This document shows, one piece after another, positions 1 to 57,591 of a DNA stretch of 57,591 bases (position 1 is its first letter; every line of letters begins with the position of its first letter). Position numbers and translations under genes: made by a program. Below the pieces are notes generated by a model that saw only the letters and a program-made list of their open reading frames with translations, was not told where the DNA came from and did no database searches. Origin of the DNA: a virus (lineage: Duplodnaviria > Caudoviricetes); IMG/VR virus record IMGVR_UViG_3300042892_000963, positions 1 to 57,591 of that record, one strand, 5' to 3'.

Positions 1-2
1 GG

Positions 3-83
3 CATACCAACGCTGCTGTGCAAAAGGCCTACGAGCAATATTCGATCATGCTGAACCTTGCAGGGTATCAAAGAAAAATATGA
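3..83 (+). CDS. 3' end of a hypothetical protein (partial)
   Basis: Open frame HTNAAVQKAYEQYSIMLNLAGYQRKI*; its stop overlaps the kdsB start (ATGA). Confidence 0.6.
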   Translation, partial: HTNAAVQKAYEQYSIMLNLAGYQRKI

Positions 84-739
84 AAACTGCTGTTGTCATT
101 CCAGCAAGACTAGATAGTTCACGGTTTCCAAACAAGATGCTGTGCGATGTTGGAGGTCAGACTCTAATACGCAGAGTATACGAACAATGTTTGAAAACAG
201 GATTTGATGTCTATGTGGCCACAGACAGCAAAGAAATCGCCGATCAGGTAGACAATGCGATCTTTGCCTACGACTGTGAAAATGGAACTGCTCGTATTGC
301 AGAAGCATATAAACAGATGCCGCACTATGATTGCATCATCAATGTTCAGGGTGATATGGTTGTTGTTCCTGTAGAAGATGTTCTCAAACTACCGGCATTG
401 TTAGACATGCACGATGTTGCTACACTTAAACACCCAATGCAGCCGGACCAGCAACACGATCCAAACACTGTTAAGGTAATTTCCAGCAACGGAGAAGCAC
501 ATTGGTTCTGTCGTGCGCCGCTGAAGTATGGAGATTGGCATTATGGAATCTATGCCTATCGAACCCCTGCATTGAAATGCTATAGAAGTTTAACTGTTTA
601 TCCAGAAGAGTCAATAGAAAGCCTTGAACAACTGCGTTGGATACAAAATGGATACACCATAGGCATCACCGATGCTGGAGTGGCTGCTGAAATTAATACA
701 CCTGAAGATTTGGAATCGTTCAAAAAACAAACATATTGA
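80..739 (+). CDS. kdsB: 3-deoxy-manno-octulosonate cytidylyltransferase (CMP-Kdo synthetase)
   Basis: IPARLDSSRFPNK, NGTARIAEA, INVQGD, HYGIYAYR and ESLEQLRW motifs typical of KdsB. Confidence 0.92.
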   Translation: MKTAVVIPARLDSSRFPNKMLCDVGGQTLIRRVYEQCLKTGFDVYVATDSKEIADQVDNAIFAYDCENGTARIAEAYKQMPHYDCIINVQGDMVVVPVEDVLKLPALLDMHDVATLKHPMQPDQQHDPNTVKVISSNGEAHWFCRAPLKYGDWHYGIYAYRTPALKCYRSLTVYPEESIESLEQLRWIQNGYTIGITDAGVAAEINTPEDLESFKKQTY

Positions 740-764
740 CAGGTTTTCTAAAAGATAGTATAAT
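736..764 (+). promoter_or_regulatory. sigma70-type promoter
   Basis: TTGACA(736-741)-17 bp-TATAAT(759-764), exact consensus. Confidence 0.9.
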
Positions 765-799
765 TAACTTGTTCGGCAGAATAATCTTAAGGAATAAAA

Positions 800-1633
800 A
801 TGCGTAGTCATTATTGGACATGTTCAAAATTTGCAGATTGGCTTCGTGGTTCGCCAAAACTCAAGTGTGGCACCAGTGAAGAATGGGATGCTTGGTATGC
901 CAGTTCAGCTAAAGCGCATCCTGTCCGTTATTGGGTCGCTGAAGAAGGCCTCGATCATCTCCAAAAATTTGTCTATTACATACCAGATAAACTAAATGAC
1001 GTTCGCTATTATATTAATAATCGCTGGGTTACTCGCAGTCATGCCCTTACTGCCCATCCCCGAGATATTAAACCGGGCACTTGGCGTGATGTGGGCAATC
1101 GCTTTCTTCCTTGTCTTTTCAACGAGCTTGTGGATTTTGTTGAAATAGAACAAGCATGGCATCACTGCATTTGGAGTGATGATGCTAAGACTAAATTTGA
1201 AACTCCGTGGTGGCGCAAGGGCTGGCTGCGTTGGAGAGCTTGGCGCTGTCCAGAAGCAGGTATGGAATACCTGCGTTGGGCTGAAACATTGACTAACGCT
1301 GAGTTTTTAGAAGAAGGTGAAAAGCATCTAGCTGAACCCACATATCAAGCCAAAGCCGCTAAAGAAATCATCGAGCTTTACACCTGGTGGACTGTTACCT
1401 ATCGCAATCGTCCAGACCCTATGGAAGCAAGTGGATGGTCAGCTCACTGTGATGCTATGCGTGTCAAGTATCCTGGCAGTTTCTTCTCTAGTCTAAATTC
1501 AAAAGATCCCGAAGACCGTAAAGCCAGCAACAAGGCTCATAAGCTGCTTAGTAAAATTGAAAAAGCCTATGAAAAGGAAGATGAAGAAATGATGATTCGC
1601 CTTATCAAGATTCGCGAAAGCCTGTGGACATAA
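800..1633 (+). CDS. hypothetical phage protein (Trp-rich)
   Basis: 277-aa ORF with AAGGA RBS, downstream of the promoter. Confidence 0.8.
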   Translation: MRSHYWTCSKFADWLRGSPKLKCGTSEEWDAWYASSAKAHPVRYWVAEEGLDHLQKFVYYIPDKLNDVRYYINNRWVTRSHALTAHPRDIKPGTWRDVGNRFLPCLFNELVDFVEIEQAWHHCIWSDDAKTKFETPWWRKGWLRWRAWRCPEAGMEYLRWAETLTNAEFLEEGEKHLAEPTYQAKAAKEIIELYTWWTVTYRNRPDPMEASGWSAHCDAMRVKYPGSFFSSLNSKDPEDRKASNKAHKLLSKIEKAYEKEDEEMMIRLIKIRESLWT

Positions 1634-1634
1634 C

Positions 1635-1856
1635 ATGAGCATACCAGATAACAATTCTCACAGTATTGAAGATCTCTATGCTAAGTATCTGCAGTTCACC
1701 GGAATCATGTTAGAAGAATATAAAGATATTGAGATAGCGGGTATTATGATCACACAAGCTCTCAGCATGTATAAAACTGTGTTAGCAGAAGAAGATTATC
1801 AACGAATGGTAAAAAGCATATATGAAAGAAGAAACGATGTCAAAACCTTCAACTGA
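1635..1856 (+). CDS. hypothetical protein
   Basis: Tightly packed ORF within the operon. Confidence 0.7.
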   Translation: MSIPDNNSHSIEDLYAKYLQFTGIMLEEYKDIEIAGIMITQALSMYKTVLAEEDYQRMVKSIYERRNDVKTFN

Positions 1857-2235
1857 ACTTACACCTCAGACTCCTGCACAAGGAATCCTCAAACGTAATA
1901 GTTGGGGAGATGCCATCACCTATCAAGTCACTTGTGAATGTCAAGATGCCAATCACGATCACAATGTTTGGGTCGAAGCTGATGATCATCGTGTGACTGT
2001 TACTACCTATACCACACAAAAGTCTCAATGGTGGAGTCTCAATCGTTGGCAGACCATTTGGCGATTGCTGACCAAAGGATATGTTGAGTACGAAGCTAAC
2101 ATCATTATGACTGAGCAACAGGCTCTTAATTATGCAGAAACACTGAAGAAAGCAATCAAAGATGTTAGTGCATTCAAACAACCAAAAGAGAATAGCGCAG
2201 CCGTTAAGGCAGCATCTGAACAAGACTGTGTATGA
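1837..2235 (+). CDS. hypothetical protein
   Basis: Overlapping packed ORF; start at 1822 or 1837. Confidence 0.7.
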   Translation: MSKPSTELTPQTPAQGILKRNSWGDAITYQVTCECQDANHDHNVWVEADDHRVTVTTYTTQKSQWWSLNRWQTIWRLLTKGYVEYEANIIMTEQQALNYAETLKKAIKDVSAFKQPKENSAAVKAASEQDCV

Positions 2236-2804
2236 CCAAAGTATCAAAAAGTCCCCAACGACATTCCTTCCAAAAAGAAGGATATGTTAACCGTCAGACA
2301 GAAAAAAACGAACCCATCAACGACGATTATCTCGACCTGTTTGATAAGATTCTGGACGAACACAAGCATAAGTTTGATGACCCGCAACGCCGTATAAACA
2401 ATATGGAATACGATCTACTGACCACTGATTGGATTCTAGACAAAGTTCGTGCTGAAGAATCATACGCTCAAAACATGTATGCGGCAATGTGCAATAACGA
2501 CTTCATCAAATTAGAAGTTATTCCTATCCTTAGACAAGATCCAGACAAAGACTATTGGTCAGCTTCCTGGCGCAGTGCCGGGGGCATCGTTGCAGACATG
2601 CGTGAACAAGGCGACTATATTGATTGGTACTGCTCAGGAATGGGCGGGCTTAGTGGGTATGACAAGGATAGTGAAACATATGAAGAGTGGCAAGCTCGTA
2701 CTAAGTATGTTCCTGAAGGGTTAGTAACCGACGAGATCCGGAATGATCTCCAACGTCTTGGCTGGGCAATAGTGCCTGGTGGAGATTGGGAAAAATTTAC
2801 TTAA
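2232..2804 (+). CDS. hypothetical protein
   Basis: ATGA-coupled 190-aa ORF. Confidence 0.75.
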   Translation: MTKVSKSPQRHSFQKEGYVNRQTEKNEPINDDYLDLFDKILDEHKHKFDDPQRRINNMEYDLLTTDWILDKVRAEESYAQNMYAAMCNNDFIKLEVIPILRQDPDKDYWSASWRSAGGIVADMREQGDYIDWYCSGMGGLSGYDKDSETYEEWQARTKYVPEGLVTDEIRNDLQRLGWAIVPGGDWEKFT

Positions 2805-2822
2805 GGAGATTGTGTTAGTATC

Positions 2823-3017
2823 ATGAACTTTGAACTATACGAAGTTTGGGCGGTGGATGAAGCCGGTCACGAAGAATTGGTAGAAACCACCAGCAGTAGA
2901 AAAGAAGCGTTGGAGATAGCAGAAGCTAATCTCGGATTGGGTGTTATGGAAGCTGTGGTTTATCAAGAAGATGAAAACGGTGACCTACATGAAATCAAAC
3001 GATTTAATCATGGTTGA
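2823..3017 (+). CDS. small acidic hypothetical protein
   Basis: AAGGAG upstream; 64 aa. Confidence 0.7.
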   Translation: MNFELYEVWAVDEAGHEELVETTSSRKEALEIAEANLGLGVMEAVVYQEDENGDLHEIKRFNHG

Positions 3018-3042
3018 CAACCTCGCCGTTTGGTGCTATAAT
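3014..3042 (+). promoter_or_regulatory. sigma70-type promoter with extended -10
   Basis: TTGACA(3014-3019)-17 bp-TATAAT(3037-3042), preceded by TG-N. Confidence 0.9.
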
Positions 3043-3073
3043 ATATGTATTGTTTAACAACAGGAGTGACTAA

Positions 3074-4249
3074 ATGGTAACCAAACTAAAAAAAGCATCT
3101 ATTGCGATCCGCCAAAACAAAGGGCGTGATCTAAGTCCAAAATGGGACGATCACGAGACCATGACTGCTGATGAATTTAGTCGACACTTCCGGATGGCCA
3201 TGAGTTATTATCGTTTGGAAACCAGCGGCAAAGAACTCAAACCCAAAGTTATTAATTGGATGAGCAGCCAGAACTATCCAAAAGATGTTATTAAAGCGTT
3301 TAAAGATACCAAAGACAATCGCTGTGGCACAACCGTAGGTGCTATTGCTGCTAATCTGTTGCGTGGTATGCCGGCAATTCGTGCAGACTTCAACGAAGGT
3401 CGCAACACCGCAGAATGGTTGAGTAAATCTATTGCTAAAATTATCGAAGAAGGCAAACATGATGAGACTGAGTCCGAAGAAGGCGCAGTAGAAATCAAGC
3501 CAGCAGTTTACACTCCGTCTATTCAAGAGAGACTTCGTGAAGTTGCATTGGGCATGACTGAAGAGATCGAAGATGCCATTGAGTCATTCCAAACAGATCC
3601 AGATGCATTTGATCCAAAAGCATTTAAACTGTTAAATCTTCTGCGTGGTCGTCAAGCCAAAGCTGCTCACGCTCGTATTATTAAAGACTTGTACACCCGT
3701 AACTATGAAGAATTGGTAGAAGCAGCCACTACCAAAGACGAACAGTTAAAAGAAGGGTATTCTCATTTGAGCAAGGCCAACTTGAAAAAGATCACGCTGT
3801 TCTACAGCGAAATCCTTTCAGCCTGCGATATGCTGGCTCAAGAAGCCAAGGTCAATAAAAAGCCTCGTGCCAAGAAGCCTACTGATAAAGCCAAGGTTGT
3901 GGCCAAGATGAAGTATCTCAAACAGGACGAGACACTTAAATTAGTTTCTATTAATCCGCAGGACATCATCGGTGCTAAAGAACTGTGGATCTACAATGTT
4001 AAGACACGTAAATTGGGCAAGTATGTGGCTGCGGAATTCAACGATCTCGGAGTTAAAGGCACCACAATTACTGGATCTGATCCAATGAAAAGTGTTCAGA
4101 AAACCCTGCGCAAGCCAGAAGAGCAGCTTAAAGAGTTCAAAGCAGCTGGCAAAGTGCAGTTACGCAAGTTCTTAGACGATATCAAAGCTGTGGATATCAA
4201 ACTCAACGGCAGGATCAACGAGGATACTGTGCTACTCAAAGTACAATAA
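3074..4249 (+). CDS. hypothetical phage protein (basic C-terminal domain)
   Basis: 391 aa, AGGAG RBS, own promoter and terminator. Confidence 0.85.
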   Translation: MVTKLKKASIAIRQNKGRDLSPKWDDHETMTADEFSRHFRMAMSYYRLETSGKELKPKVINWMSSQNYPKDVIKAFKDTKDNRCGTTVGAIAANLLRGMPAIRADFNEGRNTAEWLSKSIAKIIEEGKHDETESEEGAVEIKPAVYTPSIQERLREVALGMTEEIEDAIESFQTDPDAFDPKAFKLLNLLRGRQAKAAHARIIKDLYTRNYEELVEAATTKDEQLKEGYSHLSKANLKKITLFYSEILSACDMLAQEAKVNKKPRAKKPTDKAKVVAKMKYLKQDETLKLVSINPQDIIGAKELWIYNVKTRKLGKYVAAEFNDLGVKGTTITGSDPMKSVQKTLRKPEEQLKEFKAAGKVQLRKFLDDIKAVDIKLNGRINEDTVLLKVQ

Positions 4250-4266
4250 CAAAGTAAATTCTCAGT

Positions 4267-4292
4267 AAAAAGCGGGCTTCGGTCCGCTTTTT
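4267..4292. terminator. intrinsic terminator, potentially bidirectional
   Basis: AAAAAGCGGGC-TTCG-GTCCGCTTTTT: cUUCGg tetraloop with flanking A and T tracts. Confidence 0.9.
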
Positions 4293-4302
4293 CGTTGGCG
4301 GA

Positions 4303-4308
4303 TAAATA
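4303..4308 (+). promoter_or_regulatory. T4-like late promoter core TAAATA
   Basis: gaTAAATA directly after the terminator and 7 nt before ATG 4316. The same core recurs before many genes (e.g. 7641, 10842, ~12381, ~24452, ~34530, 42490, 42880, 46775, ~46969). Confidence 0.7.
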
Positions 4309-4315
4309 CATTACT

Positions 4316-5410
4316 ATGAGCAATGTCAATAATTTATTAGCCGCACTAGGCGATGAGATCAACGCAATCGCACAAACCGCTGCCCCAGATGTCAAAGAAA
4401 TCGCAAGGAAAATGCCGTTTCGATCCCTTTCAGGAGATCACATTTCCGGAGGCAAAATACAAAACTTTGCCAGCACTGGTATCACAGATACCGCTGTAAA
4501 AACTCAGCTTACTGTAAGCAACGACGGTGTAACTGTTAAGAATCTATTTGTAGAAAACATAGATAATCTCACAGTCGCAGGCACGTTAAAAACCAAGATT
4601 CTAGAAGTTGATGAGATACGTGCTGACATCAAGTTTGAAAAAGATGTGCCTATCACGTTTTCAGGAGATACCTTAGATGGCAAAGGACTGCTGTGGGCTG
4701 GACAAGGTAACACCAAACAGCTGATATTCAATTCAAACCCTGACAGGTTTTTTATATCAGAACACATTGATCTAGCACGTGGTAAATCGATTTCTGTCAA
4801 CAACATTAAAATAATAGATGAGTTAGAGTTAGGTCCTACTATAACTAAAAGTAATCTTAGAGAAGTTGGACGTCTAAAGGGTTTGATAGTAGACGGTGGG
4901 TTTAATGTTGGCCAGTACATGGTGTTTGATGCTAACACCAGTCGATTAGGATTAGGCACAGAAAACCCCAATGCCGCTCTGAGCATTGTAGACGATGGTG
5001 TAGAATTAGTGTTAGGCGCCAAGGATACTGTAAAAGCATTTATTGGCACATATGCCAGCAATAATTTAGAATTAGGCACAGACAATACTGCAAGAATAAT
5101 TATTTCATCTAGCGGCAACATAACACTAGGCAATCCGACAATTGCACCAGTTCAGGTCAGTGTGCATGGGAAACTGTCAGTGCGAGTATCAACTCCAGAT
5201 CCAGAAGTTGATCTTCATGTCAACGGTGCGGTGAGATTCAACAACAGACTGCAAAAATATGACAGTACGTATCCCACATCTGGATCGTACAACGAAGGCG
5301 ACATCATATGGAACATACAACCAAGAATGAACTCCTACGTGGGTTGGGTTTGTATTCAAACCGGAGCACCCGGTCTGTGGTCTCCGTTTGGTAAAATTGG
5401 AAATTCATAA
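4316..5410 (+). CDS. putative virion/tail-fibre-type protein (paralog 1)
   Basis: Beta-rich repeats (RLGLGTENPNAAL, LHVNG) and C-terminal GWVC..GAPGLW; late promoter upstream. Confidence 0.65.
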   Translation: MSNVNNLLAALGDEINAIAQTAAPDVKEIARKMPFRSLSGDHISGGKIQNFASTGITDTAVKTQLTVSNDGVTVKNLFVENIDNLTVAGTLKTKILEVDEIRADIKFEKDVPITFSGDTLDGKGLLWAGQGNTKQLIFNSNPDRFFISEHIDLARGKSISVNNIKIIDELELGPTITKSNLREVGRLKGLIVDGGFNVGQYMVFDANTSRLGLGTENPNAALSIVDDGVELVLGAKDTVKAFIGTYASNNLELGTDNTARIIISSSGNITLGNPTIAPVQVSVHGKLSVRVSTPDPEVDLHVNGAVRFNNRLQKYDSTYPTSGSYNEGDIIWNIQPRMNSYVGWVCIQTGAPGLWSPFGKIGNS

Positions 5411-5411
5411 T

Positions 5412-6254
5412 ATGGCAAGTCAAGAAAAATTAAATGCCCTAACAACCTTGTTGCAAGAAGTACTTCAGGAAGGTCAAGACATCAACTCTGCTGAATTTCC
5501 TTACATAGTTATCAAAGGTGATATCAATGGCAAAGGCATACTGTGGAGTGGGCAAGGACATAATAAACAATTTTTGTTTAACACTGACCCTGATAGATTT
5601 TTTGTTTCCGAAAGTATCGATTTAGCAAAAAATAAAAACCTATCTATCAATAACATCAAAATACTAGACGAAAAAGAACTAGGAGCTACCGTAACAAAAA
5701 GCAGTCTCCGAGAAGTTGGACATCTCAAAGGATTGATAGTAGACGGTGGGTTTAGTGTAAATCAGTATTTGATCTATGACTCCAACACTGATCGCCTAGG
5801 GTTAGGCACAGATCAACCCAAAGCCGCTGTTAACATTATAGATCAAAATGTAGACATTGTTATAGGTGCATCATCGCCAAACACTGCTATGATTGGCACT
5901 TACAATTACACAGATTTAGACATCGGCACTGACCACACTGCACGGATTTCTATCAAGGCCGGTGGCAACGTAGTTATAGGAAACCCTGCGACAGGGGATA
6001 CTAAAGTTGCTATCATAGGTTCTCTAGCTATCAATGTCAGCAGTGCTGATCCACGCAGCAGTCTGCATGTTAACGGAGCATTAAAGTTCAATGACAAACT
6101 GCACCTTGGAGGCAACGAACCGCCTGTCAGTGGCGGGTTCAACGAAGGTGATGTAGTATGGAACAATTATCCGACCCCTGGAAAATTTGTGGGTTGGGTA
6201 TGTACCAAATCAGGCAGTCCTGGCATATGGAACGGATTCGGCAGAATTGAATAA
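5412..6254 (+). CDS. putative virion/tail-fibre-type protein (paralog 2)
   Basis: Colinear with the previous ORF (GKGILWSGQG, PDRFF, LREVG.LKGLIVDGGF, GWVC..G.PG.W). Confidence 0.65.
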   Translation: MASQEKLNALTTLLQEVLQEGQDINSAEFPYIVIKGDINGKGILWSGQGHNKQFLFNTDPDRFFVSESIDLAKNKNLSINNIKILDEKELGATVTKSSLREVGHLKGLIVDGGFSVNQYLIYDSNTDRLGLGTDQPKAAVNIIDQNVDIVIGASSPNTAMIGTYNYTDLDIGTDHTARISIKAGGNVVIGNPATGDTKVAIIGSLAINVSSADPRSSLHVNGALKFNDKLHLGGNEPPVSGGFNEGDVVWNNYPTPGKFVGWVCTKSGSPGIWNGFGRIE

Positions 6255-6847
6255 TGCCACAAGCATTGGTAATCGGCAATGGCGAAAGTAGACGTCATGT
6301 TGATGTTAGTACATACACTCAACATATACTCATAGGCTGCAATGCCATACACAGAGATCTCAATGTCGATCATTTGATCTGTTGTGATCGTAGAATGGCA
6401 GAAGAAGCTGTAAATAATCCCAATACCAAAGACACAGAAATCTATGTACGTGATCATTGGCATCACTACTTTAGAAAAATAAGAAAAAACAAAAACATCA
6501 ATCTGTTACCCGAGGTACCAACTACAGGCGAAGCAAAAGTCAACCAAGCTGAACATTGGGGCAGTGGTGGATACGCTGTGTTATTGGCGGCTGCATTAGG
6601 TCATCAAGAAGTCACTATGATTGGTTTTGATCTGTATCCAATTGATCATGCGGTGAACAACATCTACAAAGGCACTGTGAATTATGCCAGAGCTGGATCG
6701 CAGGCAGTGGATCCCAGCTATTGGGTTTATCAGATTGCATCAGTATTCACACATTATCCCGATACCACGTTTGTGATCTATAATAGACAGGGGTGGACAA
6801 TGCCATCAGAATGGAGAAAAAATAATGTGGAATTCATTGCATTATAA
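6254..6847 (+). CDS. CstII/GT42- or Maf/MptE-fold putative CMP-sugar transferase
   Basis: VIGNGESR, GCNA and SGGYAVLLAAALGHQEVTMIGFDLY resemble the CstII motifs GNGPS, RCN and SG.YM...A.ALGY.EIYL.GIDFY. Confidence 0.6.
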   Translation: MPQALVIGNGESRRHVDVSTYTQHILIGCNAIHRDLNVDHLICCDRRMAEEAVNNPNTKDTEIYVRDHWHHYFRKIRKNKNINLLPEVPTTGEAKVNQAEHWGSGGYAVLLAAALGHQEVTMIGFDLYPIDHAVNNIYKGTVNYARAGSQAVDPSYWVYQIASVFTHYPDTTFVIYNRQGWTMPSEWRKNNVEFIAL

Positions 6848-6865
6848 ATAGAAATGTAATATAAT
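6837..6865 (+). promoter_or_regulatory. sigma70-type promoter with a nested late TATAAATA
   Basis: TTGCAT(6837-6842)-17 bp-TATAAT(6860-6865); TATAAATA at 6843-6850 lies in the spacer. Confidence 0.75.
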
Positions 6866-6883
6866 ATTACAATACACACACAA

Positions 6884-6928
6884 AGAGGACTCTATGGCAT
6901 CATCCCTCTCTAAACACTCTGCAGTCAT
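6884..6928 (+). ncRNA. candidate preQ1-I-like pseudoknot leader of queD
   Basis: Stem AGAGG/CCTCT, loop ending CATC, tail CTAAACACTC, loop-tail complementarity ATGGC/GTCAT. Confidence 0.5.
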
Positions 6929-6960
6929 CAAACTTGCTACCTATATAAAGGAGACTAGAG

Positions 6961-7485
6961 ATGGCAAAATATCTTTCAACAAAAACTTACGGCAACGACC
7001 GCGGACTTTCATGCTGTTTTAGACAGTGGAGAAGTACACATAGTCACTGCTCATTACTACACGGATACTCAATCGGTATCAAATTAATTTTCGAATCAGA
7101 AACCTTAGACGACCGCAATTGGGTCATGGATTTCGGCGGCCTCAAAGCGTTTAAAGAGTGGTCAGAGTGGCAGTTTGATCATACTACTGTAATGGGCAGT
7201 GATGATCCTCATCTAGAAAAGTTCAAAGAACTGGCTAAGTTAGGCAAGCAAGCAGAAGGCGGTGTACTGGATCTACGTATTGTAGAAGCAGTAGGTTGCG
7301 AAAAGTTTGCTGAGTTGGCTTATCGAACTATGAACGAAATCCTAGAAGCATACAAAGAAGGTCGAGGTTGGACACATCCAGACGGTCGTGTGTTTGAAGC
7401 ACGTTATCCTGTTGGTCAAGGTGTCAACCTTCGCAGTGCTGAAGTATTTGAACACGCTGGCAACTCGGCAATTTATGAGGCCTAA
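6961..7485 (+). CDS. queD: 6-carboxy-5,6,7,8-tetrahydropterin synthase (QueD/PTPS family)
   Basis: CSLLHGY (CxxxHGx), WVMDFGGLK, FDH and GCEKFAE motifs. Confidence 0.88.
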   Translation: MAKYLSTKTYGNDRGLSCCFRQWRSTHSHCSLLHGYSIGIKLIFESETLDDRNWVMDFGGLKAFKEWSEWQFDHTTVMGSDDPHLEKFKELAKLGKQAEGGVLDLRIVEAVGCEKFAELAYRTMNEILEAYKEGRGWTHPDGRVFEARYPVGQGVNLRSAEVFEHAGNSAIYEA

Positions 7486-7643
7486 TGAAAAGGCTTTGGC
7501 GTTTATGGGCTAAAGCACTAGGTGAAAAATCAGGTGCTACTGATCGAGAAGCTGATTCAGTAGCACTTGTTCGTACAGTTATCATACTGACCTATATTAT
7601 TACAAACCTGTTTATTATCGCTGGTGTCATTAGACATTGGTAA
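7485..7643 (+). CDS. small membrane protein (not in ORF track)
   Basis: [15 protein letters not shown]...IIAGVIRHW, 52 aa, one TM segment; TAATG-coupled to queD. Confidence 0.7.
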
Positions 7644-7651
7644 ATAATAAT

Positions 7652-8479
7652 ATGCGTACATTTAATATCAACCAACTTACTATCAGTAATAACTTACCGT
7701 TTGTTCTTATTGCTGGTCCGTGTCAAATAGAAAGTCAGGCCCATGCAGAAGACACCTGTGCCAGACTTATTGCTATCACAGCATTGCTGGGCATTCCTCT
7801 AATCTACAAAAGTAGTTTTGACAAAGCTAATCGTTCTAGTATTAGCACTAAACGAGGTGTTGGCATTGAAGAAGGATTACAGATTCTCAATACCATCAAG
7901 CACACTTTTGGAGTGCCTGTTTTAACAGATATTCACGAAAGTTATCAAGCACGAGAATGTGCTGATGCAGGTATTGATATATTACAAATACCTGCGTTCT
8001 TATGTAGACAAACTGATCTATTGTTAGCAGCTGGAGAAACTGGCTGTGCAATCAATGTCAAGAAGGGACAGTTCCTTGCTCCCCACGATATGAAAAACGT
8101 TGCTGCAAAAATTGCGTCAACTGGCAATGAACGCATTATGCTATGCGAAAGAGGATACACTCATGGATACAATAATCTTGTGGTTGACATGCGCAGTCTA
8201 CCTATTATGGCAAGCACTGGCTATCCAGTGGTCTTTGATGCCACTCATTCTGTTCAACAGCCTGGGGGAATGGGAGAAAGATCTGGAGGAGATAGGACCA
8301 TGGTCCCGTACTTGGCGAGAGCTGCTGTAGCCACAGGATGTGTGTCTACACTGTTTATGGAATGTCACGAAGATCCAGATCGCGCTCCTAGCGATGGACC
8401 CAACATGATCAAGCTAGACGACCTCAGCGATATTTTAAAAGACCTGGTAGCCATAGATGAAATTGTCAAAAGAAGATAG
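7652..8479 (+). CDS. kdsA: Kdo-8-phosphate synthase
   Basis: [48 protein letters not shown] and SDGPN motifs. Confidence 0.95.
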
Positions 8480-9281
8480 AGCTGGTTGGTCTAAAGAACA
8501 AAGACGGTTTTATAAAGCAAATGGGTATCCCATGCCGTCTGCAGTAATCGGTGAATCGCCACCCGCCGATCATGATCCTAACACAAAAATTACAGTTCTC
8601 TGCGTGAGATTCGGCAACAAGTACGGCCGTGAATATGTAGAGCGTCTGCGTAATATGGTTGCAAGGCATCTCACAGTTCCTTATGAATTTGCCTGCCTCA
8701 CTGACGATCAACATGATATCGCCGGAGTACGCAAGATATATCAACCCAATGCCAACTATGCCAGAGGATGGTGGCACAAGGTTCACATGTTTGATTCTGC
8801 CTTACCTCTCAGAGGAAGAATACTCTATCTCGATCTCGATGTGGTCATTCATGCCAATATGAACAAGCTCACAGGATATCATCCCAACAGCTTTATAGGT
8901 ATTCACGATTTCAACAGAAAATTTTTCCCCAGTTGGAACTATCTCAACAGCTCAGTGTTAGCATGGACTCACGGAACTCAAAGCCATATCTTTAATCAGT
9001 TCAAACTCAACCCATCAGAAGCTCAACGGCTGCAAGGAGATCAAGATTGGATTTGGAAAATAGCTAAAGATAGAATGACGTTTTGGCCTAGAGATTGGAT
9101 TATGAGTTACAAATGGGAGATTCGAAGCAGAGACGAGCTCACTATGGCTAACGGCAGAAGGCAGTTCAAAACGGTAAGACACGATGTTAGCCCTCCCTCG
9201 AATTGTAGTATTGCGGTATTTCACGGTGAACCAAATCCGCAGGATGTTCAGGATAGATTTGTAGTTGACAACTGGCGGTAA
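8457..9281 (+). CDS. GT-A fold glycosyltransferase (GT8-like)
   Basis: LYLDLDVVI DxD motif, NSSV, GDQDWI and FHGEPNP. Confidence 0.75.
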
Positions 9282-9293
9282 TGATGTTATACT
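9265..9293 (+). promoter_or_regulatory. sigma70-type promoter (probably leaderless transcript)
   Basis: TTGACA(9265-9270)-17 bp-TATACT(9288-9293) with TG extension; ATG 6 nt downstream. Confidence 0.85.
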
Positions 9294-9299
9294 TGTAGT

Positions 9300-9530
9300 A
9301 TGAAAATTACTACACATCAGAGTCAAATTCGCACAATCAAACGAGACGATCCCCGTTTTCGTATCGTTGACAAATTTGTAACCTGTGGTAGAGCAGGATT
9401 TGAAATTTCAAAACAATGCCCACGTGAGTACGGATTGATTTTATCTGAATGTATCGATCGAGGATGGATTCAACCTGTGGCTTATATGACAGAACGTGAA
9501 CTTCTTATTTCGGGATTATCTAATGATTAA
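9300..9530 (+). CDS. hypothetical protein
   Basis: 76-aa ORF directly after the promoter. Confidence 0.7.
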   Translation: MKITTHQSQIRTIKRDDPRFRIVDKFVTCGRAGFEISKQCPREYGLILSECIDRGWIQPVAYMTERELLISGLSND

Positions 9531-10587
9531 ACGCATAGGCTTTGCCTGCAAATGGATTGACGGTCCTAGTCAGATCAACGGTGTCAAACAAAAAGACAAC
9601 TGCAAACAGTACAACACTGGCAGTACCACAGTAGCATGGTTGAAGCGCCAAGAACCCAAAGTAGCAGAACAGAAGCTGTGGGATCTAATGGTCCAGAATA
9701 TTGAATCAATTCGTAAACTTGTAGAGAAAGTGGGTGATCTAGATGACGAACTTCGTATGGTACGTCTCGGCAGCGATATTCTGCCTGTATACACTGAGCG
9801 CAATTACAGCTGGTTTTGGCGTCAAGCTGATGTGGTCAAATATGCCGAAACACATTTTGCCGAGGTGGGGCGTATTGCTAGAGATCGTAACGTTCGTCTT
9901 AGTTTTCATCCTGGCCAGTTCACTGTTCTTGCAAGTGATAATCCCGATATTGTTGATCGTAGCGTAGAGGAGTTTGAATATCATGTGGACATGGCTCGCT
10001 GGATGGGATATGGTAAAACGTTTCAAGACTTTAAGATCAATGTGCATATCGCTGGCCGACAAGGCCCATCCGGTATCCGTAGTGCTTTGGCACGGATGAG
10101 CCCAGAGGCGCGAAACTGTCTTACTATCGAAAACGATGAGATGACATGGGGTATTGAACACAGCATCGAATTGGTCAAAGACTGTGCATTGGTCTTAGAC
10201 ATTCATCATCACTGGATTAAAACTGGAGAATATATTGACCCGAATGACGACCGTGTTAAGCGGATTATTGATAGTTGGCGTGGTGTGCGCCCTGTGTTAC
10301 ATTATAGTGTATCACGGGAAGACTGCCTTGATGCTCATCCCGGACACATCCGTCCCGATCTTTCGACCCTCTTAGAATCCGGACATAAGAAAGCAAAACT
10401 CAGAGCTCATTCAAACTTCTACTGGAATACAGCAGTGAATGAATGGGCACTGAGCTTTAGAGACCATTTCGACATCATGTGCGAAAGCAAGGCCAAAAAC
10501 TTGGCCTCATTTGCTCTACACGATCAAGACAAAACTGTTAAACAGGTTTTGGCTTGCGAGGAGCCTTTGGCGCTGGTGCTTTCTTAA
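9523..10587 (+). CDS. uvsE: UV-damage endonuclease (UvsE/UVDE)
   Basis: RIGFAC, RLGSDILP, RLSFHPGQF, LTIENDE, LDIHHH and MCESKAKNLA motifs. Confidence 0.9.
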   Translation: MIKRIGFACKWIDGPSQINGVKQKDNCKQYNTGSTTVAWLKRQEPKVAEQKLWDLMVQNIESIRKLVEKVGDLDDELRMVRLGSDILPVYTERNYSWFWRQADVVKYAETHFAEVGRIARDRNVRLSFHPGQFTVLASDNPDIVDRSVEEFEYHVDMARWMGYGKTFQDFKINVHIAGRQGPSGIRSALARMSPEARNCLTIENDEMTWGIEHSIELVKDCALVLDIHHHWIKTGEYIDPNDDRVKRIIDSWRGVRPVLHYSVSREDCLDAHPGHIRPDLSTLLESGHKKAKLRAHSNFYWNTAVNEWALSFRDHFDIMCESKAKNLASFALHDQDKTVKQVLACEEPLALVLS

Positions 10588-10810
10588 CTGGTGCTTTCTT
10601 AACTGGTGCTTTCTTGGCAGGTGCCTGCTTAGCCTTAGCTACCGCTACTGCTTTGTTTTGGGCAGTGACTTCTGCTGCTGGTGTAGTTTCAACTACCAAT
10701 GGAATTGGTGTAACGGCGGCTGGCTCAGGTACCTTGTAAGGTGCTGATTCTACTGCCGGGGCTACTTCAGCTGGCTTGACTCCGAACATTTTTTTCAATA
10801 ATCCTAGCAT
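10538..10810 (-). CDS. small protein with a histone H1-like Lys/Ala/Pro tail
   Basis: AGGAG RBS and TAAATA on the minus strand; tail APAKKAPVKKAPVKKAPAPKAPRKPK. Confidence 0.75.
   Translation of the reverse strand: MLGLLKKMFGVKPAEVAPAVESAPYKVPEPAAVTPIPLVVETTPAAEVTAQNKAVAVAKAKQAPAKKAPVKKAPVKKAPAPKAPRKPKPV
10574..10618. repeat. 15-bp tandem repeat, ~3 copies
   Basis: TGGTGCTTTCTTAAC x2 plus TGGTGCTTTCTTGGC; encodes (V/A)KKAP on the minus strand. Confidence 0.85.
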
Positions 10811-10831
10811 ATTAAAAATCTCCTTGTAGGT

Positions 10832-10847
10832 TATTTAGCGGTAAATA
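10832..10847. promoter_or_regulatory. back-to-back divergent late promoters
   Basis: TATTTA-GCGG-TAAATA between divergent genes. Confidence 0.7.
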
Positions 10848-10852
10848 CAAGC

Positions 10853-11410
10853 ATGGCATACAATTTTATACAAAAATTCATAGTTGAAGGTCGCAAGGAC
10901 AAACTAATCCAGCTGACTCTGCCCTATGCCGATGATGAGCTTGCGCCAGTAAAAAGCAAAGCGACTATAGATTATCACTACGGAACACTCTACAAAGCCT
11001 ATGTTGATCGATATAACAAAGGAGAAGGTGATGATGATTTCAACGAAGCTGGGGCTTTTTTACATAATATCTACTTTGGTCAATTAAAATCACCCGAAGG
11101 TTCTAATAGACCCTATGATGCTATTTTACAGTTTATAGAAAAACATTTCAAAACTTTTGATCTATTCAAAAGTGAGTTTGAAAAGCAAGCTATGAAGATA
11201 CAGGGCAGCGGATGGGTGTATTTGGCTAAAGACGGTGAAATTAAAACCATTGTTAATCACGAAGTTAGGAACGATATTGTACTATTGATAGATTGGTGGG
11301 AACACGCTTGGGCGTTGGACTATCAGGCAGATAAAAAAAGCTATCTATCCAACGCATGGAAGATAATCGATTGGAGGATAATAAATGGCGTACTCGGACA
11401 AAGTAATTGA
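10853..11410 (+). CDS. sod: Fe/Mn superoxide dismutase (compact)
   Basis: LPY...LAP, YHYG, LHNIYF, GSGWVYL and DWWEHA; the four metal ligands appear retained. Confidence 0.88.
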   Translation: MAYNFIQKFIVEGRKDKLIQLTLPYADDELAPVKSKATIDYHYGTLYKAYVDRYNKGEGDDDFNEAGAFLHNIYFGQLKSPEGSNRPYDAILQFIEKHFKTFDLFKSEFEKQAMKIQGSGWVYLAKDGEIKTIVNHEVRNDIVLLIDWWEHAWALDYQADKKSYLSNAWKIIDWRIINGVLGQSN

Positions 11411-11771
11411 CCATTACGAAAATCCACGCAATGTAGGGTCGTTTGCTAAAGATGACCCAACAGTAGGCACAGGTATGGTAGGTGCTCCAGCGTGTGGTGA
11501 TGTAATGAAACTACAGATAAAGGTAGACGATGATACAGGTATTATTACAGATGCAAAATTTAAAACGTATGGCTGCGGATCGGCTATCGCGAGCTCGAGC
11601 CTCGTTACAGAGTGGCTCAAAGGAAAAACCCTCGACGAAGCAGGAACAATCAAAAACTCCAAAATCGCCGAAGAGTTAGCCCTACCCCCAGTTAAGATAC
11701 ATTGTTCAATTCTAGCAGAAGATGCTATCACCGCAGCCGTAAATGATTATCGTAACCGACACAGCAGCTAA
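11385..11771 (+). CDS. iscU: Fe-S cluster scaffold protein
   Basis: MAYSDKVIDHYENPRNVG, GAPACGD, GCGSAIAS and LPPVKIHC. Confidence 0.96.
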   Translation: MAYSDKVIDHYENPRNVGSFAKDDPTVGTGMVGAPACGDVMKLQIKVDDDTGIITDAKFKTYGCGSAIASSSLVTEWLKGKTLDEAGTIKNSKIAEELALPPVKIHCSILAEDAITAAVNDYRNRHSS

Positions 11772-12069
11772 GAAAGTTAAGCAAAATTTAGAGCGACGCG
11801 GTAAAGGTGTGGGCATTCGATTGGGTGTAAAAACTACAGGATGCAGCGGATTAGCCTATACTATAGAATACGTTGACGAGTACACCACCGAAGAGGGAGT
11901 TACTAATTTTGCTCAAAAAGACTTTGTGGTATTAGTAGATGCCAAAAGTTTGGCATATCTTAATGGCTTAACAATGGATTGGGTTCGCAATGGACTCAAC
12001 GAAGGATTCGATTTCGTCAATCCGAATGAACGCGATCGCTGTGGCTGTGGTGAATCATTTAGAATTTAG
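11743..12069 (+). CDS. iscA: A-type Fe-S carrier
   Basis: GCSGLAY and CGCGESF. Confidence 0.93.
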   Translation: MIIVTDTAAKKVKQNLERRGKGVGIRLGVKTTGCSGLAYTIEYVDEYTTEEGVTNFAQKDFVVLVDAKSLAYLNGLTMDWVRNGLNEGFDFVNPNERDRCGCGESFRI

Positions 12070-12346
12070 ACACAGGTAAGTCCACACTGGCAGGCATATT
12101 CCATATCTGCTTCTGCTCTACTCCTGTTCTTTGAGCAAACCTTTTGGCATCACAATCCCCGCAACAATGAAAAAAATTGTTGCTGAGTCGTTTCTTATCC
12201 ATGTGTTTGAGATCTCTTTCAAACACCGAATCACAAGCATCACATCTCAGCACTGCTATAGTCTTTTTTCTCTTATATAAATGTTCAACCCCGCATTTAC
12301 TGAGTCTAGAGTATTGATTTTGTTGAGTTTTGATTGTGAGAAACAT
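12059..12346 (-). CDS. small putative Zn-binding protein
   Basis: CDAC and CCGDC motifs; minus-strand TAAATA 4 nt before the ATG. Confidence 0.7.
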   Translation of the reverse strand: MFLTIKTQQNQYSRLSKCGVEHLYKRKKTIAVLRCDACDSVFERDLKHMDKKRLSNNFFHCCGDCDAKRFAQRTGVEQKQIWNMPASVDLPVSKF

Positions 12347-12418
12347 CTAGTATTTACATCCGGCTTATAAAACTTTGGGCTAAATATTAGAGCATTTGCT
12401 CAATCTAGGATTCCAACC

Positions 12419-15400
12419 ATGGCAAGAAAGACTATTGATATTGGTGTTGTCGGTAATGACGGCACCGGAGACAGTATAAGAGATTCATTCCGTAAAGTCA
12501 ATGACAACTTTAGAGAACTTTACAGCTCACTAGGGCTCGGCGAAAGATTAAAATTCACCGGGCTTGAAGACGCCCCAGCTACCTATGTAGGGCAAAATGA
12601 TCCAGCTACTGGAAATACCCCAGTAGTCACTGTGAACAACACTGAGTCAGGGCTGGCATTTAAAAAACTTATCGCTGGTTCTGGTATCAGTATTGATTTT
12701 ACCACTAACCCCAACGAAATATCTATCAACGCAGACTTTGCTGAAATTGTAGCAGACACTACTCCCCAATTAGGTGGTGACTTATCAATGCGTTCCGGGG
12801 GAAATCAATATCGTATATTTGATGCTGGAACTGCAATTACTCCGCTGGAACCTATATTTTCAACAGAATTAGTCAACAAAAACTATGCCGATTCTAAAAT
12901 TTCCAGAGCGGGGGTTAATGCTATTGATCCTGCCACAGGAACAGTAGACGTTAGTTTCGGACGCATGAGCGGACCGTTGATCTTATCAAGAAGTCCAGAA
13001 CCAGATGATGACGAGTTGTACGGAGGCTTGATTGCAGCCACAAAACAATACGTAGACAGTTCAGCGTTCGGCAGCAGTGTGAATCTTTATGTAGCACTAA
13101 GTGGTGAGGATGATCGTCCTGGTGTGTCACCAGCTCTACAAGGTAGAGCGTTGGCCTATGCCTATCGCACACTTGAAGCGGCGCTGAAACGTGCTGAAGA
13201 ATTAGTGTTAGATTCACGACCAATTATCGGTCCTTATGAAAAGACCCTAACGTTTAATAATGGTGTATCAGAATGCTCACTGGCTGCTGTGGATACCTCT
13301 CCTATATCAGGTACAGGATTTGCAGGAACTGTGCGGATGAGCGTAGACACCGCAACGTTGGTCAGTGTTGGCACAAACTATTATGCTGGAGATATATTAC
13401 AAATTGCAGGCGGTACAGTAGCATCGGGCGGTAGTGCTTGTTTTATTGAAGTATTATCAACACTAACTACTCCTGGAGCTATTGTAACATTTAGAATTAT
13501 ATCAACTGGGGTGTATTCTGCACTGCCCGGTGCAACCGCTGTGTCGACCACAATCAGCACCAGTGCTGCACCAGTAGGTATTGGTGCGATCGGTGCTGGT
13601 GCTACATTCAATCTTACCTACAAGGTCGGTTCAGTTTCTATATCTAACGGAGGCACAGGATACAGTTTGGTGTCTGTGAGAATAACCGGTGGTGGTGGCA
13701 CAGGAGCATTTGGTACAGCAGTTGTTACCGCAGGTGTTATCACCAGTGTGACTATCACAGATAAAGGAGCGGGCTTCGTCAGCTTACCTACCTTTATAGT
13801 TGATCTTCCTAGATTCTTGATATTCACTAATGGTCTGCGCACAGACTTTACCGGTGATGTTTCAACATCAACTCCAGAAGCTATTAGAGGACGAGACATC
13901 AGAGAAGGACTGTTCCTACGCGGTAAGACCAGTGGAGCATTGGCACAGATCCTCGACCATTCTGGTGCATTAGATAGCGGTGGAAATGAGATATTCGATG
14001 TGGATATCATCTACGGCACGTTTCAAATCGGTGAAAGCATAACCTACGGTGACATCGCAAGAAATATACAGATTAGTATATTAGTAGAAAGCGGCGAATA
14101 CTATGAAAACTATCCATTAAGAGTTCCGCCTAACGTCAGCGTGGTAGGAGATGAATTCCGCCGAGTGATATTTAGACCTCGACCAGGAACCTCAGCCAGT
14201 CCATGGGCTTTCCAAAAGTTCCGCAGAGATAGAACTATCGGTAATCAGGATACCATACGTCAGGTCTACAATGACACAACTGGTAATTGGGGTCCGCAGA
14301 ATGTGGTCCCTGATCAGTTAACTCTTGCACAGGTAGAGTACGGATATCATTATCTACAAGATATCACAGAACCAGTTTATCCCAAGATACAAAACAAAGG
14401 AGCATACGAATCTGCTGCTGATTTAATAAGATTGAATAGAACGTTTCTTCAAGAAGAAATTGTTGCAAGAATAGATTTCAACAAAATCAATAGCGTATCC
14501 CCGTTCAGTCCAACTTTCACATACAACAGGAATTTTTATAAACGCAGTATTGGACAATTAGTTGATGATTTAACTTTCGATCTCGACCGTGGCGGATATA
14601 ATAGAACCATTTCTAATGCGCTGAAATATTATCAAAACGATGTTGGAACACTTGTGATAACCACACAGCTGTCACAGTATCTGGCCGTGATAGATCTGTT
14701 CAATACCCTAGTACAGGCCATTATAGATAACACTGCAATCACAGGGTTGAAACAAACTCTGTTTTTCCAAACAATCGATCCTGCATTCCAAGCAGAGGTA
14801 GGTTCAGATGCTGTTATAGTGCTGTTGATTGATGCATTTAAAGATGTTATAGACGGATCTGGTTCAGTAAACTATCCTTTAGAAAACGAAGAAATGGATG
14901 TGTTCTTGGCCAACGACACTGTGCGTTGGCAGGCTATATCAGCTATAGGACACGGCGGGTTCATGGGAGTATTAGATCCCACAGGTCAGATATTGTCCAG
15001 ATCACCTTACTTCCAAGAATGTGCTTCGTTCAGCCGCAGCCAAGATCGTCAGGTGTTTGCAGGTGGTATGTTCACTGACGGCTTTTCGGGCAACCTTGAA
15101 TTCAACGTAGATGCAGTGGTCACTCCCACAAGATTGTCTGTTAGTGATCTTGATAGATTTCCAGAACTTCCAGCATCGTTTATTGTTTTTGACAGTGTAT
15201 ATAGAATTAACTATGTCAGAGACTTTGTCTACGATAAAGACGGCAGTACAGCTACATTTATCTTAGACGAAACAACACCATGGCCATTTACAGTATTCAC
15301 ATTCGACTCTTCTGCTTGCAGCAGAGACACTGGGCTGATCCTAGACGGACTAGGTCGAGACATTGTACTGAATACCAACTACTGGACACGCCAGAACGGA

Positions 15401-18400
15401 ATAACATATAGGCTCAGCCAAAGCGGAGTGGTGTTGCAGAGCCAAAGAGCTATTACCATAGAAGCCATTGAGTTTGTGCATGACACAGTTAATGATCTAA
15501 TCACTGCGTATCCTGACATTCAAGATACTGTGGATCTCAGTAACATATCGATAGCAGATGTTCTTTCACGTGGATTAGCCGCTGTCCCGACACTCAGCTT
15601 CACTTTACCTGCCAGTGTATCTGTTGATGTAACCAGCGCATACAATTTGCTATTGAACAATAGAGACTACGCAGTGGCTGAGATACTGGGGTGGATTGCT
15701 AATGAAATATCAACTCCTACTGCGCCATTTACATCTCTTGATATTTTTATAGCAGGCGAAATTGAATTCCAGGCTCGACAAGCTGTAGAAGCTGTGATAC
15801 ATGATGTTATCTACGGTGGTAATGTGGCCACACGTACAAGAGCACTGAAATTCTATAACAATCTCACAGGAGCAGTGATCACTGACTCCGGTCTTTCACA
15901 GGCTAAAACTGCTGCATGGCACACCTATCTAAATTATCTATTAGGTCAGGTTGTACAAAATTTAAATCCTGCTACCAGTTATTCTGGAGTGAGCCGATCT
16001 ACTGGTACTGCTGCGACAGCTACAGAAGCTGCCACAATCAATACCCTGATGACTGCTATGAGTTCAATCATCGGTGCAGCTGATTTTACAGCAGCACAGG
16101 CAGTGGTTGCTATTACAGAACCCAGTTTCGTGGGATATACTGCTAACAACATTGCTGTAAGAAATATTATTCAAACCAATCGAGCTACTTTGCAGACTTC
16201 AACAGTGGCATTTGTGGAGTTCAATGGTAATAGATACGAACTGTTGATGCCTGGTAATAGAAGTATGTTGTGTAACGACTTCACACAGATCAACGATCTA
16301 GGCTACGGAATAGTTGTGGCCAACGGTGGTCTTACAGAAGCTGTTTCAATGTTTACCTACTACTGTCATATTGCCTACTACTCAGTGACAGGCGGACAAA
16401 TTCGTTCAGTAGCAGGTTCTAACGCACATGGAAACTTTGCTCTGGTGGCAGAAGGTGCAGACCCACTAGAGGTTCCAACGCCGTCTACTATATATGAAGA
16501 ATTCAGTCAACGTATAGACTGTTATTTCCCCAGCGGTTCATTTGCCAACGTAGCCGGCGGCCTGTTGATATTTGTAACCAATTATGAATATACTCCATTA
16601 GGTGGTTCAGAGCTAGAAGTATTGCATCCTACAACTAACAGCATATATCGATATCCTGTAACTTCGGTAACTACAACTGATCTACCTGTAGGGGTCGCAA
16701 GATTGAATCTCTCCACAGGCACAGGATCAGCCACTGAAGGATTGTTTGCTGTAGTTGCCGATGGAACAAAAATGACACTGAGACTGTCGAGTGTTATACT
16801 GCTTACCGGTGGATTAGAAAATGTTGCAGTAAGACCTTCCACTGGTCTTAAATTACGTGAGACGCTGGATACAGTATATCGTGTATTAGAATTCAACTCT
16901 TATGTTGACTCAAACGGGCCTTACGAAGTATTATTCAACACAGCTACTCCGACACGTTTCCAAGTATTAGTGACCATTACGACTATTGCGTCTAATGTAT
17001 GTACTACCAGTGGTAACCACAAACTGAGAATAGGTGACAGGATCATTCCTACCAGCACCGCTAATAATTTTGTCAGTGGCACTACTTATTATGTAAGAAC
17101 ACAGCCTACATATAATACATTCACAGTATCCACCAGTCCTAGCGGAAGCACATTTACATTAGCCGACGGCAGTGGATTGACTATCAAGGCTGCGAAATCA
17201 CACAAACTGTTAGAAGCTTACACTGTGAATTTCAGTGTATCAGATGGCGGCGCACTGCCTGCTCCATTTACAGCAGGACAAATATACTATGTGTTGCCCA
17301 ACAATCTCACTGAAACTGAGTTCAGCGTTGGTACACAATTGAACGGTACAGCAGTGAGCATAACCACAGCAGGTAGTGGCACTCATAGATACAACATCGC
17401 GGGACTAACGCTTACTCAGACTAGAGAAAACTACAACTACATAGACATAACCGTGATCCAGCCCGGAGAATTTGTAACGTCAACTCCGACTGGCACTACC
17501 TGTACTATCAGTATAGCCAACCCAGCTGAGGTCACTCTGAACAGCCATGGATTTGTGGCCGGCGATGTGATTAAATTCACAACCACTGGTGCTTTGCCTA
17601 CAGGCGTAAGCATGTTGAACAGATACTTTGTGTTGTCTGCTGGTCTAGGTGTAAACAGTTTTAGAATCTCAGCTCAACTAGGTGGTGATGCTGTAGAGAC
17701 CACTGGCACACAGAGTGGTGTGCAAAAAGTTGGTAAGGTCACTGGAAGTGCAGGTGATACTATATTTGCTGTGGTAGCTATTTCTCAGACAGAAATATCA
17801 AGAACACAAGGCAGCAAATTTGTGTATCTGGGTGAAGAATACATCATAAACACGTATCAACCAGAAGCAGTAACCAACGGTCCGTTTGGTAGAGTTATTC
17901 TTAATAGACCGTTGGTTAACGGTATAAACAATCTAGACAGCGCATACACTATTAAATCAGCTGTTCCTATACGCAGCAGTGGTAGTCTTGGTACACTGAC
18001 CATACGTATTTCACTGACTCGGGTTACAGGACACGATCTACTGGAAATTGGTACAGGATCGTATGCCGATACTAACTATCCCAAAGAAATATATGGGGCC
18101 AGTGTTAACCCTTTGAATCCGGCAAACGAAGTACAAGAACGTGACGTGGGACGCTGTTTTTATGTGACCACTGACCAATTTGGTAATTTCTCAGTAGGCC
18201 CATACTTCCGAGTTGACCAAGGTACGGGTCAGGTAACATTCTCTAGTTCCATTGCACTGAGCAATCTCGATGGTATTGGATTTAAACGAGGTGTTCCTGT
18301 CAGTGAATTCTCTACAGATAGTGGTTTCATAGATAATGCTATCGACACGGTGCCAACTGAAAATGCTACTCGTATCTATCTAGAACGTCGATTAGGATTA

Positions 18401-19960
18401 ACTCATGACGGTGCTGTTGTTGGTGTAGGTCAATTAATACCTACTGTCACTGGCGGTTACATGGCCCTTGATGGGCAGTTGGGCATGAAAGCATCAATGA
18501 ATCTTAACAACAATAAGATCACTAATGTTACAGACGCAACTGATCCGCAGGATGCTCTCAATCTTAGAAGTTTTACTTTAAGTAATTTCCAAAACTGGGC
18601 TGGTGGCAATGTGCAGGGCGGTCAGTTCATGGTGTTCACAGGTGTTGGCAATACTGTGATCAACGCCAGCGTAACTGGTGATTTAACTTTTGATCTACGC
18701 ACAGGCACAGACTCTACACTGAACAATGTAGACGTGCAGTTGAATGCGGGCGTGGTTAACAATGCAGAAGTGAATGCTGCCGCGGCTATTGCTCAGAGCA
18801 AGTTGAACATGACTATCGCTGCTACTCAGTCAGCGGCACCGACAGGAACAGCTGCCGTGATACAGGCAGCTAATGGACTCAGCAGTTTCAACAGTGCAGA
18901 TTTCGTAGTTACCAACGGATACGTGACACTCAAGGCCAACTCGGTACAGTTAGCTGATCTTGAGCAGATGGCCCCTGACACACTGATAGGTAACAGTGGC
19001 ATAAGCACAGCTAATGCCGCCGCAGTGGCATTTACCACTGTGGTCGACGAAGGCTTGGCTATCAAGAAATCGCAGTACAGCAGTGCAGGATTCTTGCGTA
19101 GAACAGGTGCAGCGACAGCGTCGGATGCCAATTATGTCATGGTGGCGGGATCTTCTGGATCAAGTTCAAGTACTGGTAATGGCGAAGTCATCGTTAGAGA
19201 CGGCAGTGGAGATTTTGGCGGAAGAACCATAGACGTTCAAAACATCAAGATAGACGCTAACTTGGCCATAGATACTGTTAGTACCACAGCCACAGACGGA
19301 TACATTAGATATTACGGTTTTGATTCAGCTGGTGGTATATTAATACAAACTGCTTCGGCTACTCCAGCTAATAGAAAAACCGCATACTGGAATAACTTCC
19401 ATGAATTCAAAACGCAGAACGGTGTATCTGATGCACCTATAACCTGCTCTACAGTAACAGCGACTTCTATACAGGTTCAAGCTATTACCACAGGTGGCAA
19501 TACCACAGCAGGAACTATTACAGGTCGTTGGACATTAACTGGCACATCGCCAAACGAATCAAGACTACAGGCCACATACTCCGCTGACCTTGCAGAATAC
19601 TACGAAGGTGACAAAGAGTACGAAGTGGGGACTGTATTGGTGTTTGGCGGCGACAAAGAAGTCACTGTGACTAACACACAGGGCGACAACCGTGTGGCTG
19701 GTGTTGTTTCTAATACTGCTGCGTTTGCCATGTACGAAGGGTGTCCAGGACTCAAGAACCTAGTAGCCCTACAAGGTCGTGTGCCATGCCGGGTAGTAGG
19801 AAAAATACGCAAAGGAGAAATGCTTGTGACTTCAAAGATTCCAGGCGTTGCTGTAGCAGGTGGAAAAGATATCAAGGTCGGAACTGTGGTAGGTAAAGCA
19901 CTGGTAGACTATGACAGTGATCACATTGGCACAATTGAAATAGCTGTGGGGAGAACATAA
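12419..19960 (+). CDS. giant tail/baseplate-associated structural protein (2513 aa)
   Basis: T4 gp9/gp10-type N-terminus (IDIGVVGNDGTGDSIRDSFRKVNDNF); G/T-rich beta repeats; C-terminal ADLAEYY...GRVPCRVVG autocleaving chaperone-like domain. Confidence 0.8.
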   Translation: MARKTIDIGVVGNDGTGDSIRDSFRKVNDNFRELYSSLGLGERLKFTGLEDAPATYVGQNDPATGNTPVVTVNNTESGLAFKKLIAGSGISIDFTTNPNEISINADFAEIVADTTPQLGGDLSMRSGGNQYRIFDAGTAITPLEPIFSTELVNKNYADSKISRAGVNAIDPATGTVDVSFGRMSGPLILSRSPEPDDDELYGGLIAATKQYVDSSAFGSSVNLYVALSGEDDRPGVSPALQGRALAYAYRTLEAALKRAEELVLDSRPIIGPYEKTLTFNNGVSECSLAAVDTSPISGTGFAGTVRMSVDTATLVSVGTNYYAGDILQIAGGTVASGGSACFIEVLSTLTTPGAIVTFRIISTGVYSALPGATAVSTTISTSAAPVGIGAIGAGATFNLTYKVGSVSISNGGTGYSLVSVRITGGGGTGAFGTAVVTAGVITSVTITDKGAGFVSLPTFIVDLPRFLIFTNGLRTDFTGDVSTSTPEAIRGRDIREGLFLRGKTSGALAQILDHSGALDSGGNEIFDVDIIYGTFQIGESITYGDIARNIQISILVESGEYYENYPLRVPPNVSVVGDEFRRVIFRPRPGTSASPWAFQKFRRDRTIGNQDTIRQVYNDTTGNWGPQNVVPDQLTLAQVEYGYHYLQDITEPVYPKIQNKGAYESAADLIRLNRTFLQEEIVARIDFNKINSVSPFSPTFTYNRNFYKRSIGQLVDDLTFDLDRGGYNRTISNALKYYQNDVGTLVITTQLSQYLAVIDLFNTLVQAIIDNTAITGLKQTLFFQTIDPAFQAEVGSDAVIVLLIDAFKDVIDGSGSVNYPLENEEMDVFLANDTVRWQAISAIGHGGFMGVLDPTGQILSRSPYFQECASFSRSQDRQVFAGGMFTDGFSGNLEFNVDAVVTPTRLSVSDLDRFPELPASFIVFDSVYRINYVRDFVYDKDGSTATFILDETTPWPFTVFTFDSSACSRDTGLILDGLGRDIVLNTNYWTRQNGITYRLSQSGVVLQSQRAITIEAIEFVHDTVNDLITAYPDIQDTVDLSNISIADVLSRGLAAVPTLSFTLPASVSVDVTSAYNLLLNNRDYAVAEILGWIANEISTPTAPFTSLDIFIAGEIEFQARQAVEAVIHDVIYGGNVATRTRALKFYNNLTGAVITDSGLSQAKTAAWHTYLNYLLGQVVQNLNPATSYSGVSRSTGTAATATEAATINTLMTAMSSIIGAADFTAAQAVVAITEPSFVGYTANNIAVRNIIQTNRATLQTSTVAFVEFNGNRYELLMPGNRSMLCNDFTQINDLGYGIVVANGGLTEAVSMFTYYCHIAYYSVTGGQIRSVAGSNAHGNFALVAEGADPLEVPTPSTIYEEFSQRIDCYFPSGSFANVAGGLLIFVTNYEYTPLGGSELEVLHPTTNSIYRYPVTSVTTTDLPVGVARLNLSTGTGSATEGLFAVVADGTKMTLRLSSVILLTGGLENVAVRPSTGLKLRETLDTVYRVLEFNSYVDSNGPYEVLFNTATPTRFQVLVTITTIASNVCTTSGNHKLRIGDRIIPTSTANNFVSGTTYYVRTQPTYNTFTVSTSPSGSTFTLADGSGLTIKAAKSHKLLEAYTVNFSVSDGGALPAPFTAGQIYYVLPNNLTETEFSVGTQLNGTAVSITTAGSGTHRYNIAGLTLTQTRENYNYIDITVIQPGEFVTSTPTGTTCTISIANPAEVTLNSHGFVAGDVIKFTTTGALPTGVSMLNRYFVLSAGLGVNSFRISAQLGGDAVETTGTQSGVQKVGKVTGSAGDTIFAVVAISQTEISRTQGSKFVYLGEEYIINTYQPEAVTNGPFGRVILNRPLVNGINNLDSAYTIKSAVPIRSSGSLGTLTIRISLTRVTGHDLLEIGTGSYADTNYPKEIYGASVNPLNPANEVQERDVGRCFYVTTDQFGNFSVGPYFRVDQGTGQVTFSSSIALSNLDGIGFKRGVPVSEFSTDSGFIDNAIDTVPTENATRIYLERRLGLTHDGAVVGVGQLIPTVTGGYMALDGQLGMKASMNLNNNKITNVTDATDPQDALNLRSFTLSNFQNWAGGNVQGGQFMVFTGVGNTVINASVTGDLTFDLRTGTDSTLNNVDVQLNAGVVNNAEVNAAAAIAQSKLNMTIAATQSAAPTGTAAVIQAANGLSSFNSADFVVTNGYVTLKANSVQLADLEQMAPDTLIGNSGISTANAAAVAFTTVVDEGLAIKKSQYSSAGFLRRTGAATASDANYVMVAGSSGSSSSTGNGEVIVRDGSGDFGGRTIDVQNIKIDANLAIDTVSTTATDGYIRYYGFDSAGGILIQTASATPANRKTAYWNNFHEFKTQNGVSDAPITCSTVTATSIQVQAITTGGNTTAGTITGRWTLTGTSPNESRLQATYSADLAEYYEGDKEYEVGTVLVFGGDKEVTVTNTQGDNRVAGVVSNTAAFAMYEGCPGLKNLVALQGRVPCRVVGKIRKGEMLVTSKIPGVAVAGGKDIKVGTVVGKALVDYDSDHIGTIEIAVGRT

Positions 19961-21681
19961 TGCCTTTTAATACAAATATAATTCCAGGTCGTCCTCCTAT
20001 ATTGTGGAGTGAAGTTAACGATGCGTTTGTTAAAGTAAATGAAAATTTTGATATACTTGTAGCAACCATTGGCAATGGCAGTGGTCTAACTCCTATAGAC
20101 TTTACTTCGTTAGATACCAATGTAACTCCTACTACAGATAATTTACGCAGTCTTGGTGATACCACACACAGATGGCAATCAGTGTTTACTTCAGAGCACA
20201 CTACTTCTAATCCGTTAAATGGTTTATGGGCTGGTAATGCACAAGTTAAAGGTGTAGGATATACTGTTAATCTACCAGAAAATTCCACTGTTGGTGGAGA
20301 TCCGCTTACTGGCATTGGTACCAGTTTAATCATAGATCCCGACAAAACATTCTTTAAAGAAATACAGGTTAATAATGATCTGTCTGTGGTAGCAACAACA
20401 TTCGGCGACACTGTGAATTTCTTGCCAGGCGCAGGCGTTGGTCTTGCTGTGAGTTCAGGGGCTGACTCGATTACATTCTCAAACACAGGCATACTAAGTG
20501 TATCAGCTGGTACTGGTATTACAACTGCCACAGCAAGTGGAGTGGCCACAGTGACTAATGCCGGTGTTCGCAGTCTACAGAGTACAACTGCATTGCCCTC
20601 AGGCAGAACCACAGGTGCAGGTATTAACATTACTGGGTCAGTCGGCGACAATCTAAGAATTACCAACGCAGGCGTGATTAGTATTTCATCTGGTGTGGGT
20701 ATCACCGTATCCGCTGATGCTGCCACAGGCGATGTAACTATCACAAACTCAGCTCCTGCTGTTAATGCATTTACACAAATTCAAGTTGACGGTGACACCA
20801 TAAACAGATTACAAGCTGACGCTGTCAGTGACGTACTTAATATCAACGGTGGGCAGGGTATTACATTATCTAAGACTGTTGGAACAGATACGCTGACAAT
20901 TGCAGTTAATCCAGTGTTTGATTTGAAAGGTTCAGTGTTCGGAGATGATTCAACTAAAATCATTGACGCTGTAGAAAACAAAGTCTACGGTGGAATATTT
21001 GCAACAACTTTAAGAACAGAAGAAACTAAAATTGCTCTTGGTGCAAGTGCTGGCAGTATTACTCAAGGCAATAATGCCACCGCAGTTGGATGGCTGGCGG
21101 GTTACAACAATCAAGGCACAGCCGCTGTGGCATTTGGACGAGAGTCTGGAGAAATTAATCAAGGACAATATGCTGTTGCTGTTGGGCCAGGAGCTGGTTA
21201 TACCGGGCAAGGTGCGGATGCTATAGCCATTGGTTATAATGCTGGTGCAACTTCACAAGGCGCATCTGCAGTGGCAATTGGTTCTCTTGCTGGCCAAACC
21301 AGCCAGTCTGCGAATAGCATTGTTATTAATGCCAGCGGGGTTGCACTCAACGGCGCAGCAGCTGGATTCTATGTTAATCCTGTTAGATCAACTACAAGTT
21401 CAGCAAGGCCGGTTGTTTATGATACTACAACCAAAGAACTATTCTACACATCAACACTGGAATTTATCAACAGCACTATCAGCACCAGCGACTCCAGCGG
21501 ATTGACTGTGGATGTGCAAACAACATTCAACACCGACGTTACTGTTGAAAATGATTTAAATGTTACACAGCGATTGCGAGTACAAGGCAGTAGAGTTATT
21601 AATATAACAGAATTACAAGCTATATCAGCGGCAAGCACAAGTTTCAGTGACTTCCAGTCAAGAATAGCAGCATTGGTATAA
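19960..21681 (+). CDS. tail fibre/adhesin-like structural protein
   Basis: AFVKVNENF N-terminus, AGTGITT repeats and YadA-head-like AVAIG repeats. Confidence 0.75.
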   Translation: MPFNTNIIPGRPPILWSEVNDAFVKVNENFDILVATIGNGSGLTPIDFTSLDTNVTPTTDNLRSLGDTTHRWQSVFTSEHTTSNPLNGLWAGNAQVKGVGYTVNLPENSTVGGDPLTGIGTSLIIDPDKTFFKEIQVNNDLSVVATTFGDTVNFLPGAGVGLAVSSGADSITFSNTGILSVSAGTGITTATASGVATVTNAGVRSLQSTTALPSGRTTGAGINITGSVGDNLRITNAGVISISSGVGITVSADAATGDVTITNSAPAVNAFTQIQVDGDTINRLQADAVSDVLNINGGQGITLSKTVGTDTLTIAVNPVFDLKGSVFGDDSTKIIDAVENKVYGGIFATTLRTEETKIALGASAGSITQGNNATAVGWLAGYNNQGTAAVAFGRESGEINQGQYAVAVGPGAGYTGQGADAIAIGYNAGATSQGASAVAIGSLAGQTSQSANSIVINASGVALNGAAAGFYVNPVRSTTSSARPVVYDTTTKELFYTSTLEFINSTISTSDSSGLTVDVQTTFNTDVTVENDLNVTQRLRVQGSRVINITELQAISAASTSFSDFQSRIAALV

Positions 21682-21692
21682 CGGAGCGATAA

Positions 21693-23351
21693 ATGGCAAA
21701 ACAGAATATTAATGTAGGCACAACAGCTAACGATAAAAAAGGCGATAGCCTACGAGCTGCCTTCCAAAAAGTCAATGCCAACTTCACAGAACTCTACACT
21801 GAGCTGGGATTGGTTGTTGATGCAAACTTAAACCTAGGGGCATTTGAATTTGCGGGCAGCACATTAAGCACCACAGACAGTTCGGCAATCACTATTGATC
21901 AAGCTACTACTATTACCAGCGACCTAACTGTAGGTGGTGATATTGTTCCTTCAATAGCTAATGGCAGTAACTTAGGTAGTATTTCTAAACCTTGGCGTAG
22001 CCTGTATGTCAGCAACAACACTATCTACATTGGCGGCACAGCAGTAGGAGTAGATGCCAATGGTAATTTAACAGTCAATGGCAGTCAAATTGCAGGTGGC
22101 GGTGGCGGAAGCACATTGGTCAACGGTGCTAACACAGTAAGCCTTGGTTCAGATGGTGTGTTAACATTGCCTGGTGGTCGTACCCGTATTGGCGCATCAC
22201 TAGACTCAGATGCTATTATAGCCAACGAGGACGAAGCATTTGCTGTTGTAGCACAAGGAACAAATGGCGCAGTTCAAATAGTGTGGATAGAAGATCTAGA
22301 AAACGCTGAGACCAGCAACCTAGCGGCTGTATATGTAAATTCTGGAAATTTGGGAAGTGTTAGAATAGCAACAGGTGCCAATGGCGGCCCTGGACCCAAT
22401 TACTGGGAGTTTAACAACAGTGGTGCATTAACATTCCCCCAAGGCACCACGATTGCCACCGCTGACGGAACAGATGCATTTCTCATAGACGGTGCTGTTG
22501 ACAAAGATGTTCAAATATATACCTACAGTGGTGAGACTGCTCGCGGATGGACCTTTGGCACAGATGGTAGTTTAACATTCCCAGGTGATATCAAGAGCAA
22601 CGGTAATATCAACATTGACATCAACCTTGCAGACTCAACACTACGCAGATGGAGTTTTGGTGAAGATGGTGATTTAGTATTTCCAGATGGCACCAATCAA
22701 ACCACAGCCTGGACAGGTAGCACAACAGTATCAAGCCTAGTCAACGGTAGTAAAACAGTTAGCCTTGATAGCTCCCTTGGCAATTTGACATTCACCAACG
22801 GCGAACAAATTAGAACTAATGTTGGCGGAATACAACTATACCAATCAGATGACAACACTATTACAATCTTGCCCGGTGAGGTAAGGATTAAGGCGTATGG
22901 CGGTGGAGGCGGTGCAAAATACGAATGGGACTTTGACTCAACTGGCAGGACAACATTCCCTAACGGAACTGTGCCGGAACACAGCTATGGTGCTGCCGGA
23001 GATCTAGAAGGCATGGTGGTATTCACCGACCCTTACATTTATTACTGTAAAAGTGATTTTAGACCGTTGGTTACTTACACTGCGGCTGTTTCTCAAACCG
23101 GTGGAAGCACATTTGAAGTATATCAAACTGCGGGAACACCCTTAATCAACGATCATCTTTATGGATATGGGGTTGTCGGCGAAGGATTAATTACTAATGT
23201 TCAAGCAAGTACAGAAGGTGGGCAACCAACTTGGCTACTGACTGTTAATCAGATTGGAGGAACCAGCATTGGGTTAACAGCCAATCAGCCTTGTACTATT
23301 GGTACACCTGACATTTGGGTCCGTGTAGCGTGGACCGGTACTAACTGGTAA
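21693..23351 (+). CDS. tail fibre-like structural protein
   Basis: gp9/10-type N-terminus (NDKKGDSLRAAFQKVNANF); four WxFxxxGxxxFP modules. Confidence 0.75.
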   Translation: MAKQNINVGTTANDKKGDSLRAAFQKVNANFTELYTELGLVVDANLNLGAFEFAGSTLSTTDSSAITIDQATTITSDLTVGGDIVPSIANGSNLGSISKPWRSLYVSNNTIYIGGTAVGVDANGNLTVNGSQIAGGGGGSTLVNGANTVSLGSDGVLTLPGGRTRIGASLDSDAIIANEDEAFAVVAQGTNGAVQIVWIEDLENAETSNLAAVYVNSGNLGSVRIATGANGGPGPNYWEFNNSGALTFPQGTTIATADGTDAFLIDGAVDKDVQIYTYSGETARGWTFGTDGSLTFPGDIKSNGNINIDINLADSTLRRWSFGEDGDLVFPDGTNQTTAWTGSTTVSSLVNGSKTVSLDSSLGNLTFTNGEQIRTNVGGIQLYQSDDNTITILPGEVRIKAYGGGGGAKYEWDFDSTGRTTFPNGTVPEHSYGAAGDLEGMVVFTDPYIYYCKSDFRPLVTYTAAVSQTGGSTFEVYQTAGTPLINDHLYGYGVVGEGLITNVQASTEGGQPTWLLTVNQIGGTSIGLTANQPCTIGTPDIWVRVAWTGTNW

Positions 23352-23362
23352 GAGAGAATACA

Positions 23363-23541
23363 GTGACTATTAAAAAACTAGAACTCAACGACTTGCATCC
23401 TGCTAATCCATTAGTTGAAGTTATTAATACGGTCAATGAAAACTTTGAGAATCCTATGACATTTAAGAAATTAGAACTAAATGATTTACATCCTGCTAAT
23501 CCCCTAGTTGATGTTATTAATACTGTCAATGAAAACTTTGA
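23363..23541 (+). repeat. 93-nt tandem duplication of the gene's 5' end
   Basis: T(I/F)KKLELNDLHPANPLV(E/D)VINTVNENF occurs twice, starting at 23363 and 23456. Confidence 0.9.
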
Positions 23542-24442
23542 CACACTACACGAGTCTTTACAAAATACAGATAGCGATGTTGTAAGTAACGAAACTATAT
23601 TAAATTATTATGACACGCTGGGCATTAGTGATCGAACAACATTAACTGCTTCACTACGCACAACCGAGTTGGCGATTATAGCACGTGAAAAGGCCGCACT
23701 TAAAGCACGTAATCTAGCACTGGGATTACACACTGGATTGACTAGAGACGAATACAGCACCAGTGCTTGGCAGATTAAACAAGATTATCCAGACAGTGAA
23801 GATGGTGTGTACTGGATTCGCAATGATGACTTCAACAATGGCGACCCTGTACAAGTCTACTGTGACATGACTACACTGGGTGGTGGATGGACATTGATCG
23901 TACAAAATTCTATTAGTAGCTGGACAGAAGAACAAGTGTTTAGTCGCAACGCTACCACTTGCCCTACTCAACTGGCCGCATACAACAATCGTTCAGTTGA
24001 ACAAAACTACAGCATCTTAAGTTGGGCTAATAAGATTAAACGAGCAGACTCAGGATTTGATTTTATGATCACTGCTCGTGAACACGCTTCACTGGGTGGT
24101 GCGTGGACTGCCAACGAAGCATACTCATTTACTCAAACTAACGAAAGTGCTGACATGGGTGATGAACAGTTGGGCACACCCGGCTGGCGCAAGAACATTA
24201 CAGAATTAGCACGGTTTGGCAACAATGACACTGGTCAAACGTGGGATTATCATTACGATGCCATGGAAGCACGTATGCCTTGGGTCGGTATTGGCATCAA
24301 CCACGGTTGGTTAACCACAGACGGATTCCGCGGCGGTTGGTGGGGGACATTGATAGCGTGTAGCGGATGGGAACCAGCACCGTGGTTGGCCACAATCCAA
24401 GATGGTGGTAGCCCTGGCGTTATTTGGTATTGGGTAAGATAA
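23363..24442 (+). CDS. virion protein with a fibrinogen C-terminal-like domain
   Basis: SAWQIKQDYP...DGVYWI...VYCDMTTLGGGWTLI. Confidence 0.75.
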   Translation: MTIKKLELNDLHPANPLVEVINTVNENFENPMTFKKLELNDLHPANPLVDVINTVNENFDTLHESLQNTDSDVVSNETILNYYDTLGISDRTTLTASLRTTELAIIAREKAALKARNLALGLHTGLTRDEYSTSAWQIKQDYPDSEDGVYWIRNDDFNNGDPVQVYCDMTTLGGGWTLIVQNSISSWTEEQVFSRNATTCPTQLAAYNNRSVEQNYSILSWANKIKRADSGFDFMITAREHASLGGAWTANEAYSFTQTNESADMGDEQLGTPGWRKNITELARFGNNDTGQTWDYHYDAMEARMPWVGIGINHGWLTTDGFRGGWWGTLIACSGWEPAPWLATIQDGGSPGVIWYWVR

Positions 24443-24474
24443 TTTAACGGTAAATATACTAAAGAGAGCGCATC

Positions 24475-25050
24475 ATGAGCATACAAACAATTAATATCGG
24501 AAATGTAGTAAACGACGGCCTAGGCGATGATCTACGCACCGCGTTCCAAAAGGTAAATGCTAATTTTAGTGATCTCAGCACTCAGCTAACGATCACTGCC
24601 ACTAACGTCGGCGCAACAGGTGTGGGTGTTTTCAAAGAAAAAGTAGGCGCTGATTTAAAATTTAAAAAATTAGTGTCTGGCACAAAGATGCTGTTAAATG
24701 AAAACACCGACACTATCACTGTTAACAACACTGCTCCAGATGCTTTTATCAGAATAGACACAGATGCCGGGGTCATGCTGGCCAGTACATATCAACAGAT
24801 CACCATGGCAGGAGTAGCTGCTCCGGGGTCAACAACCAGTAGAAAAGACATCGAAGTCACTGCATTTGGATCTACTATAAGTTTTAAAACTATCGTTCCA
24901 GTTACAGACATACTAACTTCCTATGATTTCGGAACTATCACTGGTTCATACACCAATGCCATGCAGGTAGCTCTACAATCTGCAAACATAGACTTTGGCA
25001 CTGTTCTACTGCCTGGACGAATAGATATAGACTGTGGCACAATTGTTTAA
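24475..25050 (+). CDS. baseplate/fibre-type structural protein
   Basis: INIGNVVNDGLGDDLRTAFQKVNANF gp9/10-type N-terminus; TAAATA upstream. Confidence 0.75.
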   Translation: MSIQTINIGNVVNDGLGDDLRTAFQKVNANFSDLSTQLTITATNVGATGVGVFKEKVGADLKFKKLVSGTKMLLNENTDTITVNNTAPDAFIRIDTDAGVMLASTYQQITMAGVAAPGSTTSRKDIEVTAFGSTISFKTIVPVTDILTSYDFGTITGSYTNAMQVALQSANIDFGTVLLPGRIDIDCGTIV

Positions 25051-25061
25051 GGATTGATCGC

Positions 25062-27539
25062 ATGATAACGTGGATCACCCCCGCAGGCAGCTTAGGTTTA
25101 CTTACAGAACGAATATCCATCGATATATCGCTACAGGCCACAACCAATCTCACAGCCACTATCACTTACAGTGTTATCGCAGGCTCATTGCCTCGAGGAC
25201 TTAAACTGATCAACGGTGCGATCAAAGGTTCGCCTACTGAGGTCAAAGTTTACACAGAAAGTAGATTTGTGATTCGTGCCTCCGATGGTGTGGATCTCGA
25301 AGATCGAACTTTCAACCTCGCAGTAGATGGCAGCGACAGACCTATATGGCTTACCCAAGAAGGATTTCTAAATGTTGGGCCAGCAGAAGCGTATTTTGTT
25401 TTAGATAACGCACAGGTAAACTTTCAACTGCAAGCACGTGACACAGATCTCATAGCCGGTGATGTCTTAGAATTTTATCTCATGCCCAATGGCGGGCTAC
25501 TGCCTCCAGGGCTTAGCCTCAGCAAGAGTGGGGTGATATCTGGCTTCACTGATCCTATTTTTGCTGTGGAATACAGTTTAGAAACTTCAGGAGGATATGA
25601 TACTGCTCCGTTAGACGTATTCCCCATAGACTTTGTAGAAGCTCGCAGTAATGGTTACGACACATTTGTGTTTGATAGTTTTACATTTGATTATAACGAA
25701 CCCAGTAGAACTCCAAGGCGACTTAGCAGGATCTACAATTTCATAGTGGCTGTCACTGATGGAGTGTATACAGAAACCAGACTGTTTAAGATATATGTGG
25801 TTACTGAAGAATTCTTGCAGGCAGACAACTCAATCGTACAGGTCGACACCAACATATTCCAAGCAGATTCTAGCAGCGCCCGTGTACCAATTTGGATCAC
25901 TGGCAGCGAGCTAGGCCGCTTCCGTGCCAACAACTATGTGACTATATTCCTAGATGTGTACGATCCACCGACTCTAAGCGGTACTATTACATATTTTTTA
26001 CTGCCTACTAATCCAGATGGTTCACAGAGCGCACTGCCTCCGGGCATGGCGTTGGATACATCTACAGGTGATATTGCTGGATCTGTGCCGTACCAAGCAA
26101 GAATTTCAAGAGATTATAAATTCACAATACGTGCAGTTAATTACCCAGCAGCACTGGCCTATATATCATATGTGTACAAAGGCTCATGGAATAACTTTAC
26201 CAATTATAAAATCAATGATGCTATAGAATTCTTAGGCATTACATACATCTGTGTGCAGGCACATCTCAACAGACTGCCCACAGATGAAACCTATTGGCGA
26301 GCAGGTACATCAAAAACAGAAAAAACATTCACTGTTACTGTAATTGGTGAAATCGAAAGTGCAGTTGAATGGATCACAGACAGTGACCTGGGCACTATCA
26401 AACCCAACACTGCCAGTGAAAAATACATTCAAGCAACCAGTCTGTTGTATGGCGGAAGAATAGCTTATGAATTTGTATCAGGTACACTACCGCCGGGCTT
26501 GACATTTTTGCCTACTGGAATACTTCAAGGCAAGGTCAAACAGTTTGCAGACGATGCTGGCCCCGGCCTAACTAGATTTTTTGAACGATCAGATAGCCTT
26601 GCACCTGCAGAAGACAGTTCCACATTGAGTAGAGATTTTTCTGCAATATTTGACGGTGCTGCTACTACTTTTGATCTTAAATTCACATTCACTATACGAG
26701 CAAGAGACAGTGTGAATTTTGTCACTGTTAATCGCACGTTCAATCTTGCAGTGCGTGTTGAGAACAATCAAACTTTTGCCAACCTCTATGTCAGAGCCTT
26801 CCAATCTAAATCTAAAAGATTAGCATGGTATAATTTTATTACCGATGCGACTATCTTTAAACCTGCTGATCTGTATCGGTATGGTGACTCAAATTTCGGA
26901 GTACAAACAGATCTCCGAGTGTTAATATACGCAGGTATAGAAAGTGTCGCTGCTGTGAAATATGTACAGGCTATGAGCCGTAATCATTATCACAAGCGTT
27001 TAAAATTTGGCAATGTTAAAGTAAGTGAAGCCAAAGATCCTGTAACCCAGGAAGTGGTGTACGAAATTGTGTACATTGATGTCATTGATGATTTAGAAAA
27101 AGATGGTCGCAGCATCAGCCAAACTGTGAATTTGCCCAATAATATCAACAGCAAGGTATTGATCAGCTATGACAGTATCAGAGTAGACAGTGATATTCCA
27201 TTTGTCAGCGACAGTGATCATCAAAGAGTATTCCCTAATTCAATCAAGAACATGCGTAAGCAGATACAAGCAGTAGGAGATCGTGATCGAGAGTTTCTAC
27301 CGCTATGGATGCGCAGCACTCAGACAGAAGCAGCTTTTGAAACCGGATACACAAAGGCGTTGCCGTTGTGCTATTGTATTCCAGGTGCTGCTAAAAATAT
27401 TGCTGCGAGAATTAAAGCCAGCGGATTTGACTTCAAAACCATTGACTTTTTAGCAGATCGTTATATAATAGATATTATAGACGGAGAAATAGAGGATAAA
27501 TACCTTGCATTTCCGCAACGTGGAGAAAAACTACCGTGA
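25062..27539 (+). CDS. baseplate wedge-like protein with Ig-like (He_PIG) repeats
   Basis: Repeated GSLPRGL / GLLPPGL / LPPGM / GTLPPGL motifs followed by F.IRA.D strands. Confidence 0.7.
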   Translation: MITWITPAGSLGLLTERISIDISLQATTNLTATITYSVIAGSLPRGLKLINGAIKGSPTEVKVYTESRFVIRASDGVDLEDRTFNLAVDGSDRPIWLTQEGFLNVGPAEAYFVLDNAQVNFQLQARDTDLIAGDVLEFYLMPNGGLLPPGLSLSKSGVISGFTDPIFAVEYSLETSGGYDTAPLDVFPIDFVEARSNGYDTFVFDSFTFDYNEPSRTPRRLSRIYNFIVAVTDGVYTETRLFKIYVVTEEFLQADNSIVQVDTNIFQADSSSARVPIWITGSELGRFRANNYVTIFLDVYDPPTLSGTITYFLLPTNPDGSQSALPPGMALDTSTGDIAGSVPYQARISRDYKFTIRAVNYPAALAYISYVYKGSWNNFTNYKINDAIEFLGITYICVQAHLNRLPTDETYWRAGTSKTEKTFTVTVIGEIESAVEWITDSDLGTIKPNTASEKYIQATSLLYGGRIAYEFVSGTLPPGLTFLPTGILQGKVKQFADDAGPGLTRFFERSDSLAPAEDSSTLSRDFSAIFDGAATTFDLKFTFTIRARDSVNFVTVNRTFNLAVRVENNQTFANLYVRAFQSKSKRLAWYNFITDATIFKPADLYRYGDSNFGVQTDLRVLIYAGIESVAAVKYVQAMSRNHYHKRLKFGNVKVSEAKDPVTQEVVYEIVYIDVIDDLEKDGRSISQTVNLPNNINSKVLISYDSIRVDSDIPFVSDSDHQRVFPNSIKNMRKQIQAVGDRDREFLPLWMRSTQTEAAFETGYTKALPLCYCIPGAAKNIAARIKASGFDFKTIDFLADRYIIDIIDGEIEDKYLAFPQRGEKLP

Positions 27540-28117
27540 CAAGCCTTATTAATTTTGCAGCAATAAACGAAAACTTTCCTGTAGCAGGACAGGACAACGA
27601 CACACAGGTGTTTAGAGATAACTTCGGTACTATCAAAGATAACTTTGAAACTGCCAAAACTGAAATCACTGACCTGCAGGACAACGCAGCCCGCACAGAT
27701 GAAGACAATGATTTCTTATATAATGTAGTAGGGTCTCTTACTTTACAAGATGCTTATCTACGTAAAAAAGATTACGGGTCTGCTATTGTTGCAGGCACTC
27801 AGGATATCAGCTTCAAACAGGCTATGTATCATGTAGTGAAGGTCGGAGCAAACACCAGTTTGTCATTCACAGAATTTCCTACCGGAGCGGTAGATCTTAC
27901 AGGCCTTGGACAGATTGGCAAAGCCACACTAGAACTGTACGGAGATGGGTCTGCTAGAACCATAACATTCACAACCACAGGCGGTACCGTGATTAAAAAG
28001 TCTCCAGGATTCCCAGGGTCAGTAACAGTTACATCTGATACAAACCCAGTGATCATCGAAGTTTGGCAACACAGTGCTACTGTAATTTGGATGAATTATT
28101 TAGGATTATACAGCTAA
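27536..28117 (+). CDS. putative structural protein
   Basis: FPVAGQDNDTQVFRDNF N-terminus; GTGA-coupled within the tail block. Confidence 0.65.
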   Translation: MTSLINFAAINENFPVAGQDNDTQVFRDNFGTIKDNFETAKTEITDLQDNAARTDEDNDFLYNVVGSLTLQDAYLRKKDYGSAIVAGTQDISFKQAMYHVVKVGANTSLSFTEFPTGAVDLTGLGQIGKATLELYGDGSARTITFTTTGGTVIKKSPGFPGSVTVTSDTNPVIIEVWQHSATVIWMNYLGLYS

Positions 28118-28347
28118 TGTTCCATCCCCTGAGCGGCGATCTGTCAGAGTATAAAGATCAAGATATTGAAAATCGCCTCATCGAATTGAATAAGAAATAT
28201 TATGCTGCCGCAAGAATGGGCAGTAGAGATCTCTTGACACAGCTATCTACTTTTGTTACAATATATAGAGAAGAACTCGCAAAGAGACATGCTCAAAAAT
28301 TGAAACAGGCAGATGGTGATTTAGGTCAATTGATTAATGTGGACTAA
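28117..28347 (+). CDS. hypothetical protein
   Basis: TAATG-coupled start MFHPLSGD. Confidence 0.7.
   Translation: MFHPLSGDLSEYKDQDIENRLIELNKKYYAAARMGSRDLLTQLSTFVTIYREELAKRHAQKLKQADGDLGQLINVD
28234..28262 (+). promoter_or_regulatory. intragenic sigma70-type promoter
   Basis: TTGACA(28234-28239)-17 bp-TACAAT(28257-28262) with TG extension, at the boundary between structural and non-structural genes. Confidence 0.7.
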
Positions 28348-28798
28348 TACAACTCAACAACTTATCCAAGGTGTAATGCAGCATGGTCCAGACATACTGG
28401 AACATTGTCAGACCTCTGATGATCTTTCACAGTATGTGAACAGATTGCATCAAGAGCATTTAAACTATCCAATTCCTCCCAATGGCGTAGACTGCACTGA
28501 ATGGTTCATTCCCAAAGAATATCAATGCATGGACATAGAAGAATTTTTAGTAAGTCAGTGTCCAAAACAGAATTATGATAGATTAATACAAGAACTTGAT
28601 CTATATAGGAAACACGATCTGCTGCCTGTACTGAGAGCAATGAAATATATGGTAGATACATTAAGAAACAACCGGATAGTATGGGGAGTAGGTAGAGGCA
28701 GTTCTGTAGCCAGTTATGTGCTATTCATAATTGGCGTACATAAAATAGACAGTGTTAAATACAAGCTACCGATTAACGAATTCTTTAAAGGAGAATAA
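28337..28798 (+). CDS. stand-alone fragment of DNA polymerase III alpha (DnaE-like)
   Basis: WGVGRGSSVASYVLFIIGVHKIDSVKYKL matches the DnaE GxGRGS...GIT.IDP.KY.L segment; only 153 aa. Confidence 0.75.
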   Translation: MWTNTTQQLIQGVMQHGPDILEHCQTSDDLSQYVNRLHQEHLNYPIPPNGVDCTEWFIPKEYQCMDIEEFLVSQCPKQNYDRLIQELDLYRKHDLLPVLRAMKYMVDTLRNNRIVWGVGRGSSVASYVLFIIGVHKIDSVKYKLPINEFFKGE

Positions 28799-28799
28799 A

Positions 28800-29030
28800 A
28801 TGGGAAGAACTTATACCTCTATGAGAGGCAAAGAAATTGACATGGAAAAGATGAGCTTGAGATTTGAAAAAACTCCAGCTGTAGGTAATATGAAAGTCAA
28901 CGCTCGCGGTGACGAAATCGGCGAGGGCGGCAGAGTAGTACGCACACGCGAACAAGTGTTAGCAGATTACTATGCACAGAATCCCAATGCCTTACATGAA
29001 GAAGTAGCTGCTCGCAGCAACAAGAAATAA
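28800..29030 (+). CDS. hypothetical protein
   Basis: AAGGAG RBS; start MGRTYTSMRGK. Confidence 0.75.
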   Translation: MGRTYTSMRGKEIDMEKMSLRFEKTPAVGNMKVNARGDEIGEGGRVVRTREQVLADYYAQNPNALHEEVAARSNKK

Positions 29031-29037
29031 GGTAACT

Positions 29038-29457
29038 ATGTTTAATTTCGAAGCACGACACATGAAAGTTCGTCCTTTGTCAAAGGACCTTCTTGTCATT
29101 GGAATGGACATGGGCGAAATGAAAACCGCGGGTGGCATTGTTATCCAAAGCGATGACGGTAAGGCACACGGTGTTAAACCTCGATGGGCACAGGTCTATA
29201 AGGTTGGAACTGAATGCGAGATCAATGTTAAACCGGGTCAGTGGATTTTAATTGAACACGGTCGCTGGACTCGTAAGATCAAAATCAACGACGGTGACGG
29301 CGAGAAAGAATTTCAAAAAGTTGAAATAAAGGCTGTTATAGCAATTGCCGACGAAAGACCTAATGACTTCTATATTGGGCAAGAGTTTTCAAACGGATCA
29401 AGTATGAATATTAATCCTGAAGACTTTATGCCGGGTAACATGTCTAAGATCAGCTAA
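29038..29457 (+). CDS. GroES-like co-chaperonin
   Basis: VRPLSKDLLV, KTAGGIVI, VYKVG and VKPGQWIL match the Cpn10 pattern. Confidence 0.75.
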   Translation: MFNFEARHMKVRPLSKDLLVIGMDMGEMKTAGGIVIQSDDGKAHGVKPRWAQVYKVGTECEINVKPGQWILIEHGRWTRKIKINDGDGEKEFQKVEIKAVIAIADERPNDFYIGQEFSNGSSMNINPEDFMPGNMSKIS

Positions 29458-29696
29458 TGGGTTTTAAGAAAAACTGGGAAGTGGGTGATATCACTTCCCA
29501 GGTACACAGTCTTGCCAGAGAAATCTCTAGTCCGTACAACGACGGTTTCACACAATGGAATTGCAAGCAAGACCTCTATCAGATCAAACAACTTGTAGAT
29601 CAAGCACTGTCTAAGTCTCCACATTTCGGAGAATTGGAACAGCAGTGGTTGACAGAACAAGAAAAAAAGCACATAATTAAGATACTAAAATCTTAA
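29457..29696 (+). CDS. hypothetical protein
   Basis: TAATG-coupled ORF. Confidence 0.7.
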   Translation: MGFKKNWEVGDITSQVHSLAREISSPYNDGFTQWNCKQDLYQIKQLVDQALSKSPHFGELEQQWLTEQEKKHIIKILKS

Positions 29697-29705
29697 GAGG
29701 TGTGT

Positions 29706-30077
29706 ATGACTAATCCGTTTCGGGATCAAGAAAAATTTATGCGGGCCTGCGATCAAGCAGTAGACTCCGCAAACACAGATCAATTCAACATGTATCTTGG
29801 ATTGATTGAAGAAGAAGCCGAAGAACTCAATCAAGCTATCATCAACAAGGATCGTGTAGAAATTCTAGATGCGCTCGTTGACATGCTGGTTGTGACCATA
29901 GGTGCTATTCACTCAGCCGGATTTGATGCTGAAGGTGCATGGAAAGAAGTTATGAATACAAACTTTGCCAAGATTGATAAAAAGACCGGTAAAGTAATCA
30001 AACGTGAAGATGGCAAAGTGCTCAAGCCTGACGGGTGGACTCCGCCTAATTTAAAACCGTTTTTGAGTAGAAAATGA
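29706..30077 (+). CDS. MazG-like/PRA-PH nucleotide pyrophosphohydrolase
   Basis: LIEEEAEEL, EILDALVD, EVMNTNFAK and REDGKVLKP. Confidence 0.85.
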   Translation: MTNPFRDQEKFMRACDQAVDSANTDQFNMYLGLIEEEAEELNQAIINKDRVEILDALVDMLVVTIGAIHSAGFDAEGAWKEVMNTNFAKIDKKTGKVIKREDGKVLKPDGWTPPNLKPFLSRK

Positions 30078-30520
30078 AAACCGGATTTACCTGCTCAACG
30101 TTTGACCTGTTTCACGCAGGTCACATTATGATGCTCAAAGAAGCAAAAACACAATGCGATCATTTGATTGTAGGGTTACAAACTGATCCTACTATTGATC
30201 GGCCCGGTATTAAAAACAAACCAGTTCAAAGTGTGTTTGAACGCTACGAACAACTCAAGGCCTGTAAGTACATTGACGAAATCCTTGTCTATGAAACAGA
30301 AGACGACCTTGTAAACATCTTGCTTTCTTATCCTATTAATGTTAGAATACTAGGACAGGAATATGAAAACGAAGATTTCACAGGACGACGGGAATGTGTA
30401 GATCGCAGAATTGAATTTTATTTCAATAAACGTGAACATAACTTTTCAACCAGCGAACTACGACAACGTGTAATTGCTGCCGAAATTAATAAAGGACTAA
30501 CTAATGGAAGTTCAACCTAA
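30074..30520 (+). CDS. TagD-like cytidylyltransferase
   Basis: TFDLFHAGH (HxGH), LIVGLQTD, ER...L.ACKYID and FSTSELR. Confidence 0.85.
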   Translation: MKTGFTCSTFDLFHAGHIMMLKEAKTQCDHLIVGLQTDPTIDRPGIKNKPVQSVFERYEQLKACKYIDEILVYETEDDLVNILLSYPINVRILGQEYENEDFTGRRECVDRRIEFYFNKREHNFSTSELRQRVIAAEINKGLTNGSST

Positions 30521-30671
30521 AGATACAAGCAAGGGACATTTTTATGTCAGCATTGTAAAGAGTGCTGTTCGCATTGTAGCGGGTGGCTGTTTGATCACAG
30601 GCAATTTGCTGATGGCAGGTGTTTGTTTTATAATGGCAGAAGTATTAGGCATCATTGAGGAGCTGGTATGA
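30504..30671 (+). CDS. small membrane protein (not in ORF track)
   Basis: MEVQPKDTSKGHFYVSIVKS...AEVLGIIEELV, 55 aa, AAGGA RBS. Confidence 0.7.
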   Translation: MEVQPKDTSKGHFYVSIVKSAVRIVAGGCLITGNLLMAGVCFIMAEVLGIIEELV

Positions 30672-30859
30672 GGAATATTGCATTAGTCGATGCGGTAATC
30701 GCATTGCACGACATCGCACGAACTGTTGCTGAAGAAGTCGGACAGGGACAACTGCACGACGACATACGTAAGTGTGCTGATCGGTTACATGAGTTCTCGC
30801 TTATCGACAGTAAAAATAGTACAATAACACAAGACATTATCACAAAGGCAAAAGAATGA
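30668..30859 (+). CDS. hypothetical protein
   Basis: ATGA-coupled on both sides. Confidence 0.7.
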   Translation: MRNIALVDAVIALHDIARTVAEEVGQGQLHDDIRKCADRLHEFSLIDSKNSTITQDIITKAKE

Positions 30860-31779
30860 AAGAACTATGGGTTGAGAAGTACCGTCCTAAAAAGATGGAA
30901 GGGTATGTATGGCGCGATTCTGCGCAACGGAAACAGGTCGAAACATGGATTAAAGAAAAAAGTATTCCGCATCTGCTGTTGAGTGGTCCGCCAGGTATTG
31001 GTAAAACCACTATGGCTAAAATTTTAGTTAACGAAATTGAAATTGAAGATGCTGATGTACTAGAAGTAAACGCCAGTCGAGAAACAGGTATTGATTTCAT
31101 CCGTAACAAGATAGTTCCATTTATCAGCAGTATTGCTTGGGGTTCATTCAAGGTAGTACTGTTAGATGAAGCAGATCGTCTGAGTCCGCAGGCACAGGAT
31201 TCTTTGAAAGGTATCATAGAAGAATATTCAAACTACGCTAGATTTGTTCTAACCTGTAATAACCCTAATATGATTGTGCCCGCTCTGCACAGTCGCTGCC
31301 AGCAATGGCATTTCTCAAAACTTGATCAAACAGAGTTTACCGCTAGAGCAGCTACAGTGTTAGTTGAAGAAAACATTGAATTTGATTTAGAGACATTAGA
31401 TATGTATGTGTCGACTACATATCCGGATCTGCGTAAATGTTTGAATCTACTGCAACAGAATACCAACGATGCAAAACTACATAGTGCTACTAAGGAAGAT
31501 GCAGGATCTGCGGAGTGGAAATTTGACATGGTAGAGCTGTTCAGAGCAGGCAAAATACAAGAAGCACGTAAGATGCTATGTGGCAAGCTACGTTCAGAAG
31601 AGATGCAAGAAGTGTATGTGTGGCTCTACAACCATTTAGATATCTTTGGCTCAGAAGAAAATCAAGACAAAGCTCTGCATGTCATCAAGCAGGCTCTAGT
31701 AGATCACACATTGATTATTGATCCAGAAATTAATTTAGCATCTACTCTGGTGAAATTATCAAAGATTAATGCCGGATAA
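30856..31779 (+). CDS. clamp loader AAA+ subunit (RFC small / T4 gp44-like)
   Basis: LWVEKYRP, GPPGIGKT, LDEAD and SRC motifs. Confidence 0.92.
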   Translation: MKELWVEKYRPKKMEGYVWRDSAQRKQVETWIKEKSIPHLLLSGPPGIGKTTMAKILVNEIEIEDADVLEVNASRETGIDFIRNKIVPFISSIAWGSFKVVLLDEADRLSPQAQDSLKGIIEEYSNYARFVLTCNNPNMIVPALHSRCQQWHFSKLDQTEFTARAATVLVEENIEFDLETLDMYVSTTYPDLRKCLNLLQQNTNDAKLHSATKEDAGSAEWKFDMVELFRAGKIQEARKMLCGKLRSEEMQEVYVWLYNHLDIFGSEENQDKALHVIKQALVDHTLIIDPEINLASTLVKLSKINAG

Positions 31780-32248
31780 AAAATCTAATCTTGCTAAAGG
31801 CAGAAATAGTTTTGATGCTGAAATAGACGGCACACTGATACCGTTCTTTAATAGGAACGTATCAGAGTATCCCACGGAAGCAGGCGGTGTTAAGTTTGAT
31901 CTAGTTCCTGTTACCAAACAAAAAGATCTAATGATCAATCATGCTAGGATGTATGCCCAGCAAGAATACGATCGTATCATGGAATTAGTCGCTGTGTTGG
32001 AAGGGCAAGCACAGGCTATTAAACGTAGATTAGAAATCACAGACGCTGTTCACGCTGCGGTATATCAGTTTCAACCAGTAATGGGCAACGTCTATTGGTT
32101 GGCGTGGGACAAAAGAAAGCAGCACACATTATTAACTCAGAATGGGCCCAACGATTGGTCCAGCAGTGCTCCGGAAGATTATGAATACCAAGCTCAGGTA
32201 AAGTATATGGGCGACCACACCTGGATGGAAATCATCGATGAATCCTAA
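31769..32248 (+). CDS. hypothetical protein
   Basis: 159-aa packed ORF. Confidence 0.75.
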   Translation: MPDKKSNLAKGRNSFDAEIDGTLIPFFNRNVSEYPTEAGGVKFDLVPVTKQKDLMINHARMYAQQEYDRIMELVAVLEGQAQAIKRRLEITDAVHAAVYQFQPVMGNVYWLAWDKRKQHTLLTQNGPNDWSSSAPEDYEYQAQVKYMGDHTWMEIIDES

Positions 32249-33425
32249 GTATTGGATTATAAAACAGATTTTAGATCGCAAAGGTCCGGGATTTTGTTTA
32301 GAAAAATGGGGGACCAGTACTTTACATCTTAGCACAGGCCAAGAACACGGCTGTCACCATTGCGGTCCTGTAAAAATCGATCCTTCCGAATTAGAAAACC
32401 CAGCAGCGTTATTTAATCACAGCCATAAACAAACAGTTCGACAAGAAATGTTAGATGGCAAGATTCCACAAGAGTGTTCTTATTGTCATTTGTCAACAGG
32501 CATTCAGGATAGGATCATACAAAGTGGTTACACCTATAATTGGTTTAATCCGCATGCTAATTCAACCGTAAGTCATCCCCGATCATTAGAGGTTAGTTTT
32601 TCTACAGTGTGCAATCTTGCGTGTTCTTATTGCGGACCAACATTCAGTAGTAAGTGGCAATCAGAGATAGAAGTACAAGGGGAATATCCCAACGGCTATA
32701 ATAAAATACATATTAAGCCTATATTAGAAAGAGAACACAATCCGTATACAGAAGCGTTTTGGAAATACTGGAAAATTATTCATCCTAGTCTTAAACAACT
32801 TAGAATTACCGGAGGCGAGCCGCTGTTAAGTAAACATACGTTTACACTGATAGAAGAGGCTAAAAATATTCCGTTAACTATTAACACTAATTTAGCAGTT
32901 GATGATCATTTCATTGATAGATTCATCGATACTATACGGCATAAAAGAAATATCACAGTTGCGACCAGTGGAGAGGCACAAGGAAGTAAAGCTGAATATT
33001 CGAGGCACGGTCTTAAGTATAATCAATTCTTACGTAACCTTGCAAGGTTAAAAGAAGAATGCCCGCATGTAAAGTTACATATTATGAGCACCTATAATGT
33101 TTTATGTGTCAGCAGCTTTACTGATTTTTTAAAAGATGCAAAACAAGTTGATAATAAAATCTCGTTACATGTATCAAGACTAACACAGCCTAGCTTTCTT
33201 ACACACAAATTAATAACAGATTATAAAAAAGAAAGTTTAGAATATATTAAAAAAAACTTTTCAACAAACACCGTAAAAAGATTCGAGAATGTATTTTTTG
33301 ATGATACATATACTGATATGGTAAGTGAAAGAGATAAATTTAAATCATTTATCGCAGAATACGATAAACGAAGAGGATTAGATTTTTCAACAGTATTTCC
33401 AGAATATAAATTTTTAATTGAGTAA
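32238..33425 (+). CDS. radical SAM protein
   Basis: CNLACSYC (CxxxCxxC) and TGGEPLL; extra N-terminal Cys motifs (FC, GCHHC, ECSYC). Confidence 0.88.
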   Translation: MNPKYWIIKQILDRKGPGFCLEKWGTSTLHLSTGQEHGCHHCGPVKIDPSELENPAALFNHSHKQTVRQEMLDGKIPQECSYCHLSTGIQDRIIQSGYTYNWFNPHANSTVSHPRSLEVSFSTVCNLACSYCGPTFSSKWQSEIEVQGEYPNGYNKIHIKPILEREHNPYTEAFWKYWKIIHPSLKQLRITGGEPLLSKHTFTLIEEAKNIPLTINTNLAVDDHFIDRFIDTIRHKRNITVATSGEAQGSKAEYSRHGLKYNQFLRNLARLKEECPHVKLHIMSTYNVLCVSSFTDFLKDAKQVDNKISLHVSRLTQPSFLTHKLITDYKKESLEYIKKNFSTNTVKRFENVFFDDTYTDMVSERDKFKSFIAEYDKRRGLDFSTVFPEYKFLIE

Positions 33426-33429
33426 AATT

Positions 33430-33672
33430 ATGACAGCTAGATATATGCTTGTGAGTTATGTTCAAAAGCCAAACGGTAAATGGGATGAGCTAACTGAATT
33501 TAGAAATAATGTTAGAATGAAACACCTTCAGACCGCAAAGGTCGTTTTAGATTTTAAAGAGAAAAAATGTGTCAAGAATGGTCTTAATCCGGAAGCCGGA
33601 TTTGACGATATGTTAGAATTTTATAAAAGAGTACTAGGGGATCAACTGACCCCCTACCTCCCTAAAGATTAA
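33430..33672 (+). CDS. hypothetical protein
   Basis: Converges on phoH; start at 33418 (TTG) or 33430 (ATG). Confidence 0.65.
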   Translation: MTARYMLVSYVQKPNGKWDELTEFRNNVRMKHLQTAKVVLDFKEKKCVKNGLNPEAGFDDMLEFYKRVLGDQLTPYLPKD

Positions 33673-34409
33673 TCGTCGCCGTAGATTGCTAATATCTCCT
33701 TAACAGCTTCGTGACGTTCAACATCCTGCACATCAAATTTTACTAGATCCACATATCTGTGGCCCTGGAAGTTATTATACAATCCCAAAAATTCTAGTAA
33801 GCCATTGTTGCTAGGACGATCAGCCTGTTGTAGGTCTCCTGTAACTACCATCTTGCTGTTCTGTCCTAATCGTGTCAGCAGCATCTTCATCTGACTAGGT
33901 GTAGCATTCTGCATCTCATCAGCTACAACCACTGCGTTTTTAAAAGTTCTACCTCGCATATATGCCAAAGGACTGGTTTCTATCACTCCTTCTTTGATAA
34001 AATTTTCTATCTCTCTGGCGTTGAAATTTTCTGCGATTACATCAAATATTGGCTTGGTCCAAGGGGCCATTTTTTCATTTAGGTCCCCGGGCAAGAATCC
34101 GTGTTCTTCATCAACACTCACAGCAGGTCGAGTAATTATGATTTTATCTGCAGATCCGTACTTGAGTTGATCTATAGCCCACTGAACCGCCAGCATGGTT
34201 TTACCCGTACCGGCTGGACCGATAGCGAATACAATCATTTTATTGGGATCGTTTAGTTTAAGTAGATAAGTCTCTTGGCTTAGACTCTTGGGATAAATCT
34301 GTACTCTTCTGCGTTTTTCATTTAACCTATGATCAATATTTATTACGTTAGTTGGGAATCGTGGATCATATTGCTCTTTTTGCTGAACTTGCGCTCTTTT
34401 TCGCTTCAT
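33669..34409 (-). CDS. phoH: PhoH-family ATPase
   Basis: GPAGTGKT, TRPAV, GFLPGDL, YMRGRTF, DEMQN and TGDLQQAD; AGGAGG RBS. Confidence 0.95.
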   Translation of the reverse strand: MKRKRAQVQQKEQYDPRFPTNVINIDHRLNEKRRRVQIYPKSLSQETYLLKLNDPNKMIVFAIGPAGTGKTMLAVQWAIDQLKYGSADKIIITRPAVSVDEEHGFLPGDLNEKMAPWTKPIFDVIAENFNAREIENFIKEGVIETSPLAYMRGRTFKNAVVVADEMQNATPSQMKMLLTRLGQNSKMVVTGDLQQADRPSNNGLLEFLGLYNNFQGHRYVDLVKFDVQDVERHEAVKEILAIYGDD

Positions 34410-34430
34410 ATAAGGTTAGCCCTCCTGTAA

Positions 34431-34474
34431 GTGTTAGGCACGGACCTCAAACCGTAGTGTCCGTGTCCGAACAC
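34431..34474 (-). promoter_or_regulatory. 5'-UTR hairpin of phoH
   Basis: GTGTT..CACGGAC/GTCCGTG..AACAC inverted repeat between the minus-strand TAAATA (34480-34485) and the RBS. Confidence 0.55.
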
Positions 34475-34549
34475 ATGTGTATTTAACCCCTGGCTCTAAA
34501 AGTTATGTGTTATGTTTGTATTTTGACGATAAATACAAAGGGAGATAAT

Positions 34550-35089
34550 ATGGCAGACATTAAAGATATCATCAGCAATATTGAACAGATCTACGGGTCT
34601 AACAACAGTCTACAACTGCTCAAAGACTTTGAGCGTGTGTTGGACGAATTAGATGTGTATGTGTTTGATAGTTGGATCGACGGCGAGCTTGTAGAAGGAC
34701 CAAAAGAAAGCAGATACTATGTGGAATGCACATTTATGTGGCCGCAAGATCAGCTTCCGGAACCTGCAGGCGGAAAAAGACTGCTAGAATACGGCTGTAG
34801 GGTACAGGTAGCAGAAAGTAAAATCGCTACAGTTCGAAAGATTAAAACTCCCGATGATATACGACCCGGCACACGTAAGGGTAAAATTGATCACAAAGAC
34901 ATATGGATGATCAAGATCAGCATGCCTAAGAAACTGATGAGCGACATCAACAGAGGCTACACAGAATTAGATAAAAACAAGATTGAAGACATCGTTAATG
35001 CTAATATCATTAATGGTTCGATTGATCCAGCAGAACAACAAGCACAGGATATGGCAAATGCACAACCAGCAGAACAACCAGCAGCTTAA
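34550..35089 (+). CDS. hypothetical late protein
   Basis: TAAATA and GGAG upstream; start MADIKDII. Confidence 0.8.
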   Translation: MADIKDIISNIEQIYGSNNSLQLLKDFERVLDELDVYVFDSWIDGELVEGPKESRYYVECTFMWPQDQLPEPAGGKRLLEYGCRVQVAESKIATVRKIKTPDDIRPGTRKGKIDHKDIWMIKISMPKKLMSDINRGYTELDKNKIEDIVNANIINGSIDPAEQQAQDMANAQPAEQPAA

Positions 35090-35810
35090 CGAAGGGCTAA
35101 GAGCCACTGACCTAAAAGAGATGGTCCATGATGTATTTGAAGTTGATTCATTTAGATCAAAAATGGGCGAAGATCAAGATGTCTGCGTGGTCAGCTTCAA
35201 GGTCAAAGATCGATCTCCTGCAAAGGATCTCATGGAGTTCATCGAAAAGGGCTATGAGTTTGTACTAGATGCAGATGTCAGCAGTGGTGAGGACAACAAC
35301 GGCGAATATTCTGTATTTGTGGAAATTAGTAGAACACCTAAACTGGCTGAACACATCCAGGAACTAACCTATGGTGTTAAGAGACTCACAGGACTAGATG
35401 ACTTTAAATTCAAATACTACAAACAAACTCATGTGCATGAAGCCAACACAGACAACCTCAAGGCCAAGATTCCTTCAAGTGTTAATGAATACAAAGAGTT
35501 TGTAAATCGAAACAGAACTGAGGATGTGAAAAAGTTCTTCAGCAAGACATTAATGGATGATCTTAGTCTTGACGGCAACGTGATAACTATAGTTAAGCCG
35601 TTCGGTTCTCAAGTGCGATTAGAAATCGTTAAAGACGGTAACACAGAATCTATCTTAGAAGGCATCACAGATGGATACAGTGTGGATCAAGCAGCTACCA
35701 GCGAAGCATTTTGGCTCACAAAGGTGCTAGGAGACTACACTATAAACAAAGTAGGTGACACATTCGTGTTCAACAACGGCGAACGTTCGATGTTATTAAA
35801 AAGGATCTGA
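35058..35810 (+). CDS. hypothetical late protein
   Basis: Overlapping ORF starting MHNQQNNQQLNEGLR. Confidence 0.75.
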   Translation: MHNQQNNQQLNEGLRATDLKEMVHDVFEVDSFRSKMGEDQDVCVVSFKVKDRSPAKDLMEFIEKGYEFVLDADVSSGEDNNGEYSVFVEISRTPKLAEHIQELTYGVKRLTGLDDFKFKYYKQTHVHEANTDNLKAKIPSSVNEYKEFVNRNRTEDVKKFFSKTLMDDLSLDGNVITIVKPFGSQVRLEIVKDGNTESILEGITDGYSVDQAATSEAFWLTKVLGDYTINKVGDTFVFNNGERSMLLKRI

Positions 35811-35812
35811 TA

Positions 35813-36442
35813 ATGAGCTTTACATTTGATTTTACCAAAGCGCAGCTAAAAGAAATGCTGCCAAAGAATCCATATCTACAGAACTGGTATGATGCACTAG
35901 ATGCTATACTTCCAGAATATGATATCAATACACCGCAACGTGTAGCGGCCTTCTTGGCACAGTGCGCTCACGAAAGTGGTGGATTCGTGTTCCTTAAAGA
36001 AAATTTAAACTATAAAGCGGCCAGTCTTAGAAAAGTATTTCCCAAATACTTTCCAGACGATGCTATCGCAGCTGCCTACGCTAACAAGCCTGAAAAAATT
36101 GCCAACAGAGTTTATGCTAATCGTATGGGCAATGGCGCAGAAGAGTCGGGTGACGGATTTAAATACTGCGGTCGTGGACTTATCCAGTTAACTGGTAAAG
36201 ACAATTACACATTCTTTGCAGCCAGTATAGATGTGCCTGTTGAGGAAGCATCAGAATATCTGCAGACATTCGAAGGTGCTGTGCAAAGCGCCTGCTTCTT
36301 CTGGGATCAAAATAATCTCAACCAATGGGCAGATAAAGGTGACATTCTCACTCTAACTAAACGCATCAACGGTGGCACCATCGGCCTTGAGGATAGAATC
36401 AAACATTACGAACATGCTCTGCATATATTCGGAGCACACTAA
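35813..36442 (+). CDS. glycoside hydrolase family 19 endolysin
   Basis: AFLAQCAHESGG, ENLNY, YANRMGN, GRGLIQLTG and TKRINGG. Confidence 0.92.
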   Translation: MSFTFDFTKAQLKEMLPKNPYLQNWYDALDAILPEYDINTPQRVAAFLAQCAHESGGFVFLKENLNYKAASLRKVFPKYFPDDAIAAAYANKPEKIANRVYANRMGNGAEESGDGFKYCGRGLIQLTGKDNYTFFAASIDVPVEEASEYLQTFEGAVQSACFFWDQNNLNQWADKGDILTLTKRINGGTIGLEDRIKHYEHALHIFGAH

Positions 36443-36444
36443 CG

Positions 36445-37065
36445 ATGTGGCAGATTCAATGGATCTTGTCACTGATTCCAGATAGTTTCTTCCTTTGGAT
36501 TACGTATATTCTGATAGCCATAGGAGTTGGTCTATACGTAGTCAGCAAATTAGTTACATGGCTTCCGTTAATAGCTCAGTACAAGCTGCCTGCCGAGCTG
36601 TCGGGTGTGTTGCTGTTGGTAATAGGTAGTTTTTTATTCGGCAGTTATGGAACAGAGATGGCGTGGAGAGAACGTGTAGCTGAACTAGAAGCAAAAGTTA
36701 AAGTTGCTGAAGAAAAAAGTCAGCAGGTCAACACAGTGATACAAGAAAAAATAGTTACGAAAATTAAAGTCGTAAAGGAAAATGTTTATGTCAACAGAGA
36801 AATTATCAAAGAAGTTGCGGGCAAGCAACTTGATGCTCAGTGTACTTTGCCTAAGTCTACTGTCAGCTTGCACGACAGCGCCAGTCGTAATGAAGTGGCC
36901 GGAGGTGCCGAGTCAACTGATGGAGCCCCCAGCGGCATTGAAGCCAGTAGGCTCCTCGACCGAGTCGTCGAAAACTACGGAAGCTGCCACGAAAACGCAG
37001 AAAAATTAAAGATGTGGCAAGAGTGGTATAGAGAGCAGAAGAAAATCTTCGAAAGCGTTAAATAA
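36445..37065 (+). CDS. i-spanin (Rz-like)
   Basis: N-terminal TM segments, then coiled coil and Cys residues; follows the endolysin. Confidence 0.75.
   Translation: MWQIQWILSLIPDSFFLWITYILIAIGVGLYVVSKLVTWLPLIAQYKLPAELSGVLLLVIGSFLFGSYGTEMAWRERVAELEAKVKVAEEKSQQVNTVIQEKIVTKIKVVKENVYVNREIIKEVAGKQLDAQCTLPKSTVSLHDSASRNEVAGGAESTDGAPSGIEASRLLDRVVENYGSCHENAEKLKMWQEWYREQKKIFESVK
36788..37009 (+). CDS. embedded o-spanin lipoprotein (Rz1-like)
   Basis: +1 frame inside the i-spanin; AAGGA RBS, basic N-region, lipobox LSA-C, Pro-rich mature part. Confidence 0.7.
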   Translation: MSTEKLSKKLRASNLMLSVLCLSLLSACTTAPVVMKWPEVPSQLMEPPAALKPVGSSTESSKTTEAATKTQKN

Positions 37066-37089
37066 TAGGACATTAAGTAGGAGCGAGAA

Positions 37090-37653
37090 ATGGCATTGAT
37101 AGATTCAGTTTTAAATTTAATAAACAAACAACCCAAAGATCCGGACGCCCCTAAGCCTCCGGTGGGTTCACGTTCAGAGCGTGAAGCAAAATTAAAAGAC
37201 AAAGCGGGTATGGTTATTTCTATCTTTGCTTTGTTATTGGCAGTAAACGCATGGTACGGCGGCAAACTATCCAGCACAGTATTAAACAATACGCTAGGTG
37301 CTAACAATACATGGGCACAGTATCAAGCCAAAGCAGGTCGTGGTGTTAGCTACGAGATTGCGGCTAAGACCACTGCTGATCCAAAAGTCAAAGCAGAGTT
37401 CTTGGCTGAGAAAGAGCGCATGGATGTTGACAAGAAAGAAATTGCCGTTAAAGCAAGAGAAATGGAAGCCGCTCGTGAAGAAGCTAAAAAGTCTAGTCCA
37501 TGGATCGGTTATGCAAGTACAGCATATCAGTTAGCAATTGTTGTTCTATCTGCAAGTATTTTAGCAGTTAGTATGGCTATGTTCTGGGGAAGTTTTGCAG
37601 TAGCAGGATTTGGAATACTATTAAGTCTAAACGGCTTATTCTTGTGGTTCTAA
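37090..37653 (+). CDS. membrane protein (DUF4337-like)
   Basis: One N-terminal TM, NNTWAQYQAK, coiled coil, two C-terminal TMs. Confidence 0.65.
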   Translation: MALIDSVLNLINKQPKDPDAPKPPVGSRSEREAKLKDKAGMVISIFALLLAVNAWYGGKLSSTVLNNTLGANNTWAQYQAKAGRGVSYEIAAKTTADPKVKAEFLAEKERMDVDKKEIAVKAREMEAAREEAKKSSPWIGYASTAYQLAIVVLSASILAVSMAMFWGSFAVAGFGILLSLNGLFLWF

Positions 37654-37679
37654 AATAAAGACAAATAGGAGCGAAAACT

Positions 37680-38183
37680 ATGTCAGAAGAAGTTAAAAGC
37701 GCAAGCGAATCAAAAAAAGAAGATTGGATGAATAGTAAATGGCGTCCAATGATGGGATGGATGTACATGTTAGTCTGTATGTTTGACATGATTGTGTTTC
37801 CGGTGCTGTGGAGTCTATTACAGACCATGACACAGACTCCTATCACACAATGGAATCCGCTAACACTACAAGGTGCTGGACTATTCCACATCGCGATGGG
37901 CGCGGTACTTGGTATTGCAGCATTTGGTCGTACACAAGAAAAAATGGCAGGAGCAAACAATGGCGGAGCACAAACATCAACACCCACACCAGCGTTTAGC
38001 CCTGCACCAGCAGCACCGATTACAACAGGCTTTGGTAGTAATTCAGCAACTGGAACAGGAACGTTTGCAGCACCGGCAACAGGATTTGGTGCCAACAGCT
38101 TTGCCAGCGCACCTAAACCAACAACCGCAGTAAGTAGCTCAGGCAAACCAATGCCTATGCAACCAGACCAACCAGAACTATAA
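37680..38183 (+). CDS. holin-like protein (GTA 3TM family)
   Basis: KWRPMMGW and LGIAAFGRTQEK motifs; in the lysis cassette. Confidence 0.7.
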   Translation: MSEEVKSASESKKEDWMNSKWRPMMGWMYMLVCMFDMIVFPVLWSLLQTMTQTPITQWNPLTLQGAGLFHIAMGAVLGIAAFGRTQEKMAGANNGGAQTSTPTPAFSPAPAAPITTGFGSNSATGTGTFAAPATGFGANSFASAPKPTTAVSSSGKPMPMQPDQPEL

Positions 38184-38195
38184 AAGGAGCAGGAT

Positions 38196-38318
38196 ATGTT
38201 AGATACATTATTTTGGGTAGCAGTAGGAGCATTCGTAGGATGGAATTTTCCGCAGCCTTTCTGGGCAAAGATTATTCAAGAAAAAATTCAGGCTATGATA
38301 GCTAAGAAAGGAGCATAA
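38196..38318 (+). CDS. small membrane peptide (not in ORF track)
   Basis: MLDTLFWVAVGAFVGWNFPQPFWAK..., 40 aa, AAGGAG RBS. Confidence 0.7.
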   Translation: MLDTLFWVAVGAFVGWNFPQPFWAKIIQEKIQAMIAKKGA

Positions 38319-38319
38319 T

Positions 38320-38583
38320 ATGAAATTATTAACAACAGCAATTTTCGCAGGCATGATGGTTATTAGTACAGCAGCCTGTGCCAAAGAAGAACCAAAAAAA
38401 GCAACTCCGGTAGTAGCGGCTGAAGCCGATAAACCAAAGACTAAAAAAGTCTGTGTGGATCAGCAGGGCAAAGATGGCAAGCCTGTGATGGATGCCAAGA
38501 CCAAAAAACCGAAACAAAACTGCAAAGAAGTCAAAGTGCGTGAAAAGCATGAAGGTACCGCAGTACCTGAAAAGAAAAAATAA
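38320..38583 (+). CDS. small exported basic protein
   Basis: Signal peptide MKLLTTAIFAGMMVISTAACA; two further Cys; AAGGAG RBS. Confidence 0.75.
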   Translation: MKLLTTAIFAGMMVISTAACAKEEPKKATPVVAAEADKPKTKKVCVDQQGKDGKPVMDAKTKKPKQNCKEVKVREKHEGTAVPEKKK

Positions 38584-38607
38584 AGCTCAGTAAATTTCTA
38601 ATTAAAT

Positions 38608-38637
38608 AAAAGGACTGCTTGACACAGTCCTTTTTTT
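38608..38637 (+). terminator. intrinsic terminator of the lysis operon
   Basis: AAAAGGACTG-CTTGACA-CAGTCCTTTTTTT. Confidence 0.9.
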
Positions 38638-38647
38638 ATCATATACT
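38619..38647 (+). promoter_or_regulatory. sigma70-type promoter of dnaJ-clpA (leaderless)
   Basis: TTGACA(38619-38624, in the terminator loop)-17 bp-TATACT(38642-38647); ATG 6 nt later. Confidence 0.8.
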
Positions 38648-38653
38648 ATATAC

Positions 38654-39493
38654 ATGGACTACTACGCAACCTTAGGAATACAAAGAAACGCCAGCGATGC
38701 CGAAATAAAAAAGGCATATCGAAGCATGGCCATGAAGTATCACCCGGATCGAGGAGGTGATGAAAAGAAATTCAAAGAAATTTCTCAGGCATACGAATAT
38801 CTCAGCGATCCCCAGAAAAAACAAATCATAGACCTCGGAGGTGATCCCAATGCACAACAAGGTGCAGGAGGATTTGGTCAGAGCCCATTTGAGTTCCATT
38901 TCAACTCAGGAAATATGAATGACATATTTGGTAATTTTGGGTTTGGTGGGTTTGGTCGACAGCCGCAGCGCAGAAATAGATCACTCAACGTTAATGTAGA
39001 AATTACATTAGAAGATGTGCTTAATGGCAAGGATTTCACTGCGGAAGTTTCTATACCCGGCAGAAACAAAATGATCAACATTCAGATACCCCCGGGCATA
39101 GAACACGGTCAGCAGATTAGATATGAAGGAATGGGCGATGACTCAATACCTAGTCTCAAGCCAGGAGATCTGTTAGTAAACATCGTGGTCAGAGAACACA
39201 GCAGGTATCGTCGTGAAGGCACATCGCTGATTATAGATCGAGAAGTCAATGTATGGGATGCCATACTAGGCGCCAGCATTGATATTCAGACATTAGACAA
39301 TAAAACACTATCCATAAAATTACCGCCGGGTACACAGCCAGACACAGTACTCAGCTGCAAAGGTGAAGGCTTGCCTAACATGCGCACACGGCAGCGAGGT
39401 AATATGTTAATACGGATAAAAGTATCAATACCAAAGATACTAAATCCTGAACAAATTAATTTAATACAACAGATCAAACAAGGAAATATCTAA
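38654..39493 (+). CDS. dnaJ: DnaJ-class chaperone (type II/CbpA-like)
   Basis: J-domain with HPD, G/F-rich region and C-terminal domain; no Zn finger. Confidence 0.9.
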   Translation: MDYYATLGIQRNASDAEIKKAYRSMAMKYHPDRGGDEKKFKEISQAYEYLSDPQKKQIIDLGGDPNAQQGAGGFGQSPFEFHFNSGNMNDIFGNFGFGGFGRQPQRRNRSLNVNVEITLEDVLNGKDFTAEVSIPGRNKMINIQIPPGIEHGQQIRYEGMGDDSIPSLKPGDLLVNIVVREHSRYRREGTSLIIDREVNVWDAILGASIDIQTLDNKTLSIKLPPGTQPDTVLSCKGEGLPNMRTRQRGNMLIRIKVSIPKILNPEQINLIQQIKQGNI

Positions 39494-41847
39494 TGATTGA
39501 ACCCAGCAAGAGTCTACAAGAAATCTTTGAAAAATCTATAGAGATGGCCAAGACTCTCAACCATGAATACATAACCATTGAACACATCATATATGGCATC
39601 ATGGAGGATGAAGATTCTTATAAACTGTTAGAAAGTTTTGGCGCTGATGCTAAATTCGTCAAAACAAATATCGAACACTATTTAAAAAACAATCTCAACG
39701 ATATTAAAACCACTAACGCTAATGCGAAACCAAAAAAGACCAACAGTGTTGAGCGGGTGTTGAATCGCTGCTTTACACAGGTCTTGTTCAGCGGCAGACA
39801 GCGTATGGAAATTGCAGATATCATTATCAGTGTGCTGTCAGAAAAAAACAGTTTCGGTTACTACTTTCTTACCAAAGCTGGAGTGACTAAAGAAAAATTT
39901 GTAAAATATTTCCAAGAAAATGTACAGGTAACTGAAGACGCAGAAGTAGAAACCCGCATAGTCAACACCACCCAGATAGATCGCATACTGAATCAATTCT
40001 GTACTAATCTCAGCCTCAAGGCCAAGCAGCGAAAACTTGATCCTGTAATAGGTCGTGATGATGAGATAGAAAAAATACAGTTGGTGCTGGCTCGTCGTAA
40101 CAAAGCCAACGTATTAATGGTAGGTGATCCCGGAGTAGGTAAAACTGCCATTGCCGAAGGCATTGCCCGCAAGATCCATGAGGGCAAGGTTCCTAAATTT
40201 ATCAAAGACCATCAAGTCTACACCTTAGATATCAGTGCCCTACTTGCAGGATCTAAGTATCGTGGTGACTTTGAAGAACGAGTCAAAGCTGTATTGGCTG
40301 CGTTAGAAAAGAAAGGCAAGATCATCTTGTTCATTGATGAAGCACATATGATGAACGGTGCAGGTGCTGCTAATGGCAGTTCAAACGACATGGCTAACAT
40401 GTTGAAACCTATACTTACTAAGGGTGTTCTCAAGCTGATAGCATCTACAACATGGGAAGAATATCGCAAGCACTTCGAAAGCGATCGTGCGTTGATGAGA
40501 CGATTCCAGCGTGTGACCATTGAGGAACCGGCACCAGACATGGCAGTGAAGATTCTTAAAGGTCTAAAGAAATACTACGAATCTCATCATAATGTTAAAA
40601 TCAGCGATGCAGCCATCGAGCAAGCAGTTAAACTCAGCGTTAAGTACATGGCAGATAAAAAACTGCCCGACAAGGCCATCGACATCATTGACTGCGCCTG
40701 CGCTAGATATAAACTAAAAGATGACGAGGGCATGGAAGGAGTAGCACAGATCGTTGACATAGAACAGGTCACCTATGAACTCAGCAAGATGATCAACATG
40801 CCTTTGGAAACAGTAGCTCAGAAAGAAAGTAAGAATCTTGCTGACCTTGACACACAAATGAAAGGTGTGGTTTACGGACAAGACGGTGCTGTAGATACAT
40901 TGTTAGATAAAATCTTTGTAAGTCAAGCTGGCATGAAGGCACCTAACAAGCCCATTGGATCGTTTCTATTCCTTGGACCTACCGGTTGCGGCAAAACAGA
41001 AACTGCTAAACAATTGTCAGATAAGATGGGCATGCAACTAATACGTTTTGATATGGGCGAGTATCAGGAAAAGCACTCTGTGGCAAGATTGATCGGTGCT
41101 CCGCCGGGCTATGTAGGCTACGAAGATAATGCCGGTATGTTGATTACCAAGTTACAAGAAACACCTAATGCTATCTTACTGTTAGACGAAGTCGAAAAAG
41201 CTCATCCAGATGTTATGAATATTCTTCTAGCATTCATGGACAACGGTTTTATCACAGGATCCAATGGTAAAGTAGCTGATGGTCGCAACACCATACTGAT
41301 CATGACCAGTAATCTTGGAGCAGCAGACAATGAACTCAACACTATCGGGTTTGGTGAGCTGGAACGAAATGGCGAAGATGACAAAGCTATTAAGAAACAT
41401 TTCAGTCCAGAATTCCGTAATAGACTAGATGCTGTGATCAAGTTCTCAAAACTCAGCGGCGACACTGTTATCCAGATTGTTAAAAAGTTTGTAGCTGATC
41501 TCAATAGTCAATTAAAAGACAAAGGCATAGAGATTGTAGTCAATGCCAAAGCCACACGTTGGTTAGCTGATCGAGGCTACGACAAGAAGATGGGAGCAAG
41601 ACCGTTGGCAAGGATCATCGACAACGAGATCAAGAGCCCACTGAGTCGTAGAGTGTTGTTTGGTGATCTAGTAAACGGTGGCAGAGTGACTGTTGATATA
41701 GTTGATGACAAACTAGATTTTACTGTTGTAGAAATTCCTAAACCGCTGACTAAGGAAGAAAGAAAAGCTCTTAGAGCGCAAAAACTTGCAGAAGCTGCTA
41801 AGGTAGAAGATAATGTTATCGCAGAAGACCAAACTAACGAATCGTAA
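39493..41847 (+). CDS. clpA: ATP-dependent Clp protease ATPase subunit
   Basis: Two AAA+ modules (GDPGVGKT, GPTGCGKT), GAPPGYVG and an IGF ClpP-docking loop; no ClpB M-domain. Confidence 0.9.
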   Translation: MIEPSKSLQEIFEKSIEMAKTLNHEYITIEHIIYGIMEDEDSYKLLESFGADAKFVKTNIEHYLKNNLNDIKTTNANAKPKKTNSVERVLNRCFTQVLFSGRQRMEIADIIISVLSEKNSFGYYFLTKAGVTKEKFVKYFQENVQVTEDAEVETRIVNTTQIDRILNQFCTNLSLKAKQRKLDPVIGRDDEIEKIQLVLARRNKANVLMVGDPGVGKTAIAEGIARKIHEGKVPKFIKDHQVYTLDISALLAGSKYRGDFEERVKAVLAALEKKGKIILFIDEAHMMNGAGAANGSSNDMANMLKPILTKGVLKLIASTTWEEYRKHFESDRALMRRFQRVTIEEPAPDMAVKILKGLKKYYESHHNVKISDAAIEQAVKLSVKYMADKKLPDKAIDIIDCACARYKLKDDEGMEGVAQIVDIEQVTYELSKMINMPLETVAQKESKNLADLDTQMKGVVYGQDGAVDTLLDKIFVSQAGMKAPNKPIGSFLFLGPTGCGKTETAKQLSDKMGMQLIRFDMGEYQEKHSVARLIGAPPGYVGYEDNAGMLITKLQETPNAILLLDEVEKAHPDVMNILLAFMDNGFITGSNGKVADGRNTILIMTSNLGAADNELNTIGFGELERNGEDDKAIKKHFSPEFRNRLDAVIKFSKLSGDTVIQIVKKFVADLNSQLKDKGIEIVVNAKATRWLADRGYDKKMGARPLARIIDNEIKSPLSRRVLFGDLVNGGRVTVDIVDDKLDFTVVEIPKPLTKEERKALRAQKLAEAAKVEDNVIAEDQTNES

Positions 41848-42496
41848 GTTCTACGGTAAATGGTTGTACAAAGTCAGTCTGTCGTTGGACGGCTGTGTGA
41901 TGTTACGAACATATGCTGTAGAAGACATTCCAGAAATGCTAAATCATTACAACGAAGATAAATCTGCATATTTTGTAAGTCACCGTAAAGCCGTGGCTAA
42001 CAAAGAGGCTATTATTAATCTCTGTGAGTTTTTAGCAGCATACGACAAAGACACGTATTCTCTTAGAATTGAACGCAGCCGACTAGACATCTATACAAAT
42101 GATGTAGATTTTTATGAAACATTATCTATACAGTGTCAACTAGAATTAGTACATCGATTTCAACCTAGTGCAGCGAATGTAGAAATTCTTAAAGATTCAC
42201 AGAACTCTATTACTGTAGATAAGCTACCCAAAGGCAAATATCAGTATCGTGTGTATCTATTGCCTCACAAAATGTCTAAAGATCGTGAAGGCAAACAGAG
42301 GTACTTGAACTGGTTGAAATCTCAGTCCCCTAGAATAACCTGTACTCCTGCTATCGAACGTTGGTTTTTAGTCACAGATTGGAATTGGGACCGTAGATAT
42401 GTATTGGTTGAAGACGAATCCACACTATTAATGATGAAACTGCGTGGTGCTGACGTTGTGGGTAGAGTATATAACTTTATAGTATGCGATAAATAG
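41813..42496 (+). CDS. hypothetical protein
   Basis: 227-aa ORF overlapping the clpA end. Confidence 0.75.
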   Translation: MLSQKTKLTNRKFYGKWLYKVSLSLDGCVMLRTYAVEDIPEMLNHYNEDKSAYFVSHRKAVANKEAIINLCEFLAAYDKDTYSLRIERSRLDIYTNDVDFYETLSIQCQLELVHRFQPSAANVEILKDSQNSITVDKLPKGKYQYRVYLLPHKMSKDREGKQRYLNWLKSQSPRITCTPAIERWFLVTDWNWDRRYVLVEDESTLLMMKLRGADVVGRVYNFIVCDK

Positions 42497-42499
42497 TTG

Positions 42500-42865
42500 A
42501 TGAGCAGAGAAACCATAGTATTATTATCAAATATTACCGACGACAGTCAGCCCTCTACATGGCAGTACGGCGAAAAACACATAGGTGCAGGCTACTACAA
42601 AAACGGTAACGGTGTGCATACTATGACCTTTGAACTGAATAATTTCAAGGGCAGTATCAAAGTACAGGCCACTCTAGACCTAAATCCTGGCATTAACGAC
42701 TGGTTTGATGTGGTTCTTGACAGCTCAGACACTGTGTTAACTGCTATAGACAGCACACCTGTCACTTCCAACGCTGCCTGCACATTTACTGGTAAATTTG
42801 TGTTTATACGTGTGGCTTATCAGTTGGAACAGGGCACAATCACCGAAATCCGATATAATCACTAA
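42500..42865 (+). CDS. hypothetical late (probably structural) beta-rich protein
   Basis: TAAATA 4 nt upstream of the ATG. Confidence 0.7.
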   Translation: MSRETIVLLSNITDDSQPSTWQYGEKHIGAGYYKNGNGVHTMTFELNNFKGSIKVQATLDLNPGINDWFDVVLDSSDTVLTAIDSTPVTSNAACTFTGKFVFIRVAYQLEQGTITEIRYNH

Positions 42866-42909
42866 ACTGTTTGAGACGATAAATATAGTATGACCTCCCG
42901 AGGAATACT

Positions 42910-43866
42910 ATGAGAGACTTGTTATCTAAGTTAGACGCTATCGTAAGCGAAACAGAATTAAAAAATCCTGAAGACCTTCAGGCTAAACGCAAAGCCCTTC
43001 AGGATTTGCAAATGGATCCCGTTGCTTCTCAAGATCCAGAAATCAAACAAGCAATTATACAGCGCAAATCCGATCTTGAAAAAGAGGCCAAAGCCAAAGG
43101 ATTTTCGGAATCATTTCAGATAGGTGATGCATTTGGCATTAGTTTTTCTGAAGATCACGAAATTGCCACAGAAATCGTAGACATTCTAGAAGATGGAATT
43201 GTAATCGAATTAGATGACACTGCATTAGATATGCTGACCAATGAAGGGCTAGAGTTCTTAGAAGGCGAATTAGTAGAAGACAAACAAAAAGGTGTTGATG
43301 GCAAGGCCTGTTGGAAAGGCTACAAGCGCATGGGCACCAAACAGAAAGGCGGCAAGACTGTAGATAACTGTGTTAAGATGGAAGACCACGGTCCTGAAGA
43401 TCCGAATGCACCTGTAAACTACGGCGAATATGATCGCGAAGGCGACATGGCCAAAGATGATTTGCGCACCATTGACAGTGCTGCTGAAGAACTGTACAGC
43501 ATTTTACAAGCAGACGACAATCTTCCAGAATGGGTACAAAGCAAGATCACCAAAGCTGTGGACTACATAGATACAGCTCGTGATTACATGAAAGCACAGA
43601 ATTACGAGGAAGATACACAAACTGACGAAGCCAAATATCAAGGTCGTGAAGTGCCATTAGGTAAAAAGATGGCCGGCGATGTTAAAAAATCCAAAGTATA
43701 TGTACGTAAGCCTAATGGTAACATTGTCAAGGTAAACTTTGGCGATAAGAAAATGCGTATTAAGAAAAGTAATCCTGCTCGTAGAAAGAGTTTCCGTGCT
43801 AGACATAATTGTGCGAATCCAGGACCTCGTCATAAAGCCAGATACTGGTCTTGTAGGAGCTGGTAA
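42910..43866 (+). CDS. modular putative internal head protein
   Basis: Distinct modules (CWKGYK..NCVK, EGDMAK..LPEWVQSKI, EAKYQGR..YWSCRSW) separated by Glu junctions. Confidence 0.55.
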   Translation: MRDLLSKLDAIVSETELKNPEDLQAKRKALQDLQMDPVASQDPEIKQAIIQRKSDLEKEAKAKGFSESFQIGDAFGISFSEDHEIATEIVDILEDGIVIELDDTALDMLTNEGLEFLEGELVEDKQKGVDGKACWKGYKRMGTKQKGGKTVDNCVKMEDHGPEDPNAPVNYGEYDREGDMAKDDLRTIDSAAEELYSILQADDNLPEWVQSKITKAVDYIDTARDYMKAQNYEEDTQTDEAKYQGREVPLGKKMAGDVKKSKVYVRKPNGNIVKVNFGDKKMRIKKSNPARRKSFRARHNCANPGPRHKARYWSCRSW

Positions 43867-44201
43867 TGCTGTTAAGAGAAATGTTTTCGCCTATTGGCGC
43901 ACCCAAAGACGACCAGCAAGAAATTGATTACTTAGACGATCTAAAATTTTTCATCGACAACGATTCAAAAATGTTAGATCAATATTTCTTTCCTGCTGTG
44001 AAACGCCATCGTGAACACCGCGGCAATCCCAATGTGTTCAAAGTTTATATCCGCCCACTAGAACAATGCATGAGTCACTATTGTGATCAATTCGACATAG
44101 ACGATGCAGATAAGAAATTCCCCAAAGATAAACTCATAGACTTAGCCAAACGCATTGCTGAAGAGCAAGAACGTCACATTGAAAAAGGCGACTACGACTG
44201 A
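43866..44201 (+). CDS. hypothetical protein
   Basis: MLLREMF N-terminus; translationally coupled. Confidence 0.75.
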   Translation: MLLREMFSPIGAPKDDQQEIDYLDDLKFFIDNDSKMLDQYFFPAVKRHREHRGNPNVFKVYIRPLEQCMSHYCDQFDIDDADKKFPKDKLIDLAKRIAEEQERHIEKGDYD

Positions 44202-45517
44202 TGCTGTTAAAACAACTGTTCGAAGACGGAACCAAGCATGTGACATTCTGTTTTGGCAGAATGAATCCTCCTACGATTGGTCACAAGCAGGTATTAGATA
44301 CTATGAAAAGCCAAGGTGGCGAAATGAAGATTTTTGTCAGTCAAAGTCAAGACAAAAAGAAAAATCCCCTGGACTATGTGACTAAGATCAAATTCATTAA
44401 GGAAATGTTTCCTCAGTACGCCAAGGATGTAGTAGACAATGCAGGACTAAACACCATTGGTAAAGTAGCCAGCTATCTGCACGAACAGGGATACAACGCT
44501 GTGACATTTGTAGCAGGGTCGGATCGTTTAGAAGATATGAAAAGTCTTCTTACACAGTACAACGGTGTAGAAGGCAAGGCGCACGGGTTCTATAAATTTG
44601 ATGTTATTGATTTTGCCAGCAGTGGAGACCGTGAAGACGGAGCCGAAGGTGTAGCAGGTGTCAGTGCCAGCGGTGCAAGAGCAGCCGCTGCGAATAATGA
44701 TTTCGAAGGATTTCAAGAAGCCACTGGCGCAGGAGAGTTGGCCAAACCGTTGTTCACTGCTGTGAGAAATGGTATGGGCATTAAGGAAGAAGTAGAAGAA
44801 GGGTGGAAAAGTAAAATTGCAGGTGCTGCATTAGCAGGTGCTGCTGCACTAGGTGGCGGTGGGGCTTACGCTCAAAGTTCAGGCGAAGACTTTCTTCCAG
44901 ATATTGTTGCACACGTTACGTTTAAAGTTGACGGTAAAGAAATAACCAAAGATATTAATTTAGGAACAACATATAAGTCTCCAGGAGAAGCTTCAGAAGC
45001 TCTTGAAAAGTTTTTAAAATCTAAAGGTATAAAATATTACGATTTTAATCTTGAACGTGTAAAACCTAAAGACAATGACTATTTAGATAAAACTCCTGCT
45101 AAGAATTCACCAGACCTAAGTAATTTTAGTACATCGTATCTGCAAAAAGTTGCAGCAGGCGAGCATCCGAGACCTATGGTCGATAAAGACGATGCTAAAA
45201 AAGAATTAGCTAAAAGACGTAATGAAAGTGTTTCAGAAGCACCTATCGAGATGGATCCAGCAGATCCAATGGATCCAATGATTCACAGTCATGATAAAGC
45301 CAATCCTGCTAAATTAAAGTATCGCATGCTACGTGCGGCCGGACAACTAAAAGATCTAGCCAGTCGAGCTGAGAATGCCAGTCCGGGCGAGTGGCAACTA
45401 ATGGCTCGTCAGTTTGACGAACTAAAAATGAATATGGAACAGATTCGCCACGCTCTAGAAGAACTAGGTAAAATAAAAAGCAAAGGTGGCATTAGGTCAA
45501 GAGGTATCACTGTATGA
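44201..45517 (+). CDS. nucleotidyltransferase (cytidyltransferase-like) fused to further modules
   Basis: FGRMNPPTIGH, KNPL, VAGSDR and VSASGAR; C-terminal extra modules. Confidence 0.8.
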   Translation: MLLKQLFEDGTKHVTFCFGRMNPPTIGHKQVLDTMKSQGGEMKIFVSQSQDKKKNPLDYVTKIKFIKEMFPQYAKDVVDNAGLNTIGKVASYLHEQGYNAVTFVAGSDRLEDMKSLLTQYNGVEGKAHGFYKFDVIDFASSGDREDGAEGVAGVSASGARAAAANNDFEGFQEATGAGELAKPLFTAVRNGMGIKEEVEEGWKSKIAGAALAGAAALGGGGAYAQSSGEDFLPDIVAHVTFKVDGKEITKDINLGTTYKSPGEASEALEKFLKSKGIKYYDFNLERVKPKDNDYLDKTPAKNSPDLSNFSTSYLQKVAAGEHPRPMVDKDDAKKELAKRRNESVSEAPIEMDPADPMDPMIHSHDKANPAKLKYRMLRAAGQLKDLASRAENASPGEWQLMARQFDELKMNMEQIRHALEELGKIKSKGGIRSRGITV

Positions 45518-45690
45518 GAGCAAAAGATTTTGTACCGCCTAGTAAACCTCGTAATTTTGTAGCCAAGAATCAAAAGACTGCAGGTGCTGGCGCACACAAA
45601 GATAAAAAACGTGCAGAGAAACAAGGCAATGTCAAGCACAAGCAGAAACAGTTTGAAGAAGATGTAGAGCAAGATACTAATTCAAAATAA
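45514..45690 (+). CDS. small basic protein (not in ORF track)
   Basis: MRAKDFVPPSKPRNFVAKN...GAGAHKDKKR, 58 aa, ATGA-coupled. Confidence 0.7.
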   Translation: MRAKDFVPPSKPRNFVAKNQKTAGAGAHKDKKRAEKQGNVKHKQKQFEEDVEQDTNSK

Positions 45691-45698
45691 AAAATATC

Positions 45699-45905
45699 AT
45701 GGACGAATTAGACGAAATTAAAAAACTTGCAGGTATTAACGAATTTCGAGGCTATCAGCCGTATGGTGGCAGCAACATAAGTATTACCGGAAATGAAAAA
45801 GGTGAACTTATGAAAAAACATAATATTAAACCAGGCACTGATGAATGGTTTCAACTGTGGTTTAGTAAACCATACTTAACTGGTGAAAAACCTGTAGGAA
45901 AGTAA
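45699..45905 (+). CDS. hypothetical protein
   Basis: [15 protein letters not shown]...[13 protein letters not shown]. Confidence 0.75.
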
Positions 45906-45907
45906 AA

Positions 45908-46234
45908 ATGGTCGAGATAACAGAATCAGCAAAATCTAAAATAATGGATCTATTGCTAGAAGAGAATAATCCCAAGCTGGCATTACGCACATTTGTACAA
46001 GGTGGCGGGTGCAGTGGTTTCAGCTATGGCTTTACCTTCGACGAAACAAAGAACGAAGACGATTTTGAATTTCCTATCAACGAACAATACAATGTGTTTG
46101 TCGATGCAATGAGCATGCAGTATCTACAAGGTGCTGTTATTGATTACAAAGAAGAAGCAATGGGCAGTCAGTTTGTTATTACTAATCCTAATGCACAATC
46201 AACCTGCGGCTGCGGCAGTAGCTTTTCAGTATGA
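45908..46234 (+). CDS. erpA: A-type Fe-S insertion protein
   Basis: [20 protein letters not shown] and [16 protein letters not shown]. Confidence 0.88.
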
Positions 46235-46308
46235 ACCCAAACAATTACCCAGTATATCCAGAGGACGACGGTTATGACACTCCAAAAAACCCTTACAGCC
46301 CTGTGTAA
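46231..46308 (+). CDS. possible 25-aa Pro/Tyr-rich peptide
   Basis: ATGA-coupled to erpA: [25 protein letters not shown]. Confidence 0.4.
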
Positions 46309-46453
46309 TAAATTTATCACAGGTTTGGCCATTTATGGCATCAGCATGAGCCTAGCCTATGCTGGTTACATCGGACAAGACATTAATCCACAATATGATT
46401 GGTGTGACCCGAGGTTCTGTTGTCCTCCAGGAAATTTAGATGAGAGCAAGTGA
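46274..46453 (+). CDS. possible secreted Cys-containing peptide (not in ORF track)
   Basis: [59 protein letters not shown]; GAGGA ~8 nt upstream. Confidence 0.5.
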   Translation: MTLQKTLTALCNKFITGLAIYGISMSLAYAGYIGQDINPQYDWCDPRFCCPPGNLDESK

Positions 46454-46781
46454 ATTTGTTGTAGAAAAACGCCGCAAGCGTAAGCCTCGGTGGGCTGCTT
46501 ATGGCCCAGGGCCGTATGGCGGTTACGGGTATGCTACTGGATACAGTGGCGATGGCGGCAGCAGTGGTGGTGACGGAGGCGGTGGTGAGAGCATCGAGCA
46601 TGAAAACTTTGCAGATGGTAAAAAGCCTGGTCGTAAAGGACTTGCTAAACGCAGTGGAGTCAATACCAAAGCCAGTGTTAGCAGCCTAAGAAAAACAGCT
46701 AAAAATTCATCAGGTGAAAAAGCTCGCATGGCGCACTGGCTGGCTAACATGAAAGCAGGCCGTGCTAAGAAGAATAAATAA
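46440..46781 (+). CDS. putative internal head protein (Gly-rich plus basic module)
   Basis: MRASEFVVE N-terminus; ENFADGKKPGRKG module. Confidence 0.65.
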   Translation: MRASEFVVEKRRKRKPRWAAYGPGPYGGYGYATGYSGDGGSSGGDGGGGESIEHENFADGKKPGRKGLAKRSGVNTKASVSSLRKTAKNSSGEKARMAHWLANMKAGRAKKNK

Positions 46782-46785
46782 CAGT

Positions 46786-46971
46786 ATGAAAATATCAGAA
46801 ATTTTAGAATCAGCAACAGCAGGCGCTACCAGTGCTGGTAACGTAGCTATAGGTGCTGTATACAAAAATAAACCCGGAAAAACGGCAAAAAACAAAGACG
46901 GAACTGCCAAAAACGCATTAGATCTTAAAGGAACTAATCTGTTAACTGGTGGGTCTTTGGTAAAAAGATAA
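46786..46971 (+). CDS. putative internal head peptide
   Basis: MKISEILESATAGATSAG; TAAATA 5 nt upstream. Confidence 0.65.
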   Translation: MKISEILESATAGATSAGNVAIGAVYKNKPGKTAKNKDGTAKNALDLKGTNLLTGGSLVKR

Positions 46972-47000
46972 ATACATAATACACTTTTAGGAATGTGAAC

Positions 47001-47867
47001 ATGGACTTCAAATCGTTAATCAGCAAAATAGAAAGCATCGACGGCAAAATCGATACTCCAAAAGCACCACAGCTACCCAAGTCTGTGCAATTGAATGAAG
47101 ACGCACAACTGCGTGTTCTAAGCGGCCGTACTACTTACGTTGCTGAAGCTAAAAAGAAAGCTGAAGAAGACGTTAAAGAAGCCGACGACATGAAAGTAGG
47201 CGATAAGAAAAACATCGCTACTGGCACTGTTGAAAAAACAAAAACAGGCATTGTTCACAAGAGCAGCAAGGCCTATGGCGGCAGTGAAGAAAAAGAAGCT
47301 GATGAAGATGACAAGCCAAAGAAAAAAGCCAAGAAAGAAAGTGTAGAACCTCAGTTTAAAAGCAAGTTCATGAAAATGGTCGAAGCCAAGAAAGAAGAAG
47401 CTGCTGATAAGAAAAAGAAAATGGCTAAGAAAGAAAAGATGGCAGAAGGATCTAAGCCAGACTTCTTAGACGTTGACAAAGACGGCGACAAGAAAGAGCC
47501 AATGAAAAAAGCTGCTGCTGACAAAGGCGATGACAAGCCAGCTGGCAAGAAAGGCATGAGCGACAAGCAGGCCAAATATTTTGGTAAGAAAACTGAAAGC
47601 GCAATGATGCCTAAAGGCAAAAAGCGTCCAGTTAAAGAAAGTGTAGAAACAAAATTATCTTTCAAACAAATGGTACAGTTGGTACAAGAAAGTGGTGGTC
47701 AACAACAGATTGATCCTGTAGACAAAGCTCTGTTTACCTGGGCCGAGCGTGTGGCCAAGAACAAACTAGGCGAAGGTATGAAAGCTGATCTGTACGCAGG
47801 TCTAGTATACGAACGCAACGGCGGTGTATTTGAAATGTACGATGTACTATCAGAAGACCAAAAATAA
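47001..47867 (+). CDS. K/E-rich putative internal head/scaffold-like protein
   Basis: Highly charged; EF-hand-like DVDKDGD; late promoter upstream. Confidence 0.65.
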   Translation: MDFKSLISKIESIDGKIDTPKAPQLPKSVQLNEDAQLRVLSGRTTYVAEAKKKAEEDVKEADDMKVGDKKNIATGTVEKTKTGIVHKSSKAYGGSEEKEADEDDKPKKKAKKESVEPQFKSKFMKMVEAKKEEAADKKKKMAKKEKMAEGSKPDFLDVDKDGDKKEPMKKAAADKGDDKPAGKKGMSDKQAKYFGKKTESAMMPKGKKRPVKESVETKLSFKQMVQLVQESGGQQQIDPVDKALFTWAERVAKNKLGEGMKADLYAGLVYERNGGVFEMYDVLSEDQK

Positions 47868-47884
47868 TTTTTAGTTTGGTAAAC

Positions 47885-47916
47885 AAAAGCCAGTCATAGG
47901 TTGACTGGCTTTTTTT
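47885..47916 (+). terminator. intrinsic terminator
   Basis: AAAAGCCAGTCA-TAGGT-TGACTGGCTTTTTTT. Confidence 0.9.
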
Positions 47917-47929
47917 ATGACTATATAAT
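47901..47929 (+). promoter_or_regulatory. sigma70-type promoter overlapping the terminator
   Basis: TTGACT(47901-47906)-17 bp-TATAAT(47924-47929). Confidence 0.8.
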
Positions 47930-47949
47930 AGTTGTATAGGAGAGAACAA

Positions 47950-48210
47950 ATGACAAAAATGTACGGGCCAGAAGAAAAAGCCAAATTAGAAAGATTGATC
48001 AATGAAGGATCAAATGTTCTACGAGAAGTCGAAGACCTGCAAGAGGGTCTCAAAGAAACTGTGAATGCTGTTGCAGAAGAATTACAGATCAAACCCAGTT
48101 GGATCAACAAAGCAATACGCATTGCACACAAAGACAATTGGAAAGATCACGAAGCTGAATGGAACGAGATCGAAATGATCCTCGGCGTAACAAAAAAACT
48201 GCCTGAATGA
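47950..48210 (+). CDS. T4 DsbA-like dsDNA-binding protein
   Basis: L..LINEG......E.L.E.LKE.V..VAEEL.I....INKAIRIAHKDN pattern resembles T4 DsbA; AGGAG RBS. Confidence 0.6.
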   Translation: MTKMYGPEEKAKLERLINEGSNVLREVEDLQEGLKETVNAVAEELQIKPSWINKAIRIAHKDNWKDHEAEWNEIEMILGVTKKLPE

Positions 48211-48497
48211 ATGAACTATTAAAACCTACGTTTGATTGGATTAGGGATGATTGGAATTCTCATCCCTTACGGTTTTTTATTGAGTTACTCGCTTGGGCTA
48301 TTAGTATTGGTTGTTCAATCACTATGGCTGTCACGGTTCCCAATCCGCCATTACTTGCTCTATATCCTGTTTGGATCGCTGGCTGTGCCATGTATGCTTG
48401 GGCTGCTTATACTCGGAAATCATTTGGCATGCTGGCTAACTATATCTTGCTAACCGCAATTGATACGTTTGGCCTAGCAAGAATGCTAATTAATTAA
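48207..48497 (+). CDS. small membrane protein
   Basis: Three hydrophobic segments. Confidence 0.75.
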   Translation: MNELLKPTFDWIRDDWNSHPLRFFIELLAWAISIGCSITMAVTVPNPPLLALYPVWIAGCAMYAWAAYTRKSFGMLANYILLTAIDTFGLARMLIN

Positions 48498-48511
48498 ATA
48501 ATGTGAGAAGG

Positions 48512-48565
48512 TAGGCGGGCCATAAACCGCACATTGGTATTTGCAAGCCTAAAATTGCATAGGAG
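48512..48565 (+). promoter_or_regulatory. structured leader (tandem hairpins) of the DNA polymerase gene
   Basis: GCGG-GCCATAAA-CCGC and TGCAA-GCCTAAAA-TTGCA, the second abutting the TAGGAG RBS. Confidence 0.55.
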
Positions 48566-48571
48566 AAAAAA

Positions 48572-51241
48572 ATGAGTTTCGTGGACGCATACTACGATCG
48601 CGACAATGACACTATCCGTGTCGTTGAACGTGACGACAAAGGGCAGAGGCATTTCAAAGACTATCCTGCCAGACATATATTCTATTACAACGATCCCAAA
48701 GGCAAGTTCCAATCTATCAAAGGTGAACCCCTTAGTCGAGTAAGTTCAAAGAATGTTAAAGAACATCGCAAAGAACTTGCTATACATTCAAACAAAAGAC
48801 TCTACGAGTCAGACATTAATCCTATCTATAGATGTCTTGAAGACCATTATCTCAATCAAGATGCTCCAAAACTAAATGTAGCATTTTTCGACATTGAGGT
48901 AGACTTCGATCCAGAACGTGGTTATGCATCACCAGACGATGCGTTCATGCCAATCACCGCCATTGCTGTGTATCTACAATGGATGGAGACCATGGTATGT
49001 TTGGCTATTCCCCCTAAGACTCTGAATATGGAAGAAGCAACTAAAGCAGTCGCAGAATTCCCCAACGTCATGCTGTTTGACAACGAAGCAGACATGTTGA
49101 ATACTTTCTTGGATCTAATACAGGAGGCGGATGTGCTGAGTGGCTGGAATTCGGAAGGCTTTGATATTCCGTATACCGTTAATCGTGTTACTAAGGTTCT
49201 CAGCAAAGAAGATACCAAACGATTTTGTCTATGGAACTGTTTGCCTAAGAAACGCGAATATGAAAAGTTCGGTAAAACTGCCACCACATATGACTTCATC
49301 GGTCGTGTGCATATAGACAGTCTTGAGCTGTATCGCAAGTACACTTATGAAGAACGCCATACATATCGATTAGATGCCATTGCTGAATATGAACTAGGTC
49401 AAAGAAAGACCCAATACGAAGGCACACTAGATCAATTGTACAACAACGATTTTAAAACATTCATTGAATACAACATCAATGACTGTAAACTGTTGGATGA
49501 TCTAGATAAGAAACTGAAATTCATCGATTTGGCTAATACAATTGCACACGAAAACACAGTGTTGTTAGCAACCACTATGGGTGCAGTGGCTGTGACTGAA
49601 CAAGCTATTATCAACGAAGCTCACCGCAGAGGTATGATAGTTCCTAATCGTAAAAAGATGGAAGAGCACGGAGACACACAGGCTGCTGGTGCTTACGTTG
49701 CATATCCTAAGAAAGGCATTCATGAGTGGATCGGTTCGCTGGATATTAACTCACTGTATCCTTCAGCGATTCGTGCGTTGAACATGGGTCCGGAAACCAT
49801 TGTAGGGCAGTTGCGACAAGATGGAACCAAGGATTTTATTGCAGCAGAAATGTCCAAAGGCAAATCTTTTGCGTCAGCTTGGGAAGGTATATTTGGTAGT
49901 CTCGAGTATTCCGCAGTTATGAACAAAGAAGTAGGTAGAGAAATCAACATCGACTGGGAAGGCGGCGGTTCTGACACTTTAAGTGCGGCACAGGCCTATG
50001 ATCTTATATTTGACAGCAACCAACCTTGGATGATCTCAGCTAATGGCACTATCTTCACATATGAAACAGAGGGAGTGATTTCAGGACTGCTGGCTCGTTG
50101 GTACAAAGAACGTAAGGAAATGCAGGCCAAGCTGAGAGAATGTATCCAAGCTGGCAACAAGATTGAAGAAGAATACTGGGACAAGCGACAGTTGGTCAAG
50201 AAGATTCTGTTAAACAGTCTATATGGTGCGATTTTAAATCCGGGCTGTAGATTCTTTGATAACAGAATTGGTCAGTCAACTACACTAACTGGTCGACAAA
50301 TTGCCAAACACATGGCATCAAAAGTTAACGAAATTATCACCGGAGAGTATGACCACGTAGGCAAAGCGGTCATATACGGTGACACAGACTCTTGTTATTT
50401 TTCAGCGTATGCTACACTGAAAAAAGACATTGAGAAAGGCCTGATTCCTTGGAACAGAGAATCAGTTGTTGAACTTTATGATACCATAGGAGATACAGTC
50501 AATGGCACATTTGTCAAATTCATGCAAGATGCATTCCACGTCCCCCGAGCTAGAGCCGAGGTCATCAAAGCAGGTCGCGAAATTGTTGCAAGCAAGGGAC
50601 TGTTCATTACCAAAAAACGATATGCAGTGCTCTACTACGACAAAGAAGGCAAACGAGCAGACACAGAAGGCAAACCAGGAAAAATTAAAGCGATGGGGCT
50701 TGATCTCAAGCGTTCAGATACCCCGGTTGTTATACAAGACTTCTTAAGTGAAGTGTTGACTAAGACACTAACTGGCGTGACCAAAGAAGAGATCCTGCAG
50801 TATATCACTGATTTCCGCACAGAGTTTAAAACTCGACCGGGTTGGGAGAAAGGTAGTCCCAAACGTGCTAACAATATTACAGAATACGCTGCCAAAGAAA
50901 AGAAGGCAGGCAAGACTAACATGCCCGGACATGTCAGAGCTTCATTAAATTGGAACACGTTGAAGCGAATGATGGACGACAAGTACTCAATGCAGGTAGT
51001 AGATGGCATGAAAGTGATTGTGTGCAAGATCAAAGACAATCCTATGGGGTATACTTCTGTGGCCTATCCTGTGGACGAACTGAGATTACCGCAGTGGTTC
51101 AAAGATCTGCCTTTCAACGATGCTGAAATGGAAACCACAGTGATCGATGAAAAGTTAGGAAACCTTATTGGTGTATTGGAATGGGACATCAGTTCAACAA
51201 GGTCGGATAATACATTTAACAAATTGTTTGATTTTGAGTAA
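48572..51241 (+). CDS. polB: family B DNA polymerase
   Basis: Exo I FDIE, exo II GWNSEGFD, motif A DINSLYPS, motif B KILLNSLYG, motif C YGDTDS, KKRYA. Confidence 0.97.
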   Translation: MSFVDAYYDRDNDTIRVVERDDKGQRHFKDYPARHIFYYNDPKGKFQSIKGEPLSRVSSKNVKEHRKELAIHSNKRLYESDINPIYRCLEDHYLNQDAPKLNVAFFDIEVDFDPERGYASPDDAFMPITAIAVYLQWMETMVCLAIPPKTLNMEEATKAVAEFPNVMLFDNEADMLNTFLDLIQEADVLSGWNSEGFDIPYTVNRVTKVLSKEDTKRFCLWNCLPKKREYEKFGKTATTYDFIGRVHIDSLELYRKYTYEERHTYRLDAIAEYELGQRKTQYEGTLDQLYNNDFKTFIEYNINDCKLLDDLDKKLKFIDLANTIAHENTVLLATTMGAVAVTEQAIINEAHRRGMIVPNRKKMEEHGDTQAAGAYVAYPKKGIHEWIGSLDINSLYPSAIRALNMGPETIVGQLRQDGTKDFIAAEMSKGKSFASAWEGIFGSLEYSAVMNKEVGREINIDWEGGGSDTLSAAQAYDLIFDSNQPWMISANGTIFTYETEGVISGLLARWYKERKEMQAKLRECIQAGNKIEEEYWDKRQLVKKILLNSLYGAILNPGCRFFDNRIGQSTTLTGRQIAKHMASKVNEIITGEYDHVGKAVIYGDTDSCYFSAYATLKKDIEKGLIPWNRESVVELYDTIGDTVNGTFVKFMQDAFHVPRARAEVIKAGREIVASKGLFITKKRYAVLYYDKEGKRADTEGKPGKIKAMGLDLKRSDTPVVIQDFLSEVLTKTLTGVTKEEILQYITDFRTEFKTRPGWEKGSPKRANNITEYAAKEKKAGKTNMPGHVRASLNWNTLKRMMDDKYSMQVVDGMKVIVCKIKDNPMGYTSVAYPVDELRLPQWFKDLPFNDAEMETTVIDEKLGNLIGVLEWDISSTRSDNTFNKLFDFE

Positions 51242-51249
51242 TTTCTAGG

Positions 51250-51278
51250 TTGCTTTTTACTCAAGATCTAAATATAAT
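51250..51278 (+). promoter_or_regulatory. sigma70-type promoter overlapping a TAAATA
   Basis: TTGCTT(51250-51255)-17 bp-TATAAT(51273-51278); TAAATA at 51269-51274. Confidence 0.6.
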
Positions 51279-51301
51279 CTTAATATACAGGAGAATTCTC
51301 A

Positions 51302-52039
51302 ATGAAAGATATTTTACAAGACATCGTTAGCCATACGCAGAATCTAGGCTTCTTGACCACAGTCAAGGTAACAGGCACAGATAAAGGCACAACTGTTAAC
51401 TCAATGGCCGATGACCGTTCAGTTATCATGGAGGCAGAAACTGCTAATCCATACCCAGATATGATCGGTGTGTTTGGTATGCCGCAACTCAACAAGTTGA
51501 AATATCTCTTGGAAGGTGCAGAGTACAAAGAAGGGGCAAAGATCAGTATTACCACAGCAGAACGCAATGGTGAAACTTTGCCAGTGGGTCTACACTTTGA
51601 AAACAAAGACGGCGACTTTAAAAACGACTATCGCTTTATGAATCAAGAAATCATCAATGAAAAGATGAAGACTGTGAAGTTTCGTGGCGTTAAGTGGGAT
51701 GTTGAAATTGAGCCGTCAGTGACCTCTGTGCTTCGCTTTAACTTCCAAGCAGGTGCTAACTCTGAGCATCCTACATTCCTTGCCAAGACAGAAGGCGGCA
51801 ATCTTAAATTTACGTTCGGTGATGCATCAACACACGGCGGCGAGTTTGTATTTGCACAGAACGTTGCAGGTAAACTTGATCGTGGTTGGACTTGGCCTGT
51901 GTTGCCAATCTTGAGCATTCTTAAGATTGCAGATACCAACACCACAAAGATGTCGTTGAGCAATGAAGGTGCTATTCAGATCACTCTAGATAGCGGACTT
52001 GCTACTTACAAATATATCATCCCAGCACAAGCTGCCTAA
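51302..52039 (+). CDS. putative sliding clamp (gp45/PCNA-like)
   Basis: 245-aa alpha/beta two-domain pattern ending YKYIIPAQ; adjacent to polB; a clamp loader is in the window. Confidence 0.65.
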   Translation: MKDILQDIVSHTQNLGFLTTVKVTGTDKGTTVNSMADDRSVIMEAETANPYPDMIGVFGMPQLNKLKYLLEGAEYKEGAKISITTAERNGETLPVGLHFENKDGDFKNDYRFMNQEIINEKMKTVKFRGVKWDVEIEPSVTSVLRFNFQAGANSEHPTFLAKTEGGNLKFTFGDASTHGGEFVFAQNVAGKLDRGWTWPVLPILSILKIADTNTTKMSLSNEGAIQITLDSGLATYKYIIPAQAA

Positions 52040-52041
52040 AT

Positions 52042-52407
52042 ATGATCAAAGGTTTACAAGGCGTAACAGGCATTACGGTTGGTGGCGGAAATACCGCCCT
52101 ACCATATGTCGGTCCAAACTCAAGCAACCCAATGACTGGGATGATGCGTATCCACAACACCGAACTAGAAGTGTTTAACGGATCAAATTGGCAAATGCTA
52201 TCTACCAGCTATGCCACAGTAGGCCTAGATCAAGATGTGCTAGACATTATACAATGGGCTCGTAAAAAACGCCAAGAAGAAAATGATTGGTACAAACTTG
52301 CTTCATCTAATGAAGCAGTTCGTATCGCATTAGAACAACTAGAACAGGCAAAAACAAGATTAGAACTTACAGCAATTTTATCGAGAGAATATGAAACAAC
52401 CAATTGA
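52042..52407 (+). CDS. hypothetical protein
   Basis: Packed 121-aa ORF. Confidence 0.7.
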   Translation: MIKGLQGVTGITVGGGNTALPYVGPNSSNPMTGMMRIHNTELEVFNGSNWQMLSTSYATVGLDQDVLDIIQWARKKRQEENDWYKLASSNEAVRIALEQLEQAKTRLELTAILSREYETTN

Positions 52408-54001
52408 CCTAACACCTTTACAGAAAGACTATGCTGTGTATTTGCCAGCTATCAGTTCTTTCTATTCAACTTATGTTGCAAAACAACGACTAGAAGAATT
52501 TGTTTCTAAAGATCGAATTCCTGCGGGATTTGATCGTGGCATTGAAGGCATGAACTTCTTAAATGCTGATCAAGGATACTTTACCTACAAGTATGCTCTG
52601 TATTCAGCAGGTCACGCACAGTTAGATCTTGAAAAGTCAATGACTCAAGAATCAATGATACAAGACCGTGATCGACCTAATACAATGATTTTAGGTGATT
52701 CAGGTGGATATCAGATTGGTAAAGGTGTTCTTAAGTTTGATTGGTTGAACTTTGAAGGGCCAGAAGCTACTAAGACTCGTCAAAAGATTCTTGAGTGGCT
52801 TGAACTTACTGCTGACTGGTCAATGATGTTAGACGTTCCAACATGGGCATGTGATCATATTCATTCACCAAAGACTGGATTGAAAACATTCGAAGACTGT
52901 CTAGAAAAGACTCGCTACAATAACGATTACTTCTTAATGAATCGGTTAGGTCAAACCAAATGGCTTAATGTTCTGCAAGGCGGAGACTGGGATACTGCTG
53001 AGAAATGGTATGCTGGCGTTAAAGAGTTTAGCGACCCCAAAGGCAAGTATGCCGGACGTGAAGCTGAAGGTTGGGCATTTGGTGGTGCTAATATGTGCAA
53101 GATGGATATCACCCTCAAACGTCTAATGACTATGCGTGACGAAGGTATGCTAGACGGCAAGAACTGGATTCACTTCTTGGGTACTGCACAGCTAGACTGG
53201 TCATGCTATCTAACACAGATTCAAAGACAAATACGTAAACATATCAATCCAGAACTTACTATCAGTTTTGACTGTGCAAGTCCGTTCATTGCCACTGCTC
53301 ACGGACTTGTCTATACAAATGCACAGCATACCAACAAGCGTTGGTCAGTGATCATGGATAAGGCTCCGGATAATAAAGCACTTGCTGGGCGTCACGACAT
53401 TCCGTTTCCTTTTGAAAGTGAGTTTGCAAGTCGATTGACTATGGGTGATATTGCCTATTACGATTACGGTGTTCGTAAGACTGATCAAGAATTAGCGGGT
53501 AAGAAATTTGATCATCTAAATCCAGAACACTATCATACTGTGCCCAAACTAAACAAGTTAGGCAAGATTCCGAACAAGACCAGTTGGGATAGTTTCAGCT
53601 ATGCATTAATGATGGGGCATAATGTTGAATGTCATATCAAGGCAGTACAACGTGCTCAACAGTTAATGGACATTGAATGTGCAAGATTTAAACCAGACTG
53701 GAGAATGAAAAGTATTGAAGGCAAAAAAGAAATTGAATTCAGTGATTGGGTTCCAAACAAAATTCTTTACTTTGGCACATTCGTTGAAGAACTATTCAAT
53801 ACTAGAACTAAAGCAGAAGCATTTGACATGATTGAGACTGCTGGACTATTCTTGAAATCGTTAGAAGGTGCTCGACTACAAGGAGGGCCTGCTGCAAATA
53901 CTTTTGGTAGTTTGTTTGAGTTTGATGATGGTAAAAAAGCTGGAGAAATTGATTTTGCAAATCCAGATGACGATGACCTAAATAGTCTTGTAGCCGAATA
54001 A
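52391..54001 (+). CDS. dpdA: TGT-fold deazaguanine transglycosylase, DpdA-like
   Basis: DSGGYQ, MLDVP, NVLQG, WAFGG, IHFLG and SFDCAS follow the TGT motif order; queD and folE context. Confidence 0.75.
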   Translation: MKQPIDLTPLQKDYAVYLPAISSFYSTYVAKQRLEEFVSKDRIPAGFDRGIEGMNFLNADQGYFTYKYALYSAGHAQLDLEKSMTQESMIQDRDRPNTMILGDSGGYQIGKGVLKFDWLNFEGPEATKTRQKILEWLELTADWSMMLDVPTWACDHIHSPKTGLKTFEDCLEKTRYNNDYFLMNRLGQTKWLNVLQGGDWDTAEKWYAGVKEFSDPKGKYAGREAEGWAFGGANMCKMDITLKRLMTMRDEGMLDGKNWIHFLGTAQLDWSCYLTQIQRQIRKHINPELTISFDCASPFIATAHGLVYTNAQHTNKRWSVIMDKAPDNKALAGRHDIPFPFESEFASRLTMGDIAYYDYGVRKTDQELAGKKFDHLNPEHYHTVPKLNKLGKIPNKTSWDSFSYALMMGHNVECHIKAVQRAQQLMDIECARFKPDWRMKSIEGKKEIEFSDWVPNKILYFGTFVEELFNTRTKAEAFDMIETAGLFLKSLEGARLQGGPAANTFGSLFEFDDGKKAGEIDFANPDDDDLNSLVAE

Positions 54002-54010
54002 GGAGTTGAC

Positions 54011-54238
54011 ATGTATCAAAATAGAATAAAGCATCTAGAAGAAGCGCATCGTGCTTTGGACAAACAGATAGACAGTATGGAAAAAACTGGCATCTATGAT
54101 GATCTAAAAATAGAAGAATTGAAGAAACAGAGGTTGCGTTTAAAGGACGATATTGTTATACTTAAACACAAGCACGAAGCAGTGATGCAAGAAGCACAGG
54201 CAGAACAAGAAGCAAAAAGAAACGGACTAGAACTATGA
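54011..54238 (+). CDS. YdcH/DUF465-like coiled-coil protein
   Basis: HRALDKQI...LKKQRLRLKD.I. Confidence 0.75.
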   Translation: MYQNRIKHLEEAHRALDKQIDSMEKTGIYDDLKIEELKKQRLRLKDDIVILKHKHEAVMQEAQAEQEAKRNGLEL

Positions 54239-54381
54239 AATGTAATACATGCGGTCAAGAGGTTTCAACCAACTGCGATTGGCAACAAGGTCGTTGCCCG
54301 CATCGAATTCCATTCTTAAATGATTATCATTTTCGATATCTCAACTTAATTAACTCAATCAAAAACTGGTTTAAACGATGA
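54235..54381 (+). CDS. small Cys-rich protein (not in ORF track)
   Basis: MKCNTCGQ...CDWQQGRCPH, 48 aa, ATGA-coupled at both ends. Confidence 0.65.
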   Translation: MKCNTCGQEVSTNCDWQQGRCPHRIPFLNDYHFRYLNLINSIKNWFKR

Positions 54382-54911
54382 AAAGAAATTACGAGTCAGG
54401 TGTTACTGATGCTATCACTTTCTTCACTGGGATAGAAATCGAACATACACCTGCATACGGAATGAAAACGCTGTTTGTTGTCGGGGAACATGATCCGTAT
54501 GTAATCATGGAACTGGCGAGAAATCATAAATGCGAACATATCTACTTCGGAGCTAATCAAAGTTTCAAAACGCTAGGCGTCAATGATTCAGCAACGTGGC
54601 GTCCTTGGGAGAATATGATTTATGTATGTCTCGATGCTGAAGATGGATTTTGGTGTACCTTAGACTTTGATGTTAAAGAAACAGAAGGACTGCTTGAAAG
54701 CGGTCTTACAGAAAAGCGTAGATTTATTCCGCAGATCAGTGTAAAATTACCTTATCTAAATCAACTGGGCTATAATGCTACATTAAAGATAGATGACAAA
54801 GATTTTAACGCAAGCAATCCTGGGGTGTGGTGCCATAACCTGCAGGACCTATTAGGAAGAGATCGCTTCACTAATTGGGATCAATATGGCAAAGATGAGA
54901 TTATCAAATGA
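54378..54911 (+). CDS. hypothetical protein in the deazaguanine cluster
   Basis: 177 aa with enzyme-like motifs GIEIEHTP and HIYFGAN. Confidence 0.75.
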   Translation: MKRNYESGVTDAITFFTGIEIEHTPAYGMKTLFVVGEHDPYVIMELARNHKCEHIYFGANQSFKTLGVNDSATWRPWENMIYVCLDAEDGFWCTLDFDVKETEGLLESGLTEKRRFIPQISVKLPYLNQLGYNATLKIDDKDFNASNPGVWCHNLQDLLGRDRFTNWDQYGKDEIIK

Positions 54912-55297
54912 GTGGTGGATACGCCGTAGCATCAACTGCAAAGGTTCCAAGAAGGATTCCAAGGATTACTGGTGCTAATACAGTTAAACGTGCAAGACAA
55001 TACGTAGAAGAAAGACCTATGAAACTAACATTTAAACAAAGAATTCGCAACTGGCTAATGAACGACAACGACGATGCTGAGTACGGTAATTCTATCAGCG
55101 TTGACGAAGAAGGCCCGAATATTCAAACACAGTCATTTAGATTAAATGTCTACAGTGCCGGTGGCGGAACTATTATCGAAACTACCAAATATGATCGTCA
55201 AAGAGACGACCACCGTCACAGCCTGCATATAGTCACCGACGACAAAGACCTTGGTGAAGAATTATCCAAAATTATCACCATGGAGAGTCTAAGATGA
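54908..55297 (+). CDS. hypothetical protein
   Basis: ATGA-coupled ORF. Confidence 0.7.
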   Translation: MSGGYAVASTAKVPRRIPRITGANTVKRARQYVEERPMKLTFKQRIRNWLMNDNDDAEYGNSISVDEEGPNIQTQSFRLNVYSAGGGTIIETTKYDRQRDDHRHSLHIVTDDKDLGEELSKIITMESLR

Positions 55298-55542
55298 ACA
55301 CACAAATTCAAGAAATTCTAAATAAGTCAACAGAAGATATTATGGGTGTTCCTGTCGTCAATCAAGAACTATTTGCTAGACTTCTTATAGAAGAATGTGC
55401 TAAAATATGTTTTGAACTTAGATTTACCACAGAAGGTCCTGCAGAAGGTGCATCATATCAACGCACACTCTGCGGAACTGCAATTAAAGAAAACTTTGGA
55501 CTTCAAGGCAAAGGCCCAATAACTGCAAAGAACGTAAAATGA
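55294..55542 (+). CDS. hypothetical protein
   Basis: ATGA-coupled ORF. Confidence 0.65.
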   Translation: MNTQIQEILNKSTEDIMGVPVVNQELFARLLIEECAKICFELRFTTEGPAEGASYQRTLCGTAIKENFGLQGKGPITAKNVK

Positions 55543-55928
55543 TTATTAGACAAGACCAAAGACCTAACAAAATGATTTGGGTTACCTTCCGCAAAGAAGG
55601 TATTCACAAATATCCGGCCGCACTTACAGATGCCAACCTTGCTACAGGTGATGAGTATGATGTAAGTTTTCTAGGATATCCACATCGTCACATCTTCCAC
55701 TTTAAAGTTTGGATTGGTGTTACGCACGATGACCGCGATATCGAGTTCATTCAGTTTAAACGCTGGTTGGAAAAACTGTACGCAGAAGGTACACTCCAAC
55801 TAGACTACAAGAGTTGCGAGATGATGTCAGGCGATTTGTTTGACGCTATCTCCAATAAGTATCCAGGTCGCGAGATTTGGATTGAGGTCTCCGAAGACGG
55901 AGAAAATGGTTCATTCATCAAATACTAA
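55539..55928 (+). CDS. QueD-paralog T-fold protein (DpdL-like)
   Basis: LGYPHRHIF replaces the QueD CxxxHGH motif; also DRDIEF, SCEM and VSED.ENG. Confidence 0.65.
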   Translation: MIIRQDQRPNKMIWVTFRKEGIHKYPAALTDANLATGDEYDVSFLGYPHRHIFHFKVWIGVTHDDRDIEFIQFKRWLEKLYAEGTLQLDYKSCEMMSGDLFDAISNKYPGREIWIEVSEDGENGSFIKY

Positions 55929-55939
55929 AAGGAACATCG

Positions 55940-56164
55940 ATGAAAAACTACAAGGACTACAGGTACTTTGAAAATCGTCCTGACGTTGTGAAAGTGTGGG
56001 AAGACCTTGAGGCCTACCACGATTGGTGCAGATTTCAACTCTGCGATTTCAACCCTGCAGATCTCTATCGTAGAGATTCTCAAAACTATGGATCGTATCT
56101 TGCCAGTAAGCGGCCAAGACGTCCATATCAAGGCAACAGACCAAACTTTCAAAAGAGAGGTTAA
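55940..56164 (+). CDS. hypothetical protein
   Basis: AAGGA RBS; 74 aa. Confidence 0.7.
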   Translation: MKNYKDYRYFENRPDVVKVWEDLEAYHDWCRFQLCDFNPADLYRRDSQNYGSYLASKRPRRPYQGNRPNFQKRG

Positions 56165-56167
56165 AAA

Positions 56168-57265
56168 ATGGCACGAGTTTTTCTTATTGATCTAGAAGCA
56201 GTTGAGACACGTTACACAGGTCAGTGGAAAACTCATGTGCCTGCGTTACTTAAAAAGGCAGGACACAATGTTCAAATTATATCTGGGCCTGAAGATATTC
56301 CTTCAGCCACTACTCCTGGTGCTTTTCTTAATTTTGGTGGCACCAATATATACAAGTCTAGTCAAGTTGAGCAGATGGGCCGGTTATTTTGTAACGGAGC
56401 CGTTCATCCCGGCGATCACTTTATCTTTACTGATGCTTGGCATCCTGGTATCATAAACTTAAAGTACATGAGTGAGTTGTTGGGTATTCCCGTAACTACA
56501 CATGGCTTATGGCATGCTGGCAGTTATGATCCACAGGACTTCTTAGGACGTCTTGTTGGAGATAAACCCTGGGTACGTCATGCAGAGAAGAGTTTCTACC
56601 ACGCTTTTGATCACAACTACTTTGCCACAGACTTTCACATTCATATGTTTTACGAGAATTTGATTCAACCTGATCCGGATCGTAAAGTAAGTATGTACAA
56701 GACTGTATTTGATGATACTTTATTCACCGACAAGGTTGTTCGCACAGGATGGCCCATGGAGTATATGACTGATACTCTACTCATGTACAAGAATATGCCC
56801 AAGCGTGATCTTATCTTGTTCCCGCATCGTATTGCTCCTGAGAAGCAGGTCGAAATCTTTCGTGACCTAAAACATCATTTGCCTCAATATGAGTTTGTTG
56901 TTTGTCAAGATCAACAACTAACAAAAAATGAATACCATAATTTACTAGGTGAAGCTAAAATGGTGTTTAGTGCTAACTTACAAGAAACACTAGGCATCAG
57001 TTGGTATGAAGGTGCTATAGTAGATGCTATCCCAATGGTTCCCGATAGACTAAGCTACAGCGAAATGGCGATGGACACATTTAAGTATCCTAGCAAATGG
57101 ACTGAATCGTTTGACGCTTACACTGTACATCGTCCAGACATCTGTAAAACAATTATAGAGCATATGGAAAATTACAGAACTCGTATACCTAGCCTAAATA
57201 AACAGGTAGATATACTAAAAGAAAACTTTTTTAGTTGCAATAAACTATTAGAGATGTTAAAATAA
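56168..57265 (+). CDS. GT-B fold glycosyltransferase (GT4-like)
   Basis: FPHRIAPEK and QETLGISWYEG (Ex7E) motifs, then P.VPD.LSY.E. Confidence 0.8.
   Translation: MARVFLIDLEAVETRYTGQWKTHVPALLKKAGHNVQIISGPEDIPSATTPGAFLNFGGTNIYKSSQVEQMGRLFCNGAVHPGDHFIFTDAWHPGIINLKYMSELLGIPVTTHGLWHAGSYDPQDFLGRLVGDKPWVRHAEKSFYHAFDHNYFATDFHIHMFYENLIQPDPDRKVSMYKTVFDDTLFTDKVVRTGWPMEYMTDTLLMYKNMPKRDLILFPHRIAPEKQVEIFRDLKHHLPQYEFVVCQDQQLTKNEYHNLLGEAKMVFSANLQETLGISWYEGAIVDAIPMVPDRLSYSEMAMDTFKYPSKWTESFDAYTVHRPDICKTIIEHMENYRTRIPSLNKQVDILKENFFSCNKLLEMLK
57235..57263 (+). promoter_or_regulatory. sigma70-type promoter of folE
   Basis: TTGCAA(57235-57240)-17 bp-TAAAAT(57258-57263) with TG extension. Confidence 0.65.
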
Positions 57266-57273
57266 TATAATAT

Positions 57274-57300
57274 ATGTCATCCACGACATTAACTCGGAGA
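57274..57300 (+). ncRNA. candidate mini-pseudoknot leader of folE
   Basis: Stem ATGTC/GACAT, loop ATCCAC, tail TAACTC-GGAGA; loop TCC can pair with GGA of the RBS. Confidence 0.45.
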
Positions 57301-57307
57301 AACTCAA

Positions 57308-57591
57308 TTGACAGATAAAAAAGAAACAGGCCTAGACGCAATGGCAGGCGATGGCGGATATCAAGAAGCATACCTAGGCGATCACATCCGCTTTAAAATG
57401 AAACGTGAGGGCAAACGTTTCTGGGCAGGTGACAACATTAGTGATTACCTGCACGAAGGCGACATAGAAAAACTAATCGACGAAGCAACTCCTGCATTTG
57501 AACAAGTGCTAGATAGTTTGCTTATTGATCGTGAAAACGATCCCAACAGTAAAGGTACTGCAAGACGACTTGCCAAGATGTACTTTAATGA
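57308..57591 (+). CDS. folE: GTP cyclohydrolase I (partial, runs off the window)
   Basis: TTG start after GGAG; RFWAGDNIS...DPNSKGTARRLAKMYFN matches the FolE T..R.AKMY segment. Confidence 0.85.
   Translation, partial: MTDKKETGLDAMAGDGGYQEAYLGDHIRFKMKREGKRFWAGDNISDYLHEGDIEKLIDEATPAFEQVLDSLLIDRENDPNSKGTARRLAKMYFN

Follow-up and report, generated by a model that had tools for sequence, protein, structure and literature searches.

As reviewed in PMC11625349, class I preQ1 riboswitches are H-type pseudoknots whose ligand lies above a conserved G-C floor; a strictly conserved C located just before the 3′ strand of P1 (P1′) forms a pair with it, and its other edge is read by the initial U of L1 together with an A of the A-rich L3. 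The same review places the Shine-Dalgarno sequence within P2 and distinguishes types I–III, with either a UC or an AC dinucleotide before P1′ (PMC11625349). The window analysed here, i.e., the whole stretch of 57,591 nt, is an entire viral record, itself a fragment rated 16% complete by CheckV, and in it a pseudoknot of comparable layout lies ahead of a queD-like gene. On balance, this leader (≈nt 6872–6960) is probably an H-type pseudoknot aptamer acting as a phage-specific, riboswitch-like translational control element; “variant riboswitch” is the best reading of the pseudoknot, with ligand binding being putative.

Other small regulatory RNAs offer terms of comparison. The leader of phage T4 gene 32 contains a pseudoknot that nucleates binding of the phage's own single-strand-binding protein; it is likewise of the H type, at the 5′ end of a phage mRNA and devoted to translational control, but it has no sequence likeness to the queD element. 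The guanidine-III riboswitch is an ON switch, and THF-II, found before folE in bacteria, folds as a hairpin interrupted by an internal loop. SAM-II/SAM-V, guanidine-III and NAD+-II are also one-pseudoknot aptamers of about 50 nt that control access to the ribosome-binding site (cf. PMC7749635), but they share neither conserved sequences nor gene associations with the phage element, and none was matched by cmscan here. As for THF-II (folE motif), PMC11317127 describes it as acting in cis on the GTP cyclohydrolase/pterin branch and as recognising a base with a 2-amino-4-oxo face, thus showing that pterins can serve as riboswitch ligands; unlike the present element, it is not a pseudoknot before queD in phages, and it gave no cmscan match in the phage leader.

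In the window, a 113-nt spacer separates the stop codon of an unassigned ORF at nt 6254–6847 from the 174-codon queD-like gene. The encoded protein scores above the cut-off of the Pfam family profile PF01242 (46.7 bits, cut-off 22.4) and matches phrog_2389, annotated as “QueD-like” (E 1.1e-32); with the QueD equivalog TIGR03367 (CPH4 synthase; NCBIfam) it reaches 34.4 bits, below the cut-off of 89.25. The closest solved structure is that of E. coli QueD (4NTM, E 0.0075), whose Cys is aligned with a Cys of the window protein, the surrounding motif being C-S-L-L-H-G-Y versus Cys-x3-His-Gly-His in QueD. The name queD is thus used on the basis of family likeness and of the FolE/QueE neighbours present in relatives. 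The closest named QueD proteins, from Acinetobacter, Rhizobium and Pseudomonas phages, are less than 50% identical, and in phage Iggy queD is internal to a queE-queC-queD-folE-dpdA cluster.

The 52-aa ORF that follows queD, similar to a PHROG of unknown function and hydrophobic in its C-terminal half, is probably co-translated with it; similar ORFs start directly 3′ of queD in two contigs carrying the other queD subfamily (L229, L161). Directly downstream, on the same strand (nt 7637–9281 and 9496–10587), are encoded a KDO-8-phosphate synthase (KdsA equivalog, 410.9 bits), a phage-type glycosyltransferase (phrog_1962) and a UvdE-family UV endonuclease. On the upstream side, the adjacent plus-strand ORFs at nt 4295–5410 and 5388–6254 match tail-fibre or virion PHROGs and share long similar stretches (e.g., “...GKG(L/I)LW(A/S)GQG..KQ(L/F)(I/L)FN..PDRFF(I/V)SE.IDLA...”), being probably, as judged from this similarity, paralogous fibre genes.

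Inspection of the leader retrieved the structural elements that an earlier note on this DNA had drawn, namely a 5-bp stem P1 (AGAGG/CCTCT), a 16-nt loop (nt 6889–6904, ACTCTATGGCATCATC), a tail (CTAAACACTCTGC, nt 6910–6922) followed by AGTCATC (nt 6923–6929), and the pairing of ATGGC in the loop with GTCAT in the tail to form P2, whose pairs in the window are A-U, U-A, G-C, G-U and C-G (Table 1). The window leader taken alone has a minimum free energy of −13.8 kcal/mol (z = 0.07), and 95 of 200 shuffled sequences fold equally well; since the single-sequence fold is no better than that of shuffles, support for the structure must come from comparison.

Table 1. Features of the queD leader and of the genes it precedes in the window, with the platform types found behind the aptamer.
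Feature	Position (nt)	Strand	Remarks
Promoter-like site: TTGCAT (6837–6842), 17-nt spacer, TATAAT (6860–6865)	6837–6865	+	read directly
P1 5′ strand, AGAGG	6884–6888	+	partner 6905–6909
L1, ACTCT	6889–6893	+	second and third bases (C, U) invariant
P2 5′ strand, ATGGC (pseudoknot helix)	6894–6898	+	partner 6924–6928
L2, TCATC	6900–6904	+	C6904, candidate specificity base
P1 3′ strand, CCTCT	6905–6909	+	covariation
L3	6910–6922	+	A-rich octamer CTAAACAC, then near-invariant pentamer TCTGC
P2 3′ strand, GTCAT (6924–6928); with C6929, anti-start-codon strand	6924–6929	+	
Shine-Dalgarno, AAGGAG	6948–6953	+	7 nt upstream of ATG
Start-codon region, GATGGC	6960–6965	+	complementary to 6924–6929
queD-like gene, 174 aa, PTPS/T-fold family	6961–7485	+	profile matches
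52-aa membrane-type ORF, phrog_1679 (E 2.7e-26)	7485–7643	+	overlaps queD stop codon
Platform type 1: long-range helix to AUGGC (window type)			
Platform type 2: “CATTGTT/AACAATG” hairpin			
Platform type 3: “CCTATG/CATAGG” hairpin over Shine-Dalgarno			

The window queD-like gene has relatives on more than 594 viral contigs; among the best 80 loci, which were kept as a first set, the complete motif was present in 74, cut by the contig end in one (L064) and missing from five. A second set was chosen through a different queD subfamily (protein about 40% identical), with no RNA pattern used, and the motif was found in 67 of its 80 loci, two of the 13 misses being cut by contig ends. In an alignment of the 48 distinct leaders of the first set, built with MAFFT without reference to any structure and scored for the 12 proposed pairs, 88.1% of the cells were paired versus 33.6–51.4% with slid partners, the covariation score was 0.398 versus at most 0.116 for slid partners and was reached by none of 500 shuffles, and both sides had changed in nine of the 12 pairs. 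A covariance model (R1) in which P2 was the sole structure included aligned 100 distinct copies with 90.3% of the cells paired, and P1, absent from the model, was paired in 100% of them. The second queD subfamily (45 distinct copies) likewise gave 90.3% paired, with none of 500 shuffles reaching the observed value. Over the three alignments, slid partners paired in 30–52% of the cells overall, versus 88–90% for the true ones, a level that 0/500 shuffles attained. A lack of conservation and covariation in homologous leaders, which the earlier note had named as evidence against its proposal, was not encountered: at the level of aligned sequences, these comparisons show that P1 and P2 both exist and covary.

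The changes are distributed over both helices. The third pair of P1 is CG in 62, AU in 21 and UA in 17 of the 100 copies, and the second pair flips from GC to CG in four of the 45 copies of the second subfamily; P1 always comprises 5 bp ending in two invariant G-C pairs, its closing pair being G-C in 100/100. P2 consists of 5–7 bp in one fixed register, all seven columns having changed on both sides in the MAFFT and R1 alignments, and it includes G-U pairs (13–16 per column among the 100 copies) that fit only RNA of the plus strand.

For the unpaired segments, positions were counted in 110 distinct cores chosen by pattern, and these counts are to be read beside the gene-chosen alignments since the search pattern itself forces UCUGC and TCAYC. 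L1 ranges from 4 to 9 nt, with a variable first base (A39/C28/U43) followed by C and T in 110/110 cores each. L2 reads UCAYC, sometimes with one additional base, and the C preceding the 3′ strand of P1 is invariant both in the gene-chosen set and in 110/110 cores, the base before that C being U in 83, C in 19 and A in 8 of these cores. In the gene-chosen alignment L3 spans 13 nt, of which the first eight are A-rich (always A at the third, fifth and seventh) and the last five read UCUGC; exceptions in the pentamer are TCTGA (L350) and TCTAC (L016, L322). Altogether, about 20 unpaired positions are invariant or nearly so in both gene subfamilies, part of this conservation reflecting shared descent, the contigs being from related phages. 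Hardly any change is thus seen in the unpaired L2 (UCAYC) and L3 (A.A.AY-UCUGC), although identity of the encoded protein ranges from 29 to 95%. The second and third bases of L2 (C, A) can pair with G12 and U11 of L3 in 100% of the copies (C6901-G6921 and A6902-U6920 in the window), and in one lineage (L016, L322) the C-G pair is replaced on both sides by U-A; we tentatively regard these two pairs as an extension of P2. Were this pairing real, P2 would be longer and L2 would be reduced to “YC”, that is, to the dinucleotide found before P1′ in class I preQ1 riboswitches (PMC11625349).

The loop of the window happens to include an ATG at nt 6894, 5 nt downstream of AGAGG, a spacing at which AGAGG could be the ribosome-binding site of a 42-codon leader-peptide ORF (nt 6894–7022) with the structure being incidental. 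This is hardly credible, as any ATG occurs in only 24 of 106 distinct loops and the loop covaries with nt 6923–6929 as RNA and not as codons. The upstream ORF was rejected as a candidate, not being conserved in relatives.

On the window itself, model R1 retrieved one copy only (51.8 bits), and of five long relatives, four (one of them a 357-kb record rated complete) again yielded a single copy, before queD; in the fifth, with no R1 match, queD lies directly behind folE. The same association emerged when the downstream gene was disregarded. A gene-blind scan of all viral contigs with a 23-letter degenerate motif retrieved at least 120 loci, and the 80 listed were all full-length R1 matches (38–69 bits), with a queD-like ORF (29–95% identical to the window protein) downstream in 79; in the remaining one, the contig ends 84 nt past the motif. 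Conversely, in ten motif-less loci queD follows right behind a queE-like gene (nine loci) or folE (one). Where the motif is missing, queD is thus mostly an internal gene, and the element therefore goes with a queD that opens its own transcript. In two contigs an ORF was observed between the motif and queD (L235, nt 4617–5339; L228, nt 6409–6750), encoding a 240-aa methyltransferase-like protein (named by eye) and a 113-aa cupin-like protein, respectively, so that operons headed by the element can be longer.

Outside viral contigs, the same pattern gave 48 matches in 185,579 prokaryote genomes, which is about the number expected by chance. True full-length copies among them were only four (L114, L128, L141, L151), all with the same leader-queD arrangement on MAG contigs of 5.5–8 kb labelled as Bacteroidota, which may be phage contigs. 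Within the cultured-phage collection, megablast of nt 6254–8479 gave no match, blastn (word size 11) of a high-scoring copy retrieved only 31-nt chance matches in Klebsiella phage spanin genes, and no isolated phage carrying the motif was found. A literature search of main texts found no published description of such an element.

A single-copy motif found essentially in phage contigs only, before one gene, is also what a protein operator would look like, and phage translational operators of this size exist. The pseudoknot would then be bound by the QueD-like enzyme or by another phage or host protein, with binding deciding the access to the start codon, as in T4 gene 32. We consider this unlikely, though worth keeping in mind, because the unpaired bases are invariant while the protein drops to 29% identity across two subfamilies, because one aptamer carries several expression platforms, and because a C on a G-C floor next to an A-rich L3 is a feature of metabolite aptamers.

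Compared with class I preQ1 riboswitches, the phage aptamer has the same order of elements (P1, L1, P2, L2, P1′, L3, P2′) in an H-type pseudoknot, with a 5-bp P1, a P2 formed between loop and tail, a strictly conserved C before the 3′ strand of P1, and a G-C closing pair which, by analogy, could serve as the floor of the pocket; both precede a gene of the queuosine/7-deazaguanine pathway and act on translation, this being predicted for the phage element. The two differ in other parts. L1 is of 2–3 nt and starts with a conserved U (U6, which reads N9 of the ligand) in preQ1-I, versus 4–9 nt with a variable first base in the phage element; P2 has 3–4 bp versus 5–7 bp (9–10 with the tentative extension); and the A-rich L3 of 6–8 nt that in preQ1-I runs straight into P2 has a loose counterpart in the A-rich octamer, which here is separated from P2 by the five near-invariant bases UCUGC. 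Moreover, in preQ1-I the Shine-Dalgarno sequence lies in P2, or a terminator follows, giving an OFF switch, whereas in the phage leader it lies outside P2 and an ON switch is predicted. Unlike preQ1-I, the phage element is known only from uncultured phage contigs.

The check with the Rfam preQ1 models that the earlier note had proposed turned out negative, no match being obtained even at E ≤ 10 in the leader (nt 6780–7020) or in 12 relatives. With Rfam 15, no family reached its gathering score in the whole window (39 bits for RF00522); at E ≤ 10 the sole match in the region 6780–7020 was to a Bacteroides sRNA (14 bits, minus strand, by chance), no family was matched at the motif of the 12 relatives, and RF00522 on the five long relatives gave matches of 8–14 bits, none of them at the queD leader. 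The preQ1-I-like layout claimed in the note thus holds for the 5-bp P1, the invariant C at the loop end and, loosely, the A-rich tail, but not for membership in RF00522, where there is no score. A divergent but ordinary class I preQ1 riboswitch, binding preQ1 or preQ0 and turning queD off, would account for the shared topology, the que gene downstream, the UC/AC before P1′, the G-C floor and the A-rich L3; it is nonetheless quite improbable, given that RF00522 scores nothing at the leader, that the Shine-Dalgarno sequence is 20 nt beyond P2, that the 3′ strand of P2 competes with the start-codon helix, as in an ON switch, and that L1, P2 and L3 are all longer, with UCUGC as an extra invariant stretch. 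With the covariance model, the L1 uridine and the platform all failing, we do not file the phage element as a preQ1-I member; by analogy, it may work like a relative of the preQ1-I fold with its output inverted.

This inversion is suggested by the 3′ strand of P2, which pairs with the start codon instead of holding the Shine-Dalgarno sequence. In the minimum-energy fold of the window leader, GTCATC (nt 6924–6929) pairs with GATGGC (nt 6960–6965). When the P2 3′ strand with its following bases was matched to the ribosome-binding region in 116 distinct platforms, the longest duplex averaged 6.56 bp versus 4.42 bp for shuffled strands, and it covered the AUG in 112; the mean duplex energy was −4.8 kcal/mol for P2 and −9.0 kcal/mol for the sequestering helix. 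When the P2 strands were blocked, the modelled unpaired probability of the segment from Shine-Dalgarno to AUG rose from 0.44 to 0.54 (of 126 leaders, 65 gained more than 0.1 and eight became less accessible), while platforms of the window type showed no gain (0.35 to 0.33); the ON logic rests here on imposed constraints, because nested-fold models cannot treat pseudoknots. The simplest reading of these models is that the closed form would win by default and that stabilisation of the knot would open the start site, i.e., an ON switch, a direction that the earlier note had not anticipated.

At least three platform types, each built on this logic, are found behind the one aptamer (Table 1), and no terminator-like site was found between the motif and the ATG in the window. 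With “CATTGTT...AACAATG” as platform, the sequestering hairpin could persist in shortened form and stack on P2, giving an OFF switch. Riboswitches are characterised by a conserved aptamer that lies ahead of a metabolic gene, in its 5′ leader, and is followed by variable platforms, and this is the arrangement found here.

In the putative riboswitch, the P2 3′ strand of the ligand-free RNA would pair with the AUG region, this being the stronger helix, and so close the ribosome-binding site. A small molecule stacking on the G6888-C6905 floor and pairing with C6904 would stabilise the knot, which would draw nt 6924–6928 off the AUG and turn translation on.

As regards transcription, the promoter-like site (Table 1) combines a perfect −10 hexamer with a −35 matching TTGACA at 3/6 positions, too weak for the site to appear in a consensus scan; the start predicted in the earlier note, about 12 nt before P1, agrees with this −10. 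A TAYAMT or ATAARTA box occurs within 25 nt of P1 in 81 of 127 distinct upstream contexts, mostly 5–8 nt away, which agrees with the motif marking the start of a transcript led by queD. We also observed a TATAAATA box, the phage T4 late-promoter sequence, at nt 6843–6850, inside the spacer of the window promoter, and ATAA(A/G)TA boxes 4–13 nt before P1 in 35 of the 127 distinct relatives (within 25 nt in 44). The sequences of these boxes hint at a phage-specific type of promoter. Contigs from three runs recorded as metatranscriptomes, belonging to three studies, cover the leader from about nt 6891–6893 into queD, while a fourth run, probably of DNA, covers only parts of queD, and nt 6787–6868 are covered by none of the four. 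We take this as presence in RNA libraries and draw no transcript start from it, because these are assembled contigs, DNA carry-over is possible and missing cover proves nothing.

Judging from the promoter-like boxes, the knot lies only a few bases from where transcription probably starts. Together with the unremarkable single-sequence energy and with the fact that both conformers can be drawn without a ligand, this would suit a constitutive structure that protects the 5′ end of the mRNA, or that sets a fixed low or temperature-dependent level of translation by means of the competing start-codon helix. We regard such a ligand-free role as rather improbable, since a mere stabiliser or thermometer would have no need of the near-invariant unpaired positions maintained in two subfamilies.

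For the variant riboswitch, candidate ligands were looked for in the pathway to which queD belongs. QueC, TGT and FolE were not found in the window, a record rated only 16% complete. The complete 357-kb relative (G001) encodes FolE and a 290-aa radical-SAM protein located two genes on, for which the only NCBIfam matches with E < 1e-7 are five QueE models, all below their cut-offs; a phosphoribosyltransferase gene lies about 1.5 kb from folE, and queD is 64 kb away, behind the motif. Neither QueC nor TGT/DpdA was detected in G001, whether by profile search or with phage Iggy proteins as tblastn queries. Other relatives have the motif and queD side by side with folE, the queE-like gene and the phosphoribosyltransferase gene. 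The DNA-modification context put forward in the earlier note was therefore recovered in part, FolE, QueE-like and QueD proteins being present in relatives but QueC and TGT/DpdA not being detected.

Several further observations concern these clusters. The genes for FolE, the QueE-like protein, QueD and the phosphoribosyltransferase (PF00156) are clustered in three different arrangements (G001, nt ≈205,082–209,052, L288; L033, nt 1171–4392; L016, nt 1449–5796), and in L016 an ORF with a NUMOD3 motif, of the homing-endonuclease type, lies between the phosphoribosyltransferase and queE-like genes (nt 4044–4961). Radical-SAM genes are numerous in the jumbo-phage contigs G001–G005 (13 matches in G001, 19 in G003), mostly within one region of 20–30 kb. 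In relatives the que cluster is flanked by cytidylyltransferase-like and DUF2452 genes, homologues of which are present on the plus strand of the window at nt 30077–30499 and 31769–32242 (55% and 61% identity, tblastn).

Judging from gene content, a set in which QueC and TGT/DpdA were not detected suggests a 7-deazapurine route operating at the nucleotide level. Such a route would resemble the pathways of deazapurine antibiotics. With FolE, QueE-like, QueD and phosphoribosyltransferase present and QueC and TGT/DpdA undetected, the product is likely to be CDG or a nucleotide derived from it. The ligand would most likely be a guanine-faced base from the FolE-QueD-QueE pathway; candidates are a 7-deazapurine (CDG, preQ0, preQ1), guanine, or the pterins made by FolE/QueD, among which we count the QueD substrate, dihydroneopterin triphosphate. 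The guanine-like face common to all of them could pair with C6904, as in the preQ1-I pocket. An ON switch would be unusual for a biosynthetic gene if the ligand were the end product, and this counts against the riboswitch reading preferred here; by inference, ON control fits a substrate-type signal better.

A more specific proposal, which we put forward tentatively and consider possible but doubtful, is that of a new phage-only class, distantly modelled on preQ1-I, with feed-forward ON control. Such a switch would sense a guanine-faced intermediate of the phage's own FolE-QueD-QueE pathway, such as CDG or the dihydroneopterin triphosphate made by FolE, and free queD translation only when a pool of it exists, the pathway leading to 7-deazapurine nucleotides through the clustered phosphoribosyltransferase and not through QueC plus DpdA/TGT base exchange. 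If true, this would imply that modified DNA, or a nucleotide analogue, is reached by a pre-replicative route.

To our knowledge, phage-carried riboswitches for the phage's own metabolic genes are rare, and a riboswitch class confined to phages would be new. The element is about 50 nt long, abundant and available in hundreds of natural variants, hence readily open to probing and reporter assays, and through it the best-studied minimal aptamer fold could gain a relative of the ON type. The QueD step commits a GTP-derived pterin to 7-deazapurines, which phages use against DNA restriction; the gene set of the relatives (FolE, QueE-like, QueD and phosphoribosyltransferase, with QueC/TGT not found) hints at an undescribed nucleotide-level route to them, and the ligand of the element would reveal what the phage monitors during infection.
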